DNA from: Anaerovoracaceae bacterium | GTDB lineage: Bacteria > Bacillota > Clostridia > Peptostreptococcales > Anaerovoracaceae | Assembly: GCA_047637815.1 (NCBI GenBank) | Contig: JBLJBD010000058.1 | Location: 1 to 55,661 of the forward strand | DNA length: 55,661 nucleotides | Direction: 5' to 3' | Shown here: positions 1-55,661 of the stretch, piece by piece | Numbering within the stretch: position 1 is the first letter of the stretch | How the letters are laid out: each line of letters begins with the position of its first letter | Notes under the pieces: generated by a model | What the model was told of the DNA's origin: nothing | Databases searched by the model: none | Seen by the model: the letters and a program-made list of their open reading frames with translations, nothing else | Made by a program: the position numbers and the translations under genes

Positions 1-314
1 GCGCAGATTTTTACATTGGCTCTGGTGTAGCCGATGGAATTCCGAACGATTTCAAAAGCTCTTCCTGTAGCAAACATGGCGAAGGTGCTGGCACAAACCA
101 CCTTGCCGGATATGGCCATGCCGGTAGCTGCGCCATAGAGGTTTTGCTCGGCGATTCCCATATTGATAAAACGCTCCGGAAACACTTTCCCGAATTCGGC
201 GGTCATCGTGGACTTGGACAGGTCCGCATCCATAACCACCAGGTTTTCCATTTCATGGCCCAGTTCGACCAATACTTCTCCGTAAGCCTGTCTTGTAGCC
301 ATTTTTACTGTCAT
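1..314 (-). CDS. transketolase, C-terminal (pyrimidine-binding) subunit; only the 5' part is in the window
   Basis: My translation of the minus strand from the ATG at 314 gives MTVKMATRQAYGEVLVELGHEMENLVVMDADLSKSTMTAEFGKVFPERFINMGIAEQNLYGAATGMA..., typical of split transketolase subunit B. The start forms an ATGA overlap with the stop of the upstream subunit gene. GGAGG lies about 9 nt upstream. An alternative ATG is at 320. Confidence 0.85.
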   Translation of the reverse strand, partial: MTVKMATRQAYGEVLVELGHEMENLVVMDADLSKSTMTAEFGKVFPERFINMGIAEQNLYGAATGMAISGKVVCASTFAMFATGRAFEIVRNSIGYTRANVKIC

Positions 315-1132
315 GCCCATACACCTCCCAATTCCTCAACTGCCCGCTTTGCTTCCTCTTCGTTGGGAGCTTTTCCGTGCCATCCGGCACTTCCTTCCAT
401 AAAGGAAACCCCTTTGCCTTTGATCGTCCTGGCAATGATCAGGGTAGGCTTCCCCTTGCAGGCCCGGGCCTGATCCAGGGCGTCTATGATTTCCGGCAGG
501 CTGTGGCCGTCGATCATCAGGACATTCCATCCAAAGCTGGCAAATTTCTGATCAATCGGTTTTACGGTCATGACATCATCGTTGTTGCCGTCAATCTGGA
601 GTCCGTTCCAATCAACGAAAGCCACCATGTTGTCCAGCTTATAGTGACCAGCCGACATGGCTGCTTCCCAGACAAGACCTTCCTGCAGCTCTCCGTCTCC
701 CAGAAGCACATAGACCCGGGAGTCTTTCTTATCCATTTTCCGGGCCATAGCCGCTCCGCCAGCTGCCGAAAACCCCTGACCCAGGGAACCGGTAGACATC
801 TCCACTCCCCGAACCTTCCGCATGTCCGGATGGCCCTGAATGTTGGAATTGATCTTCCTCAGGGTCAGCAGCTCTTCCTCCGGGAAAAACCCCTTTTCCG
901 CCAGTGCCGAATAAAGCACCGGTGCTGCGTGTCCCTTGGATAATATGAATATATCCCGGTCATCCATTTTCGGGTTTTCGGGATCCAGCTTCATCTCATG
1001 AAAAAACAATACGGACAGAATATCTGCCGCCGACAGGGAACCCCCCGGATGTCCGGATCCTGCAGAATGCAGGGCTTTGATAATATTGATCCGGATATTG
1101 GTGGCTCGCTGCTCCAGTTCCTTGAAATTCAT
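311..1132 (-). CDS. transketolase, N-terminal (TPP-binding) subunit
   Basis: ORF 311..1183 contains SGHPGGSLSAADIL, LSKGHAAP and GDGELQEG motifs of the transketolase N-terminal half. I trimmed the start to the ATG at 1132 (MNFKELEQRATN...), which is preceded by AGGAGG. Confidence 0.9.
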   Translation of the reverse strand: MNFKELEQRATNIRINIIKALHSAGSGHPGGSLSAADILSVLFFHEMKLDPENPKMDDRDIFILSKGHAAPVLYSALAEKGFFPEEELLTLRKINSNIQGHPDMRKVRGVEMSTGSLGQGFSAAGGAAMARKMDKKDSRVYVLLGDGELQEGLVWEAAMSAGHYKLDNMVAFVDWNGLQIDGNNDDVMTVKPIDQKFASFGWNVLMIDGHSLPEIIDALDQARACKGKPTLIIARTIKGKGVSFMEGSAGWHGKAPNEEEAKRAVEELGGVWA

Positions 1133-1193
1133 TTTTTCTTTGCCTCCTGATTTCTCTTGAACGGCCGGGCACTTCCCGGCCAATTAAATACTA

Positions 1194-1937
1194 TCAGCAG
1201 GAACGCTCCCATGTCAACAGACAATTTTCACGCAGGATTGGAATCAATAACTGGTTCCCTTTACAGGTCAAAATTTTCGGCAGGATCCGAACCAGTTTTT
1301 CCTGATGCTCTTCTCCAAGCTTGAGATGACTGCTGATATAGGCGGCGGCTTCCTCCTGATTCCTTACGGGCTGGCTGAAATCATGGATGAGCTGACGGCA
1401 TTCCACTTTCAGGCCGGCGGCTTCCAGACGGCTTTTGGCATAACAGCCATTCTGACAGGATTCCCGGGGAGCTTCCAGACCCAGCATGGGAAGAATTTTT
1501 TCCCCCAGGGTGGGCATGCAGGCCGGACCCTGGCAGGTCATGATTCCCCCTCTTTTAGCAATATTTAATATTTTCTGAACATTTTCGGTCGTCTCAGCAA
1601 ACCGATTGTGATAAAAGGAAACTACCACATCGCAGGGCTCCAGCTCCACATCCGGCCACTGGCCCAGCCGGGTTTCCACATTGGTGATCCCTCTTTTTTC
1701 CTTTTCCTGATCCAAAACCCGCAGTGCGTAAGGATCTTGATCAATGGCTATCACCTGGCTGCAAAGGGATGCCATAAATAAAGCCGGAACGCCAAAACCA
1801 CAGCCCACATCCCCGACCACATCGGTTTTTCTCAGGATTTCTCTCAGATAGCTGCCGAAGGGGATTTCCGGGTAATTCATAAATTCGGATGCCCAAAGAT
1901 AGGCTTCATGACTGTTTTCCTTCCAGAATTTTTTCAT
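1194..1937 (-). CDS. class I SAM-dependent methyltransferase
   Basis: Contains the VGDVGCGFGVPALF glycine-rich SAM-binding motif. The start is either the ATG at 1937 (AAGGAA 6 nt upstream, 10 nt after the tagA stop) or the ATG at 1958 (no SD, overlaps tagA). Confidence 0.7.
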   Translation of the reverse strand: MKKFWKENSHEAYLWASEFMNYPEIPFGSYLREILRKTDVVGDVGCGFGVPALFMASLCSQVIAIDQDPYALRVLDQEKEKRGITNVETRLGQWPDVELEPCDVVVSFYHNRFAETTENVQKILNIAKRGGIMTCQGPACMPTLGEKILPMLGLEAPRESCQNGCYAKSRLEAAGLKVECRQLIHDFSQPVRNQEEAAAYISSHLKLGEEHQEKLVRILPKILTCKGNQLLIPILRENCLLTWERSC

Positions 1938-1947
1938 GTCCGATTCC

Positions 1948-2709
1948 TTATCTGCCATCTCTGGCTGTAGTCAGAACCTTCAGAATAAAGAGGGGCAGCT
2001 GGGCCATTCTTTTGTAGCGGGATGGCTCCTGGATAAAACGAAACAGCCATTCCAGCCCGTACTTCTGATAGAATTCCGGCGCCCGGCGAACGGTGCCGGC
2101 CCACACATCCAAGCTTCCTCCAACCCCCATGCCGCACCGTACCGTTTCAAGGGCGGAAGCATTTCGGGCAATGAACTGTTCCTGTTTGGGAGAACCAAGA
2201 GCCACACAGAGGAAATCCGCCCCTGATTCATTAATCTGACGGATGATTTCATCTTCATCGTCTCTCTTGAAATATCCGTCCCTCGTACCGGCAATCTTCA
2301 GACCCGGATAGGCTTTTTTCATGGCTTCTCCGGCAAGATGAGCCACGGAAGGGCGTTCCTCTGAGGCAGGTTTGCTGCCAAGCAGATAGATGGACTTCCC
2401 GGTTTTTTCCAGTTCCTTCAGGATCGCTGTCAGAAAATCCACGCCGGTGACCCGCTCCCTAAGGGGTTTCCCTATTATTCGGCTGGCATAGACGAGACCG
2501 ATTCCGTCGGGTATGATCAGGGATGCTCCGGAAATAAGATCCTTCAGCTCCGGATCCTTTGATGCATTGAGAACGATTTCCGAGTTTGGGGTTACGATCA
2601 GGGAACATCCCGGTGCGTCCATCAGCCTTCGGAAACGGCTCAGGGCTTCCTCCTGAGTCACTGGATCAACCGGTATCCCTAATATTTCTATTCTTTTACT
2701 TTCCGTCAT
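1948..2709 (-). CDS. tagA: WecB/TagA/CpsF family glycosyltransferase (N-acetylmannosaminyltransferase type)
   Basis: Family-typical stretches are ILGIPVD, VTPNSEIV, IPDGIGLVYASR, LGSPKQEQF, GVGGSLDVWAG and GLEWLFR. The ATG at 2709 has GGAGA upstream and lies 1 nt after the csaB stop. Confidence 0.85.
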   Translation of the reverse strand: MTESKRIEILGIPVDPVTQEEALSRFRRLMDAPGCSLIVTPNSEIVLNASKDPELKDLISGASLIIPDGIGLVYASRIIGKPLRERVTGVDFLTAILKELEKTGKSIYLLGSKPASEERPSVAHLAGEAMKKAYPGLKIAGTRDGYFKRDDEDEIIRQINESGADFLCVALGSPKQEQFIARNASALETVRCGMGVGGSLDVWAGTVRRAPEFYQKYGLEWLFRFIQEPSRYKRMAQLPLFILKVLTTARDGR

Positions 2710-2710
2710 G

Positions 2711-3823
2711 CTATTTCTCCAATAAATCCTTGATGATTTCTTCGTTGGCATCCAGTTTTTTTCGGAGTGCTGCCATATTCTCCGATACTTTTATTCGATT
2801 TTTTTCCCGATCCTTCCATGCCCGGTTAAATTCCTCCATAAAGAAATCCGCATCGAAATCGTAAATGCTGCACATGGCCCGAAGACCGATGGAATGCAGG
2901 AAGGAATTGATCTTAGGGTCATAGGATATCCCAATCATGGGCACTTCCATGATGGCCGCATGAATGAGAGCGTGAAGCCGGACGCCCACCAGCAGATCCA
3001 TATTGCCGATGATGCTGAGCATCTCGTCCGTCAGATATTTATGCCGGAGAGCACAGACATCCCCCCCCAGCCGGTGCTGTAGTTCGTCGATGACGCCCAT
3101 ATCCTCACTGTAGTGAAAGGGAATGAGAACCAGCTGAACGTTGGCTTCCTTTCTCAGACGGTCCATGGCGATGGCCAGCTGATCGACAAAGCGGCTGCCT
3201 AATTTTCTCTCCCGGATGGCAAATCCAACGGTTATCTTATCGGTAGTCCGGACAAAACCTTCTTTTTCCAGAATCGCCATCCCCGTCCCCAGGTCTGCAG
3301 GAGGAATCCGGAGAACCGGGTCCGCTGTCACCAGGATTTCCTTGCCTGTGACTCCGATTTCCTGGAGAAACTCCCGGGAAGCGTCATCCCGGACCACAAT
3401 GCCGTCTGCCCGCTTCAGAATCCCACAGGTAATTTTTCGATTGATCAGAGAATTGATGGGACCGATTCCCTGACTGTAGATCAGAACTTTTTTTCGGAGC
3501 AGCCGGGCTGCCCACATGATGAACAGGTAGTAAAATATGCTTCGTTTGCTGGTAACATCCTGCAGAAGGCTTCCACCGCCACTGATCAGGATGTCGCAGT
3601 ACCAGAGGGCTTTCAAAATGGAAAGGATGGATCGCCGGTCCACGGAATCCACCTGGTATTTCTCCTTTGTGGAAGCCGGATCCTGGGACAGCACCGTGAT
3701 GGATGCTTCCGGTACTCGGCTTTTCAAATTATCGATAACAGCCCGGAGAATAGACTCATCCCCTATGTTGTTAAATCCATAGTAACCGGAGATCAGCAGA
3801 TTTTTAGAATGTTTCTTTGTCAA
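2711..3823 (-). CDS. csaB: polysaccharide pyruvyl transferase CsaB
   Basis: The N-terminus LISGYYGFNNIGDESIL and overall length are typical of CsaB-type pyruvyl transferases. The TTG start at 3823 is preceded by GGAGGAG and overlaps the upstream gene by 20 nt. Confidence 0.85.
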   Translation of the reverse strand: MTKKHSKNLLISGYYGFNNIGDESILRAVIDNLKSRVPEASITVLSQDPASTKEKYQVDSVDRRSILSILKALWYCDILISGGGSLLQDVTSKRSIFYYLFIMWAARLLRKKVLIYSQGIGPINSLINRKITCGILKRADGIVVRDDASREFLQEIGVTGKEILVTADPVLRIPPADLGTGMAILEKEGFVRTTDKITVGFAIRERKLGSRFVDQLAIAMDRLRKEANVQLVLIPFHYSEDMGVIDELQHRLGGDVCALRHKYLTDEMLSIIGNMDLLVGVRLHALIHAAIMEVPMIGISYDPKINSFLHSIGLRAMCSIYDFDADFFMEEFNRAWKDREKNRIKVSENMAALRKKLDANEEIIKDLLEK

Positions 3824-6011
3824 GTGCTTCTCCTCCGTCAGTCAGATAAGGTTGAACCCTTTTGGTGTACAAGCGGTAAAGCAGATCAAAAGCCAGGATG
3901 GCGATGATGCCCAGCACTATTCCGAAAAGCAGAGAATATCCGGTCCGGAAAAATCCCAGGTAAAGGGGCGTCCGGATATGCATGAAGGTGTTGATGACCG
4001 AAGTCACTCCGATACCTCCCGCAAGGCCGAATACCACGGTCCAGAGCCGCAGTTTCCGGATAGAGGTATACACCATCAGCATAATAGCCGGGAAAGCAAA
4101 GAGAAACTCTTTCGTTCTGGGTCTTGCAATCAGGGTGTCCTCCAAGCGGTTTCGGAAAAGCATCTCCACGCTGGAGACTTGAATGGAGGAGTCGTGGCCG
4201 GTCCTCATGATGTAATACGCTCCCATGGCCCCCAGCACGCCAGCCAGCAGGATCATCCAGACCTTGATGCTGGTATTCAGCATGTCCTTCATATCCAGAA
4301 TTTCCAGTTTCCCCGGTTCTTCCTTCCGATTTCCAAAGCCGTAATAGGAAAGGTAAGCAATGGCAAAATAGGCAAGGGGCAGCAATTGGGCAGCCTTGAC
4401 TCCGCGGAATATGTCAATTTCCAGCATATAGCTGACAGAAGAAAGGGGTGCTGCTGTCATCACGCCTCCGATCAGCGCTACCAGAACCGAAAGGATCAGG
4501 GTCAGGACAGCTGCCGGCAGGATCAAGGCAACCGAAGCATTCTTGTCCATCTTTTCCGCATACTCCCGGCTCATCCGGGTGAATACCGTGATCGCCAGGC
4601 AGCCGAAAAGCACAGCAGCAGCAAAACTGACCGCCAGTTCCAGCATCCCCGGGAAGGCAAAGGCGATACCTAAAACCCCGGCGATGCCCAAGACCCCCAG
4701 AATCCCTTTACCTTTTCGCCCGATGGGCAGGAACGCATCCAAGAGCAGCAGGCCGGCAAACACACACCCCATCCCCAGAAGGATCTTGAGGATCGGACTG
4801 GTCTGAAGAGCCGGCATTACCGATGCAGAATCCCTGGTGATGCCATGTTCACTCAAGCGAGCTTCCAGGTTTTCAAACATCTGTTGGTAAACCTGGGGAT
4901 CTGTCACATAGGTGTGAAGATCCTTGAACTCCATAACCGGCTTAAAATAAATGACTCGGATGTTTCTCTCCGTAATTGCCCGGAACAAGGTGTTTTCAAT
5001 TTCTTCCGCCCCTGGATACCCATAGTACTGATACCGGTTCTGGATATAATTCCAGACAGAAAAGACCCGGACCGTCTGATAATCATTGGCCTGAGCGATG
5101 GATTCCACACCGTACTGCATGATATTCTGAAGCTGGGTGGTGTTTTCAATGAGGCCGATTCGGATTCCATTATCTTTCAGATATTTCTCGGCCCTCTCCG
5201 TACCGTCATCATAGCCGATGACCGCTTCCCCGCCGACGATGATGTACTCCGGCTTGATGTCATATTTTTCATATTCTGAAATGACCGCCTCTGCATATCG
5301 GGTTCCGTTCCAACCGCTGTAGCTCAAGGTTCTGGGCACGATTTCCATGCCAGCTTCCTGAATGGCCGCCACTTTATCCGGAAGGAAGCCCAGACTGATG
5401 TACATCAGTTTCGAGCCTTCCAGACCGATTTTTTCCATGAATCCGGCGTTCTTGGAATTCATTTCCTTGTATTTTTCCGTATAAAGGGTCATGTTGGAAG
5501 TGCCATCCAGCAAAATATAGGTATTGTCCCCTTCTGCCACGATAAAATACCGTTCCGGATCCATCCTTTCCCGGATGGCTTCAGCAACAAATCCGCTGGT
5601 TTCGGTGTTCTTGATATCGATCAGGACATCAAAAGAATCAAAGCCATTGGTTTCCAATGCTTCGATCAAGGCTGACGGATACTGTTCCTGCCAACTGGCT
5701 TCTTTGGTGATGATCCCCATCAGTTCGCCGCTGACGGGAACATCGTCATTTTCCATCAGGGAGATAATATTCTCCTCCGTCAGGCCCACTTTGGTTACGC
5801 CCAGCTTATCATGAAAAAATCGAAGCCACCAGGACAGGTCCTGATCGGACTGTTCGGCCATCGCTTCAATTTCATTGTAGTCCAGGACCACATCCACCTG
5901 TTTATTTTTTGCTTCAACCCCCATCCGACTGCCGATGATCAGGGCAGCCAGCAGGAAAGGCAAAAGAATCCCAGCAATCAGGATCCTGTTCTTACGAAAA
6001 AACTCAGTCAT
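3804..6011 (-). CDS. large polytopic membrane protein of unknown function (DUF5693-like): N-terminal anchor, ~380-aa extracytoplasmic domain, multi-TM C-terminal half
   Basis: 735-aa ORF with a hydrophobic N-terminal helix (ILIAGILLPFLLAALIIG). The C-terminal ~330 aa consist of repeated hydrophobic segments. GGGAGAAG lies upstream of the ATG at 6011. The family assignment is from memory of csaB neighbourhoods. Confidence 0.6.
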   Translation of the reverse strand: MTEFFRKNRILIAGILLPFLLAALIIGSRMGVEAKNKQVDVVLDYNEIEAMAEQSDQDLSWWLRFFHDKLGVTKVGLTEENIISLMENDDVPVSGELMGIITKEASWQEQYPSALIEALETNGFDSFDVLIDIKNTETSGFVAEAIRERMDPERYFIVAEGDNTYILLDGTSNMTLYTEKYKEMNSKNAGFMEKIGLEGSKLMYISLGFLPDKVAAIQEAGMEIVPRTLSYSGWNGTRYAEAVISEYEKYDIKPEYIIVGGEAVIGYDDGTERAEKYLKDNGIRIGLIENTTQLQNIMQYGVESIAQANDYQTVRVFSVWNYIQNRYQYYGYPGAEEIENTLFRAITERNIRVIYFKPVMEFKDLHTYVTDPQVYQQMFENLEARLSEHGITRDSASVMPALQTSPILKILLGMGCVFAGLLLLDAFLPIGRKGKGILGVLGIAGVLGIAFAFPGMLELAVSFAAAVLFGCLAITVFTRMSREYAEKMDKNASVALILPAAVLTLILSVLVALIGGVMTAAPLSSVSYMLEIDIFRGVKAAQLLPLAYFAIAYLSYYGFGNRKEEPGKLEILDMKDMLNTSIKVWMILLAGVLGAMGAYYIMRTGHDSSIQVSSVEMLFRNRLEDTLIARPRTKEFLFAFPAIMLMVYTSIRKLRLWTVVFGLAGGIGVTSVINTFMHIRTPLYLGFFRTGYSLLFGIVLGIIAILAFDLLYRLYTKRVQPYLTDGGEALDKETF

Positions 6012-6034
6012 TCTCTTCTCCCTGTTTTGATTTA

Positions 6035-6439
6035 TTAACGAATGGTATAACTGCCCCGTATCAGGACCCAGGCTTCTGTGGATACCTTAATCCCTCTCCC
6101 GTCCCCTCTGGGAATAAGCAAAAGATGATTCAGCTCTACCTTCATGCCGCTCATCAGATCCCTGCCTCCGCTGATATCCGATACTCCGTTGGCACCATTG
6201 TCGATGGCAGTTCCTTCTCCGCTGCGAAGGATGATTTCCGTTCCTTCATCCCCGATCAGAGACTGGCCAGGCTGAAGCTGCAGCGGCACATAAACAGTCT
6301 TTCCGTCTACATAGCTTTTAGAGACCAGTGGATCAGCCTCAGAGCCCGGTGTCGTATCTGCTCCGGAGGCAGCCGCCATGCCGATACCGAAAAAAAGGAT
6401 ACCGGTCAGCAGAATCGGAAGGATTTTCTTTATTATCAT
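6035..6439 (-). CDS. small secreted or membrane-anchored protein, unknown function
   Basis: I trimmed ORF 6035..6604 to the ATG at 6439 (MIIKKILPILLTGILFFGIGMAAASGA..., signal-peptide-like). GGAGGA lies upstream, and the start forms an ATGA overlap with the nnr stop at 6436. Confidence 0.6.
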   Translation of the reverse strand: MIIKKILPILLTGILFFGIGMAAASGADTTPGSEADPLVSKSYVDGKTVYVPLQLQPGQSLIGDEGTEIILRSGEGTAIDNGANGVSDISGGRDLMSGMKVELNHLLLIPRGDGRGIKVSTEAWVLIRGSYTIR

Positions 6440-7260
6440 CGTTGTTCCTCCATTATTTTTTTCATCCCATAAGCAGTATACCGGCATAGATCTCCAGCCA
6501 TCAGGCCATCCTGACCAAAGCGGTCTGCTGCAAGGTCTCCCGCCAGACCGTGGATGCGGGTTCCCAGGCGGGCTGCTTCCCCGGCTTCGTACCCCTGCAC
6601 CCATAAGCTGCCGATAATTCCGGCCAATACGTCTCCGGATCCAGCGGTTGCCATCCCGGGATTTCCCGTATCATTGACCTGAAACCGATGACCGTCATAG
6701 ATCACCGTTTGATGACCCTTCAATACGATCACAGCACCGGTCGCTTCATGGAGCCTTCGGGCTGCATCCTTTCGTTCCTCCGGGAGGATTCTGTCCCCCG
6801 GTCCCATCCCCAACAGTTTTTTTGCTTCCCCCGGGTGAGGGGTCAGAATCAGCCGGGCTCTGGTTTGGTGCAGCCACCGGATTCGGTCTCCGGCAGCAAT
6901 CAGGTTGAGGCCGTCTGCATCCAGCAAAATTTTTTTGTCATATTCTTTCAGGATCCATTCCAGCAGTTTAAGTTCCAGGGAATCCAAGCCGATGCCCGGA
7001 CCAAAAATGATTGCATCATAGAATTGAAGGTCCTCCGGCCTTTCTTCCCGCTTCAGGCATATGGCCTCCGGCACAGAAATCTGAAGAACAGGGAAAAGCT
7101 TCTCCGGCAAGGATACCTTCACCAGGCCGGCTCCTGAACGATAGGCTCCTCTGGCACACAAAACAGCAGCCCCGGCCATACCAGGGCTGCCGGCAATAAT
7201 CAACAGTTTACCATAATCTCCCTTGTGAGAATCTTCTGTTCGAATTCGGAGTTTATCCAT
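6436..7260 (-). CDS. nnrD: ADP-dependent NAD(P)H-hydrate dehydratase (YjeF C-terminal/carbohydrate kinase domain)
   Basis: HKGDYGKLLIIAGSPGMAGAAVLCARGAYRSGAGLV and the C-terminal GSGDVLAGIIG motif match the family. Confidence 0.85.
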   Translation of the reverse strand: MDKLRIRTEDSHKGDYGKLLIIAGSPGMAGAAVLCARGAYRSGAGLVKVSLPEKLFPVLQISVPEAICLKREERPEDLQFYDAIIFGPGIGLDSLELKLLEWILKEYDKKILLDADGLNLIAAGDRIRWLHQTRARLILTPHPGEAKKLLGMGPGDRILPEERKDAARRLHEATGAVIVLKGHQTVIYDGHRFQVNDTGNPGMATAGSGDVLAGIIGSLWVQGYEAGEAARLGTRIHGLAGDLAADRFGQDGLMAGDLCRYTAYGMKKIMEEQR

Positions 7261-7261
7261 A

Positions 7262-8662
7262 TCACAACCCCAGAATCAAGGATGCCATCAGGAAATAGGT
7301 TAGGACGGAAATCATATCCGTCAGTGAGGAAATCATCGGACTGGCCATCAGGGCCGGGTCGATACCCACCTTTTTTGCCGCCATCGGCAGCAGGCTTCCG
7401 ATGCTCTTTGCCGCCATGACGATGACCAACATGGACAGACAGACCACTGCTGCTATCCAGGGGCCCTGGCCGTCCAGCCACCAGATTCTGGCAAAATTCA
7501 GGCTGCTTAAGATTAGTCCGATGATCATACTGACCCGAACCTCTTTCCAGAGTACTTTGCCCGCATCCCGAAGCTCCACATCCCCCAGAGCCATACCACG
7601 AATCACCAGGGTAGCCGACTGGGAGCCGGAATTGCCCCCGGTACCCATCAGCATCGGCATGTAGGCAACCAGGGAAATCACCTTCGAAAGGACGTCCTCA
7701 AAACCAGCGATGATGCCTCCGGTCACCACATAGGACAGCATAAGTATAAAGAGCCAGGGAAGCCGGTTCTTAACATGCTTCCAGACGCTGATATCCAGAT
7801 ATTCGGCATCGCCGGTGTCGATGACGCCAGCCATTCGCTCGAAGTCCTCGGTGGTCTCCTCTTCAATAACATCCAGGATATCGTCTACGGTGATGATGCC
7901 CACCAGTCGAAACTCATTATCAACGACCGGAATGGCCAGAAAACCATAACGTTTAAAGGCATCCGAAACCACTTCCTGGTCATCGTGAACATTAACCGAC
8001 ACAAAGTCTTCGTGCATCAGATCCCGGATCAGAGCATCGGAATCGGAAATCACCAGGGTTCGGAGAGAGATGATTCCCTGAAGCTTGCGGCCCTTTTCCT
8101 TGACATAACAGGTGTAGATGGTTTCGCTGTCCATCCCTTCCTTTTTGATGTAGGAAAGGGCCTGCTCCACCGTCATATCCCGATTGAGGCTGATGTAATA
8201 GGGGGTCATCAGGCTTCCTGCACTGCCATCCGGATAATTCAGGAAAGTGTTGATCAGCTTTCGCTCTTCCTTGGAGGTTTTTTCCAATATCTTATCCACC
8301 AGATTGGCCGGAAGTTCTTCCAGAACGTCGATCATATCGTCGAAATCCAGTTCATCCATGATGTACTTGATTTCCTTGTCGGTGATAACGTTGATGATGG
8401 CAACCTGATCTTCCGCCGGCAAATAGGAAAATACTTCTACCGACACATCCTTTGGCAGGGTCCGGAAAATAATCACCGTCTTTTCGATGCCCAGTTCCTC
8501 CAGGATTTCTTCCAGGATTTCCGCGATGTCCACTTCATTGTTTTTCAGCAGTTCATCCCGGGCAGCCACATATTTTTTCCCATTAAGGAGATCGATGATG
8601 TTTTCCACTATTTCTGCAAAGCTTTCTGTAAATCGCTTCTCAAAGCTTTTTTCTGTATCCAT
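7262..8662 (-). CDS. mgtE: magnesium transporter MgtE
   Basis: Has the MgtE N-domain, tandem CBS region and C-terminal TM domain (PMLMGTGGNSGSQSATL motif). The ATG at 8662 is preceded by AAGGAGGGAG; the GTG at 8680 in the ORF track is less likely. Confidence 0.9.
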   Translation of the reverse strand: MDTEKSFEKRFTESFAEIVENIIDLLNGKKYVAARDELLKNNEVDIAEILEEILEELGIEKTVIIFRTLPKDVSVEVFSYLPAEDQVAIINVITDKEIKYIMDELDFDDMIDVLEELPANLVDKILEKTSKEERKLINTFLNYPDGSAGSLMTPYYISLNRDMTVEQALSYIKKEGMDSETIYTCYVKEKGRKLQGIISLRTLVISDSDALIRDLMHEDFVSVNVHDDQEVVSDAFKRYGFLAIPVVDNEFRLVGIITVDDILDVIEEETTEDFERMAGVIDTGDAEYLDISVWKHVKNRLPWLFILMLSYVVTGGIIAGFEDVLSKVISLVAYMPMLMGTGGNSGSQSATLVIRGMALGDVELRDAGKVLWKEVRVSMIIGLILSSLNFARIWWLDGQGPWIAAVVCLSMLVIVMAAKSIGSLLPMAAKKVGIDPALMASPMISSLTDMISVLTYFLMASLILGL

Positions 8663-8719
8663 CCTTCTCCCTCCTTCCACTATTTATTGAAATGATCTGT
8701 TTATCGGCAACTCCGTATT

Positions 8720-8748
8720 ATTATAACCCCATTGGACTGTTTTTTCAA
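8720..8748 (-). promoter_or_regulatory. sigma-A type promoter for mgtE (TTGAAA-17 nt-TATAAT)
   Basis: Minus strand reads TTGAAA (8748..8743), a 17-nt spacer, then TATAAT (8725..8720). This leaves a leader of about 55 nt. Confidence 0.55.
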
Positions 8749-8764
8749 GCAGAAGGGGCTGTGG

Positions 8765-9928
8765 TCAGCCGCTGCGGCGATGGGACTCCATGACCCGCTG
8801 GTACAGAGCCTCCACCTGATTGCCAAAGGCCTCTTCCGAATAGGAACGGGCCTTAACCCTGGCTTTTTCCTGAAATTCCTTTAGTTTGTCCCTATCCTTT
8901 AAAAGATCAAGCAGATGCTCTTCAAAATCTTCCTGGCCCATAAAGGTATAGCCATTTGACCCTTCATCCACCACACCTTTTAAGCACTCATCCTGTTTGA
9001 CCACAAGAGGCAGACCACTGGCCATGGCTTCGATATAGGTGAGCCCCTGGGTCTCGCTGGTGGAAGCACTGATGAAAAGTTCCCCCAGATGATAGTAGCT
9101 GCTGATCTTCTCCGGTGAAACCATCCCGGTGAAGCGTACATGATCTTCCAGTCCCAGCTCCCGGACCCGGGCTTCCAGTTCCTCCCGGGCGGGGCCGTCT
9201 CCCACGATCAGGAAGATGATTTTTTCCCCCTGGTCAAAAATCGGTTTCAATCTTTCCAGCAATTCATGGATATTCTTCTCCCGGCCCAGTCGTCCCACCG
9301 TCAGGATTACCCGGTTCGAAGGTTCAATCCCCCAGGTTTTTCTCAGGGCGGACCGTTCTTCCGGTTCCAGGTCCTTCTCGAATCGTTCCAGCTTGATCCC
9401 GGTAGGAATTTCCACGATGGCTCGCCGAACACCGTAAGATTTCAGGACGCCCATGACTTTATTGGTCGGTACGATAACCTCTTCTGCCCGGGAAAGGACG
9501 AAACGGGTCATCATCACCACCGCTTTCTTACCAATTCTGCGGCTTGGAAACAGATAATGGGTATAATCCTCATACAGGGTATGGTAGGTGTGAACCATTG
9601 GAGCCTGGGTTCTTCCTGCAATGAACCGGGCATGGATATAGGTAGTAAATTCGGTGTGGGTGTGAATGATGTCCGGTTTCCATCGAATCAATTCCCGGAC
9701 ATAAGGATGGATTGGTTTGGCCGTCATCCGGGTCTTGGGGTAGATCATCACCGGCAGAGACCCAACAAAATAAATATCTCCCTCGATTCGGGAGGATCGG
9801 TTTTCAGAAAGGGTTAGGATCCGGACATCATGGCCCTTCGCCTTCAATTGTTCATACAGGTTCTGAACGGACACAACGACTCCATTGATCATCGGGGTGT
9901 AGACATCGGTTGCAAGCAATATTTTCAT
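8765..9928 (-). CDS. GT4 family glycosyltransferase, resembles diacylglycerol glucosyltransferase (glycolipid synthase) type
   Basis: N-terminus KILLATDVYTPMINGVV, plus HTHTEF and YHTLYEDYTHY stretches and a C-terminal E-x7-E region (SETQGLTYIEAMASG), are typical of GT4 glycolipid synthases. Confidence 0.7.
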   Translation of the reverse strand: MKILLATDVYTPMINGVVVSVQNLYEQLKAKGHDVRILTLSENRSSRIEGDIYFVGSLPVMIYPKTRMTAKPIHPYVRELIRWKPDIIHTHTEFTTYIHARFIAGRTQAPMVHTYHTLYEDYTHYLFPSRRIGKKAVVMMTRFVLSRAEEVIVPTNKVMGVLKSYGVRRAIVEIPTGIKLERFEKDLEPEERSALRKTWGIEPSNRVILTVGRLGREKNIHELLERLKPIFDQGEKIIFLIVGDGPAREELEARVRELGLEDHVRFTGMVSPEKISSYYHLGELFISASTSETQGLTYIEAMASGLPLVVKQDECLKGVVDEGSNGYTFMGQEDFEEHLLDLLKDRDKLKEFQEKARVKARSYSEEAFGNQVEALYQRVMESHRRSG

Positions 9929-9964
9929 TGGAATACCTCATGTTCCGATAAAATAACGTATCTC

Positions 9965-9993
9965 ATTGTATCATCCAAGGGAAAAATTATCAA
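9965..9993 (-). promoter_or_regulatory. sigma-A type promoter for the GT4 gene (TTGATA-17 nt-TACAAT)
   Basis: Minus strand reads TTGATA (9993..9988), a 17-nt spacer, then TACAAT (9970..9965). Confidence 0.5.
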
Positions 9994-10096
9994 TATTTTG
10001 TGATAAAGTCACTTACTGCCGGGGTATAAATCGATATATTAATATCATAGTCAATCGTTAGAGAAACAAGTAATACAGAAAGGTTCAGGTAACAAT

Positions 10097-10408
10097 ATGT
10101 CAATCAAAGTAACAAAGGATAATTTCGAAAGCGAAGTAGTACAGTCCAACGTTCCCGTTCTGATCGATTTCTGGGCAGCCTGGTGCGGACCCTGCAAGAC
10201 CATCGGTCCTCGTGTGGACGAGCTGGCTGTCGAAGTTGGTGACAAAGCCAAGATCTGCAAAGTCAATGTGGACGAAGAAATGGCCCTGGCCCAAAAATTT
10301 GGAATCATGTCCATCCCCACCCTGGTCATCTTCAAAGATGGAAAAGAAGCAAACCGGGTTGTCGGTGTACGAAGCAAGGATGAATTAAGAGGGCTTCTGG
10401 GCGTATAA
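10097..10408 (+). CDS. trxA: thioredoxin
   Basis: 103 aa with the WAAWCGPCK active site. Confidence 0.95.
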   Translation: MSIKVTKDNFESEVVQSNVPVLIDFWAAWCGPCKTIGPRVDELAVEVGDKAKICKVNVDEEMALAQKFGIMSIPTLVIFKDGKEANRVVGVRSKDELRGLLGV

Positions 10409-10426
10409 TACCGGAGTGAATTGAAT

Positions 10427-11074
10427 ATGCAATATGCAATCGTTTTTTTAGAGGGGATAATAACATTTATATCCCCTTGTTTATTACCCATGCTCCCCTT
10501 GTATCTCTCCTATTTTGCCGGGAACGATCCAGAGGGAAGCAGCAGGAAGACCCTGAATAACGCACTGGGCTTTGTCGCTGGATTTACCATCGTGTTTATG
10601 ATTCTGGGAGCCTTTGCCGGATCCATTGGACAGTTTCTGATTCGGTACAGCAGCTGGATCAACGGAATCGGGGGATTCATCGTAATCCTGCTGGGAATTA
10701 GTTTTTTGGGGTTCATCCGGATTCCTTTTCTCAATCCCGGAGAAAAAACCCATTTATCCCCCCAGGGACTGAACGTCCGAAAATCCCTGTTATTCGGCAT
10801 GGTCTTCTCCATTACCTGGACCCCATGCATTGGGGCATTCCTGGGTTCTGCCCTTATTTTAGCTTCCCGGCAGGGCTCTGTTCTGCAGGGTATGCTGATG
10901 CTCTTCCTTTTTGCCATGGGCCTTGCCCTGCCCCTGATTGCCAGCGCTCTGCTGATCAACAGTCTGAAGAGCACCTTTGACTTTCTGAAAAACCACGCCC
11001 CAGCCATCAGCCGGGCTTCCGGCGTATTGCTGATTATCATGGGTCTGCTGCTGATGTCCGGCAGACTGATTTAA
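10427..11074 (+). CDS. ccdA: cytochrome c biogenesis protein CcdA / DsbD-family thiol-disulfide electron transporter
   Basis: Polytopic membrane protein with FISPCLLPMLPLYLSY and TWTPCIGAFLG Cys motifs. The ATG at 10427 lies 8 nt after GGAGTG; the ORF track starts at the TTG at 10421. Confidence 0.85.
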   Translation: MQYAIVFLEGIITFISPCLLPMLPLYLSYFAGNDPEGSSRKTLNNALGFVAGFTIVFMILGAFAGSIGQFLIRYSSWINGIGGFIVILLGISFLGFIRIPFLNPGEKTHLSPQGLNVRKSLLFGMVFSITWTPCIGAFLGSALILASRQGSVLQGMLMLFLFAMGLALPLIASALLINSLKSTFDFLKNHAPAISRASGVLLIIMGLLLMSGRLI

Positions 11075-11090
11075 GGAGGCTGATGCCCTT

Positions 11091-11633
11091 ATGAATAACA
11101 AACAAAGAACCCTTCTCAGCATTGCTGTATTGGTGGTATTCCTGGCAGGTGCCTATCTGCTTTACGGATACCTGCAGAACCAGCAGGAGCCCGGATCTCC
11201 TCCTAACGGAGAAGAATCCGTTAGGGCTCAGGATTTTGAGGTTCTGGACCAGGAAGGCAACACGGTCCGCTTGTCTGATTTCCTTGGGAAACCCATCGTC
11301 CTGAACTTTTGGGCCAGCTGGTGCCCCCCGTGCATCGCTGAGATGCCCTTTTTCCAAAGTGCCTATGAAAGCCTTGGGGATCGGGTAGTCTTCCTGATGG
11401 TCAACGAAACCGACGGTAATCGGGAAACCATTGAAAAGGCAGAGGCTTTTCTGGAGCAGGAGGGTTTGGATATGCCGGTCTATTTTGACACGAAGCTGGA
11501 AGCCGGCTACGTCTACAATGTCACTGGCATCCCGGTGACCTATTTTATCGATACGGAAGGGGTGATCCGCTCTTTTGAGCAGGGCTCCCTGACAGAAAAA
11601 AAGTTGCTGGAAAACATCAATACGATCTTGTAA
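11091..11633 (+). CDS. membrane-anchored TlpA/ResA-like thiol-disulfide oxidoreductase
   Basis: Has an N-terminal TM anchor and a thioredoxin fold with NFWASWCPPC. Confidence 0.85.
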   Translation: MNNKQRTLLSIAVLVVFLAGAYLLYGYLQNQQEPGSPPNGEESVRAQDFEVLDQEGNTVRLSDFLGKPIVLNFWASWCPPCIAEMPFFQSAYESLGDRVVFLMVNETDGNRETIEKAEAFLEQEGLDMPVYFDTKLEAGYVYNVTGIPVTYFIDTEGVIRSFEQGSLTEKKLLENINTIL

Positions 11634-11637
11634 TCAA

Positions 11638-11671
11638 AATCCCGGTCTCCTTCAGGAAACCGGGATTTTTT
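11638..11671. terminator. bidirectional intrinsic terminator between the TlpA-like gene and rocF
   Basis: 9-bp stem AATCCCGGT / ACCGGGATT (11638-11646 / 11659-11667), followed by a T run on plus and flanked by an A run on the other side. Confidence 0.75.
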
Positions 11672-11695
11672 ACTCTCATTCATCGGACAGAATCC

Positions 11696-12604
11696 TTAAA
11701 TCAGCCATTCGCCTAAAAGGGATCCGGAAAGGGCTACTGCTGCTTCTGCTGTTTTATTGCCCTGGTCCAGCAGGGGATTGACTTCAACGAATTCCGCGCT
11801 GACCAGCTTGTCCGATTTGGCTATCATTTCCAAGGCATAGTGGGTTTCCCTGTATCCCATGCCCCCTGGAACCTTGGTGCCGGTACCCGGAGCGATTTCC
11901 GGGTCCATGGCATCCATATCGAAGCTTACATGGATGCCGTCCGTTCCTTCTCCAGCGATCCGGATGGCCTCTTCCATGACCTTCTTGATACCCATGTCAT
12001 CGATTTCATACATGGTAAATACTTTGATTCCCTGTTCCTTCATCGCTTTCCGCTCTTCCGGATCCAGATCCCGGGATCCCACATACACGATATTCTCCCG
12101 CTTCAAAAATTCTCCGTTTCCGATGGAAGTCAACTCCTCCGGCCCGATGCCCATCAGAACGGAAACCGGCATTCCGTGGATATTGCCGGAGGGGGATGTC
12201 TTATTCGTGTTGATGTCTCCATGGGCGTCGAACCAGATCACTCCCAGGTTCTTCTTTTTCTGGAGGACTCCAAAGATGCTGCCGATGGCAATGCTGTGAT
12301 CACCCCCAAGGATGACCGGAATCTTTCCTTCCTCCATAGCTTCGGCTACTTCTTGGCACAGGGCTCGGTTTACTCGCAGGATTTCGTTCAGATTTTTCAG
12401 ATTGGAGCCTTCCAGAGTCTCTGCTTTTCTGCGGTCCGCCGGAATATCCCCCCGGTCATCCACCTGATAGCCGATATTTTCCAATCTTTTTTTGATTCCT
12501 GCAATCCTTATAGCCTCCGGACCCAGGTTGCTGCCCCTTGTTCCGGCTCCCAGATCCATTGGAACGCCGATCAGAGCAATTTGATTATTGATATCTGGTT
12601 TCAT
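11696..12604 (-). CDS. rocF: arginase
   Basis: Collinear with Bacillus-type arginase: GGDHSIAIGS, WFDAHGDINT, SPSGNIHGMP, SFDMDAMDP and EFVEVNP. Confidence 0.9.
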   Translation of the reverse strand: MKPDINNQIALIGVPMDLGAGTRGSNLGPEAIRIAGIKKRLENIGYQVDDRGDIPADRRKAETLEGSNLKNLNEILRVNRALCQEVAEAMEEGKIPVILGGDHSIAIGSIFGVLQKKKNLGVIWFDAHGDINTNKTSPSGNIHGMPVSVLMGIGPEELTSIGNGEFLKRENIVYVGSRDLDPEERKAMKEQGIKVFTMYEIDDMGIKKVMEEAIRIAGEGTDGIHVSFDMDAMDPEIAPGTGTKVPGGMGYRETHYALEMIAKSDKLVSAEFVEVNPLLDQGNKTAEAAVALSGSLLGEWLI

Positions 12605-12654
12605 ACGCTTTTCTCCTTCCAGTGAAAAGGTCCGTTGAAAAGATTCGTTATTCT

Positions 12655-13581
12655 TTACCAGGTGGTTCCCTTCTGGTCCTTATCCCTGGTGAAGATTTTC
12701 AGCTTATTCGGCAGGAGGGAGTAGGATATGGGCAGGTCATCTCCCTTTTCACCATCGATATCCGTACCCACATGCTGAGGGGATTCCACCTGAAGCTGAT
12801 TGGTTCTGAAATAAATGATGTGCTTGTTCTTCTCATGATTTCCCTGCAAAACATTAATCAGCAGCGGCAGAAAGTCCGTAAGGGGCATTTCCCGGAATAC
12901 GATGACGTCAAAAAGCCCGTCGTTGATTTCTGCACTGGGAGAAAGCCTCTTGAATCCACCAGCTGACCGGCCGTTCATGATCAACATGAAATACATGTGC
13001 TCCTCGCCGGAAAATTCCTCGCTGGTGATGCGGACCGGAATAGGTTTTAAGTTGGGGACCTCAATGATTCCCCGGATATAATAGGACAGGACTCCCAGAA
13101 TGCTTTTCAAATTAGGATCTGTTTTTTGGCTTACGTCCACCATGGTACCCATGGCTGCCACGTTCAGAAAGTATTTATCGTTGGCCCTGCCCAAATCGCT
13201 GTAGGTAAAATTGCTTCCCAGGGCAATATCGATCATGCTGTTGATTTCCAGGGGAAGATCCAGATAATAGGCAAAATCGTTGGCTGTTCCCGCCGGAAAA
13301 ATCGCCAGAGGCAGGTCAATATTATTCCTGATCATAGCATTGACACAGATATTGATGGTCCCGTCTCCGCCGGCGGCGATCACCTGGCGGTACTCTGCAG
13401 GATCGATCGTCCGGAACAATCCGTCCAGTACATCCCCTCTGCCGGCCCGAATCGGAATTACCACCAGTTTTTTCTGCTGAAAGCGCTCGATAATCAGATC
13501 CAGGTTGTTTTTGAACAACCCATTTCCTGCGTTGGGATTATAAAACAATATTACTTTTTTCCGATCATTTCCCGATCCCAT
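12655..13581 (-). CDS. diacylglycerol/lipid kinase family protein (YegS/DgkB-like)
   Basis: ILFYNPNAGNG near the N-terminus and the GGDGTIN motif. About 308 aa. Confidence 0.8.
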   Translation of the reverse strand: MGSGNDRKKVILFYNPNAGNGLFKNNLDLIIERFQQKKLVVIPIRAGRGDVLDGLFRTIDPAEYRQVIAAGGDGTINICVNAMIRNNIDLPLAIFPAGTANDFAYYLDLPLEINSMIDIALGSNFTYSDLGRANDKYFLNVAAMGTMVDVSQKTDPNLKSILGVLSYYIRGIIEVPNLKPIPVRITSEEFSGEEHMYFMLIMNGRSAGGFKRLSPSAEINDGLFDVIVFREMPLTDFLPLLINVLQGNHEKNKHIIYFRTNQLQVESPQHVGTDIDGEKGDDLPISYSLLPNKLKIFTRDKDQKGTTW

Positions 13582-14869
13582 TTTTGATGATCCCCCTTAG
13601 TTGTCCGATTAAATATAACGAACCCGCTGCAATAACGGCATCCGGCGGCTCTTTCCCGGAAAGGGCCTCTTTCAGTGCGTCTTCCGGTTTGGCCGCGATT
13701 CTGCACCGACCGCCTGCTTTGTTAATTATATCACTCAGCTGCCCGGCTGTCATTCTTCTTTCATTATTCGGTTCTGTGGCAATGAAATCCCTGGTGATTT
13801 TCAAAAATTCCCCAATCATTCCTTCCACATCCTTATCCGCCAGGACACCGATGATCATGGAGATTTTCCCCTTCGGAAGAAGGTCTCCAGCAGCCTCTGC
13901 CAGTGCAGCTGCCCCCGCTTGATTGTGAGCCCCATCCAGAAGGATCAGGGGATCTTTGGACATCACCTCCAACCGGCCCGGTTGCCGGGCTTTCAGAATC
14001 CCTTCATAAAGCCGGTCTCGCTGCAGCCGGATCTGCCCCTTTTTCCTCAGGATTTCCAAAGCGGCCAAAGCCGTCTTGATATTTTCAGTCTGATGCCTTC
14101 CTGCCATGGAAATCCGGACATCGGAATAATCGGTTCCGAACAATTCCATGCTCAAAGTGCTCCCATCCAGGCTTTCCTCCAGAATCCTCACCGGTATGGG
14201 AGTAACATTGAAAAGTTTTGCCCCCACTCCGTAGGCCTTGCGAGCGATGACCCGGGCAGCATCCTTCTGCTCAACGTTCATGACTACCGGAACCCCAGGC
14301 TTGATGATTCCGGCCTTTTCACCGGCAATTTCCTCCAGAGTATTTCCCAGCCGATCCATGTGATCCATAGAAATGGAGGTGATGATGGAAATCAGGGGAG
14401 CATCGATGACGTTGGTAGAATCCCCACGGCCTCCCAGTCCAACCTCCAGCACAACGTAGTCCAAATCCTTTTCCTGAAAATAGAGGAAGGCAATTGCTGT
14501 TACCAGCTCAAATTCGGTGGGTGAATCCAATCCCTCCCCCACCATTTTTTCTGCCTCATTCGTGACCCGTTCCGTCAGATCCGCCAGTTCATCATCGGAA
14601 ATCATCCGGCCGTCGGCTTCGATCCGTTCGTTGAATACTTCCAGATAAGGGGAGGTGTAAAGTCCGGCCCGGTATCCGTTTGCCCGAACTCCCTCGTAGA
14701 GGAACCGGCTGACCGATCCCTTGCCGTTGGTTCCGGCTACGTGGAGGATCTTCAGTCCCTTTTCCGGATTGCCCAGCCTTTCCAGCAGAGCCTGTATCCG
14801 TTCCAAACCCAGGATGCTCCCAAATCGCTCATAGCTTGATATTTTATCCAGTGCTTCCTTCGCTTCCAT
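13565..14869 (-). CDS. folC: bifunctional folylpolyglutamate synthase / dihydrofolate synthase
   Basis: HVAGTNGKGS P-loop within a Mur-ligase-like layout. The ATG at 14869 has AGGTGA upstream; the ATG at 14884 lacks an SD. Confidence 0.9.
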   Translation of the reverse strand: MEAKEALDKISSYERFGSILGLERIQALLERLGNPEKGLKILHVAGTNGKGSVSRFLYEGVRANGYRAGLYTSPYLEVFNERIEADGRMISDDELADLTERVTNEAEKMVGEGLDSPTEFELVTAIAFLYFQEKDLDYVVLEVGLGGRGDSTNVIDAPLISIITSISMDHMDRLGNTLEEIAGEKAGIIKPGVPVVMNVEQKDAARVIARKAYGVGAKLFNVTPIPVRILEESLDGSTLSMELFGTDYSDVRISMAGRHQTENIKTALAALEILRKKGQIRLQRDRLYEGILKARQPGRLEVMSKDPLILLDGAHNQAGAAALAEAAGDLLPKGKISMIIGVLADKDVEGMIGEFLKITRDFIATEPNNERRMTAGQLSDIINKAGGRCRIAAKPEDALKEALSGKEPPDAVIAAGSLYLIGQLRGIIKNGIGK

Positions 14870-14877
14870 TGACTCAC

Positions 14878-17565
14878 CTAGCATTTTCGGGCTACGATTT
14901 CCAGTCGTTCCCTGATTTTTTGCAGCTTCTCCTGGTATCCAGCGGCCTTTTCCCGCTCTTCCCCAATGATATGGGCTGGCGCCTTGGCCACGAATCCTTC
15001 GTTGGACAGCTTCTTTTCCAGTCGGTCTACTTCTTCTTCCAACTTCTTCTTTTCTCTGGAAAGTCGTTCAAATTCTGCTTTGTAGTCCAGAAGATCATCC
15101 AGAGGAATGAAGATTTCAGCACCGGAAATAACGGCAGACATGGCTTCCTCCGGTGTTTCAGTCTTATCCCCGGTGATAAGGATTTCTGTTATATTAGCCA
15201 GGTTCATGATATATCGGCGGCAGGATTCCATCACTGCTGCCCCTTCCCCTTCGGCCAGGATCACAGCCCGGAGCTTTCTGCCCGGAGCAGCTTCTGCCTC
15301 TGCCCGGATATTCCGGATGCTTTTAATAGCTTCCATGGCGATTTCGATTCTCTTCACTTCCTCCGGATATTCCAGCTGGCTATCAACAACCGGCCAGGCT
15401 CCCTTCATCAGGAAATCTTCCGGGTTGCCGGCAGCAGGAGTACCCTTAGGCAGATAACTGTAGATTTCTTCGGTAAGGAAAGGCATGAAGGGATGGAGAA
15501 GCTTCAGCATATCCTTCAGGGCGTGGACCAGGACGGCCCGGACTACCTTCTTTTCCTCCTCGTCCCCCTGGTAGAGACGATTCTTAACCAGCTCGATGTA
15601 CCAGTCGCAGAATTCATTCCAAATTACTTCATAGACCCGTTGCCCAGCCAGGGACAGCTCGAACTTTTCCAGGTTATCTGTTACGTACTGAACGGCGCTG
15701 TTGACCCGGGAAAGGATCCATTTGTCTTCATCCCGAAGGACAAGTCCCTCCAAGGACTCGGGGGTTTCCAGGAAGCTTCCTTCTTCATCCTGCAGATTCA
15801 TGATGACGAATCGGGACGCATTCCAGAGCTTATTGGCAAAATTCCTGGAAGATTCCAATTTATCGGTCTTAAACCGCATATCATTTCCCGGGGAGATTCC
15901 GGTGGTCAGCATGAACCGAAGGGCGTCGGCTCCGTACTGATCGATGATTTCCAGAGGATCGATGCCATTGCCCAGGGATTTGCTCATCTTCCGTCCTTCA
16001 GCATCCCGAACCAGCCCATGGACATAAACGTGTTTAAATGGAATTTCTCCCGTCATTTCGATGGCAGAAAAGACCATCCGAACCACCCAGAAGAATATGA
16101 TGTCATAACCAGTCACCAGCACATCCGTAGGATAGAAATATTTATAATCCTCACTTTCTTCAGGCCACCCCAGGGTGGAGAAGGGCCAAAGCCCAGAGGA
16201 AAACCAGGTATCCAGCACATCCTCATCCTGACGGATTTTTGAACTTCCGCATTTGCTGCAGGCAGTGGGAGCCTCGGTCTGTACCATCAGCTCTCCGCAC
16301 TCGTCACAGTAGTAGGCAGGGATACGATGACCCCACCAGAGCTGCCGGGAGATGCACCAGTCCCGAATGTTTTCCAGCCAGTGCAGGTAAATCTTTTCAA
16401 ATCGATCCGGCACGTGGACCAGCCGACCACTTTTTGCTGCTGCGATGGCTGGTTTGGCCAGGTCTTCCATGGCAACGAACCACTGGTCCGACAGCATGGA
16501 TTCAACAATGGTGCTGCAGCGGTAACATTCTCCGGAGGGAATGACCTTTTCTTCGGTTTTCACCAGATATCCGGCTTCCTCCAGTTCCGCAGCCCACTTT
16601 TTCCGGCACTCGAACCGATCCAGCCCTTCATATTTTCCGGCCAGAGCGTTCATTTTTGCGTCGGGATTGATACAGCTTGGCCGTTCCAGATGATGCCTCT
16701 CCCCTACTTCAAAATCGTTGGGGTCGTGGGCCGGAGTGATCTTCACTGCACCGGTTCCTTTTTCCGGATCCGGATATTCGTCGGCAATGATGGGGATTTC
16801 CCGTCCCACCAGAGGCAGGATCACGATTTTTCCGATCATATCCTTGTATCGCTCATCCTCCGGGTGGACAGCAATGGCCACGTCTCCGAACATGGTTTCC
16901 GGCCTACTGGTGGCTACAACGATTCCTTCCCCCCCATCCTTGGCGGGGTAACGGAAATACCAGTACTTCCCGTTCTTATCCTCGTGTTCCACTTCTGCAT
17001 CGGACAGAGAGGTGCCGCATTCCGGACACCAGTTGATCAGCCGGTTCCCCCGGTATATCAGGCCCTTGTTATAGAGCTTGACGAACATTTCGATTACTGC
17101 CTTGTTGCAGCCTTCGTCCATGGTAAACCGTTCCCGGCTCCAGTCACAGCTGTTACCCAGTTTTCGCACTTGTTCGGTGATTTTGCCCCCGTACAGCTCT
17201 TTCCACTGCCAGGCTCTCTTCAGGAATTCTTCCCGACCCAGATCTTCCTTGGTCAGTCCCTCTTCCTCCCGAATCTTGTCCACCACCTTGACTTCCGTGG
17301 CAATGCTGGCATGATCGCTGCCAGGGATCCACAGGGCGCTGAAACCCTGCATCCTGCGCCATCGGATCAAAACATCCTGAAGGGTCTGATCCAGGGCGTG
17401 GCCCATATGAAGCTGCCCCGTGATATTCGGCGGGGGCATGGCTATGGTATAGGGTTTTTTCTTCGGATCCCTTTCTGCCCGGAAAGCTCCTTTCTTTTCC
17501 CATTCTGCGTAGATTCTTTCCTCAAATTCTTTCGGGCTGTAGGTTTTAGCCAGATTCTTTTCCAT
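14878..17565 (-). CDS. valS: valine--tRNA ligase
   Basis: 895 aa with a HIGH-type motif ([14 protein letters not shown]), KMSKS (RKMSKSLGN) and a C-terminal coiled coil. A T-box leader lies upstream. Confidence 0.97.
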
Positions 17566-17603
17566 CCTCTATTCCTTTTCCTTTCCTATCGGGGTTTTCG
17601 CCA

Positions 17604-17820
17604 TAAAAAAATCCTTTAAGGCCTTAAGCCTTAAAGGACGAAAATTTCCGCGGTACCACCTTTATTCTGCTCTGAATCAGAGCAGCCCTCATTTTGAAAT
17701 GGCTCCAAAGCTACCTTCAACCACCGCTTCCCTCAGAAATCTCTCAGCCACGGATTTCTTTCTCTGTTCAGGACCATTGGTCTACTCCTCTTTTTCAACG
17801 CCGGATATTTAGTTGTTTAT
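17604..17820 (-). promoter_or_regulatory. T-box riboswitch leader of valS, including its terminator
   Basis: The minus strand carries the conserved T-box sequence GGTGGTACCGCG (17660..17649). It is followed by an 11-bp terminator stem TCCTTTAAGGC / GCCTTAAAGGA (17638-17628 / 17622-17612) and a T7 run. Stem I elements AGTAGA and AGAGA and a candidate specifier region GAAGGTAGC lie upstream. Confidence 0.85.
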
Positions 17821-17826
17821 TGAAAT

Positions 17827-17854
17827 ATTGTACCTTATTTTACCGATTTGTCAA
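17827..17854 (-). promoter_or_regulatory. sigma-A promoter of the valS T-box leader (TTGACA-16 nt-TACAAT)
   Basis: Minus strand reads TTGACA (17854..17849) and TACAAT (17832..17827). The -35 box lies inside the last codons of the larC-like gene. Confidence 0.6.
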
Positions 17855-18617
17855 GCAGATATGCCCGGACTCCCTGGGGACGCCCCGTATCCTTCTTTCC
17901 AAATCCGATGCCGGTCGCCAGGATTTTTCCGGGGATCGCCGATACGGGAAGGGCTTTGATTCCTTTGAGGATTCCCAGTCCGGAAGGGGTTACCATCTCT
18001 GTTTCCACTTCCTCCTGAACCAGTCGGTAAGAAGTACCTTCCAACATAGCCCGAACCGCAGGAACGGGGACAGGGATCCGGCCATGGCTGCACTCAATGA
18101 ATCCAGTGCCGTCATGGAGATCGGAACAGGTAATCCGGCCGATCTGAAGGACTTCCAGGCAGATGGCTACGCCGATGATATTCATGATGGCGGTATCCCG
18201 CCCCACCTCATGGAAATGGACATGATCCAGATCCGTCTCGTGAACTTTGGCCTCCGCTTCACCAATCACCTCATAAATGGCTACTGCTGTATCCTTAATG
18301 GCACCGGTCAGAGAGCTTTTTCGGATCATAGCCTCAATTTCCCGAAAACTTCGGTGAGAATGATCGCCGGGCTGATCATGATGATGATCAGCATCATGGG
18401 AATGGGAAACAGCTGGTGCTTCGAAATAAATATTCAAGCCGGAGGTCCCATCCTGTTCTTCCCTCCGGAAGCTTTCGGGAGATACGGTCCATCCGAAACC
18501 GGAAAGGCCGCTGATCAGATTATCCGGATGGACCCCTAGATCCACCAGGGATGCCAGGATCATATCCCCGCTGATTCCCCGGGTACAATCGATGTGCAAA
18601 TGTTTGTGCTTGGTCAT
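17835..18617 (-). CDS. larC: nickel insertion protein LarC family (DUF111), N-terminal LarC1-like part only (260 aa)
   Basis: From the ATG at 18617: MTKHKHLHIDCTRGISGDMILASLVDLG, a His-rich segment HSHDADHHHDQPGDHSH, HFHEVG and PVPVPA motifs. It ends ...GFGKKDTGRPQGVRAYLLDKSVK. The longer ORF to 18800 has no SD support. Confidence 0.8.
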   Translation of the reverse strand: MTKHKHLHIDCTRGISGDMILASLVDLGVHPDNLISGLSGFGWTVSPESFRREEQDGTSGLNIYFEAPAVSHSHDADHHHDQPGDHSHRSFREIEAMIRKSSLTGAIKDTAVAIYEVIGEAEAKVHETDLDHVHFHEVGRDTAIMNIIGVAICLEVLQIGRITCSDLHDGTGFIECSHGRIPVPVPAVRAMLEGTSYRLVQEEVETEMVTPSGLGILKGIKALPVSAIPGKILATGIGFGKKDTGRPQGVRAYLLDKSVK

Positions 18618-18633
18618 GTTCCATCCTGTCTGA

Positions 18634-19392
18634 CTACTCCCTTTGGGAGAGTCGGTTGATATTGGCTGCCAGATAGGCTGCTCCGAATCCGTTGTCAATA
18701 TTAACGATGCCAACTCCGTTGGCACAGCTGTTAAGCATGGAAAGCAGGGCCGATATGCCCCCCAGATTTGCCCCATAGCCAATGCTGGTGGGAACGGCAA
18801 TGACCGGTGCTTCCACCAGACCTCCCACGACGCTGGCCAGAGCGCCCTCCATACCGGCGACTACAATGACCACATGGGCCTGACGGATCCGGTCCAGCTT
18901 CGCAAAGAGCCGGTGGATTCCGGCTACTCCCACGTCGTAGATCCGATCCACCGGATTTCCCAGCATCATGGCCGTTACAGCAGCTTCCTCTGCTACCGGA
19001 ATATCTGCTGTTCCGGCGGTAACTACAGCCACCGTCCGGTCGTGTTTGGGCTGAGGGTCCCGGTTGACCACGATCATCCGGGCTTCTTCATAGTATAAAG
19101 CATCCGGTACCAGATCCCGAACTGCCCCATAGTTTTCAGGTGTGGCTCTGGTACCCATGATATTGTCGTTGCTTTCAGCCAGCCGGACAAATATTTCAGC
19201 AATCTGAGCAGAGGTTTTTCCCTGGCAGAATACCGCTTCCGGATAGCCGGTCCGTATGTTTCGATGCTGATCGATGTTGACAAAACCCAAATCCTGAAAG
19301 GGCAGGGTCTTCAGCACTTCATAGGCATCCACCGGTGAAGTCTCGCCGGAAGCAACCTTCTGAAGCAGCTCATCCAAATGACGTTTATCCAT
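18634..19392 (-). CDS. larB: nickel-pincer cofactor biosynthesis protein LarB (PurE-like NaAD carboxylase/hydrolase)
   Basis: 252 aa with an N-terminal extension then a PurE-like core: VAVVTAGTADIPVAEEA, VVAGMEGALASVVGGLV, AVPTSIGYGA. Confidence 0.85.
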   Translation of the reverse strand: MDKRHLDELLQKVASGETSPVDAYEVLKTLPFQDLGFVNIDQHRNIRTGYPEAVFCQGKTSAQIAEIFVRLAESNDNIMGTRATPENYGAVRDLVPDALYYEEARMIVVNRDPQPKHDRTVAVVTAGTADIPVAEEAAVTAMMLGNPVDRIYDVGVAGIHRLFAKLDRIRQAHVVIVVAGMEGALASVVGGLVEAPVIAVPTSIGYGANLGGISALLSMLNSCANGVGIVNIDNGFGAAYLAANINRLSQRE

Positions 19393-19403
19393 TCCGGGAC
19401 TCC

Positions 19404-20258
19404 TTATCCTCTGGACTGCCGGGCAGCAGCCTCCACCACCTGAAGAACCAGCACACCGGTGGTTACTGTTCCAACGCCTCCCGGCACCGGGGTAATAGCT
19501 CCCACCACCGGCTCCACTTCACTGAAATTCACATCTCCACAGAGAGACCCGTCCTCCCGAAGATGAATCCCTACGTCCAGGACAATTTGTCCTTCCCGGA
19601 CAAAATCCCTGCCGATGGTCTCCGGTTTTCCGGCAGCTACCAGGAGAACATCCGCTTCTCGCGTGATTTTTTCCATATGAAGGGTTTTGGTGTGACAAAC
19701 GGTGACCGTACCATTTTTCTTCATCACCATCATGGCTGCCGGTTTTCCCACTACCAGGCTTCGGCCGATAACGGCGACTTTCTTGCCCGTTAGGTCAATG
19801 CCGTAATAATCCAGGATTTCCATGCAGGCTCTGGGGGTACAAGGCGGGAATCCGACTCCGGATCCTGCATAGACCCCGGCCATGGATGCGGGAGTGATGC
19901 CATCCACATCTTTGGCTGGATCCAGGGCCTCCATAACCGCATTTTCATCCAGATGGGAGGGCAGCGGCCGAAAAAGCAGCAGCCCGTGAATTCCGGCATC
20001 CTGATTAATCTGACCGATGATCTCCAACAGTTCCCTCTGGGAAATCGTTTCTGGATAAACAAGATTCCGAACCAGGACCCCAGCAGCCTCACATCGCTTC
20101 ATGGCTCCTTTTTCATAGGAGATATCGTCCCCCCGTTCTCCCACCCGGAGAATAGCCAGACAGGGGTGAATCCCCCGTTCCTTCAGTCCAGCCACATCGG
20201 CTGTCAGCCTGGTGGTGAGAGCGTCGGAAACTTCCTTGCCTTTTAATAGTTGCGCCAT
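19404..20258 (-). CDS. folD: bifunctional methylenetetrahydrofolate dehydrogenase / methenyl-THF cyclohydrolase
   Basis: 284 aa with the GRSLVVGKP and PVPGGVGTVT motifs. Confidence 0.95.
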   Translation of the reverse strand: MAQLLKGKEVSDALTTRLTADVAGLKERGIHPCLAILRVGERGDDISYEKGAMKRCEAAGVLVRNLVYPETISQRELLEIIGQINQDAGIHGLLLFRPLPSHLDENAVMEALDPAKDVDGITPASMAGVYAGSGVGFPPCTPRACMEILDYYGIDLTGKKVAVIGRSLVVGKPAAMMVMKKNGTVTVCHTKTLHMEKITREADVLLVAAGKPETIGRDFVREGQIVLDVGIHLREDGSLCGDVNFSEVEPVVGAITPVPGGVGTVTTGVLVLQVVEAAARQSRG

Positions 20259-20268
20259 ACCATCCCTC

Positions 20269-20898
20269 TTATCTTATCCGGCTGACCACCAGTTGATGGA
20301 CCTGGTCCGCCAGCTTTCCGTAATGCTCCAACATTTCTTCTGCTTCCCGGTTGGTTTTATCTGCATAGTCCCGATCTTTCATCAGACCGGTGTTGATAAA
20401 TACATTGAGGCTGGCCCCCTGAAGGGCTGCCTTGCAGAATATGGCCCCCACCCCCGCATCGCTTAGAGCCAGGGTGCTTCCCTTTTCAGCAAACTCCTGC
20501 TGCAGTTCGATAGCCCGGCAGGATTTCTTCATGATTTCCAGAGGAACGGAGCAGGCCAGCTTCAGAGCATCTTCCATGACCCGGTCCTTTTCTGCCTGTT
20601 GATCTTCCGTTTCCTTGGGCATTCCGTAAGCCCTTGCCAGGGGTTCAAATACTTCAGCATCCTTGTCTACCAGCTCCAGCAGCTCCTGCTGGAGTGCATC
20701 GGCTTCTGTTTTCAAACGGCGGATATCTTCTTCCACATCGGCATACTTTTTCTTTCCGACGGTCAGGGATCCCACCATATTGCCCAGGGCAGTACCAAGG
20801 GCTCCCACCAGGGCAGAAGCGCCGCCTCCCCCTGGTACCGGATCCTTGCCTGCCAGCATTTCCACAAAAGTCCCGCAAGACTCCTTTGTAAATCCCAT
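20269..20898 (-). CDS. fchA: cyclodeaminase/cyclohydrolase family protein (methenyl-THF cyclohydrolase FchA-like)
   Basis: About 209 aa, helical, with the PVPGGGGASALVGALGTALGNMV motif typical of the formiminotransferase-cyclodeaminase C-domain family. Located between fhs and folD. Confidence 0.8.
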   Translation of the reverse strand: MGFTKESCGTFVEMLAGKDPVPGGGGASALVGALGTALGNMVGSLTVGKKKYADVEEDIRRLKTEADALQQELLELVDKDAEVFEPLARAYGMPKETEDQQAEKDRVMEDALKLACSVPLEIMKKSCRAIELQQEFAEKGSTLALSDAGVGAIFCKAALQGASLNVFINTGLMKDRDYADKTNREAEEMLEHYGKLADQVHQLVVSRIR

Positions 20899-20926
20899 CT
20901 CCCTATCCTTTCCTGCTTTTCAGCCC

Positions 20927-22603
20927 TTAGAACAACCCGGAGATCTTACCGGAAGCATCCACGTCGATCTTTTCTGCAGATGGCACCGGAGGCAGACCGG
21001 GCATGGTCATGATATCTCCGGTCAATGCCACGATAAATCCAGCCCCAGCCGATATTTTAAGGTTTCTTACCACAACAGTAAAGTTTTTCGGCGCACCCAG
21101 CAGTTTGGGTTCATCCGAGAAGCTGTACTGGGTTTTTGCCATACAAATGGGCACATTATTGAATCCAAGCTTTTCCAACTGTTCCAATTGTTTTTTTGCT
21201 TGTGGCGCCAACTGGATTCCGTCAGCCCGGTATATCTTCTTCGCAATGGCTTCAATTTTTTCTTCGATGGTCATATCCAGGGAATAGGCATATTCAAACG
21301 TGTTCTCCTGCTCCGCAAGCCGAACCACTTCCTTAGCCAGTGCTTCTCCACCGGCACTTCCCTTGCCCCAGACTTCGCTGAGGGCCACGTTGACACCAAG
21401 CTCCCTGCACTTTTCCTCAATCAGGGCCAGTTCCGCTTCGGTATCGGTGGGGAATCGGTTGATAGCCACCACAGCCGGCAGCTTGAACACTTTGGTGATG
21501 TTCTCCACATGCTGCAGCAGATTGGGAAGGCCGGCTTCCAGGGCAGCCAGGTTTTCCTGACCCAGATCGGCCTTTGCCACACCTCCGTGGTGCTTCAGCG
21601 CCCGTACCGTTGCTACGATTACGACGGCAGAGGGATTCAGACCTGCCATCCGGCATTTGATATCCAGGAATTTTTCTGCTCCCAGGTCCGCTCCGAATCC
21701 TGCTTCCGTTACCACATAATCCGAAAGGGACAGGGCAAGTCGGGTGGCCATGATGGAGTTGCAGCCATGGGCAATATTGGCAAAAGGACCACCATGGATG
21801 AAGGCCGGAGTATTTTCCAGGGTCTGGACCAGGTTGGGCTTCAGGGCGTCCTTCAGCAGAGCAGCCGCAGCTCCTTGTGCCTTCAGGTCTCCCGCCGTTA
21901 CCGGTTTGTCATCGTAGGTGTACCCAAGGATGATACGGCTGATTCGTTCCTTCAGGTCAATGATATCTTTGGACAGGCAGAGGACTGCCATGATTTCACT
22001 GGCAACGGTGATTTCATATCCGTCTTCCCGGGGGGTTCCGTTCACCTTTCCGCCCAATCCATCAACGATGAAACGAAGCTGCCGGTCGTTCATATCTACG
22101 CAACGTTTCCAGGTGATCTTCCGGGGATCTATTCCCAGGCTGTTCCCCTGATAGATGTGGTTGTCCAGCATAGCGGCAATCAGGTTGTTTGCTGCACTGA
22201 TGGCATGAAGGTCACCGGTAAAATGAAGGTTGATGTCTTCCATCGGCACAACCTGAGCGTAACCACCACCGGCAGCACCGCCCTTGACACCGAAAACCGG
22301 TCCCAGAGAAGGTTCCCGAAGAGCTACTGCCACCTTCTTGCCGATGGCCTTCAGCCCGTCGGAAAGCCCGACGGTGGTGGTAGTCTTCCCTTCACCGGCC
22401 GGGGTAGGAGTAATGGCGGTGACCAGAATCAGTTTTCCATTTTTAGCATCTTTCCGGTCTTTCAGAATGTTGTAATCGATTTTAGCTTTGTGGTTGCCAT
22501 ACAGTTCCACATACTTTTCATCGATTCCGGCATCCTTGGCTACCTGAGTGATGGGGTCCATCTTTGCTTCCTGTGCAATCTGAATATCACTTTTAAATTC
22601 CAT
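20927..22603 (-). CDS. fhs: formate--tetrahydrofolate ligase
   Basis: 558 aa with [15 protein letters not shown] and collinear FTHFS family sequence. Confidence 0.97.
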
Positions 22604-22688
22604 CTTTTTTCTCCTATTCGTTTCGCATTTTGAAACACCGTTTCGAATTACTTTATTGAAATAATAGTATACGATTTAGTACTGAAAC

Positions 22689-23348
22689 TCAAGTTAAAAA
22701 TTGTTTTATAAATGTTTTTCTATGGATATGGCAAAAGCCCTTTTCCTTCAACCCTATATAATGAAGTTCCGTCCCGTACCCCTTATTCCGGTCAAAGGCA
22801 TAATGGGGATATTGCCGGTGGTAGTCCATCATCATCCGGTCCCGGGTCACCTTAGCCACGATGGAGGCGGATGCAATGGAAATGCTGGTGGAATCTCCCT
22901 TGATGATACCGGTCTGAGGAATCGGAATCCGATCCAGGGTCAGCGCGTCAATAAGCAGATGCTGTATCGGTTCTTCCATCTGATCCCGGGCAGATTCGTA
23001 GGCCAGAAACATGGCTTCCCTGGTGGCTTCCAGAATATTGATCCGATCGATCTGTTCGTTATCCACAATACCGATTCCGCAGGAGAGGGCCTTTTCCAAA
23101 ATGATTTCACAGAGAGCTTCTCTCTTTTTCTCGGACAATTTCTTAGAATCATCCACACCCGGAAGGTAAAAGTCCTCCGGGAGCACCACACAGGCCGCCA
23201 CCACCGGTCCGGCCAGAGGGCCCCTGCCAACTTCATCCATTCCTCCAATGAATCGGATTCCTTCTTTTTTAAGCCTTTCTTCCTGTTCCATCATCCGGGA
23301 AAACCGTTCGGCTTCCCGGGCTTCCCGCTCACTTTTTTTCATCGCCAT
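22689..23348 (-). CDS. rnhB: ribonuclease HII
   Basis: GMDEVGRGPLAGPVV, DDSKKL and LHYIGLKEKG. I chose the ATG at 23348 (MAMKKSE...); the track ORF start at 23423 lies inside rbgA. Confidence 0.9.
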   Translation of the reverse strand: MAMKKSEREAREAERFSRMMEQEERLKKEGIRFIGGMDEVGRGPLAGPVVAACVVLPEDFYLPGVDDSKKLSEKKREALCEIILEKALSCGIGIVDNEQIDRINILEATREAMFLAYESARDQMEEPIQHLLIDALTLDRIPIPQTGIIKGDSTSISIASASIVAKVTRDRMMMDYHRQYPHYAFDRNKGYGTELHYIGLKEKGFCHIHRKTFIKQFLT

Positions 23349-24183
23349 CTGCCTTCTCCAAGGTGATCCGGCCAATCTGACCGGAGCGGAATTCGTCCAG
23401 CACCGTTCGGGCCGTCCGTTCATAGTCGATTCGTTTGCCCGGCAGGATGAATCCCCGGTTCCGGCTGATCTGTTCCATGGTTTCCAGCGCCTCTTCCGAT
23501 ACCTCTTCCAGCTTGTACCTGGCCTTTAAGAGTTTCGGATAATCCTCCTGGAGCACCCGGATCAGTTCCAGGGCCAGGGTAGGAAGGTCCATGACCTCAT
23601 CCTTGATGGACCCGCAGAAGGCCAGGTTCAGCCCCGCTTTGGGATCTTCAAACTTGGGCCATAAGATTCCCGGAGTATCCAAAAGCTGCATATCCTGCTG
23701 AATCGTGAGCCACTGTTTACCCCTGGTGACCCCGGGCCGGTCTCCCACCTGGGTGCTTTTCCGGCCGGTCAGCCGGTTGATCAGGGAGGATTTTCCCACA
23801 TTGGGAACTCCAACGATCATGAGCCGAAGAGTTTTCTTCAGGATTTGACCCTCATTTTTGTTCTTCTGCACTGCCAGGAGCAGGGACATCAGGTCGTTGA
23901 TTCCTCCTCCGATCATGCAGTTCATTCCCAGCACGCTGCTTCCCTCCCGGGTAAACCGCTGGGACCACCGAATGGTCTCCGAAGGATCAGCCAGATCCGT
24001 TTTATTCAGGATCACGATCCTTTTTTTCTCTCCGATGATCTCATGGAGAATGGGATTCCTGCTGGAATCCGGTATTCTGGCATCCAGGACCTCAATGACC
24101 GCATCCACCATCTTTAAATTGTCCTGGATCATTTCCCGGGTCTTTTTCATGTGCCCCGGGTACCAGTTAATATTCTCTATCAT
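23329..24183 (-). CDS. rbgA: ribosome biogenesis GTPase YlqF/RbgA
   Basis: Circularly permuted GTPase: NWYPGHM, LNKTDL and GVPNVGKSSLIN. The conserved rplS-ylqF-rnhB order supports the call. Confidence 0.92.
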   Translation of the reverse strand: MIENINWYPGHMKKTREMIQDNLKMVDAVIEVLDARIPDSSRNPILHEIIGEKKRIVILNKTDLADPSETIRWSQRFTREGSSVLGMNCMIGGGINDLMSLLLAVQKNKNEGQILKKTLRLMIVGVPNVGKSSLINRLTGRKSTQVGDRPGVTRGKQWLTIQQDMQLLDTPGILWPKFEDPKAGLNLAFCGSIKDEVMDLPTLALELIRVLQEDYPKLLKARYKLEEVSEEALETMEQISRNRGFILPGKRIDYERTARTVLDEFRSGQIGRITLEKADGDEKK

Positions 24184-24199
24184 AAGTCACCCCCGATAT

Positions 24200-24227
24200 A
24201 AAAACAAGGGAACCCGCTGGTTCCCTT
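24200..24227 (-). terminator. intrinsic (possibly partial) terminator after rplS
   Basis: 9-bp stem AAGGGAACC / GGTTCCCTT with a 4-nt loop, followed on the minus strand by GTTTTTA. Confidence 0.6.
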
Positions 24228-24231
24228 TTGT

Positions 24232-24576
24232 TTATTGATCTTTGCTCTTGATTCTTGCTGCTTTACCAGTTCTCTGACGCATATAGTTCAGTTTAGCTCT
24301 TCTCACATCGCCTTTTCTGACTACTTCGATCTTGTCGATCTTCGGTGAGTGAATCGGGAATGTCTTTTCGACGCCGACACCGGATGCGATTCTTCTGACA
24401 GTAAAGGTTTCGTTGAGACCGCCGTTCTGCTTTTTCAGAACAAAGCCTTCAAAAATCTGGATACGTTCTCTGGTACCTTCCTTGATCTTGATGTGCACTT
24501 TAACGGTATCACCGACTCCAAAGGAAGGAACTTCCTTCTTCGCAAATTCTTCGTTGATTAAATCCATTACATTCAT
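24232..24576 (-). CDS. rplS: 50S ribosomal protein L19
   Basis: 114 aa with [19 protein letters not shown] and TFTVRR. Confidence 0.97.
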
Positions 24577-24652
24577 CCTTGTTATTCCTCCTCTCTCCCA
24601 AGACGTTCATGGTATCCAATATACTCAGAGGACCGCCCGTAATAACTACAAC

Positions 24653-24681
24653 AGTATATTACAAATAAAAAAATAAATCAA
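24653..24681 (-). promoter_or_regulatory. candidate sigma-A promoter for rplS (TTGATT-17 nt-TATACT)
   Basis: Minus strand reads TTGATT (24681..24676), a 17-nt spacer, then TATACT (24658..24653). This gives a leader of about 70 nt. Confidence 0.4.
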
Positions 24682-24717
24682 CCGTTTTTTTAATTTTAAC
24701 GGAATCATTTCCTGCAA

Positions 24718-25608
24718 TCAAGCCCGGGGGTGGGTCTTGTCATAGACCTCCTTGATCCGGTTTTTCGTTACGGTGAGATAGACCTGGGTAGCGGTCACAT
24801 CTTCATGGCCCAGCAGTTCCTGAAGAGACTTCAGATCCGCCCCGTTCTGAACCATGTGGGCTGCAAAGGAATTCCGCAGGATCTGGGGGGTAATGGCTTT
24901 GTCGATACCGGCCTTCACGCCGTAATCCTTCAGCATTTTCCAGATTCCCTGCCGAGTGATCCGTTCTCCGTTATAATTGACAAAGAGGGATTTTTCCGAA
25001 TTTTTTTTGGAGCGGAGCAGCTTCGGCCTGGCATCGTAAAGATACTCTTCCAGCGCTGCCCGGGCCGGCCTTCCGATGGGTACGATTCTGGCCTTGCCGA
25101 ACTCGCCGGTACAAGTGATGAAGCCGACCCGAAGATTCAGGTCCTCCACATTGGCCTCCAGTACTTCACTGACTCGGATGCCGGTAGCATACAGCAGTTC
25201 CAGCAGAGCCCGGTCCCGAATACCTTTCACGGTTGTATCGGGAAGCATGAGCAGGCGATCCACTTCTCCCAACGTCAGATACTCGATTTCTTTTCTCTCC
25301 ACCCGGGGGGATTTGATGTGAAGGCAGGGGTTGGCAGAAATCCGGCCTTGTTCCTGTAGAAAGGAGAAAAATCCTCGCAGAGAGGCCACCTTCCGGTTAG
25401 AAGTTGCCGTGCTCCTCCCCAGATTCTTCAGGTGCAGGACAAAGGCTACGATTTCCGTATTACTGATATCCTCCGGGGAAAGACTCCCCCGCTGATCCAG
25501 AAAAGCCTGAAATTCCCGGATATCCCGGAGATACGCCTCCGTAGAGTTCCGGGCCATTCCCTTCACTTTTTCCATATATTCCTTGTAGTCATCCATCAAT
25601 CGATTCAT
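24718..25608 (-). CDS. xerD: site-specific tyrosine recombinase XerC/XerD family
   Basis: About 296 aa with an N-terminal SAM-like domain and a catalytic region: ATGIRVSE, LRNSFAAHMVQNGADLKSLQELLGHEDVTATQVYLTV. The ATG at 25608 is preceded by GGGAGG. The XerD versus XerC assignment is tentative. Confidence 0.8.
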   Translation of the reverse strand: MNRLMDDYKEYMEKVKGMARNSTEAYLRDIREFQAFLDQRGSLSPEDISNTEIVAFVLHLKNLGRSTATSNRKVASLRGFFSFLQEQGRISANPCLHIKSPRVERKEIEYLTLGEVDRLLMLPDTTVKGIRDRALLELLYATGIRVSEVLEANVEDLNLRVGFITCTGEFGKARIVPIGRPARAALEEYLYDARPKLLRSKKNSEKSLFVNYNGERITRQGIWKMLKDYGVKAGIDKAITPQILRNSFAAHMVQNGADLKSLQELLGHEDVTATQVYLTVTKNRIKEVYDKTHPRA

Positions 25609-26137
25609 GCTGCCTCCCAACTACCATCAGGATTGCCGCCAGGGTTTTTCCATCCTCGATCTCACCCCGTAGGGCCTTCTGGTATAGTTCCCCCAGAGGG
25701 TATTCCTCTGTTTCGATGGACTCCGTGTCGTCCGGTTCCGGCTCACCAGGAGTCAGATTTCTGCATAGGAACAGGTGTATGCATTCCGTTGTATAACCCA
25801 CGGAAGGATAGAACCGCCCCAGAAATTCCATGGATCCGGCCGTATATCCGGTTTCTTCCTTGAGTTCCCGGGCAGCTGTCCATGAGGGTTCCTCTCCTTC
25901 TTCCAGCTTCCCTGCAGGGATTTCCAGAATATCCCGGGATAGGGCTTTCCGATACTGGCGAACCAGCACCATCTTCCCATCGTCGGTAAGAGCTGCCAGG
26001 CCGACACCCCCCCGATGCTCCACGATTTCCCGATGGGTGACGCCTCCATCTGCAGAATGGACCAGATCCTTCCTCAGGTTCAGAATCTTTCCTTTATATA
26101 GATACTGGCTTTCAATGGTTTCTTCCTTAAATATCAT
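25589..26137 (-). CDS. nudF: NUDIX hydrolase, ADP-ribose pyrophosphatase type
   Basis: Nudix box GKLEEGEEPSWTAARELKEETG. 182 aa. Confidence 0.8.
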   Translation of the reverse strand: MIFKEETIESQYLYKGKILNLRKDLVHSADGGVTHREIVEHRGGVGLAALTDDGKMVLVRQYRKALSRDILEIPAGKLEEGEEPSWTAARELKEETGYTAGSMEFLGRFYPSVGYTTECIHLFLCRNLTPGEPEPDDTESIETEEYPLGELYQKALRGEIEDGKTLAAILMVVGRQHESIDG

Positions 26138-26937
26138 TTTTTCTCCATTTGACGGGATTTCTCTGCGGCAGCCCGAAAGCCTTCCATCACCTTTTCTTCA
26201 AATCCATTTTCCTGGAGTTTTTTCACCGCTTCGATGGTGGTTCCTCCCGGGGAACAGACATTAATCCTCAGCTGCTCCGGGTCGATGCCGGTTTCCAGCA
26301 CCATTTTAGCAGCTCCCAGCACAGCCTGAGCGGCAAAAAGAAGGCTGTTTTCTCTGCTGAGCCCACCGGCTTCTGCTGCTTTTGCCAGAGCATCGATGTA
26401 CATATAGGTATAGGCGGGGCTGCTGCCGGAAACACCGATGACCGTATGGATCTGCTCTTCTTCCACTTCACAGGCTCTTCCGATGGATTCCAAAATGCGA
26501 AAAGCCCTGGAAAAAGCTTCTTCGCTAACCTTTTCATTTCGGCATACGGCTGTCATCCCTTCTCCCACCATGGCCGGGGTATTGGGCATGATCCGGATGA
26601 CGGGAATATCCTCCCCCAGAAAACGGCTGATGTAGCCGATACTGATGCCTGCCGCCATAGAAACAATCAGTTTATCCGAAGTCATCCATTCCGCCATTTC
26701 CGGCAGAACCTGATCAAAACTCCCCGGCTTCACCCCAACAAATATCAGGTCGGCTTTCCGGGTCAGTTCCCGGATATCCCCGCAGGGACTGATGCCCAGC
26801 TCTTCCCGGAGTTTTTTCAGTTTATCCTGATCCGGATCCGTCACATAGACCTGTTCCGGCCGGAGCTCTCCTCCTGCCAGGCAGCCTCTCAGTATGGCAC
26901 CTCCCATGTTTCCTGCTCCAATAAAGCCTATGTTCAT
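26134..26937 (-). CDS. proC: pyrroline-5-carboxylate reductase
   Basis: IGFIGAGNMGGAI Rossmann motif and C-terminal SPGGTTIEA. The stop forms an ATGA overlap with the nudF start. Confidence 0.93.
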   Translation of the reverse strand: MNIGFIGAGNMGGAILRGCLAGGELRPEQVYVTDPDQDKLKKLREELGISPCGDIRELTRKADLIFVGVKPGSFDQVLPEMAEWMTSDKLIVSMAAGISIGYISRFLGEDIPVIRIMPNTPAMVGEGMTAVCRNEKVSEEAFSRAFRILESIGRACEVEEEQIHTVIGVSGSSPAYTYMYIDALAKAAEAGGLSRENSLLFAAQAVLGAAKMVLETGIDPEQLRINVCSPGGTTIEAVKKLQENGFEEKVMEGFRAAAEKSRQMEKK

Positions 26938-26944
26938 CCTTCGC

Positions 26945-27742
26945 TCACTTTCCTAAAAAAACCGTTCCGGTTTCCTTTTCTCTCATCCCGTCCAGCAGGA
27001 TGTTCATCTTTTTTCCATTCAGCAGAATCATGGGAATCCCGTAGGAATTCACCTTTCTTGCTGCCTCGATCTTCGTCACGATGCCACCGGTCCCAAAACT
27101 GCTGGTACCCCGGACATCGATTTCCTCCAGAAGCCGATCCACTCCGTGAATCTCCTCGATCAGCCGGGCATCCCCGTTGGACTTGGGGTCTTTGTCGTAT
27201 AATCCGTCGATATCGCTGAGCAGTACCAGCAGGTCTGCATTCCACAGGTTGGCCGCCAGGGCACTGAGGGTATCGTTATCTCCGATTTTAATTTCTTCCA
27301 CGCTGACCGAATCGTTTTCATTAATAATGGGGACCACCCCTTCGTCCACCAGGGTAAACAGGGTGTTCCGAATATTCAGGGTCCGGGTGGGGTCATTGAA
27401 ATCCTCCCGGGTCAGCAGCATCTGAGCCACATGGACGTCAAAATCTGCAAAGTATTCTTTGTAAGCCATCATCAGTTCCACCTGACCGATAGCGCATAGT
27501 GCCTGCTTATAATTGATGTCTCCCCGCCGTTCCCATTTATTGATGGCTCCTACACCGCAGATCCCGGCGCCGGAAGACACGATGATGACCTGCTTGCCCA
27601 GCTTCATCAGCTCACAGGCCTGTTCCACGATATTGTGAAGCAACTGGTTGTTGACCGTTCCTGTCTCGGTTGACAGAACATTGCTGCCAATCTTGATGAC
27701 GATCTTTCTGCTGCTTCCGATGATCTGACTGAGTTTGCTCAT
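26945..27742 (-). CDS. proB: glutamate 5-kinase (short form without PUA domain)
   Basis: IVIKIGSNVL, VSSGAG, NENDSV and GTGGIVTKIEAA. Only 265 aa. Confidence 0.92.
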   Translation of the reverse strand: MSKLSQIIGSSRKIVIKIGSNVLSTETGTVNNQLLHNIVEQACELMKLGKQVIIVSSGAGICGVGAINKWERRGDINYKQALCAIGQVELMMAYKEYFADFDVHVAQMLLTREDFNDPTRTLNIRNTLFTLVDEGVVPIINENDSVSVEEIKIGDNDTLSALAANLWNADLLVLLSDIDGLYDKDPKSNGDARLIEEIHGVDRLLEEIDVRGTSSFGTGGIVTKIEAARKVNSYGIPMILLNGKKMNILLDGMREKETGTVFLGK

Positions 27743-27783
27743 TTTTTAATTCCTTTCAGGGGCGTGATAATACCCGATTAATC

Positions 27784-27813
27784 ATTATACTCCAAAAATG
27801 CGGCTATTTTCAA
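27784..27813 (-). promoter_or_regulatory. sigma-A promoter for proB-proC (TTGAAA-18 nt-TATAAT)
   Basis: Minus strand reads TTGAAA (27813..27808), an 18-nt spacer, then TATAAT (27789..27784). Confidence 0.55.
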
Positions 27814-27857
27814 TATATTATGACTACTAATTTCCCTAAAAAATTTTCATAATCATA

Positions 27858-27886
27858 CTTGAAATAGATAAAATTATTGGTTATAA
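27858..27886 (+). promoter_or_regulatory. consensus-like sigma-A promoter (TTGAAA-17 nt-TATAAT) driving the short C-rich RNA
   Basis: TTGAAA at 27858-27863, a 17-nt spacer, then TATAAT at 27881-27886. Confidence 0.6.
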
Positions 27887-27892
27887 TGGTCT

Positions 27893-27998
27893 CGTGGTTA
27901 TCCCCCTGATAACCTCATTAATCTCTAATCCCAAAATACCCCTTTTGAACAAAATGGACTGCTCCCCTGCGGTCTGTTTTGTTTTTTGGTTTTTTTTG
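27893..27998 (+). ncRNA. candidate ~105-nt C-rich small RNA, or a cis-acting attenuator
   Basis: Bounded by the promoter above and a strong terminator. The terminator has a ~15-bp stem (27946-27961 / 27968-27983, three G-U pairs), loop UCCCCU and a long U tract. The 5' hairpin GGTTATC/GATAACC (27895-27901 / 27907-27913) has a CCCCU loop. Unpaired CCC lies at 27929-27931 and CCCC at 27938-27941. No SD-preceded ORF is present. Confidence 0.5.
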
Positions 27999-28004
27999 CT
28001 ATAA
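27996..28004 (+). promoter_or_regulatory. extended -10 promoter (TGCTATAAT) for the YprB-like gene
   Basis: TG-C-TATAAT at 27996-28004, immediately after the terminator U tract and 31 nt before the ATG at 28035. There is no good -35. Confidence 0.4.
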
Positions 28005-28034
28005 TGGGTATAAAACAAACCGAGAGGTATCTCT

Positions 28035-29048
28035 ATGATTTCACGAATCATTGCCTCCTACCAGGAGGAATTTTATCATTCCCGGCTTTTTAACCAGTAT
28101 TTCGGGGAAAGCCGGATTGCTGTCGCCGACATTGAAACCACCGGATTGAACCCCCTCAGCACCGCTTTTATTCTGGGAGGGCTTATTTCCATTCCCGACA
28201 GTACTTCCGAGCAGTACTTTACCGAAGACCCTGCCATGGAACCAGAGCTGCTGACGGATTTTCTCAGAAGGCTGACCGACTTTGATGTGATCATTACCTA
28301 TAATGGCCAGTCTTTTGACCTGCCATTTCTCCTGAAGCGGGCAGAACATCATCGGCTGACCATTCCCCGGGATCTGCCCTACAATCTGGATCTCTACATG
28401 ATCCTGAACGGCCATTCCAATCTCCGCCGTTTCCTTCCGGACCTGAAGCAGAAAACCATCGAAAATTTTCTGGGCCTATTCAGTGACCGCCAGGATGAGA
28501 TTTCAGGCAGGGAAAGCGTCGAACTCTATTTCAGCTATTTGCGGACGAAAAATCCGGAGACCAGAGAAAAAATCCTTCTTCACAATCGGGATGACATCCA
28601 TCAGCTTGCCCGGCTGCTCCCCATCATCGAAAAGGTCAATTTCCAAAAGGCGATGCACCAAATGGGCTTTCCCCTTGCCAATGCTCCCGTAAAGGGAACC
28701 GGTCTGCTGATTCGATCCGTCAGCCTGGGAAATCGGGAACTGAGTGTCTCCGGTGTCCAACGGCACCAGCCGGTGGAATTTCACTCCTTTGGTACCGTCC
28801 AAGCCGGCTATCGGGCCGCCTTTGACCGTAATGAAGGGGATTTTCGACTGTCCCTGCCCCTCTTCAGAATTGGGGAATTCACGGTGGTGGATGCGGCGAA
28901 ATACCTGAAGGAGCTTGCCCCTCTGGAAAAATACCCTTCTCTGCAGGATGGATTCCTGATCCTGCAGGATGACAGGGAAATCCGTTATCAGGAACTCCAT
29001 CACTTCATTCAACTGTTTCTCAAAACCATCGGAGGTCAGATATCATGA
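28035..29048 (+). CDS. RNase H-like (YprB/MrfB-like, DEDD-type) exonuclease domain protein
   Basis: N-terminal IAVADIETTGL (Exo I-like), ITYNGQSFDLPFL (Exo II-like) and HNRDDIHQLARL (Exo III-like). The C-terminal ~130 aa are unassigned. Confidence 0.65.
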   Translation: MISRIIASYQEEFYHSRLFNQYFGESRIAVADIETTGLNPLSTAFILGGLISIPDSTSEQYFTEDPAMEPELLTDFLRRLTDFDVIITYNGQSFDLPFLLKRAEHHRLTIPRDLPYNLDLYMILNGHSNLRRFLPDLKQKTIENFLGLFSDRQDEISGRESVELYFSYLRTKNPETREKILLHNRDDIHQLARLLPIIEKVNFQKAMHQMGFPLANAPVKGTGLLIRSVSLGNRELSVSGVQRHQPVEFHSFGTVQAGYRAAFDRNEGDFRLSLPLFRIGEFTVVDAAKYLKELAPLEKYPSLQDGFLILQDDREIRYQELHHFIQLFLKTIGGQIS

Positions 29049-29971
29049 GAACCAAAACACGACTGGATCAGGTTTTTGCAGATGCCTTTCCCGTCCCCTT
29101 CGACGAAAAGTCTAAGTTTGTCTTCTTCAGCGATCATCACCGGGGAGATGACAGCCTTTCCGACGAATTTGGGAGGAACAAGCACATTTTCAATCATGCA
29201 CTGAATTATTATTATGAAAATGACTTCACCTACGTGGAAGTCGGTGACGGGGACGAGCTCTGGGAGCACGCCAATTTTGAGCATATCCGAAGCGCTCATG
29301 CCAAAACCTTTGATCTGCTTAAAAGCTTTTTTGATTCGGGACGGATGCTGATGCTTTTCGGCAATCACAACATGAAGTACCGAAAGAAGCATCACGTAGA
29401 AAAAGACCTTTACCAGGTCTTCGACGAATACCAGAATGAAACGGTGGAACTCTTCCCCGGTATCGACGTCCACGAAGCCCTGATCCTGACCCACCGGAAG
29501 ACCGGACAGGAAGTCTTCGTGGTCCACGGCCACCAGGGAGATCTGCTCAATGACCATCTGGCCGGAATCTCCTACGTCCTGATTCGATTTTTATGGCGCT
29601 TCATGCACCTGGTGGGGGTCAAATATGCGGCCAGCCCGGCTAAAAGCCGTCGAAAAAGGCATAAGGTCGAAAAAAATTATACCAAATGGAACCAGGATCA
29701 TGATACAATGATAATTTGTGGGCACACTCACAGACCTAAATTTCCCAGAGCCGGAGAAGAAGCCTACTTCAACTGCGGCTGCTGTATGCACCCCCGGGGA
29801 ATCAACTGCCTGGAGATTCTATACGATCAGATCATTCTGGTCAACTGGGGAGCCGATACAAAAAAAGATGGTTCCATGTATATCAAACGAACTGCCGTAC
29901 AGGGTCCTGAGCCAATCGAAAGCTTCCAGAAGCGGCCCAGAGAAAAGGAGGATTTGAACGATGAACTATAA
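29045..29971 (+). CDS. metallophosphoesterase (calcineurin-like/LpxH-like)
   Basis: Motifs in order: FFSDHHRGD, GDGDELWE, GNHN, VHGHQGD and GHTHRP. The start forms an ATGA overlap with the upstream gene. Confidence 0.8.
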   Translation: MRTKTRLDQVFADAFPVPFDEKSKFVFFSDHHRGDDSLSDEFGRNKHIFNHALNYYYENDFTYVEVGDGDELWEHANFEHIRSAHAKTFDLLKSFFDSGRMLMLFGNHNMKYRKKHHVEKDLYQVFDEYQNETVELFPGIDVHEALILTHRKTGQEVFVVHGHQGDLLNDHLAGISYVLIRFLWRFMHLVGVKYAASPAKSRRKRHKVEKNYTKWNQDHDTMIICGHTHRPKFPRAGEEAYFNCGCCMHPRGINCLEILYDQIILVNWGADTKKDGSMYIKRTAVQGPEPIESFQKRPREKEDLNDEL

Positions 29972-31238
29972 GGAACTTACCCGCCAGATAAAATTGGACA
30001 GTTATCAGATGTCCAGCCTGCCCCTCTCCCTTCGAAATCAGGCACTGGCGGATATCCGGGACAGCCTCTCTGACCAGCGGGAAAAGATTTTTGCCGCCAA
30101 TCAGGAGGATCTGGACCGTGCCATTCGGAATCAGGAACCCCAGCCCATCATCAACCGACTGGTCTTTGATCACCACAAACTGGATGATGTGATTCAGGGA
30201 TTGGAAAGCCTGATCGGCCTTCCGGATCCTCTGTTCCGGGTCCAGCTTCATCGGGAACTGGATCAGGGATTGGTTCTCAAGCGGGAAACCTGCCCCATCG
30301 GTGTCATCGGCGTCATTTTTGAATCCCGGCCGGATGCACTGGTACAGATTTCTTCCCTGTGCATCAAAAGCGGCAACTGTTCCATCCTGAAGGGGGGCCG
30401 GGAAGCCGCTAAAACCAATCGGGCTCTTTTTGACATTATTTACGAAGCCGGAATCAAGGCAGGCCTGCCCGCTGGATTTATGACCCTGGTGGAGAGCCGG
30501 GAGGCGATCGACGAACTGCTTCATTGCGATGAATCCATCGATCTGCTGATTCCCCGGGGATCCAATCAATTCGTTCAGTATATCATGGAGCACTCCCGAA
30601 TCCCGGTTATGGGCCATGCCGACGGTGTCTGCCATGTATACATTGATAAAGATGCCGATCCGGACAAAGCCCTGCCGGTCATCATGGATTCCAAAGTTCA
30701 GTATGTGACCGCCTGCAATACCCTGGAAACCCTTCTGGTCCACCGGGATGTGGCTGGCGAACTGCTCCCTGCTCTGGTGGACAGCAGTTATACCGGAAGC
30801 GTCGAGCTTAGGGGATGTCCGGATACCATGAAGATCATCCCCTGCAATCCTGCTACTGAAAAAGACTACAAGACCGAGTATCTGGATTATATTCTGGCTA
30901 TCCGCATCGTGGACAGCCTGGAAGAAGCCATTGACCATATCAACCGGTATGGCTCCCACCATACGGACTGCATTGTTACCGAAGATCAGCGGTCTGCCGA
31001 CACCTTTATGACCCTGGTGGATTCGGCCAATGCCTATCAGAACTGTTCCACCCGGTTTGCCGACGGATTCCGTTACGGCTTCGGCGCCGAGGTAGGGATC
31101 AGTACCGGGAAACTCCATGCCAGGGGACCGGTAGGGTTGGAAGGTCTGGTAACCTATAAGTACAAACTGACTGGCAATGGCCACATCGTGGCAGACTATG
31201 CCGAAGGACGAAAGAAGTTTAATTTTAAAGAAGTTTAA
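29961..31238 (+). CDS. proA: glutamate-5-semialdehyde dehydrogenase
   Basis: 425 aa with VIGVIFESRPDA, the catalytic region CNTLETLLVH and HTDCIVTED. Overlaps the metallophosphoesterase gene by 11 nt. Confidence 0.93.
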   Translation: MNYKELTRQIKLDSYQMSSLPLSLRNQALADIRDSLSDQREKIFAANQEDLDRAIRNQEPQPIINRLVFDHHKLDDVIQGLESLIGLPDPLFRVQLHRELDQGLVLKRETCPIGVIGVIFESRPDALVQISSLCIKSGNCSILKGGREAAKTNRALFDIIYEAGIKAGLPAGFMTLVESREAIDELLHCDESIDLLIPRGSNQFVQYIMEHSRIPVMGHADGVCHVYIDKDADPDKALPVIMDSKVQYVTACNTLETLLVHRDVAGELLPALVDSSYTGSVELRGCPDTMKIIPCNPATEKDYKTEYLDYILAIRIVDSLEEAIDHINRYGSHHTDCIVTEDQRSADTFMTLVDSANAYQNCSTRFADGFRYGFGAEVGISTGKLHARGPVGLEGLVTYKYKLTGNGHIVADYAEGRKKFNFKEV

Positions 31239-31271
31239 TTTATGGATAAAGGTAAAAAGTAAGGAGCTACA

Positions 31272-32864
31272 ATGATCACTGTTAATAACGTAAGCATGAA
31301 TTTCAGCGGCACCACCCTGTTTAAAGACGTAAACCTGAAGTTCGTGCCGGGCAACTGCTATGGCATCATCGGAGCCAACGGCGCAGGCAAGTCCACCTTT
31401 TTGAAGATATTGTCGGGTGAGCTGGACCCTACCACCGGAGAAGTGGCGATCGGCAAGAATATGCGGATGTCCGTCCTGAAACAGGACCATTACGCTTTTG
31501 ATGAATTTACCGTTCTGGATACCATCATTCAGGGCAACAAACTGCTCTATGACATCATGAAGGAGAAAGATGGCCTCTATGCCAAGGAGGATTTCAGCAA
31601 CGAAGACGGAATCCGGGCCTCTGAGCTGGAAGGTGAATTTGCTGAACTAGGAGGTTGGGAAGCGGAATCCGACGCCAGCCGTCTGATTCAGGGGCTGGGC
31701 CTCAGTCAGGATATCCTCTGGAGCCAAATGTCGTCCCTGACGGAAAAAGAAAAGGTCAAGGTCCTGCTGGCTCAGGCTCTATTCGGAAAACCGGAAATCA
31801 TCCTGCTGGACGAGCCAACCAACGGTCTGGACATCCTGGCCATCAACTGGCTGGAGGATTTCCTCATGGACTATGAAGGTACCACCATTGTCGTTTCCCA
31901 TGACCGTCACTTCCTCAATACGGTCTGTACCAGCATCGTGGATGTGGATTACGGGAAAATTAAAATGTACGTGGGCAACTACGAGTTCTGGTATGAATCC
32001 AGTCAGCTGATTCAGCGGATGATCAAAGACCAGAACAAGAAAAGTGAAGATAAAATAAAAGAACTTCAAAGCTTTATTCAGCGTTTCTCCGCCAACAAGA
32101 GCAAATCCAAACAGGCTACTTCCCGAAGAAAGCTCCTGGACAAGCTGACGGTGGATGAACTGCCTTCCTCCTCCAGAAGATATCCTTATGTAGGTTTCAA
32201 ACCGGATCGGGAAGTGGGGAAAGAAATATTAACGGTTGAAAATCTTTCCAAAACTATTGATGGAGTTAAAATCCTGGATAACATCAGCTTCCGGGTCAAC
32301 AAGGATGATAAGATCGCCTTTGTCGGAGAAAATGAAATCGCCAACACCACCCTCTTCAAAATCCTGATGGAGGAAATGGAACCGGACGAAGGCTCCTTCA
32401 AATGGGGGATCAGTACTTCCCGCTCTTATTTCCCCAGAGAAAATAATATTTTCTTTGAAGGCTGCCAACTGGATCTGATCAAGTGGCTGGGCCAGTATAC
32501 CGAAGAGACCACAGAGACTTTCATGCGGGGCTTCCTGGGTAAGATGCTCTTTTCAGGTGACGATGTTTTCAAACCGGTAAATGTGCTTTCCGGAGGTGAA
32601 CGGGTCCGATGCATGCTTTCCCGAATGATGCTTTTCGGATCCAACGTGCTGATTCTGGATCAGCCTACCAATCATCTGGATCTGGAATCCATCACCGCCC
32701 TTAATGACGGGCTGATCGAGTTCAAGGGAATCCTCCTTTTCGCTTCCCATGACCATGAATTCATCCAGACTACGGCTAACCGGATCATGGAAATCTATGA
32801 GGACGGTCATATGGTGGACAAGGTCTGCACCTACGATGAATTTGTGGCCGAATTCGGCAAATAG
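31272..32864 (+). CDS. ABC-F family ATPase (two ABC domains, no TM domain)
   Basis: Two Walker A / signature sets (GANGAGKST ... LLDEPTNGLD; second domain LSGGERVR ... ILDQPTNHLD) with an inter-domain linker. 530 aa. Confidence 0.88.
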   Translation: MITVNNVSMNFSGTTLFKDVNLKFVPGNCYGIIGANGAGKSTFLKILSGELDPTTGEVAIGKNMRMSVLKQDHYAFDEFTVLDTIIQGNKLLYDIMKEKDGLYAKEDFSNEDGIRASELEGEFAELGGWEAESDASRLIQGLGLSQDILWSQMSSLTEKEKVKVLLAQALFGKPEIILLDEPTNGLDILAINWLEDFLMDYEGTTIVVSHDRHFLNTVCTSIVDVDYGKIKMYVGNYEFWYESSQLIQRMIKDQNKKSEDKIKELQSFIQRFSANKSKSKQATSRRKLLDKLTVDELPSSSRRYPYVGFKPDREVGKEILTVENLSKTIDGVKILDNISFRVNKDDKIAFVGENEIANTTLFKILMEEMEPDEGSFKWGISTSRSYFPRENNIFFEGCQLDLIKWLGQYTEETTETFMRGFLGKMLFSGDDVFKPVNVLSGGERVRCMLSRMMLFGSNVLILDQPTNHLDLESITALNDGLIEFKGILLFASHDHEFIQTTANRIMEIYEDGHMVDKVCTYDEFVAEFGK

Positions 32865-32922
32865 CAACCTTTTTCAGAATATTGCAACTTCGCATTTTAG
32901 CCACTTTTAAGGTTGATTGATA

Positions 32923-32951
32923 TTGACTAAAATTTTACAAAGTGCTATATT
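32923..32951 (+). promoter_or_regulatory. candidate sigma-A promoter for gdhA (TTGACT-17 nt-TGC-TATATT)
   Basis: TTGACT at 32923-32928 and TATATT at 32946-32951, with a TG at -15/-14. Confidence 0.45.
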
Positions 32952-33011
32952 TGACATGAGGTAATCCACTTTATTTTAATCAAATCAATATAATTAAAAG
33001 AGGAGAGAAAA

Positions 33012-34358
33012 ATGGCAAATATCGTTGAGCAATACATTGAGATTGCAAAAAAAAGAAACCCTGGTGAATCAGAATTCCATCAAACTATAGAAGAAGTTCT
33101 GCATTCTCTGGAGCCAGTCCTTGAAAAGCACCCTGAATATGTGGAAGCTGGCCTGATCGAAAGACTGATCGAACCGGAAAGAGCAATTTCATTCAGAGTA
33201 TCCTGGGTTGACGACGCTGGAAAAGTACAGGTTAACCGAGGCTATCGATATCAGTTCAACAGCGCAATCGGGCCTTACAAAGGCGGACTTCGATTTGCAC
33301 CGAGCGTAAACCCCAGCATCATGAAATTCTTAGCTTTCGAGCAGATTTTCAAAAATTCCCTTACTGGTCTTCCCATCGGCGGAGGCAAGGGTGGAGCGGA
33401 CTTTGATCCAAACGGAAAGTCCGACGCAGAAGTTATGCGTTTCTGCCAGGCTTTCATGACTGAATTATATCGACACATCGGACCCATGACGGACAGCCCT
33501 GCTGGCGACCTGGGAGTCGGAGCAAGAGAAATCGGTTATCTGTTTGGTCAGTACAAGAGACTTGCCAACCAGTACAATGAATCCGTTACTGGAAAAGCCA
33601 TTCCTTACGGTGGATTAAACGGAAGATCCGAGGCAACCGGATTCGGAATCGTATACTTTGCAGACTGCATGCTGCAGGCAAACGGCGAAAAAATGGAAGG
33701 CAAAACAGTTGCCCTGTCCGGTTTCGGAAACGTTACCTGGGGTACTGCACTGAAGCTGCAGGAACTGGGCGCTAAGGTCATCACCATCTCCGGACCGGAT
33801 GGATACATCCTGGATGAAGCCGGAATCGATACCGATGAAAAGATTGCTTACCTGCTTGATCTTCGAAACAGCGGTAAAAATATCTGCGCACCTTATGCTG
33901 ACAAATTCCCCGGAGCTAAGTTCTTTGCCGGCAAGAAGCCTTGGGAAGTTAAGGCTGACTTATATATCCCCTGCGCTATGCAGAACGATATTCGTATTGA
34001 AGATGCTAAGAACATGGTTGCCAATGGAGCTAAGTTCCTTTGCGAAGGCGCTAACATGCCTACCACAAACGAGGCTCTTGATTACCTGATGGAAAATGGC
34101 GTTATTATCGGACCTTGCAAAGCTGCCAATGCTGGTGGTGTTGCCTGCTCCTGCATCGAAATGGGACAGAATGCCGGACATACCGTATTCTCCCCCGAAC
34201 AGGTTCATGCACAGCTGAAGACCATCATGGTCAACATTCATGACAGCGCTGCTGCTGCTGCTAAAGAATACGGCCTTGGCTACAATCTGATTGCTGGTGC
34301 TAATATCGCTGGATTCAAGAAGATCGCCGAAGCTATGATGGCCCAGGGAGTTGTATAA
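33012..34358 (+). CDS. gdhA: glutamate dehydrogenase (hexameric GdhA type, probably NADP-specific)
   Basis: 448 aa with GPYKGGLRF, KNSLTGLPIGGGKGG and GFGNVTWG. Confidence 0.93.
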   Translation: MANIVEQYIEIAKKRNPGESEFHQTIEEVLHSLEPVLEKHPEYVEAGLIERLIEPERAISFRVSWVDDAGKVQVNRGYRYQFNSAIGPYKGGLRFAPSVNPSIMKFLAFEQIFKNSLTGLPIGGGKGGADFDPNGKSDAEVMRFCQAFMTELYRHIGPMTDSPAGDLGVGAREIGYLFGQYKRLANQYNESVTGKAIPYGGLNGRSEATGFGIVYFADCMLQANGEKMEGKTVALSGFGNVTWGTALKLQELGAKVITISGPDGYILDEAGIDTDEKIAYLLDLRNSGKNICAPYADKFPGAKFFAGKKPWEVKADLYIPCAMQNDIRIEDAKNMVANGAKFLCEGANMPTTNEALDYLMENGVIIGPCKAANAGGVACSCIEMGQNAGHTVFSPEQVHAQLKTIMVNIHDSAAAAAKEYGLGYNLIAGANIAGFKKIAEAMMAQGVV

Positions 34359-34396
34359 AAAATACCCCAACGTTCATCACAAAATAATCAAAAATT

Positions 34397-34428
34397 CAGG
34401 GTGCCCGATGGGCACCCTGTTTCTATTT
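34397..34428. terminator. intrinsic terminator between convergent gdhA and addA
   Basis: 10-bp GC-rich stem CAGGGTGCCC / GGGCACCCTG with loop GAT, followed by TTTCTATTT. An A run on the other side allows bidirectional use. Confidence 0.8.
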
Positions 34429-34454
34429 CATAATGGATATTCCCTTATGATCGT

Positions 34455-37400
34455 TCACTCGACCTGCAGTTCCCTGTCAGCACCGAAGAGGTACAGAAAG
34501 CTCTCTTTGACCTTCCTGCCTGTGCTTTCTTCCAGGGCTTCCCGGTACACGGCAAGCTGCTCCCGATATTGTTCTCCGATGGAGGCCAGCTCCAAGGGGT
34601 TTTCCGGATTACGGACTACGTTGGTCTTGTAATCCAGCAGGACCAGCTGATCCCCTTCCCGAAAATAGCAGTCAATGATTCCCTGGACCAGTACATCTTC
34701 CCCATTGATAGATCGAAGTAGGGTAAAAGGCCTTTCCTTCTGCAAATCGGGAGAACGAAGAGCTCGTTGACCGATCGGGGACTGGAAGAATCTCAGAATT
34801 TTTTCTTTTGGTATCAAGTCTCGTTCTTCTCTTGTGATGATCTGCCGTTCTTCCACCCAGTCCAGCTGTTGATCCAGATATCGTCCCAGACTTTCGGTGG
34901 GTCCTTCCTCATAATGACGAGCTGCCTGCCTGAAATCCAGGCGCATCATAAAATCGTGGATCAGCGTTCCCTTTTCTGTTGGAGTAAGCTCCCGCTGACC
35001 CAATTCGAAGAGGGGCGCCTTCAAAGGTTCCCGTCCGCTTCTAGTGCCCCTGAGAGACAGGGCCTTCTGGTTCAGTTCCGTCACCGTTACTTTTGTTTTC
35101 TGGCTGACCGCTTCCTCGTAGGGGTATCGATAGCTCAGCCTACTGTCTATCTTCCGATACAGGGACCCCACTTTAGATTGGCTGTCGTGCTCCGGTACCG
35201 TTTCCCTTCCCTGAAGAATCCTTCGGATATCATCCACATGAGGATTGGTCTTAGCGGACAGGGGGGTAATTTCCTGAATCCGGTGGTAAACCGGCTTAAT
35301 AGAACTATCCACCAATGCCGGCAACAGAATTTCCAGGTAGGAGGAGGCTGCCGTCAGGTCTCCGGCTTCCAGGGAATCCACCTTTTCTCTGGTTTTTTCC
35401 AGATCCGCAACCGTGCCCAGAAGAATCAGCTTATCCATGGCTCTCGTAAAAGCCACATAAAGGATTCGGATTTCTTCCTCCATGTCCGTCATTCGTTCCT
35501 TCCGCCGAATCATGGTCTGAATCAGTGTCTTGCGGAAATACTTTCGGTTCTGGTCCACTAAGCTTAAAGAAATTCCAAGATCCTTGTGAATGTCCATATG
35601 GGAAGACTCACCGGACAGGCGAAATTTCTTGCCCAGGCCGGCCACCAGAACCACCGGAAATTCCAATCCCTTGCTCTTGTGGATGGTCATGATCCGAATC
35701 ACATCATCGTTTTCAGAAACCAGGCTGATCTGCCCGGTTCGGACTTTTTTATCCCGGATGGCATCGATGTATCGGATGAAATTGTACAAACCCTTCCCGC
35801 TTCCCTGGCGGAACTGAACACAACGATCCACCAGGAGGCGAAGGTTCGCCTGTCTCTGAGTTCCTCCCGGCAAGGCACCTGCATAGAGATAATAGCCCGT
35901 TTCCTTCATCAGTTTCCAGACGAATTCATCCAAGGCCATGGACCGGGACAGCTTTTGCCAGCCCGCAATCATTCGGAGAGCCTTTTCTCCTTTCTCCCGG
36001 AGTGGAGTTGGATCCCCGTCTTCCAGAAATCCCTCCAAGGCTTCAAAAAAGCTCCCTCTCTTCCGCCGAATCCGGATTTCTGCCAGATCGCTTAACGTAA
36101 AACGGAAAATCGGGGAATGAAGAACAGAAATCAGCGGAACATCCTGCCTTTTGTTATCAATGACCCGAAGCAAATTCATCATCTGCCCAATCTCAATGGT
36201 GTCAAAATATCCATCCCCATCCTCCACATGGGCCGGAAGATTTTCCTGAATCAGCACCTGACGGAATTTATCCGCATAATTCCGGGTTGCCCGCATCAGA
36301 ATGACGATATCTTTCTTTCCGATTATCCGCTCCTGATCCTTCCGGTAATCATAAATGGGCTTGCCGATTTGCTCCCGAATCAGTCGGGCAGCTACGTGAG
36401 CTTCCAGCTCCGCTCGCTTCAATTCTTCCAGTTCTTCCGGCAGTTCCTCCTCCTCCTCCTCCAGGTGTTCATCCAGGATGTGGAGTTCAGCAGGATGATC
36501 CAGCTCTCCCTCGTAAGGAACCCCCTGATACAGAGCTGCTTCCTCATCATAGCCCTCCATGATCCGGGAAAAAACCTGATTGACAGAGCGGATGACATTT
36601 CCCTTGCTCCGGAAATTCTGGTTAAGATCAATTACCTCTTGCCCGGGGTCCATCCCTTTCCGAAACCGATGATATTTTTCCAAAAATATTTCCGGCTCTG
36701 CCAGTCGGAATTTGTAGATGCTCTGCTTGACATCCCCTACCATAAAGAGGTTGTCTCCCTGCTGAATGCGACTGATCAGTGCTTCCTGCAGCAGATTGCT
36801 ATCCTGGTATTCATCGATGAAAATATAGCGGAAACGGCTCCGGTATTCTTCAGCAGCCTGATCATTCCTGAGTATTTGCAGGGCAAAATGCTCAATATCG
36901 CTGAAATCCAGGAGGTTTTTTTCTCTTTTTTTCTCCTGAAAGATCTCATGAAACTGAATCATCAAATCCCGTAAAACCCTGGTCATGGGATGGGTTTCCT
37001 GAATGTCCTTCAAATGGTCCTCCAGGGTTCTGCCTCCCGTGATTTTCCGGACTGCTTTCACATATTCCTTCCCACGATTCCGAATCTTGTCCACCCTGGG
37101 TTTTATTTCCTCGAAGATTTCTTTATTTTCTTTTTTTGCAGCAAACCGCTGATAACTTATTTCCTCCGTCAGAGCCAGTGCTACCTGAAGGTCCAGTTCT
37201 TTCATTCTGTCCTTCAGCTCCCGGATCATCCGTCGATCTTCTTCTGCCTTAAGATGCAGTTCCGGGATTCCGGCTTCTTCCAGGATGTCGCAGACCCGGC
37301 TGAAGGACCGGACTGCCAGGTCCATGGATCGGTCCATACTTCGTCGGATTTCTTCTGCCAGAAGGCTGCTTTGGAATCCTGTCGGTTCGATTCGCAGCTT

Positions 37401-37985
37401 TTCAATACCGGAATCAAGCCATTCAAAGGAGTCGGGTATGCTCATGACAGCTGTATAGGCTTTATCGATCATGGCCTTAACCCCAGCTTCTGTTTTCCCT
37501 CCCGCATAGCGATTGAGAAAATCCAGGAATTCTGAATCCTCTTCCTGGAATTTCCTTTCAAATAGTTCCTCCATGGATTCCGCTTTCAGCAGGATGCTTT
37601 CCGCCTCATCACAGATCCGAAATCCCGGTTCGATGGGCAGTATGTAAAAGTACCTCCGAATAACCTCCAGAGCGAAGGAATGGAAGGTACTGATATTTGC
37701 TTTATAGAGCTGATTAAGCTGTAGTCTCAGAAAGGCCGGGTCCTCTCCGCCCCCTTCTTCCAGTTCCCGGATGAGGCTGCGGGTAATCTTTTCCTTCATT
37801 TCTGCTGCTGCAGCATTGGTAAAAGTAACGACCAGCAGGGATTCCACAGGAACCCGATCGTTGATGATCAATTCTTTGATCCGTTCCACCAGAACCGCCG
37901 TTTTCCCGGATCCGGCAGCAGCTGCCACAAGCAGAGTCTTATTTCTTTCTGAGATGGCCTTCTGTTGTCTTTCCGTCCATTTCAT
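34455..37985 (-). CDS. addA: helicase-exonuclease AddAB subunit AddA (UvrD-like helicase plus C-terminal PD-(D/E)XK nuclease)
   Basis: 1176 aa with LVAAAAGSGKTAVLVERI, FIDEYQDSN, TIHKSKGLEF and the C-terminal nuclease motif GIIDCY...LLDYKT. Confidence 0.88.
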   Translation of the reverse strand: MKWTERQQKAISERNKTLLVAAAAGSGKTAVLVERIKELIINDRVPVESLLVVTFTNAAAAEMKEKITRSLIRELEEGGGEDPAFLRLQLNQLYKANISTFHSFALEVIRRYFYILPIEPGFRICDEAESILLKAESMEELFERKFQEEDSEFLDFLNRYAGGKTEAGVKAMIDKAYTAVMSIPDSFEWLDSGIEKLRIEPTGFQSSLLAEEIRRSMDRSMDLAVRSFSRVCDILEEAGIPELHLKAEEDRRMIRELKDRMKELDLQVALALTEEISYQRFAAKKENKEIFEEIKPRVDKIRNRGKEYVKAVRKITGGRTLEDHLKDIQETHPMTRVLRDLMIQFHEIFQEKKREKNLLDFSDIEHFALQILRNDQAAEEYRSRFRYIFIDEYQDSNLLQEALISRIQQGDNLFMVGDVKQSIYKFRLAEPEIFLEKYHRFRKGMDPGQEVIDLNQNFRSKGNVIRSVNQVFSRIMEGYDEEAALYQGVPYEGELDHPAELHILDEHLEEEEEELPEELEELKRAELEAHVAARLIREQIGKPIYDYRKDQERIIGKKDIVILMRATRNYADKFRQVLIQENLPAHVEDGDGYFDTIEIGQMMNLLRVIDNKRQDVPLISVLHSPIFRFTLSDLAEIRIRRKRGSFFEALEGFLEDGDPTPLREKGEKALRMIAGWQKLSRSMALDEFVWKLMKETGYYLYAGALPGGTQRQANLRLLVDRCVQFRQGSGKGLYNFIRYIDAIRDKKVRTGQISLVSENDDVIRIMTIHKSKGLEFPVVLVAGLGKKFRLSGESSHMDIHKDLGISLSLVDQNRKYFRKTLIQTMIRRKERMTDMEEEIRILYVAFTRAMDKLILLGTVADLEKTREKVDSLEAGDLTAASSYLEILLPALVDSSIKPVYHRIQEITPLSAKTNPHVDDIRRILQGRETVPEHDSQSKVGSLYRKIDSRLSYRYPYEEAVSQKTKVTVTELNQKALSLRGTRSGREPLKAPLFELGQRELTPTEKGTLIHDFMMRLDFRQAARHYEEGPTESLGRYLDQQLDWVEERQIITREERDLIPKEKILRFFQSPIGQRALRSPDLQKERPFTLLRSINGEDVLVQGIIDCYFREGDQLVLLDYKTNVVRNPENPLELASIGEQYREQLAVYREALEESTGRKVKESFLYLFGADRELQVE

Positions 37986-39601
37986 TTTCGATCCTCCCGA
38001 ATCAGCCGGAGTTTTATCAATAATCGTTCCAGTTTTTCTCCCTTGGGAAGCAGTCGGATTTCGTGGGGGCTGATGGCCCGGATCCGGATCAGCAGGATTC
38101 CATAAACCGTTGCTCCGGCTCCTACTGCCAGAAGGGTGGAGATGCTGTTGCCCAGGATCCCTGCCGTTACGTTATATAAAGCCACTACCAGAAGGAACAT
38201 CATTGCTCCGGCAGCTAAAGGTTTCCAAACGGATAACTTCTGATCGAAACGGATACCAGTCAATTTTCGTACCGCGAAAAGATTAAAAAGCCCGATAGCT
38301 GCGAACCCCAGGGAACTGCCGATAGCAGCACCTTCTATGTTCAGGGAGGGCATGCCGGTCAGGATGTAGGTTGAGATGGTTTTAACCACCAATCCGGCAA
38401 GGAGTCCGTAGACCGCTACTCCGGGATGGCCAAGTCCCTGCAGAATCCCGGCCATGGCTTGGGCAATGCAGAGGAAAATAACTCCTGTCGCCAGCAGGAA
38501 CAGGCTTCTGGATGCACTGACTGCACTGGCCTCCTGCAAGGGGTACAAAAGGGTCATGATGGGCTCAGAAAGGGCCATCAGACCGAAACTGCAGGGTACG
38601 CCGATGATCATGGCCGTCCGTAGTCCCAATTTGATATTGACTTCCAGGAAATCCCGGTCTCCGATGCTGTTGGCCGCCGCAATGGCGGGTACCATGCTCA
38701 GGGCCATGCTAAGGGCCAGGGCCATGGGAAGATTAATGACCGGGCCCGCCATACCGGTCAGCTGACCATAGAGGGCATTCGCCTCTTCCGGGCTGAATCC
38801 GGTAGCCTGCATACGGGTCATGACCACAAGGACATCCACGATATTCATGATGGGAAGGATGGAAACCCCAATGGTGATGGGAACGGCAATCCAAGCCAGG
38901 GTCTTGAGGATTTTTGCAGAGCTTTCCCGATGGGCTGGGATTCCCTTTTCTTCGATTCCGGTCAGAATCTCCCTGCGCCTGCGGTTGTAAATCACCGCCA
39001 GGATCAGTACTCCTAAAATAGGCCCGACACTGGTACCGAAGGTCGCTCCGGCTGCTGCTGCCTCCAGGCCTTCAGGAATCAGAAGGATGGCTAATGAGAG
39101 GCCGATGGCCACTCTGGCTGCCTGTTCCCCCAACTGGGAAACCGCTGTAGGACCCATCTGCTGCATCCCCTGGAAATATCCGCGATAAACCGACATCAAG
39201 GGGACAAAAAGCAGGGCTGGCGCGATGGCCATCATAGCATATTTTGCTCCCGGATTTCCCAAAAGCTCCACCATGGGCTCCGCCCCGAAAAAGAAGAGGG
39301 CTGCTGCCAGGATGCCCAGTACGCCCATTAGAATGAAAGACAGGCGAAATACCCGGTGGGCTTCTCCGTAAGCTCCTTTGGCTATCCTCTCCGACGTCAT
39401 TTTGGATATGGCTGCCGGTGCCCCATTGGTGGAAAACACCAGTAAAAAGACATAAATTGGATACGCGGTCTGATAATAGCCCATTCCCTCGTCCCCGATG
39501 ATATTACCCAGAGGAATCCGGAACACGGCACCCATTACCTGAACCATCAGCCCGGCAATGCCCAGGATGGCGGCTCCTCTCAAAAAAGTCTTTTTGCTCA
39601 T
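37982..39601 (-). CDS. MOP-superfamily flippase (MurJ/SpoVB/YtgP-like putative polysaccharide or lipid II flippase)
   Basis: 539 aa with about 14 TM segments. The N-terminus FLRGAAILGIAGLMVQVMGAVFRIPLGNIIGDEGMGYYQTAYPIY is typical of the SpoVB/YtgP group. The stop forms an ATGA overlap with the addA start. Confidence 0.8.
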   Translation of the reverse strand: MSKKTFLRGAAILGIAGLMVQVMGAVFRIPLGNIIGDEGMGYYQTAYPIYVFLLVFSTNGAPAAISKMTSERIAKGAYGEAHRVFRLSFILMGVLGILAAALFFFGAEPMVELLGNPGAKYAMMAIAPALLFVPLMSVYRGYFQGMQQMGPTAVSQLGEQAARVAIGLSLAILLIPEGLEAAAAGATFGTSVGPILGVLILAVIYNRRRREILTGIEEKGIPAHRESSAKILKTLAWIAVPITIGVSILPIMNIVDVLVVMTRMQATGFSPEEANALYGQLTGMAGPVINLPMALALSMALSMVPAIAAANSIGDRDFLEVNIKLGLRTAMIIGVPCSFGLMALSEPIMTLLYPLQEASAVSASRSLFLLATGVIFLCIAQAMAGILQGLGHPGVAVYGLLAGLVVKTISTYILTGMPSLNIEGAAIGSSLGFAAIGLFNLFAVRKLTGIRFDQKLSVWKPLAAGAMMFLLVVALYNVTAGILGNSISTLLAVGAGATVYGILLIRIRAISPHEIRLLPKGEKLERLLIKLRLIREDRK

Positions 39602-39774
39602 CTATTTCAATCTCCCTTTATGGTTTGCGATATTTTTCTGCCTTAAAGTTTATTATACCAAAAAAACCCTTCTGCCGTATAGGTTTTATCCGCTTTTTTT
39701 GATATAATTATCCAGGGTCATTCGGGGTATAAGTAAATGATATTTGAGATTTGAGATTAGAAATGAGGTACCAT

Positions 39775-41301
39775 ATGAAAAATTTTCCAAAACCCACCAT
39801 GCTGCTGATCATGGATGGCTACGGGGTGTCCGGCCAACAGGCCGGCAACGCCATCGCCGCAGCAAATAAACCCAACCTGGACCGTATTTTCGCCACCTAT
39901 CCCCATACCACCATTGGGGCCAGCGGTCTGCAGGTGGGACTACCCGAGGGACAGATGGGCAATTCCGAAGTGGGCCATCTGAATATCGGCGCCGGACGTA
40001 TCGTTTATCAGGAATTGACCAAAATAACCAAGTCCGTTAAGGATGGAGATTTCTTTGAAAATCCGGTTCTGAACGAGGCCATGGATCATGCTTTGTCCAA
40101 GGGTTCTTCCCTCCACCTGCTGGGTCTTCTGTCCGACGGAGGAGTCCACAGTCATATCGAGCATTTGCTGGCTCTGATCGGCATGGCCGCCCGGAAAGGA
40201 TTGGAAAAAGTCTTTGTTCACGGGTTTCTGGATGGCCGGGATGTGCCTCCCAGGTGCGCAGTCCAGTACGTGATTCAATGCGAAGAAACGATGAAACAAA
40301 TTGGCGTTGGCAGCATTGCCACCATATCCGGCCGCTATTACAGCATGGATCGGGATAACCGATGGGAGCGGGTGACTCTGGCCTATCAGGCCATGACCTC
40401 CGGAATCGGTGAATATGCCGATTCTGCCGTAGCCGCCGTAGAAAATGCCTATGGTCGGGGTGAAAACGACGAATTTGTAAGGCCCACCATCGTGAACAGC
40501 GACGGAATGATTCAGGACGGCGATGCTGTTATCATGTTTAACTTCCGTCCGGACCGGGCCAGGGAAATTACCCGCACCTTTGTAGACCCGGAGTTTTCGG
40601 GCTTCCAAAGGGAAAAGATGCCACAGGACCTTTATTATGCCTGTATGACCCAATACGATAAAACCATGCCCAACGTCCACGTTGCCTACCTGCCCCAAAA
40701 TTTAAAAAACACCTTTGGACAGTACATCGCTGAGTTGGGACTCAAGCAGCTTCGGATTGCCGAAACAGAAAAGTACGCCCATGTGACCTTTTTCTTCAAT
40801 GGAGGGGTCGAGGCTCCCAATCCCGGAGAAGACCGGATCCTGGTGGATTCTCCCAAGGTGGCTACCTATGATCTTCAGCCGGAAATGAGTGCCTATGGGG
40901 TGACAGACCGGGTTCTGGAGCAGATAGCAGGGGACCGATATGATGTAATCATTCTGAATTTCGCTAACCCGGATATGGTAGGCCATACCGGTATCATGGA
41001 AGCTGCGGTTGCGGCCATCGAAACCATCGATTCCTGTGTGGGAAAAATCACGGATGCCGTCCTGGCTAAAGGAGGGCAGATTCTTCTTACCGCTGATCAC
41101 GGCAATGCGGAGGCCATGCTGGATGAAACCGGAGCTGTTCAGACCGCCCATTCCACCAATCCGGTGCCTCTGGTATTCATTTCCAATGAACCAAAGGAAC
41201 TGGCCGAAGGGGGAATCCTTGCTGACCTGGCTCCTACCCTCCTGACAATGATGGATTTGCCCATCCCTTCGGAAATGACAGGGAAGAGCCTCCTGAAGTA
41301 A
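39775..41301 (+). CDS. gpmI: 2,3-bisphosphoglycerate-independent phosphoglycerate mutase
   Basis: LLIMDGYG, NSEVGHLNIGAGR, ADHGNAE and collinear iPGM sequence. The ATG at 39775 lies 5 nt after GAGGT; the track start at 39751 is TTG. Confidence 0.95.
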   Translation: MKNFPKPTMLLIMDGYGVSGQQAGNAIAAANKPNLDRIFATYPHTTIGASGLQVGLPEGQMGNSEVGHLNIGAGRIVYQELTKITKSVKDGDFFENPVLNEAMDHALSKGSSLHLLGLLSDGGVHSHIEHLLALIGMAARKGLEKVFVHGFLDGRDVPPRCAVQYVIQCEETMKQIGVGSIATISGRYYSMDRDNRWERVTLAYQAMTSGIGEYADSAVAAVENAYGRGENDEFVRPTIVNSDGMIQDGDAVIMFNFRPDRAREITRTFVDPEFSGFQREKMPQDLYYACMTQYDKTMPNVHVAYLPQNLKNTFGQYIAELGLKQLRIAETEKYAHVTFFFNGGVEAPNPGEDRILVDSPKVATYDLQPEMSAYGVTDRVLEQIAGDRYDVIILNFANPDMVGHTGIMEAAVAAIETIDSCVGKITDAVLAKGGQILLTADHGNAEAMLDETGAVQTAHSTNPVPLVFISNEPKELAEGGILADLAPTLLTMMDLPIPSEMTGKSLLK

Positions 41302-41327
41302 ATTTAATCTGTGAAAGAGGTAATAAC

Positions 41328-41360
41328 AAACCGCATCCCTCGGGGCTGCGGTTTTTGTTT
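41328..41360. terminator. bidirectional terminator between gpmI and the sigma-54 activator gene
   Basis: Stem AAACCGCATCCC / GGGGCTGCGGTTT with one mismatch, followed by TTTTTGTTT on plus and TTTGTTATT on minus. Confidence 0.65.
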
Positions 41361-42768
41361 ATTTCTTCTTGATTCCAATGTATTTTTTCACCTTCCGGTA
41401 TGCAGTAGGCTGGCTGATGCCCAGCTCCCGAGCCACTCCAGTAGTGGTTCCGTGCTTCTCATAAGCCCTTATGACCTGCTCTTTTTCCAGGTTTCGGACC
41501 GAATCAGACAAGGCTGGTTCAGAAGACTCCGGTTCTTCCCGAAAAAACTCAGGTTCCACCTCTCCCGTGGTTTTCAGAAGGTATTCCGGCAAGGCTCCTT
41601 CGGCAATCTCCATCCCGTTGCTGGTAATGATGATCCTTTCGATGATATTTTCCAATTCCCGGACATTACCCGGCCATCGATAATTGAGCAGGTGCTTGTA
41701 TACCTGGGGAGACAGCCTTTTATTTTCCTGGTATCGGTCGTTGAACTGTTCCATGAACCGGGCAATCAAATGAATGAGATCCTCCTGCCGGTTTCTTAAG
41801 GGAGGGATTTCCAGGTTTATGACATTGATTCGGTAAAAAAGATCCTCCCGGAAAGCTCCTCTTTCCACGGCCTGCCTCAAGTTCCTGTTGGATGCCGAAA
41901 TCAGTCTGAAATCAGAATGAATCAGTTTCGTACCTCCTACCCTCATAAAGCTCTTATCCTGCAGCACCTTCAGCAGTTTGACCTGTAGATTCAGAGGCAT
42001 TTCCGATATTTCATCGAGAAATAAAGTCCCCTTATCAGCAACTTCTATCAAACCAGCCTTGCCGGTTTTTCCGGCACCTGTAAAGGCACCGGCCTCATAA
42101 CCAAAAAGTTCTGATTCCATCAGATTTTCCGGGATTGCTCCGCAGTTGATTTCCACAAAAGCCTCCTGGCATCGGCTGCCGGTTTGATGGAGGTATTTGG
42201 CCAGCATGCTTTTCCCTACTCCCGACTCCCCGGCAATCAGCACGTTGGTATCATAGGAAGCAACTTTATCCGCCAGATTCATCAAGAACTTCATGGAAGG
42301 GGATTCGGCAACAATATCTCCTTTTCTGCGGACTTTAGTCCGCAGTTCCTGAAGCTCTGCAGAATATTGCTGGATTTTTCTCTCCATTTGGTGATATTGT
42401 TCCTGCATGGCCAGATAATCCGTAACATCTCTGGAAAAGCTGATAACCTTTAATATTTTCCCATCCCCGTCCAAAATAGGCACTGCGGACACCACGATGT
42501 CCCGACCCAGGCTGTTCTTCTGGCGCATAGTGGTCTTTTCCCCGGTATTGAGGACAATTGCCGTGATAGACGGTTTGAATATTCCCCGCTCTTCCATTTC
42601 AAAAACGGTTTTCCCAATGGTATCCTCCCGTTTGACTCCGTACATGGTCTCGAAGCTTTTGCTCATTTTCAGAATGATCCCATTGGCATCCGCAATCAGG
42701 ATATCGTCATGAATCGCTTCCAGGATCAGTTCCAGCTCATCCGGTTCGTCCGTCCACCCTTTTAACAT
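41359..42768 (-). CDS. sigma-54-dependent transcriptional activator: PAS sensor, AAA+ domain, C-terminal HTH (RocR-like architecture)
   Basis: PAS region ([22 protein letters not shown]...). The AAA+ domain has [23 protein letters not shown] (GAFTGA loop) and [11 protein letters not shown]-terminal HTH is [19 protein letters not shown]. The ATG at 42768 is preceded by GAGGGG. Confidence 0.9.
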
Positions 42769-42805
42769 ATCTTTATCCCCTCTTCCCACTGATTATCTTC
42801 ATCTG

Positions 42806-42834
42806 ATTCTATAACAAATTCCTGATATTATCAA
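42806..42834 (-). promoter_or_regulatory. candidate sigma-A promoter for the activator gene (TTGATA-17 nt-TAGAAT)
   Basis: Minus strand reads TTGATA (42834..42829) and TAGAAT (42811..42806), downstream of the terminator at 42849-42880. Confidence 0.45.
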
Positions 42835-42848
42835 CTGAAAGACCGGTC

Positions 42849-42880
42849 AGAAAAGACCCGGTGCATTTTGCACCGGGCCC
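42849..42880 (-). terminator. intrinsic terminator after the ureohydrolase gene
   Basis: Stem CCCGGTGCA / TGCACCGGG (42877-42869 / 42865-42857), followed on the minus strand by TCTTTTCT. Confidence 0.7.
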
Positions 42881-42895
42881 TGATTGCTGATGGTT

Positions 42896-43849
42896 TTATC
42901 GTTTTCCGTTCTTCCGCTGAAGGGCAAGGGCGGAGATGAACTCATGCATGACATTGGCAGCCATATAGGAGGTTACCCCTGCCGGATCGATTCCGGGCAG
43001 AACTTCCACAAAATCGGCAGCCACGAAATTCAGGTCCTTCATTTCCCGGATCAGCTGCATGGTTTCATAACCGGTGAATCCACCCACTTCAATGGTTCCG
43101 GTACCCGGTGCATAGGCTGGATCAACAAAGTCAATATCAAAGGTAAAGAAGACCTTGGCGTCCTTTGCCCGCTCACGAATTCTCCTGCCTACTTCCTTCA
43201 TGCCGATTTCATGCATTTCATTGGCAGTGACCACTTCAAATCCAAGGTCAATGGATCCTTGAACATCCTCCGGTCCATACTGAGAACCCCGGATGCCGAT
43301 CTGAATGGAATGGGCCGTGTCGATCAGGCCTTCTTCACAAGCTCTTCGGAAGGGAGTCCCATGGGTATATTTCATCCCCCAGTAGTTATCCCAGGTATCC
43401 AAATGGGAATCAAAATGGACAAGGGCAACCGGACCATATTTTTTAGCCACAGCCCGAAGCTCTGCCAGGGTGATGGAGTGATCTCCCCCCATGGAAAGAG
43501 GTATTACGCCGGCATCCAGAATGGGTTTCAGCCCCTCTTCGATCTGCTTGTAGGTTTCGTGGATATACCCCGGTGTAATGGGAAGATCCCCATAGTCGAC
43601 GCCAGACAGGTGGTCGAAAATGTTCACGTCTAGATTCATGCTGTAATTCCGCTGAAGGGTGGAGGTTTCCCGGATCTGAGAGGGACCGAAGCGGGCTCCT
43701 GTCTTATAGGACGCGCCGGTATCAAAGGGAATACCCACTATGGCAAAATCCACATCCGTCATATCCTGCACATTGGGCAGTCTCATAAAGGTACGGATTC
43801 CGGTAAATCTTGGAGCGACAGAGGCGCTGGGAGGTGCATACTTTGGCAT
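42896..43849 (-). CDS. agmatinase / guanidino-acid hydrolase family ureohydrolase (substrate unknown)
   Basis: 317 aa with PRFTGIRTFMRLP, GGDHSIT, HFDSHLDT, FDIDFVDPAYAPGTGT and DFVEV. All binuclear-metal ligand motifs of the arginase fold are present. Confidence 0.85.
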   Translation of the reverse strand: MPKYAPPSASVAPRFTGIRTFMRLPNVQDMTDVDFAIVGIPFDTGASYKTGARFGPSQIRETSTLQRNYSMNLDVNIFDHLSGVDYGDLPITPGYIHETYKQIEEGLKPILDAGVIPLSMGGDHSITLAELRAVAKKYGPVALVHFDSHLDTWDNYWGMKYTHGTPFRRACEEGLIDTAHSIQIGIRGSQYGPEDVQGSIDLGFEVVTANEMHEIGMKEVGRRIRERAKDAKVFFTFDIDFVDPAYAPGTGTIEVGGFTGYETMQLIREMKDLNFVAADFVEVLPGIDPAGVTSYMAANVMHEFISALALQRKNGKR

Positions 43850-43909
43850 TGTTCTTTCCTTTCTTACTTGTTTAAGTGTAGCGTGCAGGGCGGGGACCCG
43901 GTAAAGTCC

Positions 43910-45430
43910 TTACCCTTTAATCAATTTATCAGCATCCTCTTTAAACCATCGGAATAAACCGATGTTCATCCCAATAATGATAAAGAGGTATGGCACGGAG
44001 AGAAAGATGCACAAGGTTTTTAATGCGCTGAATGGTGCATCGGCAAACATGATGCTTAAGGGTACAGCCGCCAGGACCAGACACCAGAACAAACGCAGAA
44101 AGGGACTGGTATTCCCCTGAGCATCCAGTTTTTTACTAGATACTGCCGACAGAGAGAAGGCTGCTGAATCCAGTGATGTAGCCAGGAATCCTATTGCCAG
44201 CAGACTGAATACGATAGGAACGATGATCCCTCCGGGAAGCAGATCCAGAAGTCCAAAGACACCAATCTGTCCGGTCTCAGCCTCTGTAAACTTGTAAAGT
44301 CCGGTCAGCTCTGCATTCAGGGCAAATCCACCGTTGATTCCGAACAAAATCCAGGTACCAAGGCTGATTCCGATCATGCAGGTCAGTACCAATTCACGAA
44401 TGGTTCTTCCTTTGGAAATCTTAGTGATGAACACACCCATCAGTGCTGCATAGTTCAGAGCCAGCGTAAAGAGGAAGATGGTGTTATATTCCGGGAAACC
44501 ACTGTTTCCGATGGGGTCTGTCCACAGACTCATTTTGATATAGTTGGTGAACATCAATCCCAGGCTGTTGGTGGTCTGCTTAATGATGAAACCACTGGGA
44601 CCAACAATAAAGATAAAGGCAATAAAGGCGATGGCCACATAAATAGTCATATCGCTGATTCTTCTCATTCCCTTCTCCAGCCCCACGAAAGAACTGAGGG
44701 AGAAGATGACGGCAATGGCAACCACGATGGTTACATTCAGGCCGAAGGAAGGCTCAATACCGAAAATTCGTCCCAGACCGGCTGAAATCAGAGGAACACC
44801 CAGCCCCAGGGATACGCCCAAACCACCAACGATGGCGAAAATGGTCAGCACATCAATAACCTTCCCAACAGCTTTGCGGTATTTAAAACCACCCATCATG
44901 GCTTCACATACTGCGCTGACTCGAAGAACCGGGACTTTTTTCACATAAAAGGCATACGCCATAGCAACAGAAGTCATGACAAAGATGACCTGAACGCTGA
45001 ATCCCCAGTGGAAGAAGGCATAGGTGGTTGATAATTCGGCTGCTTCCTGGGAAAAGGGCTCCAGACCGAAGGCAGGATCTACCAGATAATAGGACCACTC
45101 AACAAAGGAGTAAAATACAGCAGTTGATGCCAGGGCAGCGCAGATCATCATGGCGATATAGCTGAACAGGGAGTAATCCGGCTTTCCTTCTCCAAGTTTA
45201 ATTTTGCCATATCGACTAAAAGCAAAATAAGCGCAGATACCTAGTCCGATAAAAACGAACCAAAGGATGGGAACGCCCATCACCGCTGTGGTGAAATCAA
45301 ATAGGGTGTTGACTGCATTCAGCGTCCCTTCCGGCTTGATGGCCATAAAAGCGACGAAGATAAAAACCGCAGCTACGCTGACCAGGGTTACCGGCAAATC
45401 GATGCCAGTGTCTCGTTTCAGTTCTTTCAT
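43910..45430 (-). CDS. BCCT-family (betaine/carnitine/choline transporter fold) secondary transporter, atypical
   Basis: 506 aa, 12 TM-like. It has the BCCT-typical FFHWG and ITKISKGRTIRE motifs, but the Trp box upstream of GRTIRE reads YNTIFLFTLALNYA. Confidence 0.8.
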   Translation of the reverse strand: MKELKRDTGIDLPVTLVSVAAVFIFVAFMAIKPEGTLNAVNTLFDFTTAVMGVPILWFVFIGLGICAYFAFSRYGKIKLGEGKPDYSLFSYIAMMICAALASTAVFYSFVEWSYYLVDPAFGLEPFSQEAAELSTTYAFFHWGFSVQVIFVMTSVAMAYAFYVKKVPVLRVSAVCEAMMGGFKYRKAVGKVIDVLTIFAIVGGLGVSLGLGVPLISAGLGRIFGIEPSFGLNVTIVVAIAVIFSLSSFVGLEKGMRRISDMTIYVAIAFIAFIFIVGPSGFIIKQTTNSLGLMFTNYIKMSLWTDPIGNSGFPEYNTIFLFTLALNYAALMGVFITKISKGRTIRELVLTCMIGISLGTWILFGINGGFALNAELTGLYKFTEAETGQIGVFGLLDLLPGGIIVPIVFSLLAIGFLATSLDSAAFSLSAVSSKKLDAQGNTSPFLRLFWCLVLAAVPLSIMFADAPFSALKTLCIFLSVPYLFIIIGMNIGLFRWFKEDADKLIKG

Positions 45431-45480
45431 CTCAAATCCTCCTGATTAATATAAAAAGAATTAGTTCCATATATTAATAC

Positions 45481-45496
45481 TGCAATTTGTATGCCA
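45481..45496 (-). promoter_or_regulatory. sigma-54 (-24/-12) promoter upstream of the BCCT-ureohydrolase operon
   Basis: Minus strand reads TGGCAT-ACAAA-TTGCA, matching TGGCAC-N5-TTGCW at all key positions (GG and GC 10 nt apart). It lies about 50 nt upstream of the ATG at 45430, which has AGGAGGA as its SD. Confidence 0.8.
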
Positions 45497-45541
45497 CTTT
45501 TATTCTTCTGAATTTTTCAACGAATTCTGATAGGCATCATA

Positions 45542-45573
45542 AAAACCATTATTCATTTATGAATAATGGTTTT
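45542..45573. repeat. perfect 15-bp inverted repeat (AAAACCATTATTCAT-TT-ATGAATAATGGTTTT)
   Basis: Read directly. It lies 46-77 nt upstream of the -24 element and 50 nt downstream of the preceding gene's stop. It could be a terminator hairpin and/or an activator binding site (UAS). Confidence 0.7.
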
Positions 45574-45578
45574 CTTTC

Positions 45579-45604
45579 TATTCAATTTTATTCAATTTTA
45601 TTCA
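45579..45604. repeat. tandem decamer repeat (TATTCAATTT x2.6)
   Basis: TA-TTCAATTTTA-TTCAATTTTA-TTCA, read directly. The period is 10 bp. Confidence 0.7.
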
Positions 45605-45623
45605 CGTAAAATCCTGCAATAAA

Positions 45624-48104
45624 TCACTCCAGAACTGCGCCCTTTTCTTCCAGCCTTTTTTGAAGGATGGGTACCGAAACATCCTGTACGGTCACATCTT
45701 CTGAAAAGGACTGAACGGCGGCTGTACCTGCGGCCTCTCCCAGGATCATGTACTGAAGTTCCATCCTCAGGGAACCATAGGCTACATGGCTGGCGGACAT
45801 ACAAACGGGAACTAGAAGGTTTTCCGCTTCCTCTCTTTTCGGGACCATAATCCTATAGGGAATTTGATAGGGGCTGACACGCACCTGAATATCCCCCTCG
45901 TTCTGAATATATCCATCGGCCGTTATGAAGCGCTGAACATGATGGGAATCGATGTTATAGGTACCCATTCCGATGGAATCTTCTTTGGCCCGATTGGTTT
46001 GAAGGTCCTGCTGAGTCATGACAAACTCACCGGTCATCCGCCTTCCTTCCCGTAGGTAAATCTGATAAGGCCAGTTTCCGTTATCAACAAATTCATCCCT
46101 GGCGTAACCCCACCTGCCGATTTCCTCTCGCAATTCCGTCGGAACACTTTCGTCCTTCCAGAGAAAATAAAACAATCCTTCCAGGTAGTTACGGTGGGCG
46201 CCTTCGATTTCTCTGCGGGTCCGCAAGTCTCCCTCAGCATAATCCAGGCTTCCTCCAATGTAATCGGTGGAAAAGGGACCGGAATTATTGACATCCGCCT
46301 TATTGTTAGGCAACCGTCCAAAAAACATCAGATCAGACAGGGTCAAGGCCCTGCCCCCTTCATTGGACTTCAGCACCTCCAGCCAATGGAGCAGAAGTTC
46401 ATATCTGGCGGGATCATAGAAGAGAGGCTTTGAAAAGGGAATCTGATTGGCCGGATCATTGCTAAGGCAGAGGCGATAGGTATAGGCCTGTATCCTTTCG
46501 TCCCCCGATCCTCGCTGGCCAACCGGCTCCGGCGAAACTTCCGGATAGACGGCTCCGGAAGAGGTCTCTGCCTTCATCGGATAAATAAAATTGTTGCCCA
46601 TAAAGCCGGGACGGCTCCCCGCAAGGCTCTCTCCATACTGAGAAACGCTTTCCCGGCCCAGGGTATAGGATACCCCGGAGTAGGCCATCAGGTCTCCCTC
46701 ATAGGAACAATCGATAAAGATCTGGGCGGCATAAGAACTATCATCTCCGGTCCGGATTCCCGTAATTTTGGCGCGGTTTCCTTCCACGCCCCCTGCAGGA
46801 AGCCATTTCTCATAGTAAACATCGATACCGGCTTCTGCCGCCATCTGGAGAAGAGTCTCCTCTGCTGCATGGGGCTCAAAATCCCAGCTGATTTCCCGAT
46901 TGTAGCGGCTTCCCACCTTTTGGAGAAAGGCTTTTGCCAGTCCTCCTATTTTTTCTGTGTTCCGCCGGTCTGTATAGCCAAGCCCGGAGGATACCATGCC
47001 ACCCAGATGCCTTCCCGGCTCCAGAATCGCCACGTCCGCTCCCTCTTGGGCTGCTGCAATGGCCGCCATCACCCCGGATGCCGTTCCTCCGTAAACCAGC
47101 ACATCGTAATAGGTAACGTAATCATCAAACCGGACGGGAAGGGTCTGCCAGGTTTCAATATTCAGATGGTCTGTTTTATATTTTCCCCCTTCCACTGTCA
47201 GGACCATTTGGGAAGAATCGTACAAATGGCATAGGGTGTTGACAAGGCTCTGCAAAAGGAGGCCCTCGTCGACGGAGCGGAGATCCATTCCTGCGGAAAA
47301 TGGCCGGTTCCAATCTACCCGGAGAGTCCCTTCCCCTTTTTTGGGAGGAAGGATCCCTTTTATTTCTGCTTCTTTGGATATTCCCAGAACGTCTCCCAGC
47401 GCTCTGGTCATAACCGCTTCATTGGTATCATTGGTTTGAAAGGTAACATCCCGGCTTCGGGTATAGATTTTTTTCTCGTTGAAATCCGGATAGTAAAAGA
47501 GGATGGGTTCGATTCTGGAAGCTTCCGTTTCAATCCGGCTTAACGTGTAGCTGATTTCCTGATTACCCTCCCTCACAATGGACTTTACCAAACCCCAGTC
47601 TTTTCCATAGTAGTCAAGGGTTTTTTTGCCAGCTCCCTCGGTGACTACCTCCATGACCTCAAAGCTGCCGGCAGGGGTTTCCATTGAAATACCGGCCTTC
47701 CCGATGGTTCGAATCCTCCCATCCCTGAGTTCCCAGGAGTTCCCCTCCTCCACGGGGCTCTGAAGGATTACCTCTGCTGGCAAATTACGACGTTCCATTA
47801 TATTTTCCCGGAAGTACTTTTCCCGAACAGGCGTGGTGCGGGTTAGCCGCCCATCTTTCCATTCCATCACAACAGCTGCTCCACCATTACCGTCGGTTAT
47901 CCGCTGCTGAACCTTATTATCGGAAATGTAATCGTTATAGACTTCATAAGGAAGGGCCCCTTCCCCGGCTCCGTCATAATAGAAGCGAGTATTCTCCAGG
48001 AAAGGAAAATACAGGGCGGCTTCTTCCTTTTCCGGGGCTTTTGCGCAACTAAAAAGGAGTGCTCCAAGCAAAAGAAGCCATCCAATCAGAATGATCTTTT
48101 TCAC
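45624..48104 (-). CDS. lipoprotein with an N-terminal unknown domain, a GerMN-like domain and a C-terminal FAD-dependent oxidoreductase (PF12831-like) domain
   Basis: The GTG at 48104 is preceded by GGGGGTG and gives (M)KKIILIGWLLLLGALLFSC, a lipobox. The middle segment (TLRVDWNRPF...LLLQSLVNTL...MVLTVEGG) resembles GerMN. The dinucleotide fold is YDVLVYGGTASGVMAAIAAAQEGADVAILEPGRHLGGM. Confidence 0.7.
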   Translation of the reverse strand: MKKIILIGWLLLLGALLFSCAKAPEKEEAALYFPFLENTRFYYDGAGEGALPYEVYNDYISDNKVQQRITDGNGGAAVVMEWKDGRLTRTTPVREKYFRENIMERRNLPAEVILQSPVEEGNSWELRDGRIRTIGKAGISMETPAGSFEVMEVVTEGAGKKTLDYYGKDWGLVKSIVREGNQEISYTLSRIETEASRIEPILFYYPDFNEKKIYTRSRDVTFQTNDTNEAVMTRALGDVLGISKEAEIKGILPPKKGEGTLRVDWNRPFSAGMDLRSVDEGLLLQSLVNTLCHLYDSSQMVLTVEGGKYKTDHLNIETWQTLPVRFDDYVTYYDVLVYGGTASGVMAAIAAAQEGADVAILEPGRHLGGMVSSGLGYTDRRNTEKIGGLAKAFLQKVGSRYNREISWDFEPHAAEETLLQMAAEAGIDVYYEKWLPAGGVEGNRAKITGIRTGDDSSYAAQIFIDCSYEGDLMAYSGVSYTLGRESVSQYGESLAGSRPGFMGNNFIYPMKAETSSGAVYPEVSPEPVGQRGSGDERIQAYTYRLCLSNDPANQIPFSKPLFYDPARYELLLHWLEVLKSNEGGRALTLSDLMFFGRLPNNKADVNNSGPFSTDYIGGSLDYAEGDLRTRREIEGAHRNYLEGLFYFLWKDESVPTELREEIGRWGYARDEFVDNGNWPYQIYLREGRRMTGEFVMTQQDLQTNRAKEDSIGMGTYNIDSHHVQRFITADGYIQNEGDIQVRVSPYQIPYRIMVPKREEAENLLVPVCMSASHVAYGSLRMELQYMILGEAAGTAAVQSFSEDVTVQDVSVPILQKRLEEKGAVLE

Positions 48105-48130
48105 TTGCAGCACCCCCTTTAATAGAAGCA

Positions 48131-49687
48131 TCAGCCAAGGGAATTAAATTTCCAGGTATCTCTCAAATGTTTCCGAAAGACATCCAGCAAGCTTTTGGGT
48201 TCATCGATGTAATAGGATCGGGCAATGTTCCCGTAGGCATCCTTATCCGCCCCATCCCACCAGATGGCCACCTTGATTCCCGGGTATTTCCGGAAGCTGC
48301 GGAACATGTTGTCTACCCACTGGGTTTTATCCCCACCCGTATTGGCCGACGCAAACTCGGTGATCATCAGGGGCTGAGAAAAACGGTTGACGTAGTCCCG
48401 ATACAACCAGTCATAGAGTTCATCAAAGGTCTGCCATTTTTCTCCGGTGGCCGCATAATAGGTTCCCGTGTTATAGGCGGTTAGTCCCACCACATCCACA
48501 TACTCATCACCGGGATAGTACATCATGGTATGGTTCCACCGGAAGTCCGGGAAGGATTCTCCGTTGGGATTCCAGACCCAGATCACATTATCCGCCCCTG
48601 CTTCTTCAAATATCTGGTATACATAGCGATACCATTCTTTGAAAATCATCGGGTCTCTGGAGGTATGATAACTGGAATAAGGGCACCAGTCCCCGTTCAT
48701 TTCATTGCCGAGGCGGAAGAGGACCGGATGGTCAAAGTCCGCAATGACCCCGGCATAATCCTTGAGGAAGGAGTCATACTCTCCCTGCAGGACATCGTAG
48801 ACCATATTGCCCGTACCAGCTGCTTTCCAATTGGTCTGAAGGGTCAGTTCCAGCACTTTGCCGTGTTTCCAGGCCGTGTCCAGCCGTTCCTTCAGATTGG
48901 GATGTTTATAGGTATTTTCAAACTCACTGTAATTGAGTATGATTGGAAACTGATAACCAATATAATTTTCAAAGTAATCCAGGGTCTTGTAGTCAAACAT
49001 CGCCGTGGTAGGCTCGAAAATCCCCCAGGTCAAAGGTGCTTCCTCAGCAAAGTAGCGGGTATAGTATTCCAGGGTTTCCGGATTCCAACCACGGGTTTCC
49101 GGATCGGTTGCCGTCGTTTTTCGATGAACCGCCGATTTGGTTGGCTGGAAGGTTTTAAAGTCCTGGATCAGGGTGGCATAACCGCCCAGATTGCTGATGG
49201 GCTGGTTGGCTTTGACAAAAATTGTATAGGCCGTGTTTCCTTCCACCAAATCCATTACCAGATAGAAGTTCTTGTCATTCCGAACCCTGCTCAGTTTATC
49301 CCGGTTCCAGGAAACAAGATGTACCTGTCGGCCGGCAATAGTCTGATAGCCTTGATATTCAATCCGGTGATCCGCCGTATTTTCTGTAAAACGATTGGAG
49401 TAATTCATGTAGCCGGCTCGTCCGACGCCGCTCAGGGGTTGACGGAATATTTCAATCCGCTTGCTGCTGTTTTCCAGAACAGCTACCACATCCGAGTCGG
49501 TCATATCCGCCTTCATGTCGCCATCCACCTGAAGGCTGTATCCATCTACATAATTGACGAAGGTGGCCATGTTGCCCTGCTTCGTCAGGTCGTACAAATC
49601 CTGCCGGCTGGTTTCAGCAGCCGATGAGGCAGGGGCGGAACCCAAAAGCAGAAGGGTTGTCATCAATAAGGCAATTATTCTCTTCAA
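48131..49687 (-). CDS. secreted glycoside hydrolase family 26-like protein with an unassigned N-terminal domain
   Basis: The TTG start at 49687 lies 8 nt after AGGAG. Signal peptide is KRIIALLMTTLLLLGSAPASSAAE. The C-terminal half has LFRLGNEMNGDW, VIWVWNPN and LMITEFAS, resembling GH26 acid/base and nucleophile motifs. Confidence 0.6.
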   Translation of the reverse strand: MKRIIALLMTTLLLLGSAPASSAAETSRQDLYDLTKQGNMATFVNYVDGYSLQVDGDMKADMTDSDVVAVLENSSKRIEIFRQPLSGVGRAGYMNYSNRFTENTADHRIEYQGYQTIAGRQVHLVSWNRDKLSRVRNDKNFYLVMDLVEGNTAYTIFVKANQPISNLGGYATLIQDFKTFQPTKSAVHRKTTATDPETRGWNPETLEYYTRYFAEEAPLTWGIFEPTTAMFDYKTLDYFENYIGYQFPIILNYSEFENTYKHPNLKERLDTAWKHGKVLELTLQTNWKAAGTGNMVYDVLQGEYDSFLKDYAGVIADFDHPVLFRLGNEMNGDWCPYSSYHTSRDPMIFKEWYRYVYQIFEEAGADNVIWVWNPNGESFPDFRWNHTMMYYPGDEYVDVVGLTAYNTGTYYAATGEKWQTFDELYDWLYRDYVNRFSQPLMITEFASANTGGDKTQWVDNMFRSFRKYPGIKVAIWWDGADKDAYGNIARSYYIDEPKSLLDVFRKHLRDTWKFNSLG

Positions 49688-49710
49688 AACGGTTGCTCCT
49701 GTCTATCTTT

Positions 49711-49739
49711 ATAGTATACTTCTTTTCCTTAATTTTCAA
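49711..49739 (-). promoter_or_regulatory. candidate sigma-A promoter for the GH26-like gene (TTGAAA-17 nt-TACTAT)
   Basis: Minus strand reads TTGAAA (49739..49734, inside the last codons of cobO) and TACTAT (49716..49711). Confidence 0.35.
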
Positions 49740-50247
49740 TTCCTGTTCTGGCCATAACTCCTTCGTTGAAGTAATGCTTGATTTCCTTCATTTCGGTCAC
49801 CAGATTGGCAAATTCGATGATTTCTTCCGGCGCATAACGGCCGGTGAGAATCACTTCCATCTTTTCCGGTTTTTTCTTCAGTACCTCCAGAACCTGCTCC
49901 ACCTTCAGCAGCCCAAAGAACAGGGTCGTGTTGATCTCATCAAAGACCACCACATCATGCTCTCCTTCTGTGATGATTTCATCCATCCGCTTCAGACCTC
50001 GCTGGGCCATCTCAAAATCCTTTTCCGTCGGTTTTCCGTGCAAAAACTCCACATCGCCGAATTGCTCGATCTGTAAGCCGGGCAGGTATTCCATGGCCTT
50101 CAGTTCACTATAGCTCTGGCCTTTCATGAACTGGCCGATAAAAGCCTTATTCCCGGCACAGATGGTACGGAGCACCAGGCCGAAAGCTGCTGTGGTCTTT
50201 CCCTTTCCGTTGCCGGTATAAACCTGTACATAACCCTTATCCAACAT
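49729..50247 (-). CDS. cobO: cob(I)yrinic acid a,c-diamide (corrinoid) adenosyltransferase, CobA/CobO/BtuR type
   Basis: From the ATG at 50247 (GGGAGGA upstream): MLDKGYVQVYTGNGKGKTTAAFGLVLR P-loop, 172 aa. The track ORF to 50394 overlaps the upstream gene and lacks an SD. Confidence 0.85.
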   Translation of the reverse strand: MLDKGYVQVYTGNGKGKTTAAFGLVLRTICAGNKAFIGQFMKGQSYSELKAMEYLPGLQIEQFGDVEFLHGKPTEKDFEMAQRGLKRMDEIITEGEHDVVVFDEINTTLFFGLLKVEQVLEVLKKKPEKMEVILTGRYAPEEIIEFANLVTEMKEIKHYFNEGVMARTGIEN

Positions 50248-50248
50248 A

Positions 50249-51802
50249 TTACCGATCCTCCCTTTCTTTATAACGACGGATAATCTGCTCGGCAATCCGG
50301 ATACCATCCACCGCAGCGGAGGTGATTCCGCCGGAATAACCGGCTCCCTCGCCTCCAGGATATAGACCCCGAATCTCCGATTGATATCCCTCATCCCTTA
50401 AAATTCTCACCGGGGAAGAGCTCCTGGTTTCGATCCCCTTCAGAATCGTTGCCGGCGAATCAAATCCCCGAAGTTTACGACCCAGGGCGGGCAGGACCTC
50501 CAGAACCGATTCGTTCACAAAGGGGGGCAGTGCCTGGCGTAGCAGGGCTCCCTTTCCTTTATCATCCTGATAATCACCCAGTCTGCAGGTCAGGGGCTCG
50601 TAGCTTTCCCCATTCAGACGGAATGCCAGTTGTTCATAGTGTTCCTGGAAATCCAGACCAGCCAGGGGGCTTTCTGATGAAAAATCCGATACCCGGACAT
50701 CCACCAAAAGGCCACTGTTGGCATACTTCCCATCTCTGGCATGATAGCTCATGCCGTTGGTAACCAGGCAACCCGGATGGGAGGAAGCGCTGATCACTTC
50801 TCCTCCCGGGCACATGCAGAAGGTGTAGACTCCTCTTCCGGAGGAACTCCGTCCCGATAATTTATACTCCGCAGGGGGAAGGCCGGTCTGTTTGCCATAC
50901 TGGGCCTGATCGATCCAGCTTTGGGTATGCTGAATCCGAAATCCCATGGAATAAGGTTTGGCTTCCATGGGAATCCCCATTTGATGCAACTGACGGAAGG
51001 TATCTCTGGCACTGTGACCCACGGTCAGTATCAGGTCATCGGTTTCAATCCATTCCCCATGACCTGCCTCCACCCCAGTAACCCGGCCGTCCTCGATCCG
51101 GATTCCGGTAAGAGGGCTGCTGAACCGGATCTGGCCACCAAGGGAAAGAATTTTCTTCCGAAGGTTGACGACCACACCACGAAGCCGATCTGTTCCGATA
51201 TGGGGCTTTTGTCGATAGAGGATTTCCTCATCGGCACCGGCCTTGTGAAACTCCATCAGGACCTTCTGAATCCGCTTGTCTTTTATTCCGGTGGTCAGCT
51301 TGCCGTCAGAAAAGGTACCGGCGCCTCCTTCCCCGAACTGTACGTTAGACTCCGGATCCAGAGTTTCATCCTCCCAGAATCGTTCCACGTCCCGGATCCT
51401 TTCATTCATAGGCTTTCCCCTTTCGAGGATGATGGGCTTTAATCCCATTTCCGCCAGAATCAGACCGGCAAAGATCCCGGCAGGGCCGAACCCGGCGATG
51501 ACCGGCGAATGCCTTAGTTCTTCCGTCCCCCGCTCCGGAAACTGATATTCCTGCAGTCCCCCCTGGTCCAGGGGAAGCTTGATTTCCGGATCCTCCGGTT
51601 CAAAATCCACGCTGTAGACAATCCGAATATCCCCTTTATCCCGGGCATCGATGGATTCCTTAACGATGCGCCAGTTCTTTATTTCTAATGCGGGTTTCTT
51701 CAGTTTTTCCCGGATACGCTCCGGGATAACCCGGGCGTCTTCCCCTACCTGGCATTTTATTTCGTGAATCCTATAGATCATTCCGTCCTCGTTTCTTATC
51801 AT
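50249..51802 (-). CDS. uncharacterized FAD-dependent dehydrogenase (COG2509-like)
   Basis: PVIAGFGPAGIFAGLILAEMG dinucleotide fold with GGAGTFSDGKL downstream. About 517 aa. The start forms an ATGA overlap with the upstream flavoprotein gene; an alternative ATG is at 51781. Confidence 0.7.
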   Translation of the reverse strand: MIRNEDGMIYRIHEIKCQVGEDARVIPERIREKLKKPALEIKNWRIVKESIDARDKGDIRIVYSVDFEPEDPEIKLPLDQGGLQEYQFPERGTEELRHSPVIAGFGPAGIFAGLILAEMGLKPIILERGKPMNERIRDVERFWEDETLDPESNVQFGEGGAGTFSDGKLTTGIKDKRIQKVLMEFHKAGADEEILYRQKPHIGTDRLRGVVVNLRKKILSLGGQIRFSSPLTGIRIEDGRVTGVEAGHGEWIETDDLILTVGHSARDTFRQLHQMGIPMEAKPYSMGFRIQHTQSWIDQAQYGKQTGLPPAEYKLSGRSSSGRGVYTFCMCPGGEVISASSHPGCLVTNGMSYHARDGKYANSGLLVDVRVSDFSSESPLAGLDFQEHYEQLAFRLNGESYEPLTCRLGDYQDDKGKGALLRQALPPFVNESVLEVLPALGRKLRGFDSPATILKGIETRSSSPVRILRDEGYQSEIRGLYPGGEGAGYSGGITSAAVDGIRIAEQIIRRYKEREDR

Positions 51803-53013
51803 TTACTATTATTGAGAAAGCTTCCCATAGCCTTACCGGCCTTCATACCCTGAATCCAGGCCATCTGCAGATTATATCCCCCACAGGGCTGGTCACTGTC
51901 TGTAATTTCCCCAGCCAGATAGAGACCGGGAAATTTCTGGGATTCCATGGTTTCCGGATTCAGTTCCTCTAAAGGGACTCCGCCCGCTGTGGCTTGGGCA
52001 GTCCGCCAGCCCTTTCCACCGGTGACGGTAAAAGGCAGTTCCTTCAAGAAGCCGGTTAATATATCAAGTTCCCTGTCACTTAAATCCTGAACCTCTGCCC
52101 TTGTTTTCCCTGATAGTCCGGCTTTTTCGAATACGAAGGGGATCAGCTTACTGGGAACCATGGAATGGAGAGTCCATAAACCCATAGAATTTCCAAGGGC
52201 GGTTCTTCGCTTTTTCAGATAGTCCTTCAAGGCTTCACGGTTCATTTCCGGCAAACCGTCTAACGTAATCCGATAGCGCCGGAATCCTTCCTCCGGGTTT
52301 TCTCCCGGATCCAGCTTCAGGAATCGGGTAAGATCAAAGATGCAGATTCCAGACAAGCCATCTTCCGTGAATTGAACCTCTCCGGATTCCTCTGCCACCA
52401 AGCTGCCGTCTTTCCACAAAGAAGCCTTGCCTTGAAGGCGTACCCCCTTCACATCCAGAAAATCTCCCTCGCAGGATATAGGCATCAACACCGGAGCCAG
52501 CCGCTTGACCGTGTGACCCAGGTTCCTGGCCAACCGGAATCCTTCTCCCGTGGTGCCGAATTGGGGGGCAGCCTTACCTCCGGTGGTCATCCCCAGCAAT
52601 CGGGATTGGATTGTGCTGCCATCATCCAACTTGATGGTAAAGGCATAAGGGCTTCCTGCAACTTCCACGGCTTCCCGATTTAGAATCCATCGAATCCCCA
52701 GTTGCTTCATTTCCCGCTCCAGCGCTTCCACTACAGAGGCAGCCTGCTGGCTCCTGGGATAAAGCCGGCCCTCCTCTTCCTCATAGGTCAGCAGGCTGAG
52801 GGAATCAAAAAACGCCAGGACCGGTTGAATTCCCGGCCCTCTGGTATTTCCAACGTTGCACCGGCCGTTGCCGGTGGCGTACAATTTTTTTCCAAGTTTA
52901 TCGTTTTTTTCTACCAGGACGATCCGGCATGCAGGGTTTTCCCTTTTCGCCACAATCGCCATGGTCATGCCGGCAGCTCCTCCACCGACAATACAGATGT
53001 CTTCCATCTCCAC
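51799..53013 (-). CDS. HI0933/BaiN-like NAD(P)/FAD-dependent oxidoreductase (aminoacetone-oxidase family)
   Basis: ICIVGGGAAGMTMA, KLGKKLYATGNGRCNVGN, LYLAGEITDSDQPCGGYNLQ. 404 aa. Confidence 0.8.
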   Translation of the reverse strand: MEMEDICIVGGGAAGMTMAIVAKRENPACRIVLVEKNDKLGKKLYATGNGRCNVGNTRGPGIQPVLAFFDSLSLLTYEEEEGRLYPRSQQAASVVEALEREMKQLGIRWILNREAVEVAGSPYAFTIKLDDGSTIQSRLLGMTTGGKAAPQFGTTGEGFRLARNLGHTVKRLAPVLMPISCEGDFLDVKGVRLQGKASLWKDGSLVAEESGEVQFTEDGLSGICIFDLTRFLKLDPGENPEEGFRRYRITLDGLPEMNREALKDYLKKRRTALGNSMGLWTLHSMVPSKLIPFVFEKAGLSGKTRAEVQDLSDRELDILTGFLKELPFTVTGGKGWRTAQATAGGVPLEELNPETMESQKFPGLYLAGEITDSDQPCGGYNLQMAWIQGMKAGKAMGSFLNNSK

Positions 53014-53036
53014 CTCTTTGTGCTATTGTGAAATAT

Positions 53037-54689
53037 CTATAAGGATTCCAGGTGATCCTGAGCCGCCTGAACGATGGCCAGCTCTGCGCTTCGATAGACA
53101 TTTTCTTCGCCGATGATTTCGATGAAGCCCCCACGGGTCAAGTCCCGGAGGACTTTAGGCTGAACGCTGGTCAGGATGATCTTAATATCCCTGTCTTTCA
53201 TCTCCCTGGCCAGGTCCGTCAGGCTCTGAACGCCGGACAAGTCAATAACGGGAACTCCCCGCATGGATAGAATTACCACCGAATGGTCCCGGGCCTTGGA
53301 GAGTTCCTTGACCAGTTTATCCACCACCGCAAAGAAAATCGTTCCTGTGAGGTAGACCACCCGGATGTGCTCCGGTACCACCGGCAGCTTCATACCCACT
53401 TCTTCCAGACGCTGGTTGTCGATTTCACTGACATTGATTTCAATATCCGTCAACTTTACTACAACCAGGAAGGTAGAGAAGGCTACCCCGATGATGATGG
53501 CCTGAGTCAGGTCCAATACCACCGTTGCCACCATGGTGATTCCGAATTTAGCCATACCGGTTTTAAAGCGGTGGCCGAAAATATAATGGATGTTTTCCCA
53601 GTCGTTCATCCGCCAGGCGGTGACGATCAGTACCCCTGCCAGCGCCGAAAGAGGGATGGAGGACATGACCGGGGCAAGCACGAACATGGAAAGCAGCAGA
53701 ACCAGGGCATGGATGATTCCTGCCAAACGGGTCTCACAGCCCGACTTGATTGCTACACTGGTTCGGGCTATGGCCGCAGTAGCCGGGACGCCCCCAAAGA
53801 AAGGAATCAGGACATTTCCGACGCCCTGAGCTATCAGTTCCCGGTCTCCGTTGAGTTTTTCATTTTTCATCTTGCCGGCAGAAGCACCGCAGAGAAGGCT
53901 TTCAATCATAGCCAGGGCTGCAATGGAGAAGGAAGGAATCACAAAATCCCAGATTTCTGAGTTCATCAGAGTAGAAAAGGACATGCGCTCATTGAGAAAA
54001 AGGCTTTTGGGAATCTCCCCTACCAAAGATACATCAAACTTTGCAAAATAGTTGAAAATCAAGACGACGGCCAGGGCAACCAGGGAAGAAGGAACCCGGG
54101 CGTTCCATCTTTTCGGCCAGATGATCATGATCAGGATCACCATAGAACCAATCAGGGCTGCCTGCCAATTCATGTCAAAACCAGAAGTAAAATAGGACAG
54201 GACTTTGGTGATAGCCAGTTCTCCTTCGGATTTAACCCCAAAGAAATTATCCAACTGCCCTAAAGCGATGATCACGGCAATCCCTGAGGTAAAGCCTGTT
54301 ATCACCGAAGAGGGAATAAAGTAGATGATTTTCCCCAATTTTAATATACCGGCTGCGATCAGGATGCATCCCGCCAGAAAGGATGCCAGCAATATCCCCT
54401 GCATGCCGTATTTGGCCGCAATAGTAATCAGAATCGCCGTCATGGCACCGGTAGGCCCGGAAATCTGGAAAGAGGCTCCCGATAATCCACCGATAACGAC
54501 ACCGGCGATGACGGCGGTTACCAGACCGGCTGCCGCTGTTGCTCCGGAACTTACCCCAAAGGCCAGGGCCAGGGGCAGGGCCACCGCCGCAACGGTGACT
54601 CCGGATAAAAGGTCTTTAGAAAACCGGCCCTTATCATAGCCGGCAAATTCTTTTTTTAAATCCTGTTGATATTCTTTAATGATGTTCAT
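53037..54689 (-). CDS. SulP family inorganic anion transporter with C-terminal STAS domain
   Basis: 550 aa with DLLSGVTVAAVALPLALAFG at the N-terminus, a multi-TM core and a STAS-like C-terminus. Confidence 0.88.
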   Translation of the reverse strand: MNIIKEYQQDLKKEFAGYDKGRFSKDLLSGVTVAAVALPLALAFGVSSGATAAAGLVTAVIAGVVIGGLSGASFQISGPTGAMTAILITIAAKYGMQGILLASFLAGCILIAAGILKLGKIIYFIPSSVITGFTSGIAVIIALGQLDNFFGVKSEGELAITKVLSYFTSGFDMNWQAALIGSMVILIMIIWPKRWNARVPSSLVALAVVLIFNYFAKFDVSLVGEIPKSLFLNERMSFSTLMNSEIWDFVIPSFSIAALAMIESLLCGASAGKMKNEKLNGDRELIAQGVGNVLIPFFGGVPATAAIARTSVAIKSGCETRLAGIIHALVLLLSMFVLAPVMSSIPLSALAGVLIVTAWRMNDWENIHYIFGHRFKTGMAKFGITMVATVVLDLTQAIIIGVAFSTFLVVVKLTDIEINVSEIDNQRLEEVGMKLPVVPEHIRVVYLTGTIFFAVVDKLVKELSKARDHSVVILSMRGVPVIDLSGVQSLTDLAREMKDRDIKIILTSVQPKVLRDLTRGGFIEIIGEENVYRSAELAIVQAAQDHLESL

Positions 54690-55237
54690 TCTTCTTCGCC
54701 TTTGTTTCTACGCTGATGTTTTCTCTTTTTATGAGGCATATTAATGCCCACTACCATGACATTTGCTCCCTGGATAACAAAAAAAACGCCTGCCAGAAGG
54801 ACCACCGGCCAGCTGAACAAATTGGCATTGACAAAGGCATAAAGCCCGGCCAGGGAGGCCACAATGCCAAACCCCAGGGTCCAGGCCCAGGTTTCTTCCT
54901 TTTGAGCCTTCAGCTGGAAAGCGGCAACCACCCGGAGACAACCGGAAAAAATCAGCCACATGCCGAAGAAAATGGCAATCATGGCATCTACCAGAAGCTG
55001 ATTGGACAGAACGATTCCTCCCAGAATGAAGGTCAGAATCGATTCAGAGATGACCCAGCTGCCCTCTGCTTTTCGATTTTTTTCCGTAAAATAATTAATG
55101 GCACCGGTGCCTCCTGCAAATATCATCACCAAGCCTAAAACAAAAGCAAGGGACAGGAAACTGGCGCCAGGGTTGGCAAAGCACCACACTCCCGCCAGGA
55201 GCATGAGGATACCGGATAAAATTGTAATGATTCGCAT
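54686..55237 (-). CDS. HdeD/DUF308 family membrane protein
   Basis: 183 aa with six hydrophobic segments and repeated DUF308-like helices (LAGVWCFANPG...). The stop forms an ATGA overlap with the sulP start. Confidence 0.7.
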   Translation of the reverse strand: MRIITILSGILMLLAGVWCFANPGASFLSLAFVLGLVMIFAGGTGAINYFTEKNRKAEGSWVISESILTFILGGIVLSNQLLVDAMIAIFFGMWLIFSGCLRVVAAFQLKAQKEETWAWTLGFGIVASLAGLYAFVNANLFSWPVVLLAGVFFVIQGANVMVVGINMPHKKRKHQRRNKGEEE

Positions 55238-55249
55238 GAACGTTCTCCT

Positions 55250-55630
55250 TTATTCGGATGGGATGACCAGCAGCTCCGCCTTGCCGCGGATCCGGTTCTC
55301 AAATTGATGAATCAGTCCGTTCTCCTGAGGATTCTCTCCCGATTCACCCATAACGACATCCGTTATTTTGTTTTTTTCTACCAGCTCAACCAGGGTGTCC
55401 AGCACATGATTGGACCGGACCACGGTAAGGTTCGCACCATATTCCAGGGCCTTTTCATAGAGGTATTCTAATGCTTCCCCCTCCTCTGAACTTCCCAGGA
55501 ACTTAAATTCATAATGGGCCACATGGATGATGAAGAGTTCTCCCCGATTCTTCCCCAGAAGCTGATGGCCGTACCGGATCAGTCGGTCACAAGTCTTCTG
55601 CTGCGTGACGCACACCATAATATTTTTCAT
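55250..55630 (-). CDS. universal stress protein (UspA/KdpD-N-like) domain protein
   Basis: 126 aa with IMVCVTQQKTCDRLIRYG...LFIIHV...DVVMGESG, an Usp-like alpha/beta pattern. Confidence 0.6.
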   Translation of the reverse strand: MKNIMVCVTQQKTCDRLIRYGHQLLGKNRGELFIIHVAHYEFKFLGSSEEGEALEYLYEKALEYGANLTVVRSNHVLDTLVELVEKNKITDVVMGESGENPQENGLIHQFENRIRGKAELLVIPSE

Positions 55631-55661
55631 CTGACTCCCCTTTGTTTTCTAAGTTGTTTTC

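Follow-up and report, generated by a model that had tools for sequence, protein, structure and literature searches.

The window, that is, the complete stretch of 55,661 nucleotides that was analysed, contains a self-contained gene for a non-coding RNA of ~95 nt, laid out as a predicted promoter-to-terminator unit between genes of opposite orientation (Table 1). On the minus strand it is flanked by proB, proC, NUDIX and xerC-like genes, whereas yprB-like, metallophosphoesterase, proA (Aldedh) and ABC-F genes occupy the plus strand. By its sequence, the YprB-like protein is a distant relative of the exonuclease MrfB from Bacillus subtilis.

Table 1 Features of the RNA gene and its immediate surroundings in the window
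Feature	Position	Strand	Basis or remark
proB (glutamate 5-kinase)	26945..27742	-	Pfam AA_kinase 5e-47
proB promoter	27813-27784	-	promoter scan; no overlap with the RNA
sigma-A type promoter of the RNA	27859..27887	+	promoter scan, 11/12 consensus positions
-35 element TTGAAA	27859-27864	+	promoter scan; followed by 17-nt spacer
-10 element TATAAT	27882-27887	+	promoter scan
predicted transcription start	about 27893-27895	+	near G of GUGGUUAUC
hairpin 1 (5' hairpin)	27894..27916	+	MFE fold
hairpin 1 stem, 7 bp	27896-27902 / 27908-27914		outer pair G27894-C27916
hairpin 1 loop CCCCU	27903-27907		C-rich motif 1 = AUCCCCCUG
G-free unpaired linker UCAUUAAUCUCUAAUCCCAAAAUACCCCUUUU	27915..27946	+	single-sequence and consensus folds
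C-rich motif 2 = UCCC	27929-27932		in linker
C-rich motif 3 = ACCCCUUUU	27938-27946		in linker, within AUACCCCUUUU (27936-27946)
intrinsic terminator	27947..27998	+	terminator scan
terminator stem, 16 bp	27947-27962 / 27969-27984		T tract to 27998
terminator loop UCCCCU	27963-27968		C-rich motif 4 (CUCCCCUG)
predicted 3' end of the RNA	about 27985-27995		in UUUUGUUUU tract
extended -10 element TGCTATAAT	27997..28005	+	read off the sequence; 29 nt before ATG of next gene
YprB/MrfB-like DEDD exonuclease gene	28035..29048	+	Pfam RNase_H_2 5e-30; PDB 8un9 (exonuclease MrfB) E = 1.7e-9

The segment from 27890 to 28000 (111 nt) folds with a minimum free energy of -32.7 kcal/mol as compared to -13.1 +/- 2.4 kcal/mol for shuffled sequences (z = -8.2), and none of 200 shuffles folds as stably. 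All four runs of C (27902-06, 27930-32, 27939-42 and 27964-67) reside in loops or in the linker, the latter being the presumed main seed region. The extended -10 element TGCTATAAT is omitted from the promoter scan because a -35 element is absent; we regard it as a separate predicted promoter for the downstream yprB-like operon. In full accordance with the original prediction, which had been made from the letters alone, the near-consensus promoter TTGAAA-17-TATAAT, the 7-bp hairpin with its CCCCU loop, the unpaired linker with its C motifs, the terminator with UCCCCU loop and U tract, and the second, extended -10 promoter are all present, most of them one base further to the right. Two values had to be adjusted: The terminator stem comprises 16 rather than ~15 bp, and the discrete unit has a predicted length of ~95 rather than ~105 nt.

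The claim that no open reading frame led by a Shine-Dalgarno sequence fits into the unit likewise stands. A 36-aa GTG ORF (27894-28004) that is listed mechanically lacks a Shine-Dalgarno sequence. Homologues have GAG, GCG or AAG in place of its start codon, GTG at 27894, and the number of A residues that separate motifs 2 and 3 differs (CCC(A)2-4UACCCC), which shifts the frame. A small peptide or a proline leader peptide was rejected on the grounds that the start codon is not kept and that indels break the frame, and the idea of a leader rich in proline codons fails for the same reasons. The RNA occurs once in the 55-kb window and once per locus in the stretches of up to 21 kb inspected elsewhere. 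No second copy was detected in the window by blastn-short, and a covariance model run with filters off gave only a weak match at 24142-24251 (18 bits, E = 0.026). This match covers, in antisense, the ribosome-binding site of ylqF together with the terminator of rplS and was therefore dismissed as chance.

A search of species genomes anchored on the YprB-like protein yielded three loci with the RNA. It resides just upstream of the yprB-like gene in Firmicutes bacterium UBA5559 (94% amino acid identity of the protein), and the same arrangement is found in a Peptostreptococcales MAG (48%) and an Eubacteriales MAG (38%). Among these three loci the sequence of the RNA has hardly changed, and both stems exhibit compensatory changes. 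When metagenome contigs were scanned with a pattern of the two linker motifs, which fixes 20 linker bases by construction, at least 120 loci were retrieved. About 117 true homologues are present among the 120 matches listed, while the full unit is absent in L056, L087 and L108. A covariance model built from four sequences matches 97 of the 100 sources searched, with scores of 34-135 bits among the matches listed. Furthermore, a sample independent of the pattern was available: All six contigs traced via YprB-like proteins 41-44% identical to that of the window carry the RNA, and in five of them linker and core are identical, L161 deviating only in that the G after CCCCUUUU is missing. Among cultured Anaerovoracaceae, Clostridium aminobutyricum is a candidate carrier, with a YprB-like protein that is 44% identical. 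Carriers include Anaerovoracaceae, Peptostreptococcales and other MAGs labelled "Clostridia bacterium" from digesters, rumen, termite gut and human gut. The expectation of a host among the Firmicutes outside the Bacillales is thus borne out by relatives annotated as Anaerovoracaceae, Peptostreptococcales or Eubacteriales MAGs. RNA matches were not found on viral contigs, and a phage origin was rejected; the RNA is also absent beside the yprB-like genes of Lachnospiraceae (L004-L036).

Both stems covary. In the alignment of the 97 sequences, which was fitted to the structure of the model and favours that structure somewhat, 98.7% of the cells hold standard pairs, and double-sided changes occur at 21 of the 24 pairs. 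None of 500 shuffles reached these covariation values, and with slid partners only 41-54% of the positions are paired. Compensations that can be read by hand, in the three species-genome loci and in the listed metagenome homologues, are independent of the fitted alignment. Broken down by element, double-sided compensatory changes affect all eight pairs of hairpin 1 and 13 of the 16 terminator pairs, where 99% of the cells are paired. The loops lie outside the search pattern and yet keep their C-rich character as the stems vary, with CCC in loop 1 of 88 and in the terminator loop of 76 of the 97 homologues. The commonest form of the linker is shared by 61 of them. The near-invariant stretch of the linker, ~28 nt, exceeds a usual seed in length and could equally be a protein-binding site. 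Upstream, TATAAT is exact in 77 of the ~105 unique promoters listed and keeps the same distance to hairpin 1; the -35 elements of the family mostly read TTGnnn (TTGCA/TTGnnn), with spacers of 16-18 nt. Compensation in both stems is a sign that pairing within the RNA is under selection. Judged from its recurrence on more than 120 independent contigs, we thus state that the stretch is a conserved RNA gene and far more than a chance arrangement. A stand-alone non-coding unit had been predicted, and promoter and terminator are indeed kept across the homologues. The comparison of synteny and covariation in relatives that had been suggested along with it revealed a conserved block, covarying stems and retained C motifs.

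On one strand, this block carries xerC, nudix and, as optional members, proC, proB or spoVS; on the other, the RNA is accompanied by the yprB-like gene and in some cases also by the metallophosphoesterase gene and proA. The upstream neighbour of the RNA varies between loci and can be proB, proC, nudix, xerC or spoVS. Of the ~108 loci with a downstream ORF among the matches listed, 91 have the yprB-like gene next on the strand of the RNA; the median amino acid identity of its product to the window protein is 38%, and the linkage of the two genes holds for about 88-90% of the loci. In ~10% of the loci the yprB-like gene is not downstream or is inverted (L096, L106, L122, L126, L135, L145, L155 and the group of L047, L075, L131 and L147), and in L160 a hydrolase gene is inserted between it and the RNA. 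An unusual case is L068, where the core and the terminator of the RNA follow a tRNA-Arg gene under the tRNA promoter; this copy lacks a promoter of its own, and its 5' hairpin differs. A -10-like hexamer between the terminator and the yprB start was recorded in 68 of 93 unique loci, 28 of which look leaderless, although the criterion is permissive in AT-rich DNA and the counts are approximate. In about a dozen loci, among them L038, L040, L069, L085, L104, L121, L124, L125, L138 and L144, a Shine-Dalgarno sequence and an ATG are located only 13-29 nt past the terminator. With both elements placed directly after the terminator, read-through must drive the gene in those loci. The original prediction had also drawn attention to the CCN-rich content next to proline genes. 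This link was not upheld: A conserved ORF or leader peptide was not found, and many homologous loci have no adjacent pro genes, so that the association with proline genes in the window is an accident of synteny.

Comparison with known RNA families points to a newcomer. Throughout the window, all Rfam 15 families stay below their gathering scores, which is what the covariance-model search recommended with the original prediction returned, and RsaE (RF01820) and ylbH/CsfG (RF00516) are not even listed at E <= 10 in searches with 401 and 116 nt. The best match is LhrC (RF00616, clan CL00114) with 19.9-20.4 bits (E = 0.39-1.1), as opposed to a gathering score of 110. Membership in the RsaE, LhrC or CsfG/ylbH families was ruled out by these scores. 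The proposed assignment to RsaE/RoxS accordingly falls, also because synteny with pepF is lacking. It is strongly supported that the RNA founds a family without a counterpart in Rfam. The sequence of the RNA was not found in the literature searched, and nothing on C-rich sRNAs of Clostridia, on yprB or on Anaerovoracaceae matched it; nor did we find a characterised regulatory RNA in the literature on these lineages.

The anatomy predicted for the RNA, with C-rich motifs in two loops and a linker, is nevertheless that of the UCCC-motif sRNAs, as had been proposed, and the promoter, terminator and 5' hairpin at the very start that mark this class are all present as predicted elements. LhrC carries CU-rich UCCC sites in loop A, in a single-stranded stretch and in the terminator loop; the motif is (C)UCCC...UUUU, and all three sites bind the Shine-Dalgarno region of lapB (PMC4132741). 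The RNA described here resembles LhrC in the placement of its C-rich motifs in loop 1, linker and terminator loop and in the 3' halves, where CCAAA-nCCC-UUUUGA precedes a terminator with a CUCCC loop. The two differ in host, Listeria versus Clostridia, in copy number, five copies in Listeria as opposed to a single one in every stretch examined here, in the promoter, which in our case has no known dependence on LisR, and in the linker AUUAAUCUCUAAUCCC, which has no counterpart in LhrC. Common to the Rsa RNAs are a 5' hairpin, a terminator and, in the most conserved region, UCCC in unpaired form; RsaE blocks formation of the initiation complex, and rsaE is always located downstream of pepF (PMC2790875). 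Points of likeness to RsaE/RoxS of Bacillales (see also PMC4409812) are several unpaired C-rich boxes including a ACCCCUUU-type motif, a 5' hairpin and a terminator, very high conservation across genera and tight synteny with an unrelated protein gene, for which the rsaE-pepF pair sets a precedent within the UCCC class. The present RNA differs in its neighbours, proB or spoVS on one side and the yprB-like gene on the other, and in the layout of its secondary structure. CsfG is the reverse strand of the ylbH motif (RF00516) and a sporulation-specific sRNA of endospore formers. It is strongly conserved among spore formers and has CU-rich stretches in its terminal loops and between its helices (PMC3574147); the present RNA, too, occurs in genomes of spore formers, beside spoVS and spoIIM. 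However, the ylbH model has no match on either strand, the promoter is of the sigma-A consensus type (TTGnnn-17-TATAAT) and not of the sigma-F/G type, the length is ~95 nt compared to 136 nt for CsfG, and the genomic context is different.

Other types of RNA element were considered as well. A type III toxin-antitoxin system of the ToxIN kind was rejected, as the RNA is a single unit without repeats by blastn in the window and the downstream protein is an MrfB-like DEDD exonuclease encoded in a housekeeping block. A riboswitch or attenuator leader was rejected, as mutually exclusive structures are missing and the RNA is not always the 5' UTR of a promoterless gene. sRNAs that arise from 5' leaders by premature termination are similar insofar as in a minority of loci one promoter would give rise to both the short RNA and a read-through exonuclease mRNA; they differ in that the present RNA has no alternative structure that could respond to a ligand or factor and that a separate downstream promoter is predicted in most loci.

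From the predicted elements and the resemblance to characterised sRNAs, we infer transcription of the unit, a trans pairing mechanism and all of the targets named below. The strong sigma-A promoter would start the transcript 1-3 nt before a protective 5' hairpin, and the strong intrinsic terminator would end it. Four C-rich motifs would thereby be displayed: Loop 1 presents AUCCCCCUG, the linker UCCC and ACCCCUUUU, and the terminator loop CUCCCCUG. Judged by analogy to LhrC, RsaE/RoxS and further UCCC-motif sRNAs known from low-GC Gram-positive bacteria, they most likely base-pair in trans with G-rich stretches in the Shine-Dalgarno region or 5' UTR of several mRNAs and thereby prevent translation from starting. 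Read-through of the terminator would in addition feed the mrfB/yprB-like operon in lineages without a separate promoter. We lean, with slight preference over its negation, towards this combination of trans-acting pairing of the C motifs with G-rich ribosome-binding regions and, in some lineages, read-through into the exonuclease operon. The RNA would then work like LhrC or RsaE and yet belong to neither family.

The same neighbourhood could be read differently, with the RNA as nothing but the 5' leader of the yprB-like operon, its terminator setting the level of read-through and the short RNA being a by-product; this setting could be constitutive or be mediated by a factor acting on the C-rich linker. 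A cis-acting attenuator of this kind had been the second reading offered in the original prediction, and what has survived of it is that the RNA immediately precedes the yprB-like gene in most loci and that a minority of loci leave no room for a promoter. The tenacity of this linkage in 91 of ~108 loci despite only ~38% identity of the proteins, together with the dozen or so loci in which the Shine-Dalgarno sequence and ATG lie 13-29 nt behind the terminator, argues for a leader function. The antiterminator that attenuation calls for was not found: The consensus fold contains two hairpins only, and no structure competes with the 16-bp terminator stem. Even when the 3' arm of the terminator is removed, nothing forms but hairpin 1 and a weak helix of 5 bp that is not conserved (-10.2 kcal/mol). 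A -10-like element past the terminator in 68 of 93 unique loci, often in a leaderless setting, speaks against a mere leader, as do the ~10% of loci in which the gene is missing from this position or inverted and L160 with its intervening gene. The initiation regions of yprB rank worst in complementarity to the RNA, the yprB-like genes of Lachnospiraceae do without it, and the RNA is far better conserved than the protein that it is supposed to regulate. Taken as the sole function, we rate the leader as rather unlikely.

A platform for a protein is a further possibility. Here, the linker and the two CCCCUG loops would bind and sequester a protein or form a ribonucleoprotein with it, candidates being a KH-type or other C-rich-binding protein, Hfq or the MrfB-like exonuclease itself. 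Such a role would account for the length of the near-invariant linker, since ~28 conserved nucleotides at loci whose flanking proteins are 30-45% identical exceed typical seeds, for the (U/A)CCCCUG common to the two loops and for the persistent proximity of the RNA to a single protein family. MrfB, however, is a DNA exonuclease, and we know of no RNA partner of an enzyme of this type. Moreover, the RNA is kept where the exonuclease gene is not adjacent, and known protein-binding motifs are absent, i.e., neither GGA motifs of the CsrA type nor repeats are present. All in all, binding of a protein as the principal function appears quite improbable. The extreme conservation of the DNA sequence and the presence of a xerC-like recombinase gene in the same block might also be taken as signs of a DNA-level element, such as an operator or a recombination site in the xerC-yprB block, and the mechanically listed 36-aa ORF as that of a peptide gene. 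Compensatory changes in two stems, a promoter and a terminator at fixed, conserved distances and a core sequence that is not palindromic contradict the former, and the lost start codon together with indels of 1-2 nt that shift the frame contradicts the latter, such that we deem both extremely unlikely. If transcribed as predicted, the RNA would rank among the best-conserved sRNAs in a broad section of the Clostridia that is for the most part uncultured. The favoured pairing mechanism, if true, would extend the UCCC-motif anti-Shine-Dalgarno mechanism of Staphylococcus, Bacillus and Listeria to anaerobic spore formers. It would also provide a covariance model ready for use in genome annotation.

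Duplexes of the three unpaired RNA segments were predicted with 48 translation-initiation regions in the window, and nothing rose clearly above background, the best value being -18.8 kcal/mol compared to a mean of -11.4 +/- 3.6 kcal/mol. The best pairings in the window involve a diacylglycerol-kinase-like gene, ylqF and a DUF5693 gene (-18 to -19 kcal/mol, ~2 sd). As a general point, any C-rich seed would favour Shine-Dalgarno regions. UCUAAUCC has an 8-nt match to what we take to be the 790-loop region of 16S rRNA, and GAUAACCUCAUU presumably resembles the 16S 3' end; both complementarities were judged to be at chance level. Among ortholog groups from several loci, consistent complementarity was not apparent for the initiation regions of proB, proC, nudix, xerC, yprB, the metallophosphoesterase gene, proA, rplS, ylqF and rnhB. 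The target prediction against Shine-Dalgarno regions proposed at the outset was unproductive for the window but delivered a candidate, spoVS, in some related lineages.

This gene is the divergent upstream neighbour of the RNA in ~30 loci; within the window, no spoVS is found in the 55 kb. A scan for long complements of the core produced the 5' UTR of spoVS as the one recurrent case. In a subset of these UTRs, (U)UCAAAAGGG(G)(U), ~37 nt before the ATG, forms a 10-11 nt complement of ACCCCUUUUGAA, and in the same UTRs AUUAAU(AGG)GAGG over the Shine-Dalgarno sequence is complementary to CCUCAUUAAU. In the predicted duplex, CCCCUUUUGAA would pair with UUCAAAAGGGG, while CCUCAUUAAU would cover the Shine-Dalgarno sequence. 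By duplex energy, spoVS comes first of all called genes in 6 of 13 loci versus 1.2 expected, a lead that arose post hoc, is confined to related lineages and is absent in other groups of spoVS UTRs. Perfect Spo0A boxes (TGTCGAA/TTCGACA) occur in the same intergenic regions, for example in the L042/L160 group. Sixteen of 112 unique promoters contain 25 such boxes as compared to 1.3 +/- 1.2 in shuffled sequences; they lie ~45 and 75 nt upstream of hairpin 1, and the promoter in the window has none. The boxes could serve spoVS, the RNA, or both. That the RNA is a sporulation-linked riboregulator of Clostridia which, where spoVS is the divergent neighbour, represses this gene through a two-site duplex is a tentative proposal that we consider unlikely as it stands. 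More speculative still is the notion that the RNA and the MrfB-like exonuclease form a functional unit. Together, spoVS and the Spo0A boxes provide a candidate link between an sRNA and sporulation, and if the spoVS reading were true, it would be the first time that a widely conserved sRNA is assigned to the Spo0A/SpoVS circuit outside the model species.

The divergent gene upstream of the RNA is spoVS in ~30 loci among the matches listed. In a subset of these spoVS loci only, ACCCCUUUUGAA of the RNA has a 10-11 nt complement in the spoVS 5' UTR, and in the same subset the complement of CCUCAUUAAU overlaps the spoVS Shine-Dalgarno sequence. When pairing with the RNA was predicted, spoVS ranked first in 6 of 13 loci. 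Of the 112 unique RNA promoters among the matches listed, 16 contain perfect Spo0A boxes (TGTCGAA/TTCGACA), 25 boxes in total (expected, ~1.3). The boxes are positioned ~45 and ~75 nt 5' of hairpin 1; in the spoVS-RNA intergenic region they form an inverted pair. The motif scan of the RNA promoters found no perfect Spo0A boxes in that of the window.

Two homologues are atypical. In the metagenomic locus L068, a tRNA-Arg(ACG) gene is directly followed by the RNA core and terminator, which lie under the tRNA promoter, and hairpin 1 is exchanged for a different 5' hairpin that is not C-rich. This arrangement suggests that tRNA and RNA core are co-transcribed and then processed, and shows the linker and terminator to be the indispensable part of the RNA. 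The homologue in L053 retains promoter, hairpin 1 and linker, while its terminator is replaced by unrelated sequence; it scores only 34.5 bits, and the copy may have been rearranged or be in decay.

Within the window, the covariance model yielded a weak second match (18-19 bits, E = 0.03-0.4) containing a terminator-like hairpin and CCCC motifs. Because this match is the antisense strand of the rplS terminator and of the ribosome-binding site of the ylqF/RbgA-like gene (AUAUCGGGGGUGA), the resemblance was put down to chance and not to a second copy of the RNA.

Many of the YprB/MrfB-like exonuclease genes appear, from the spacing of their promoter motifs, to be leaderless or almost so: in 28 of the 93 unique loci among the matches listed, just 6-12 nt separate an extended -10 (TGnTATAAT) from the ATG. 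In the window, the distance from the end of the extended -10 to the ATG is 29 nt.

The proline genes are divided between two divergent operons: one consists of proC-proB, and the other, on the opposite strand, of the yprB-like gene, the metallophosphoesterase gene and proA. Both lie in a widely conserved block with xerC, nudix, spoIIM, rplS, a ylqF-like GTPase gene and rnhB. At 265 aa, the protein encoded by proB is short and comprises the AA_kinase domain only.

Positions of the features discussed, in the window and in compared loci (L-numbers)
Feature	Location	Strand
spoVS 5' UTRs	L157:2684-2760, L162:9657-9740, L107:418-500	minus relative to the RNA
Further spoVS 5' UTRs	L045, L060, L070, L042, L057, L061, L062, L160	minus relative to the RNA
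Promoter regions with Spo0A boxes	L003, L042, L045, L057, L061, L102, L110, L119, L160, L162	
tRNA-Arg(ACG), RNA core and terminator	L068:3882-4100 (tRNA gene 3923-3998)	
Homologue with replaced terminator	L053:2667-2754	
Weak second match	window 24142-24251	+
Terminator-to-gene spacers	window 27997-28037; equivalents in L046, L055, L065, L071, L115, L127, L141, L154	
Divergent proline operons	window 24718-31238; L001, L002, L158-L162
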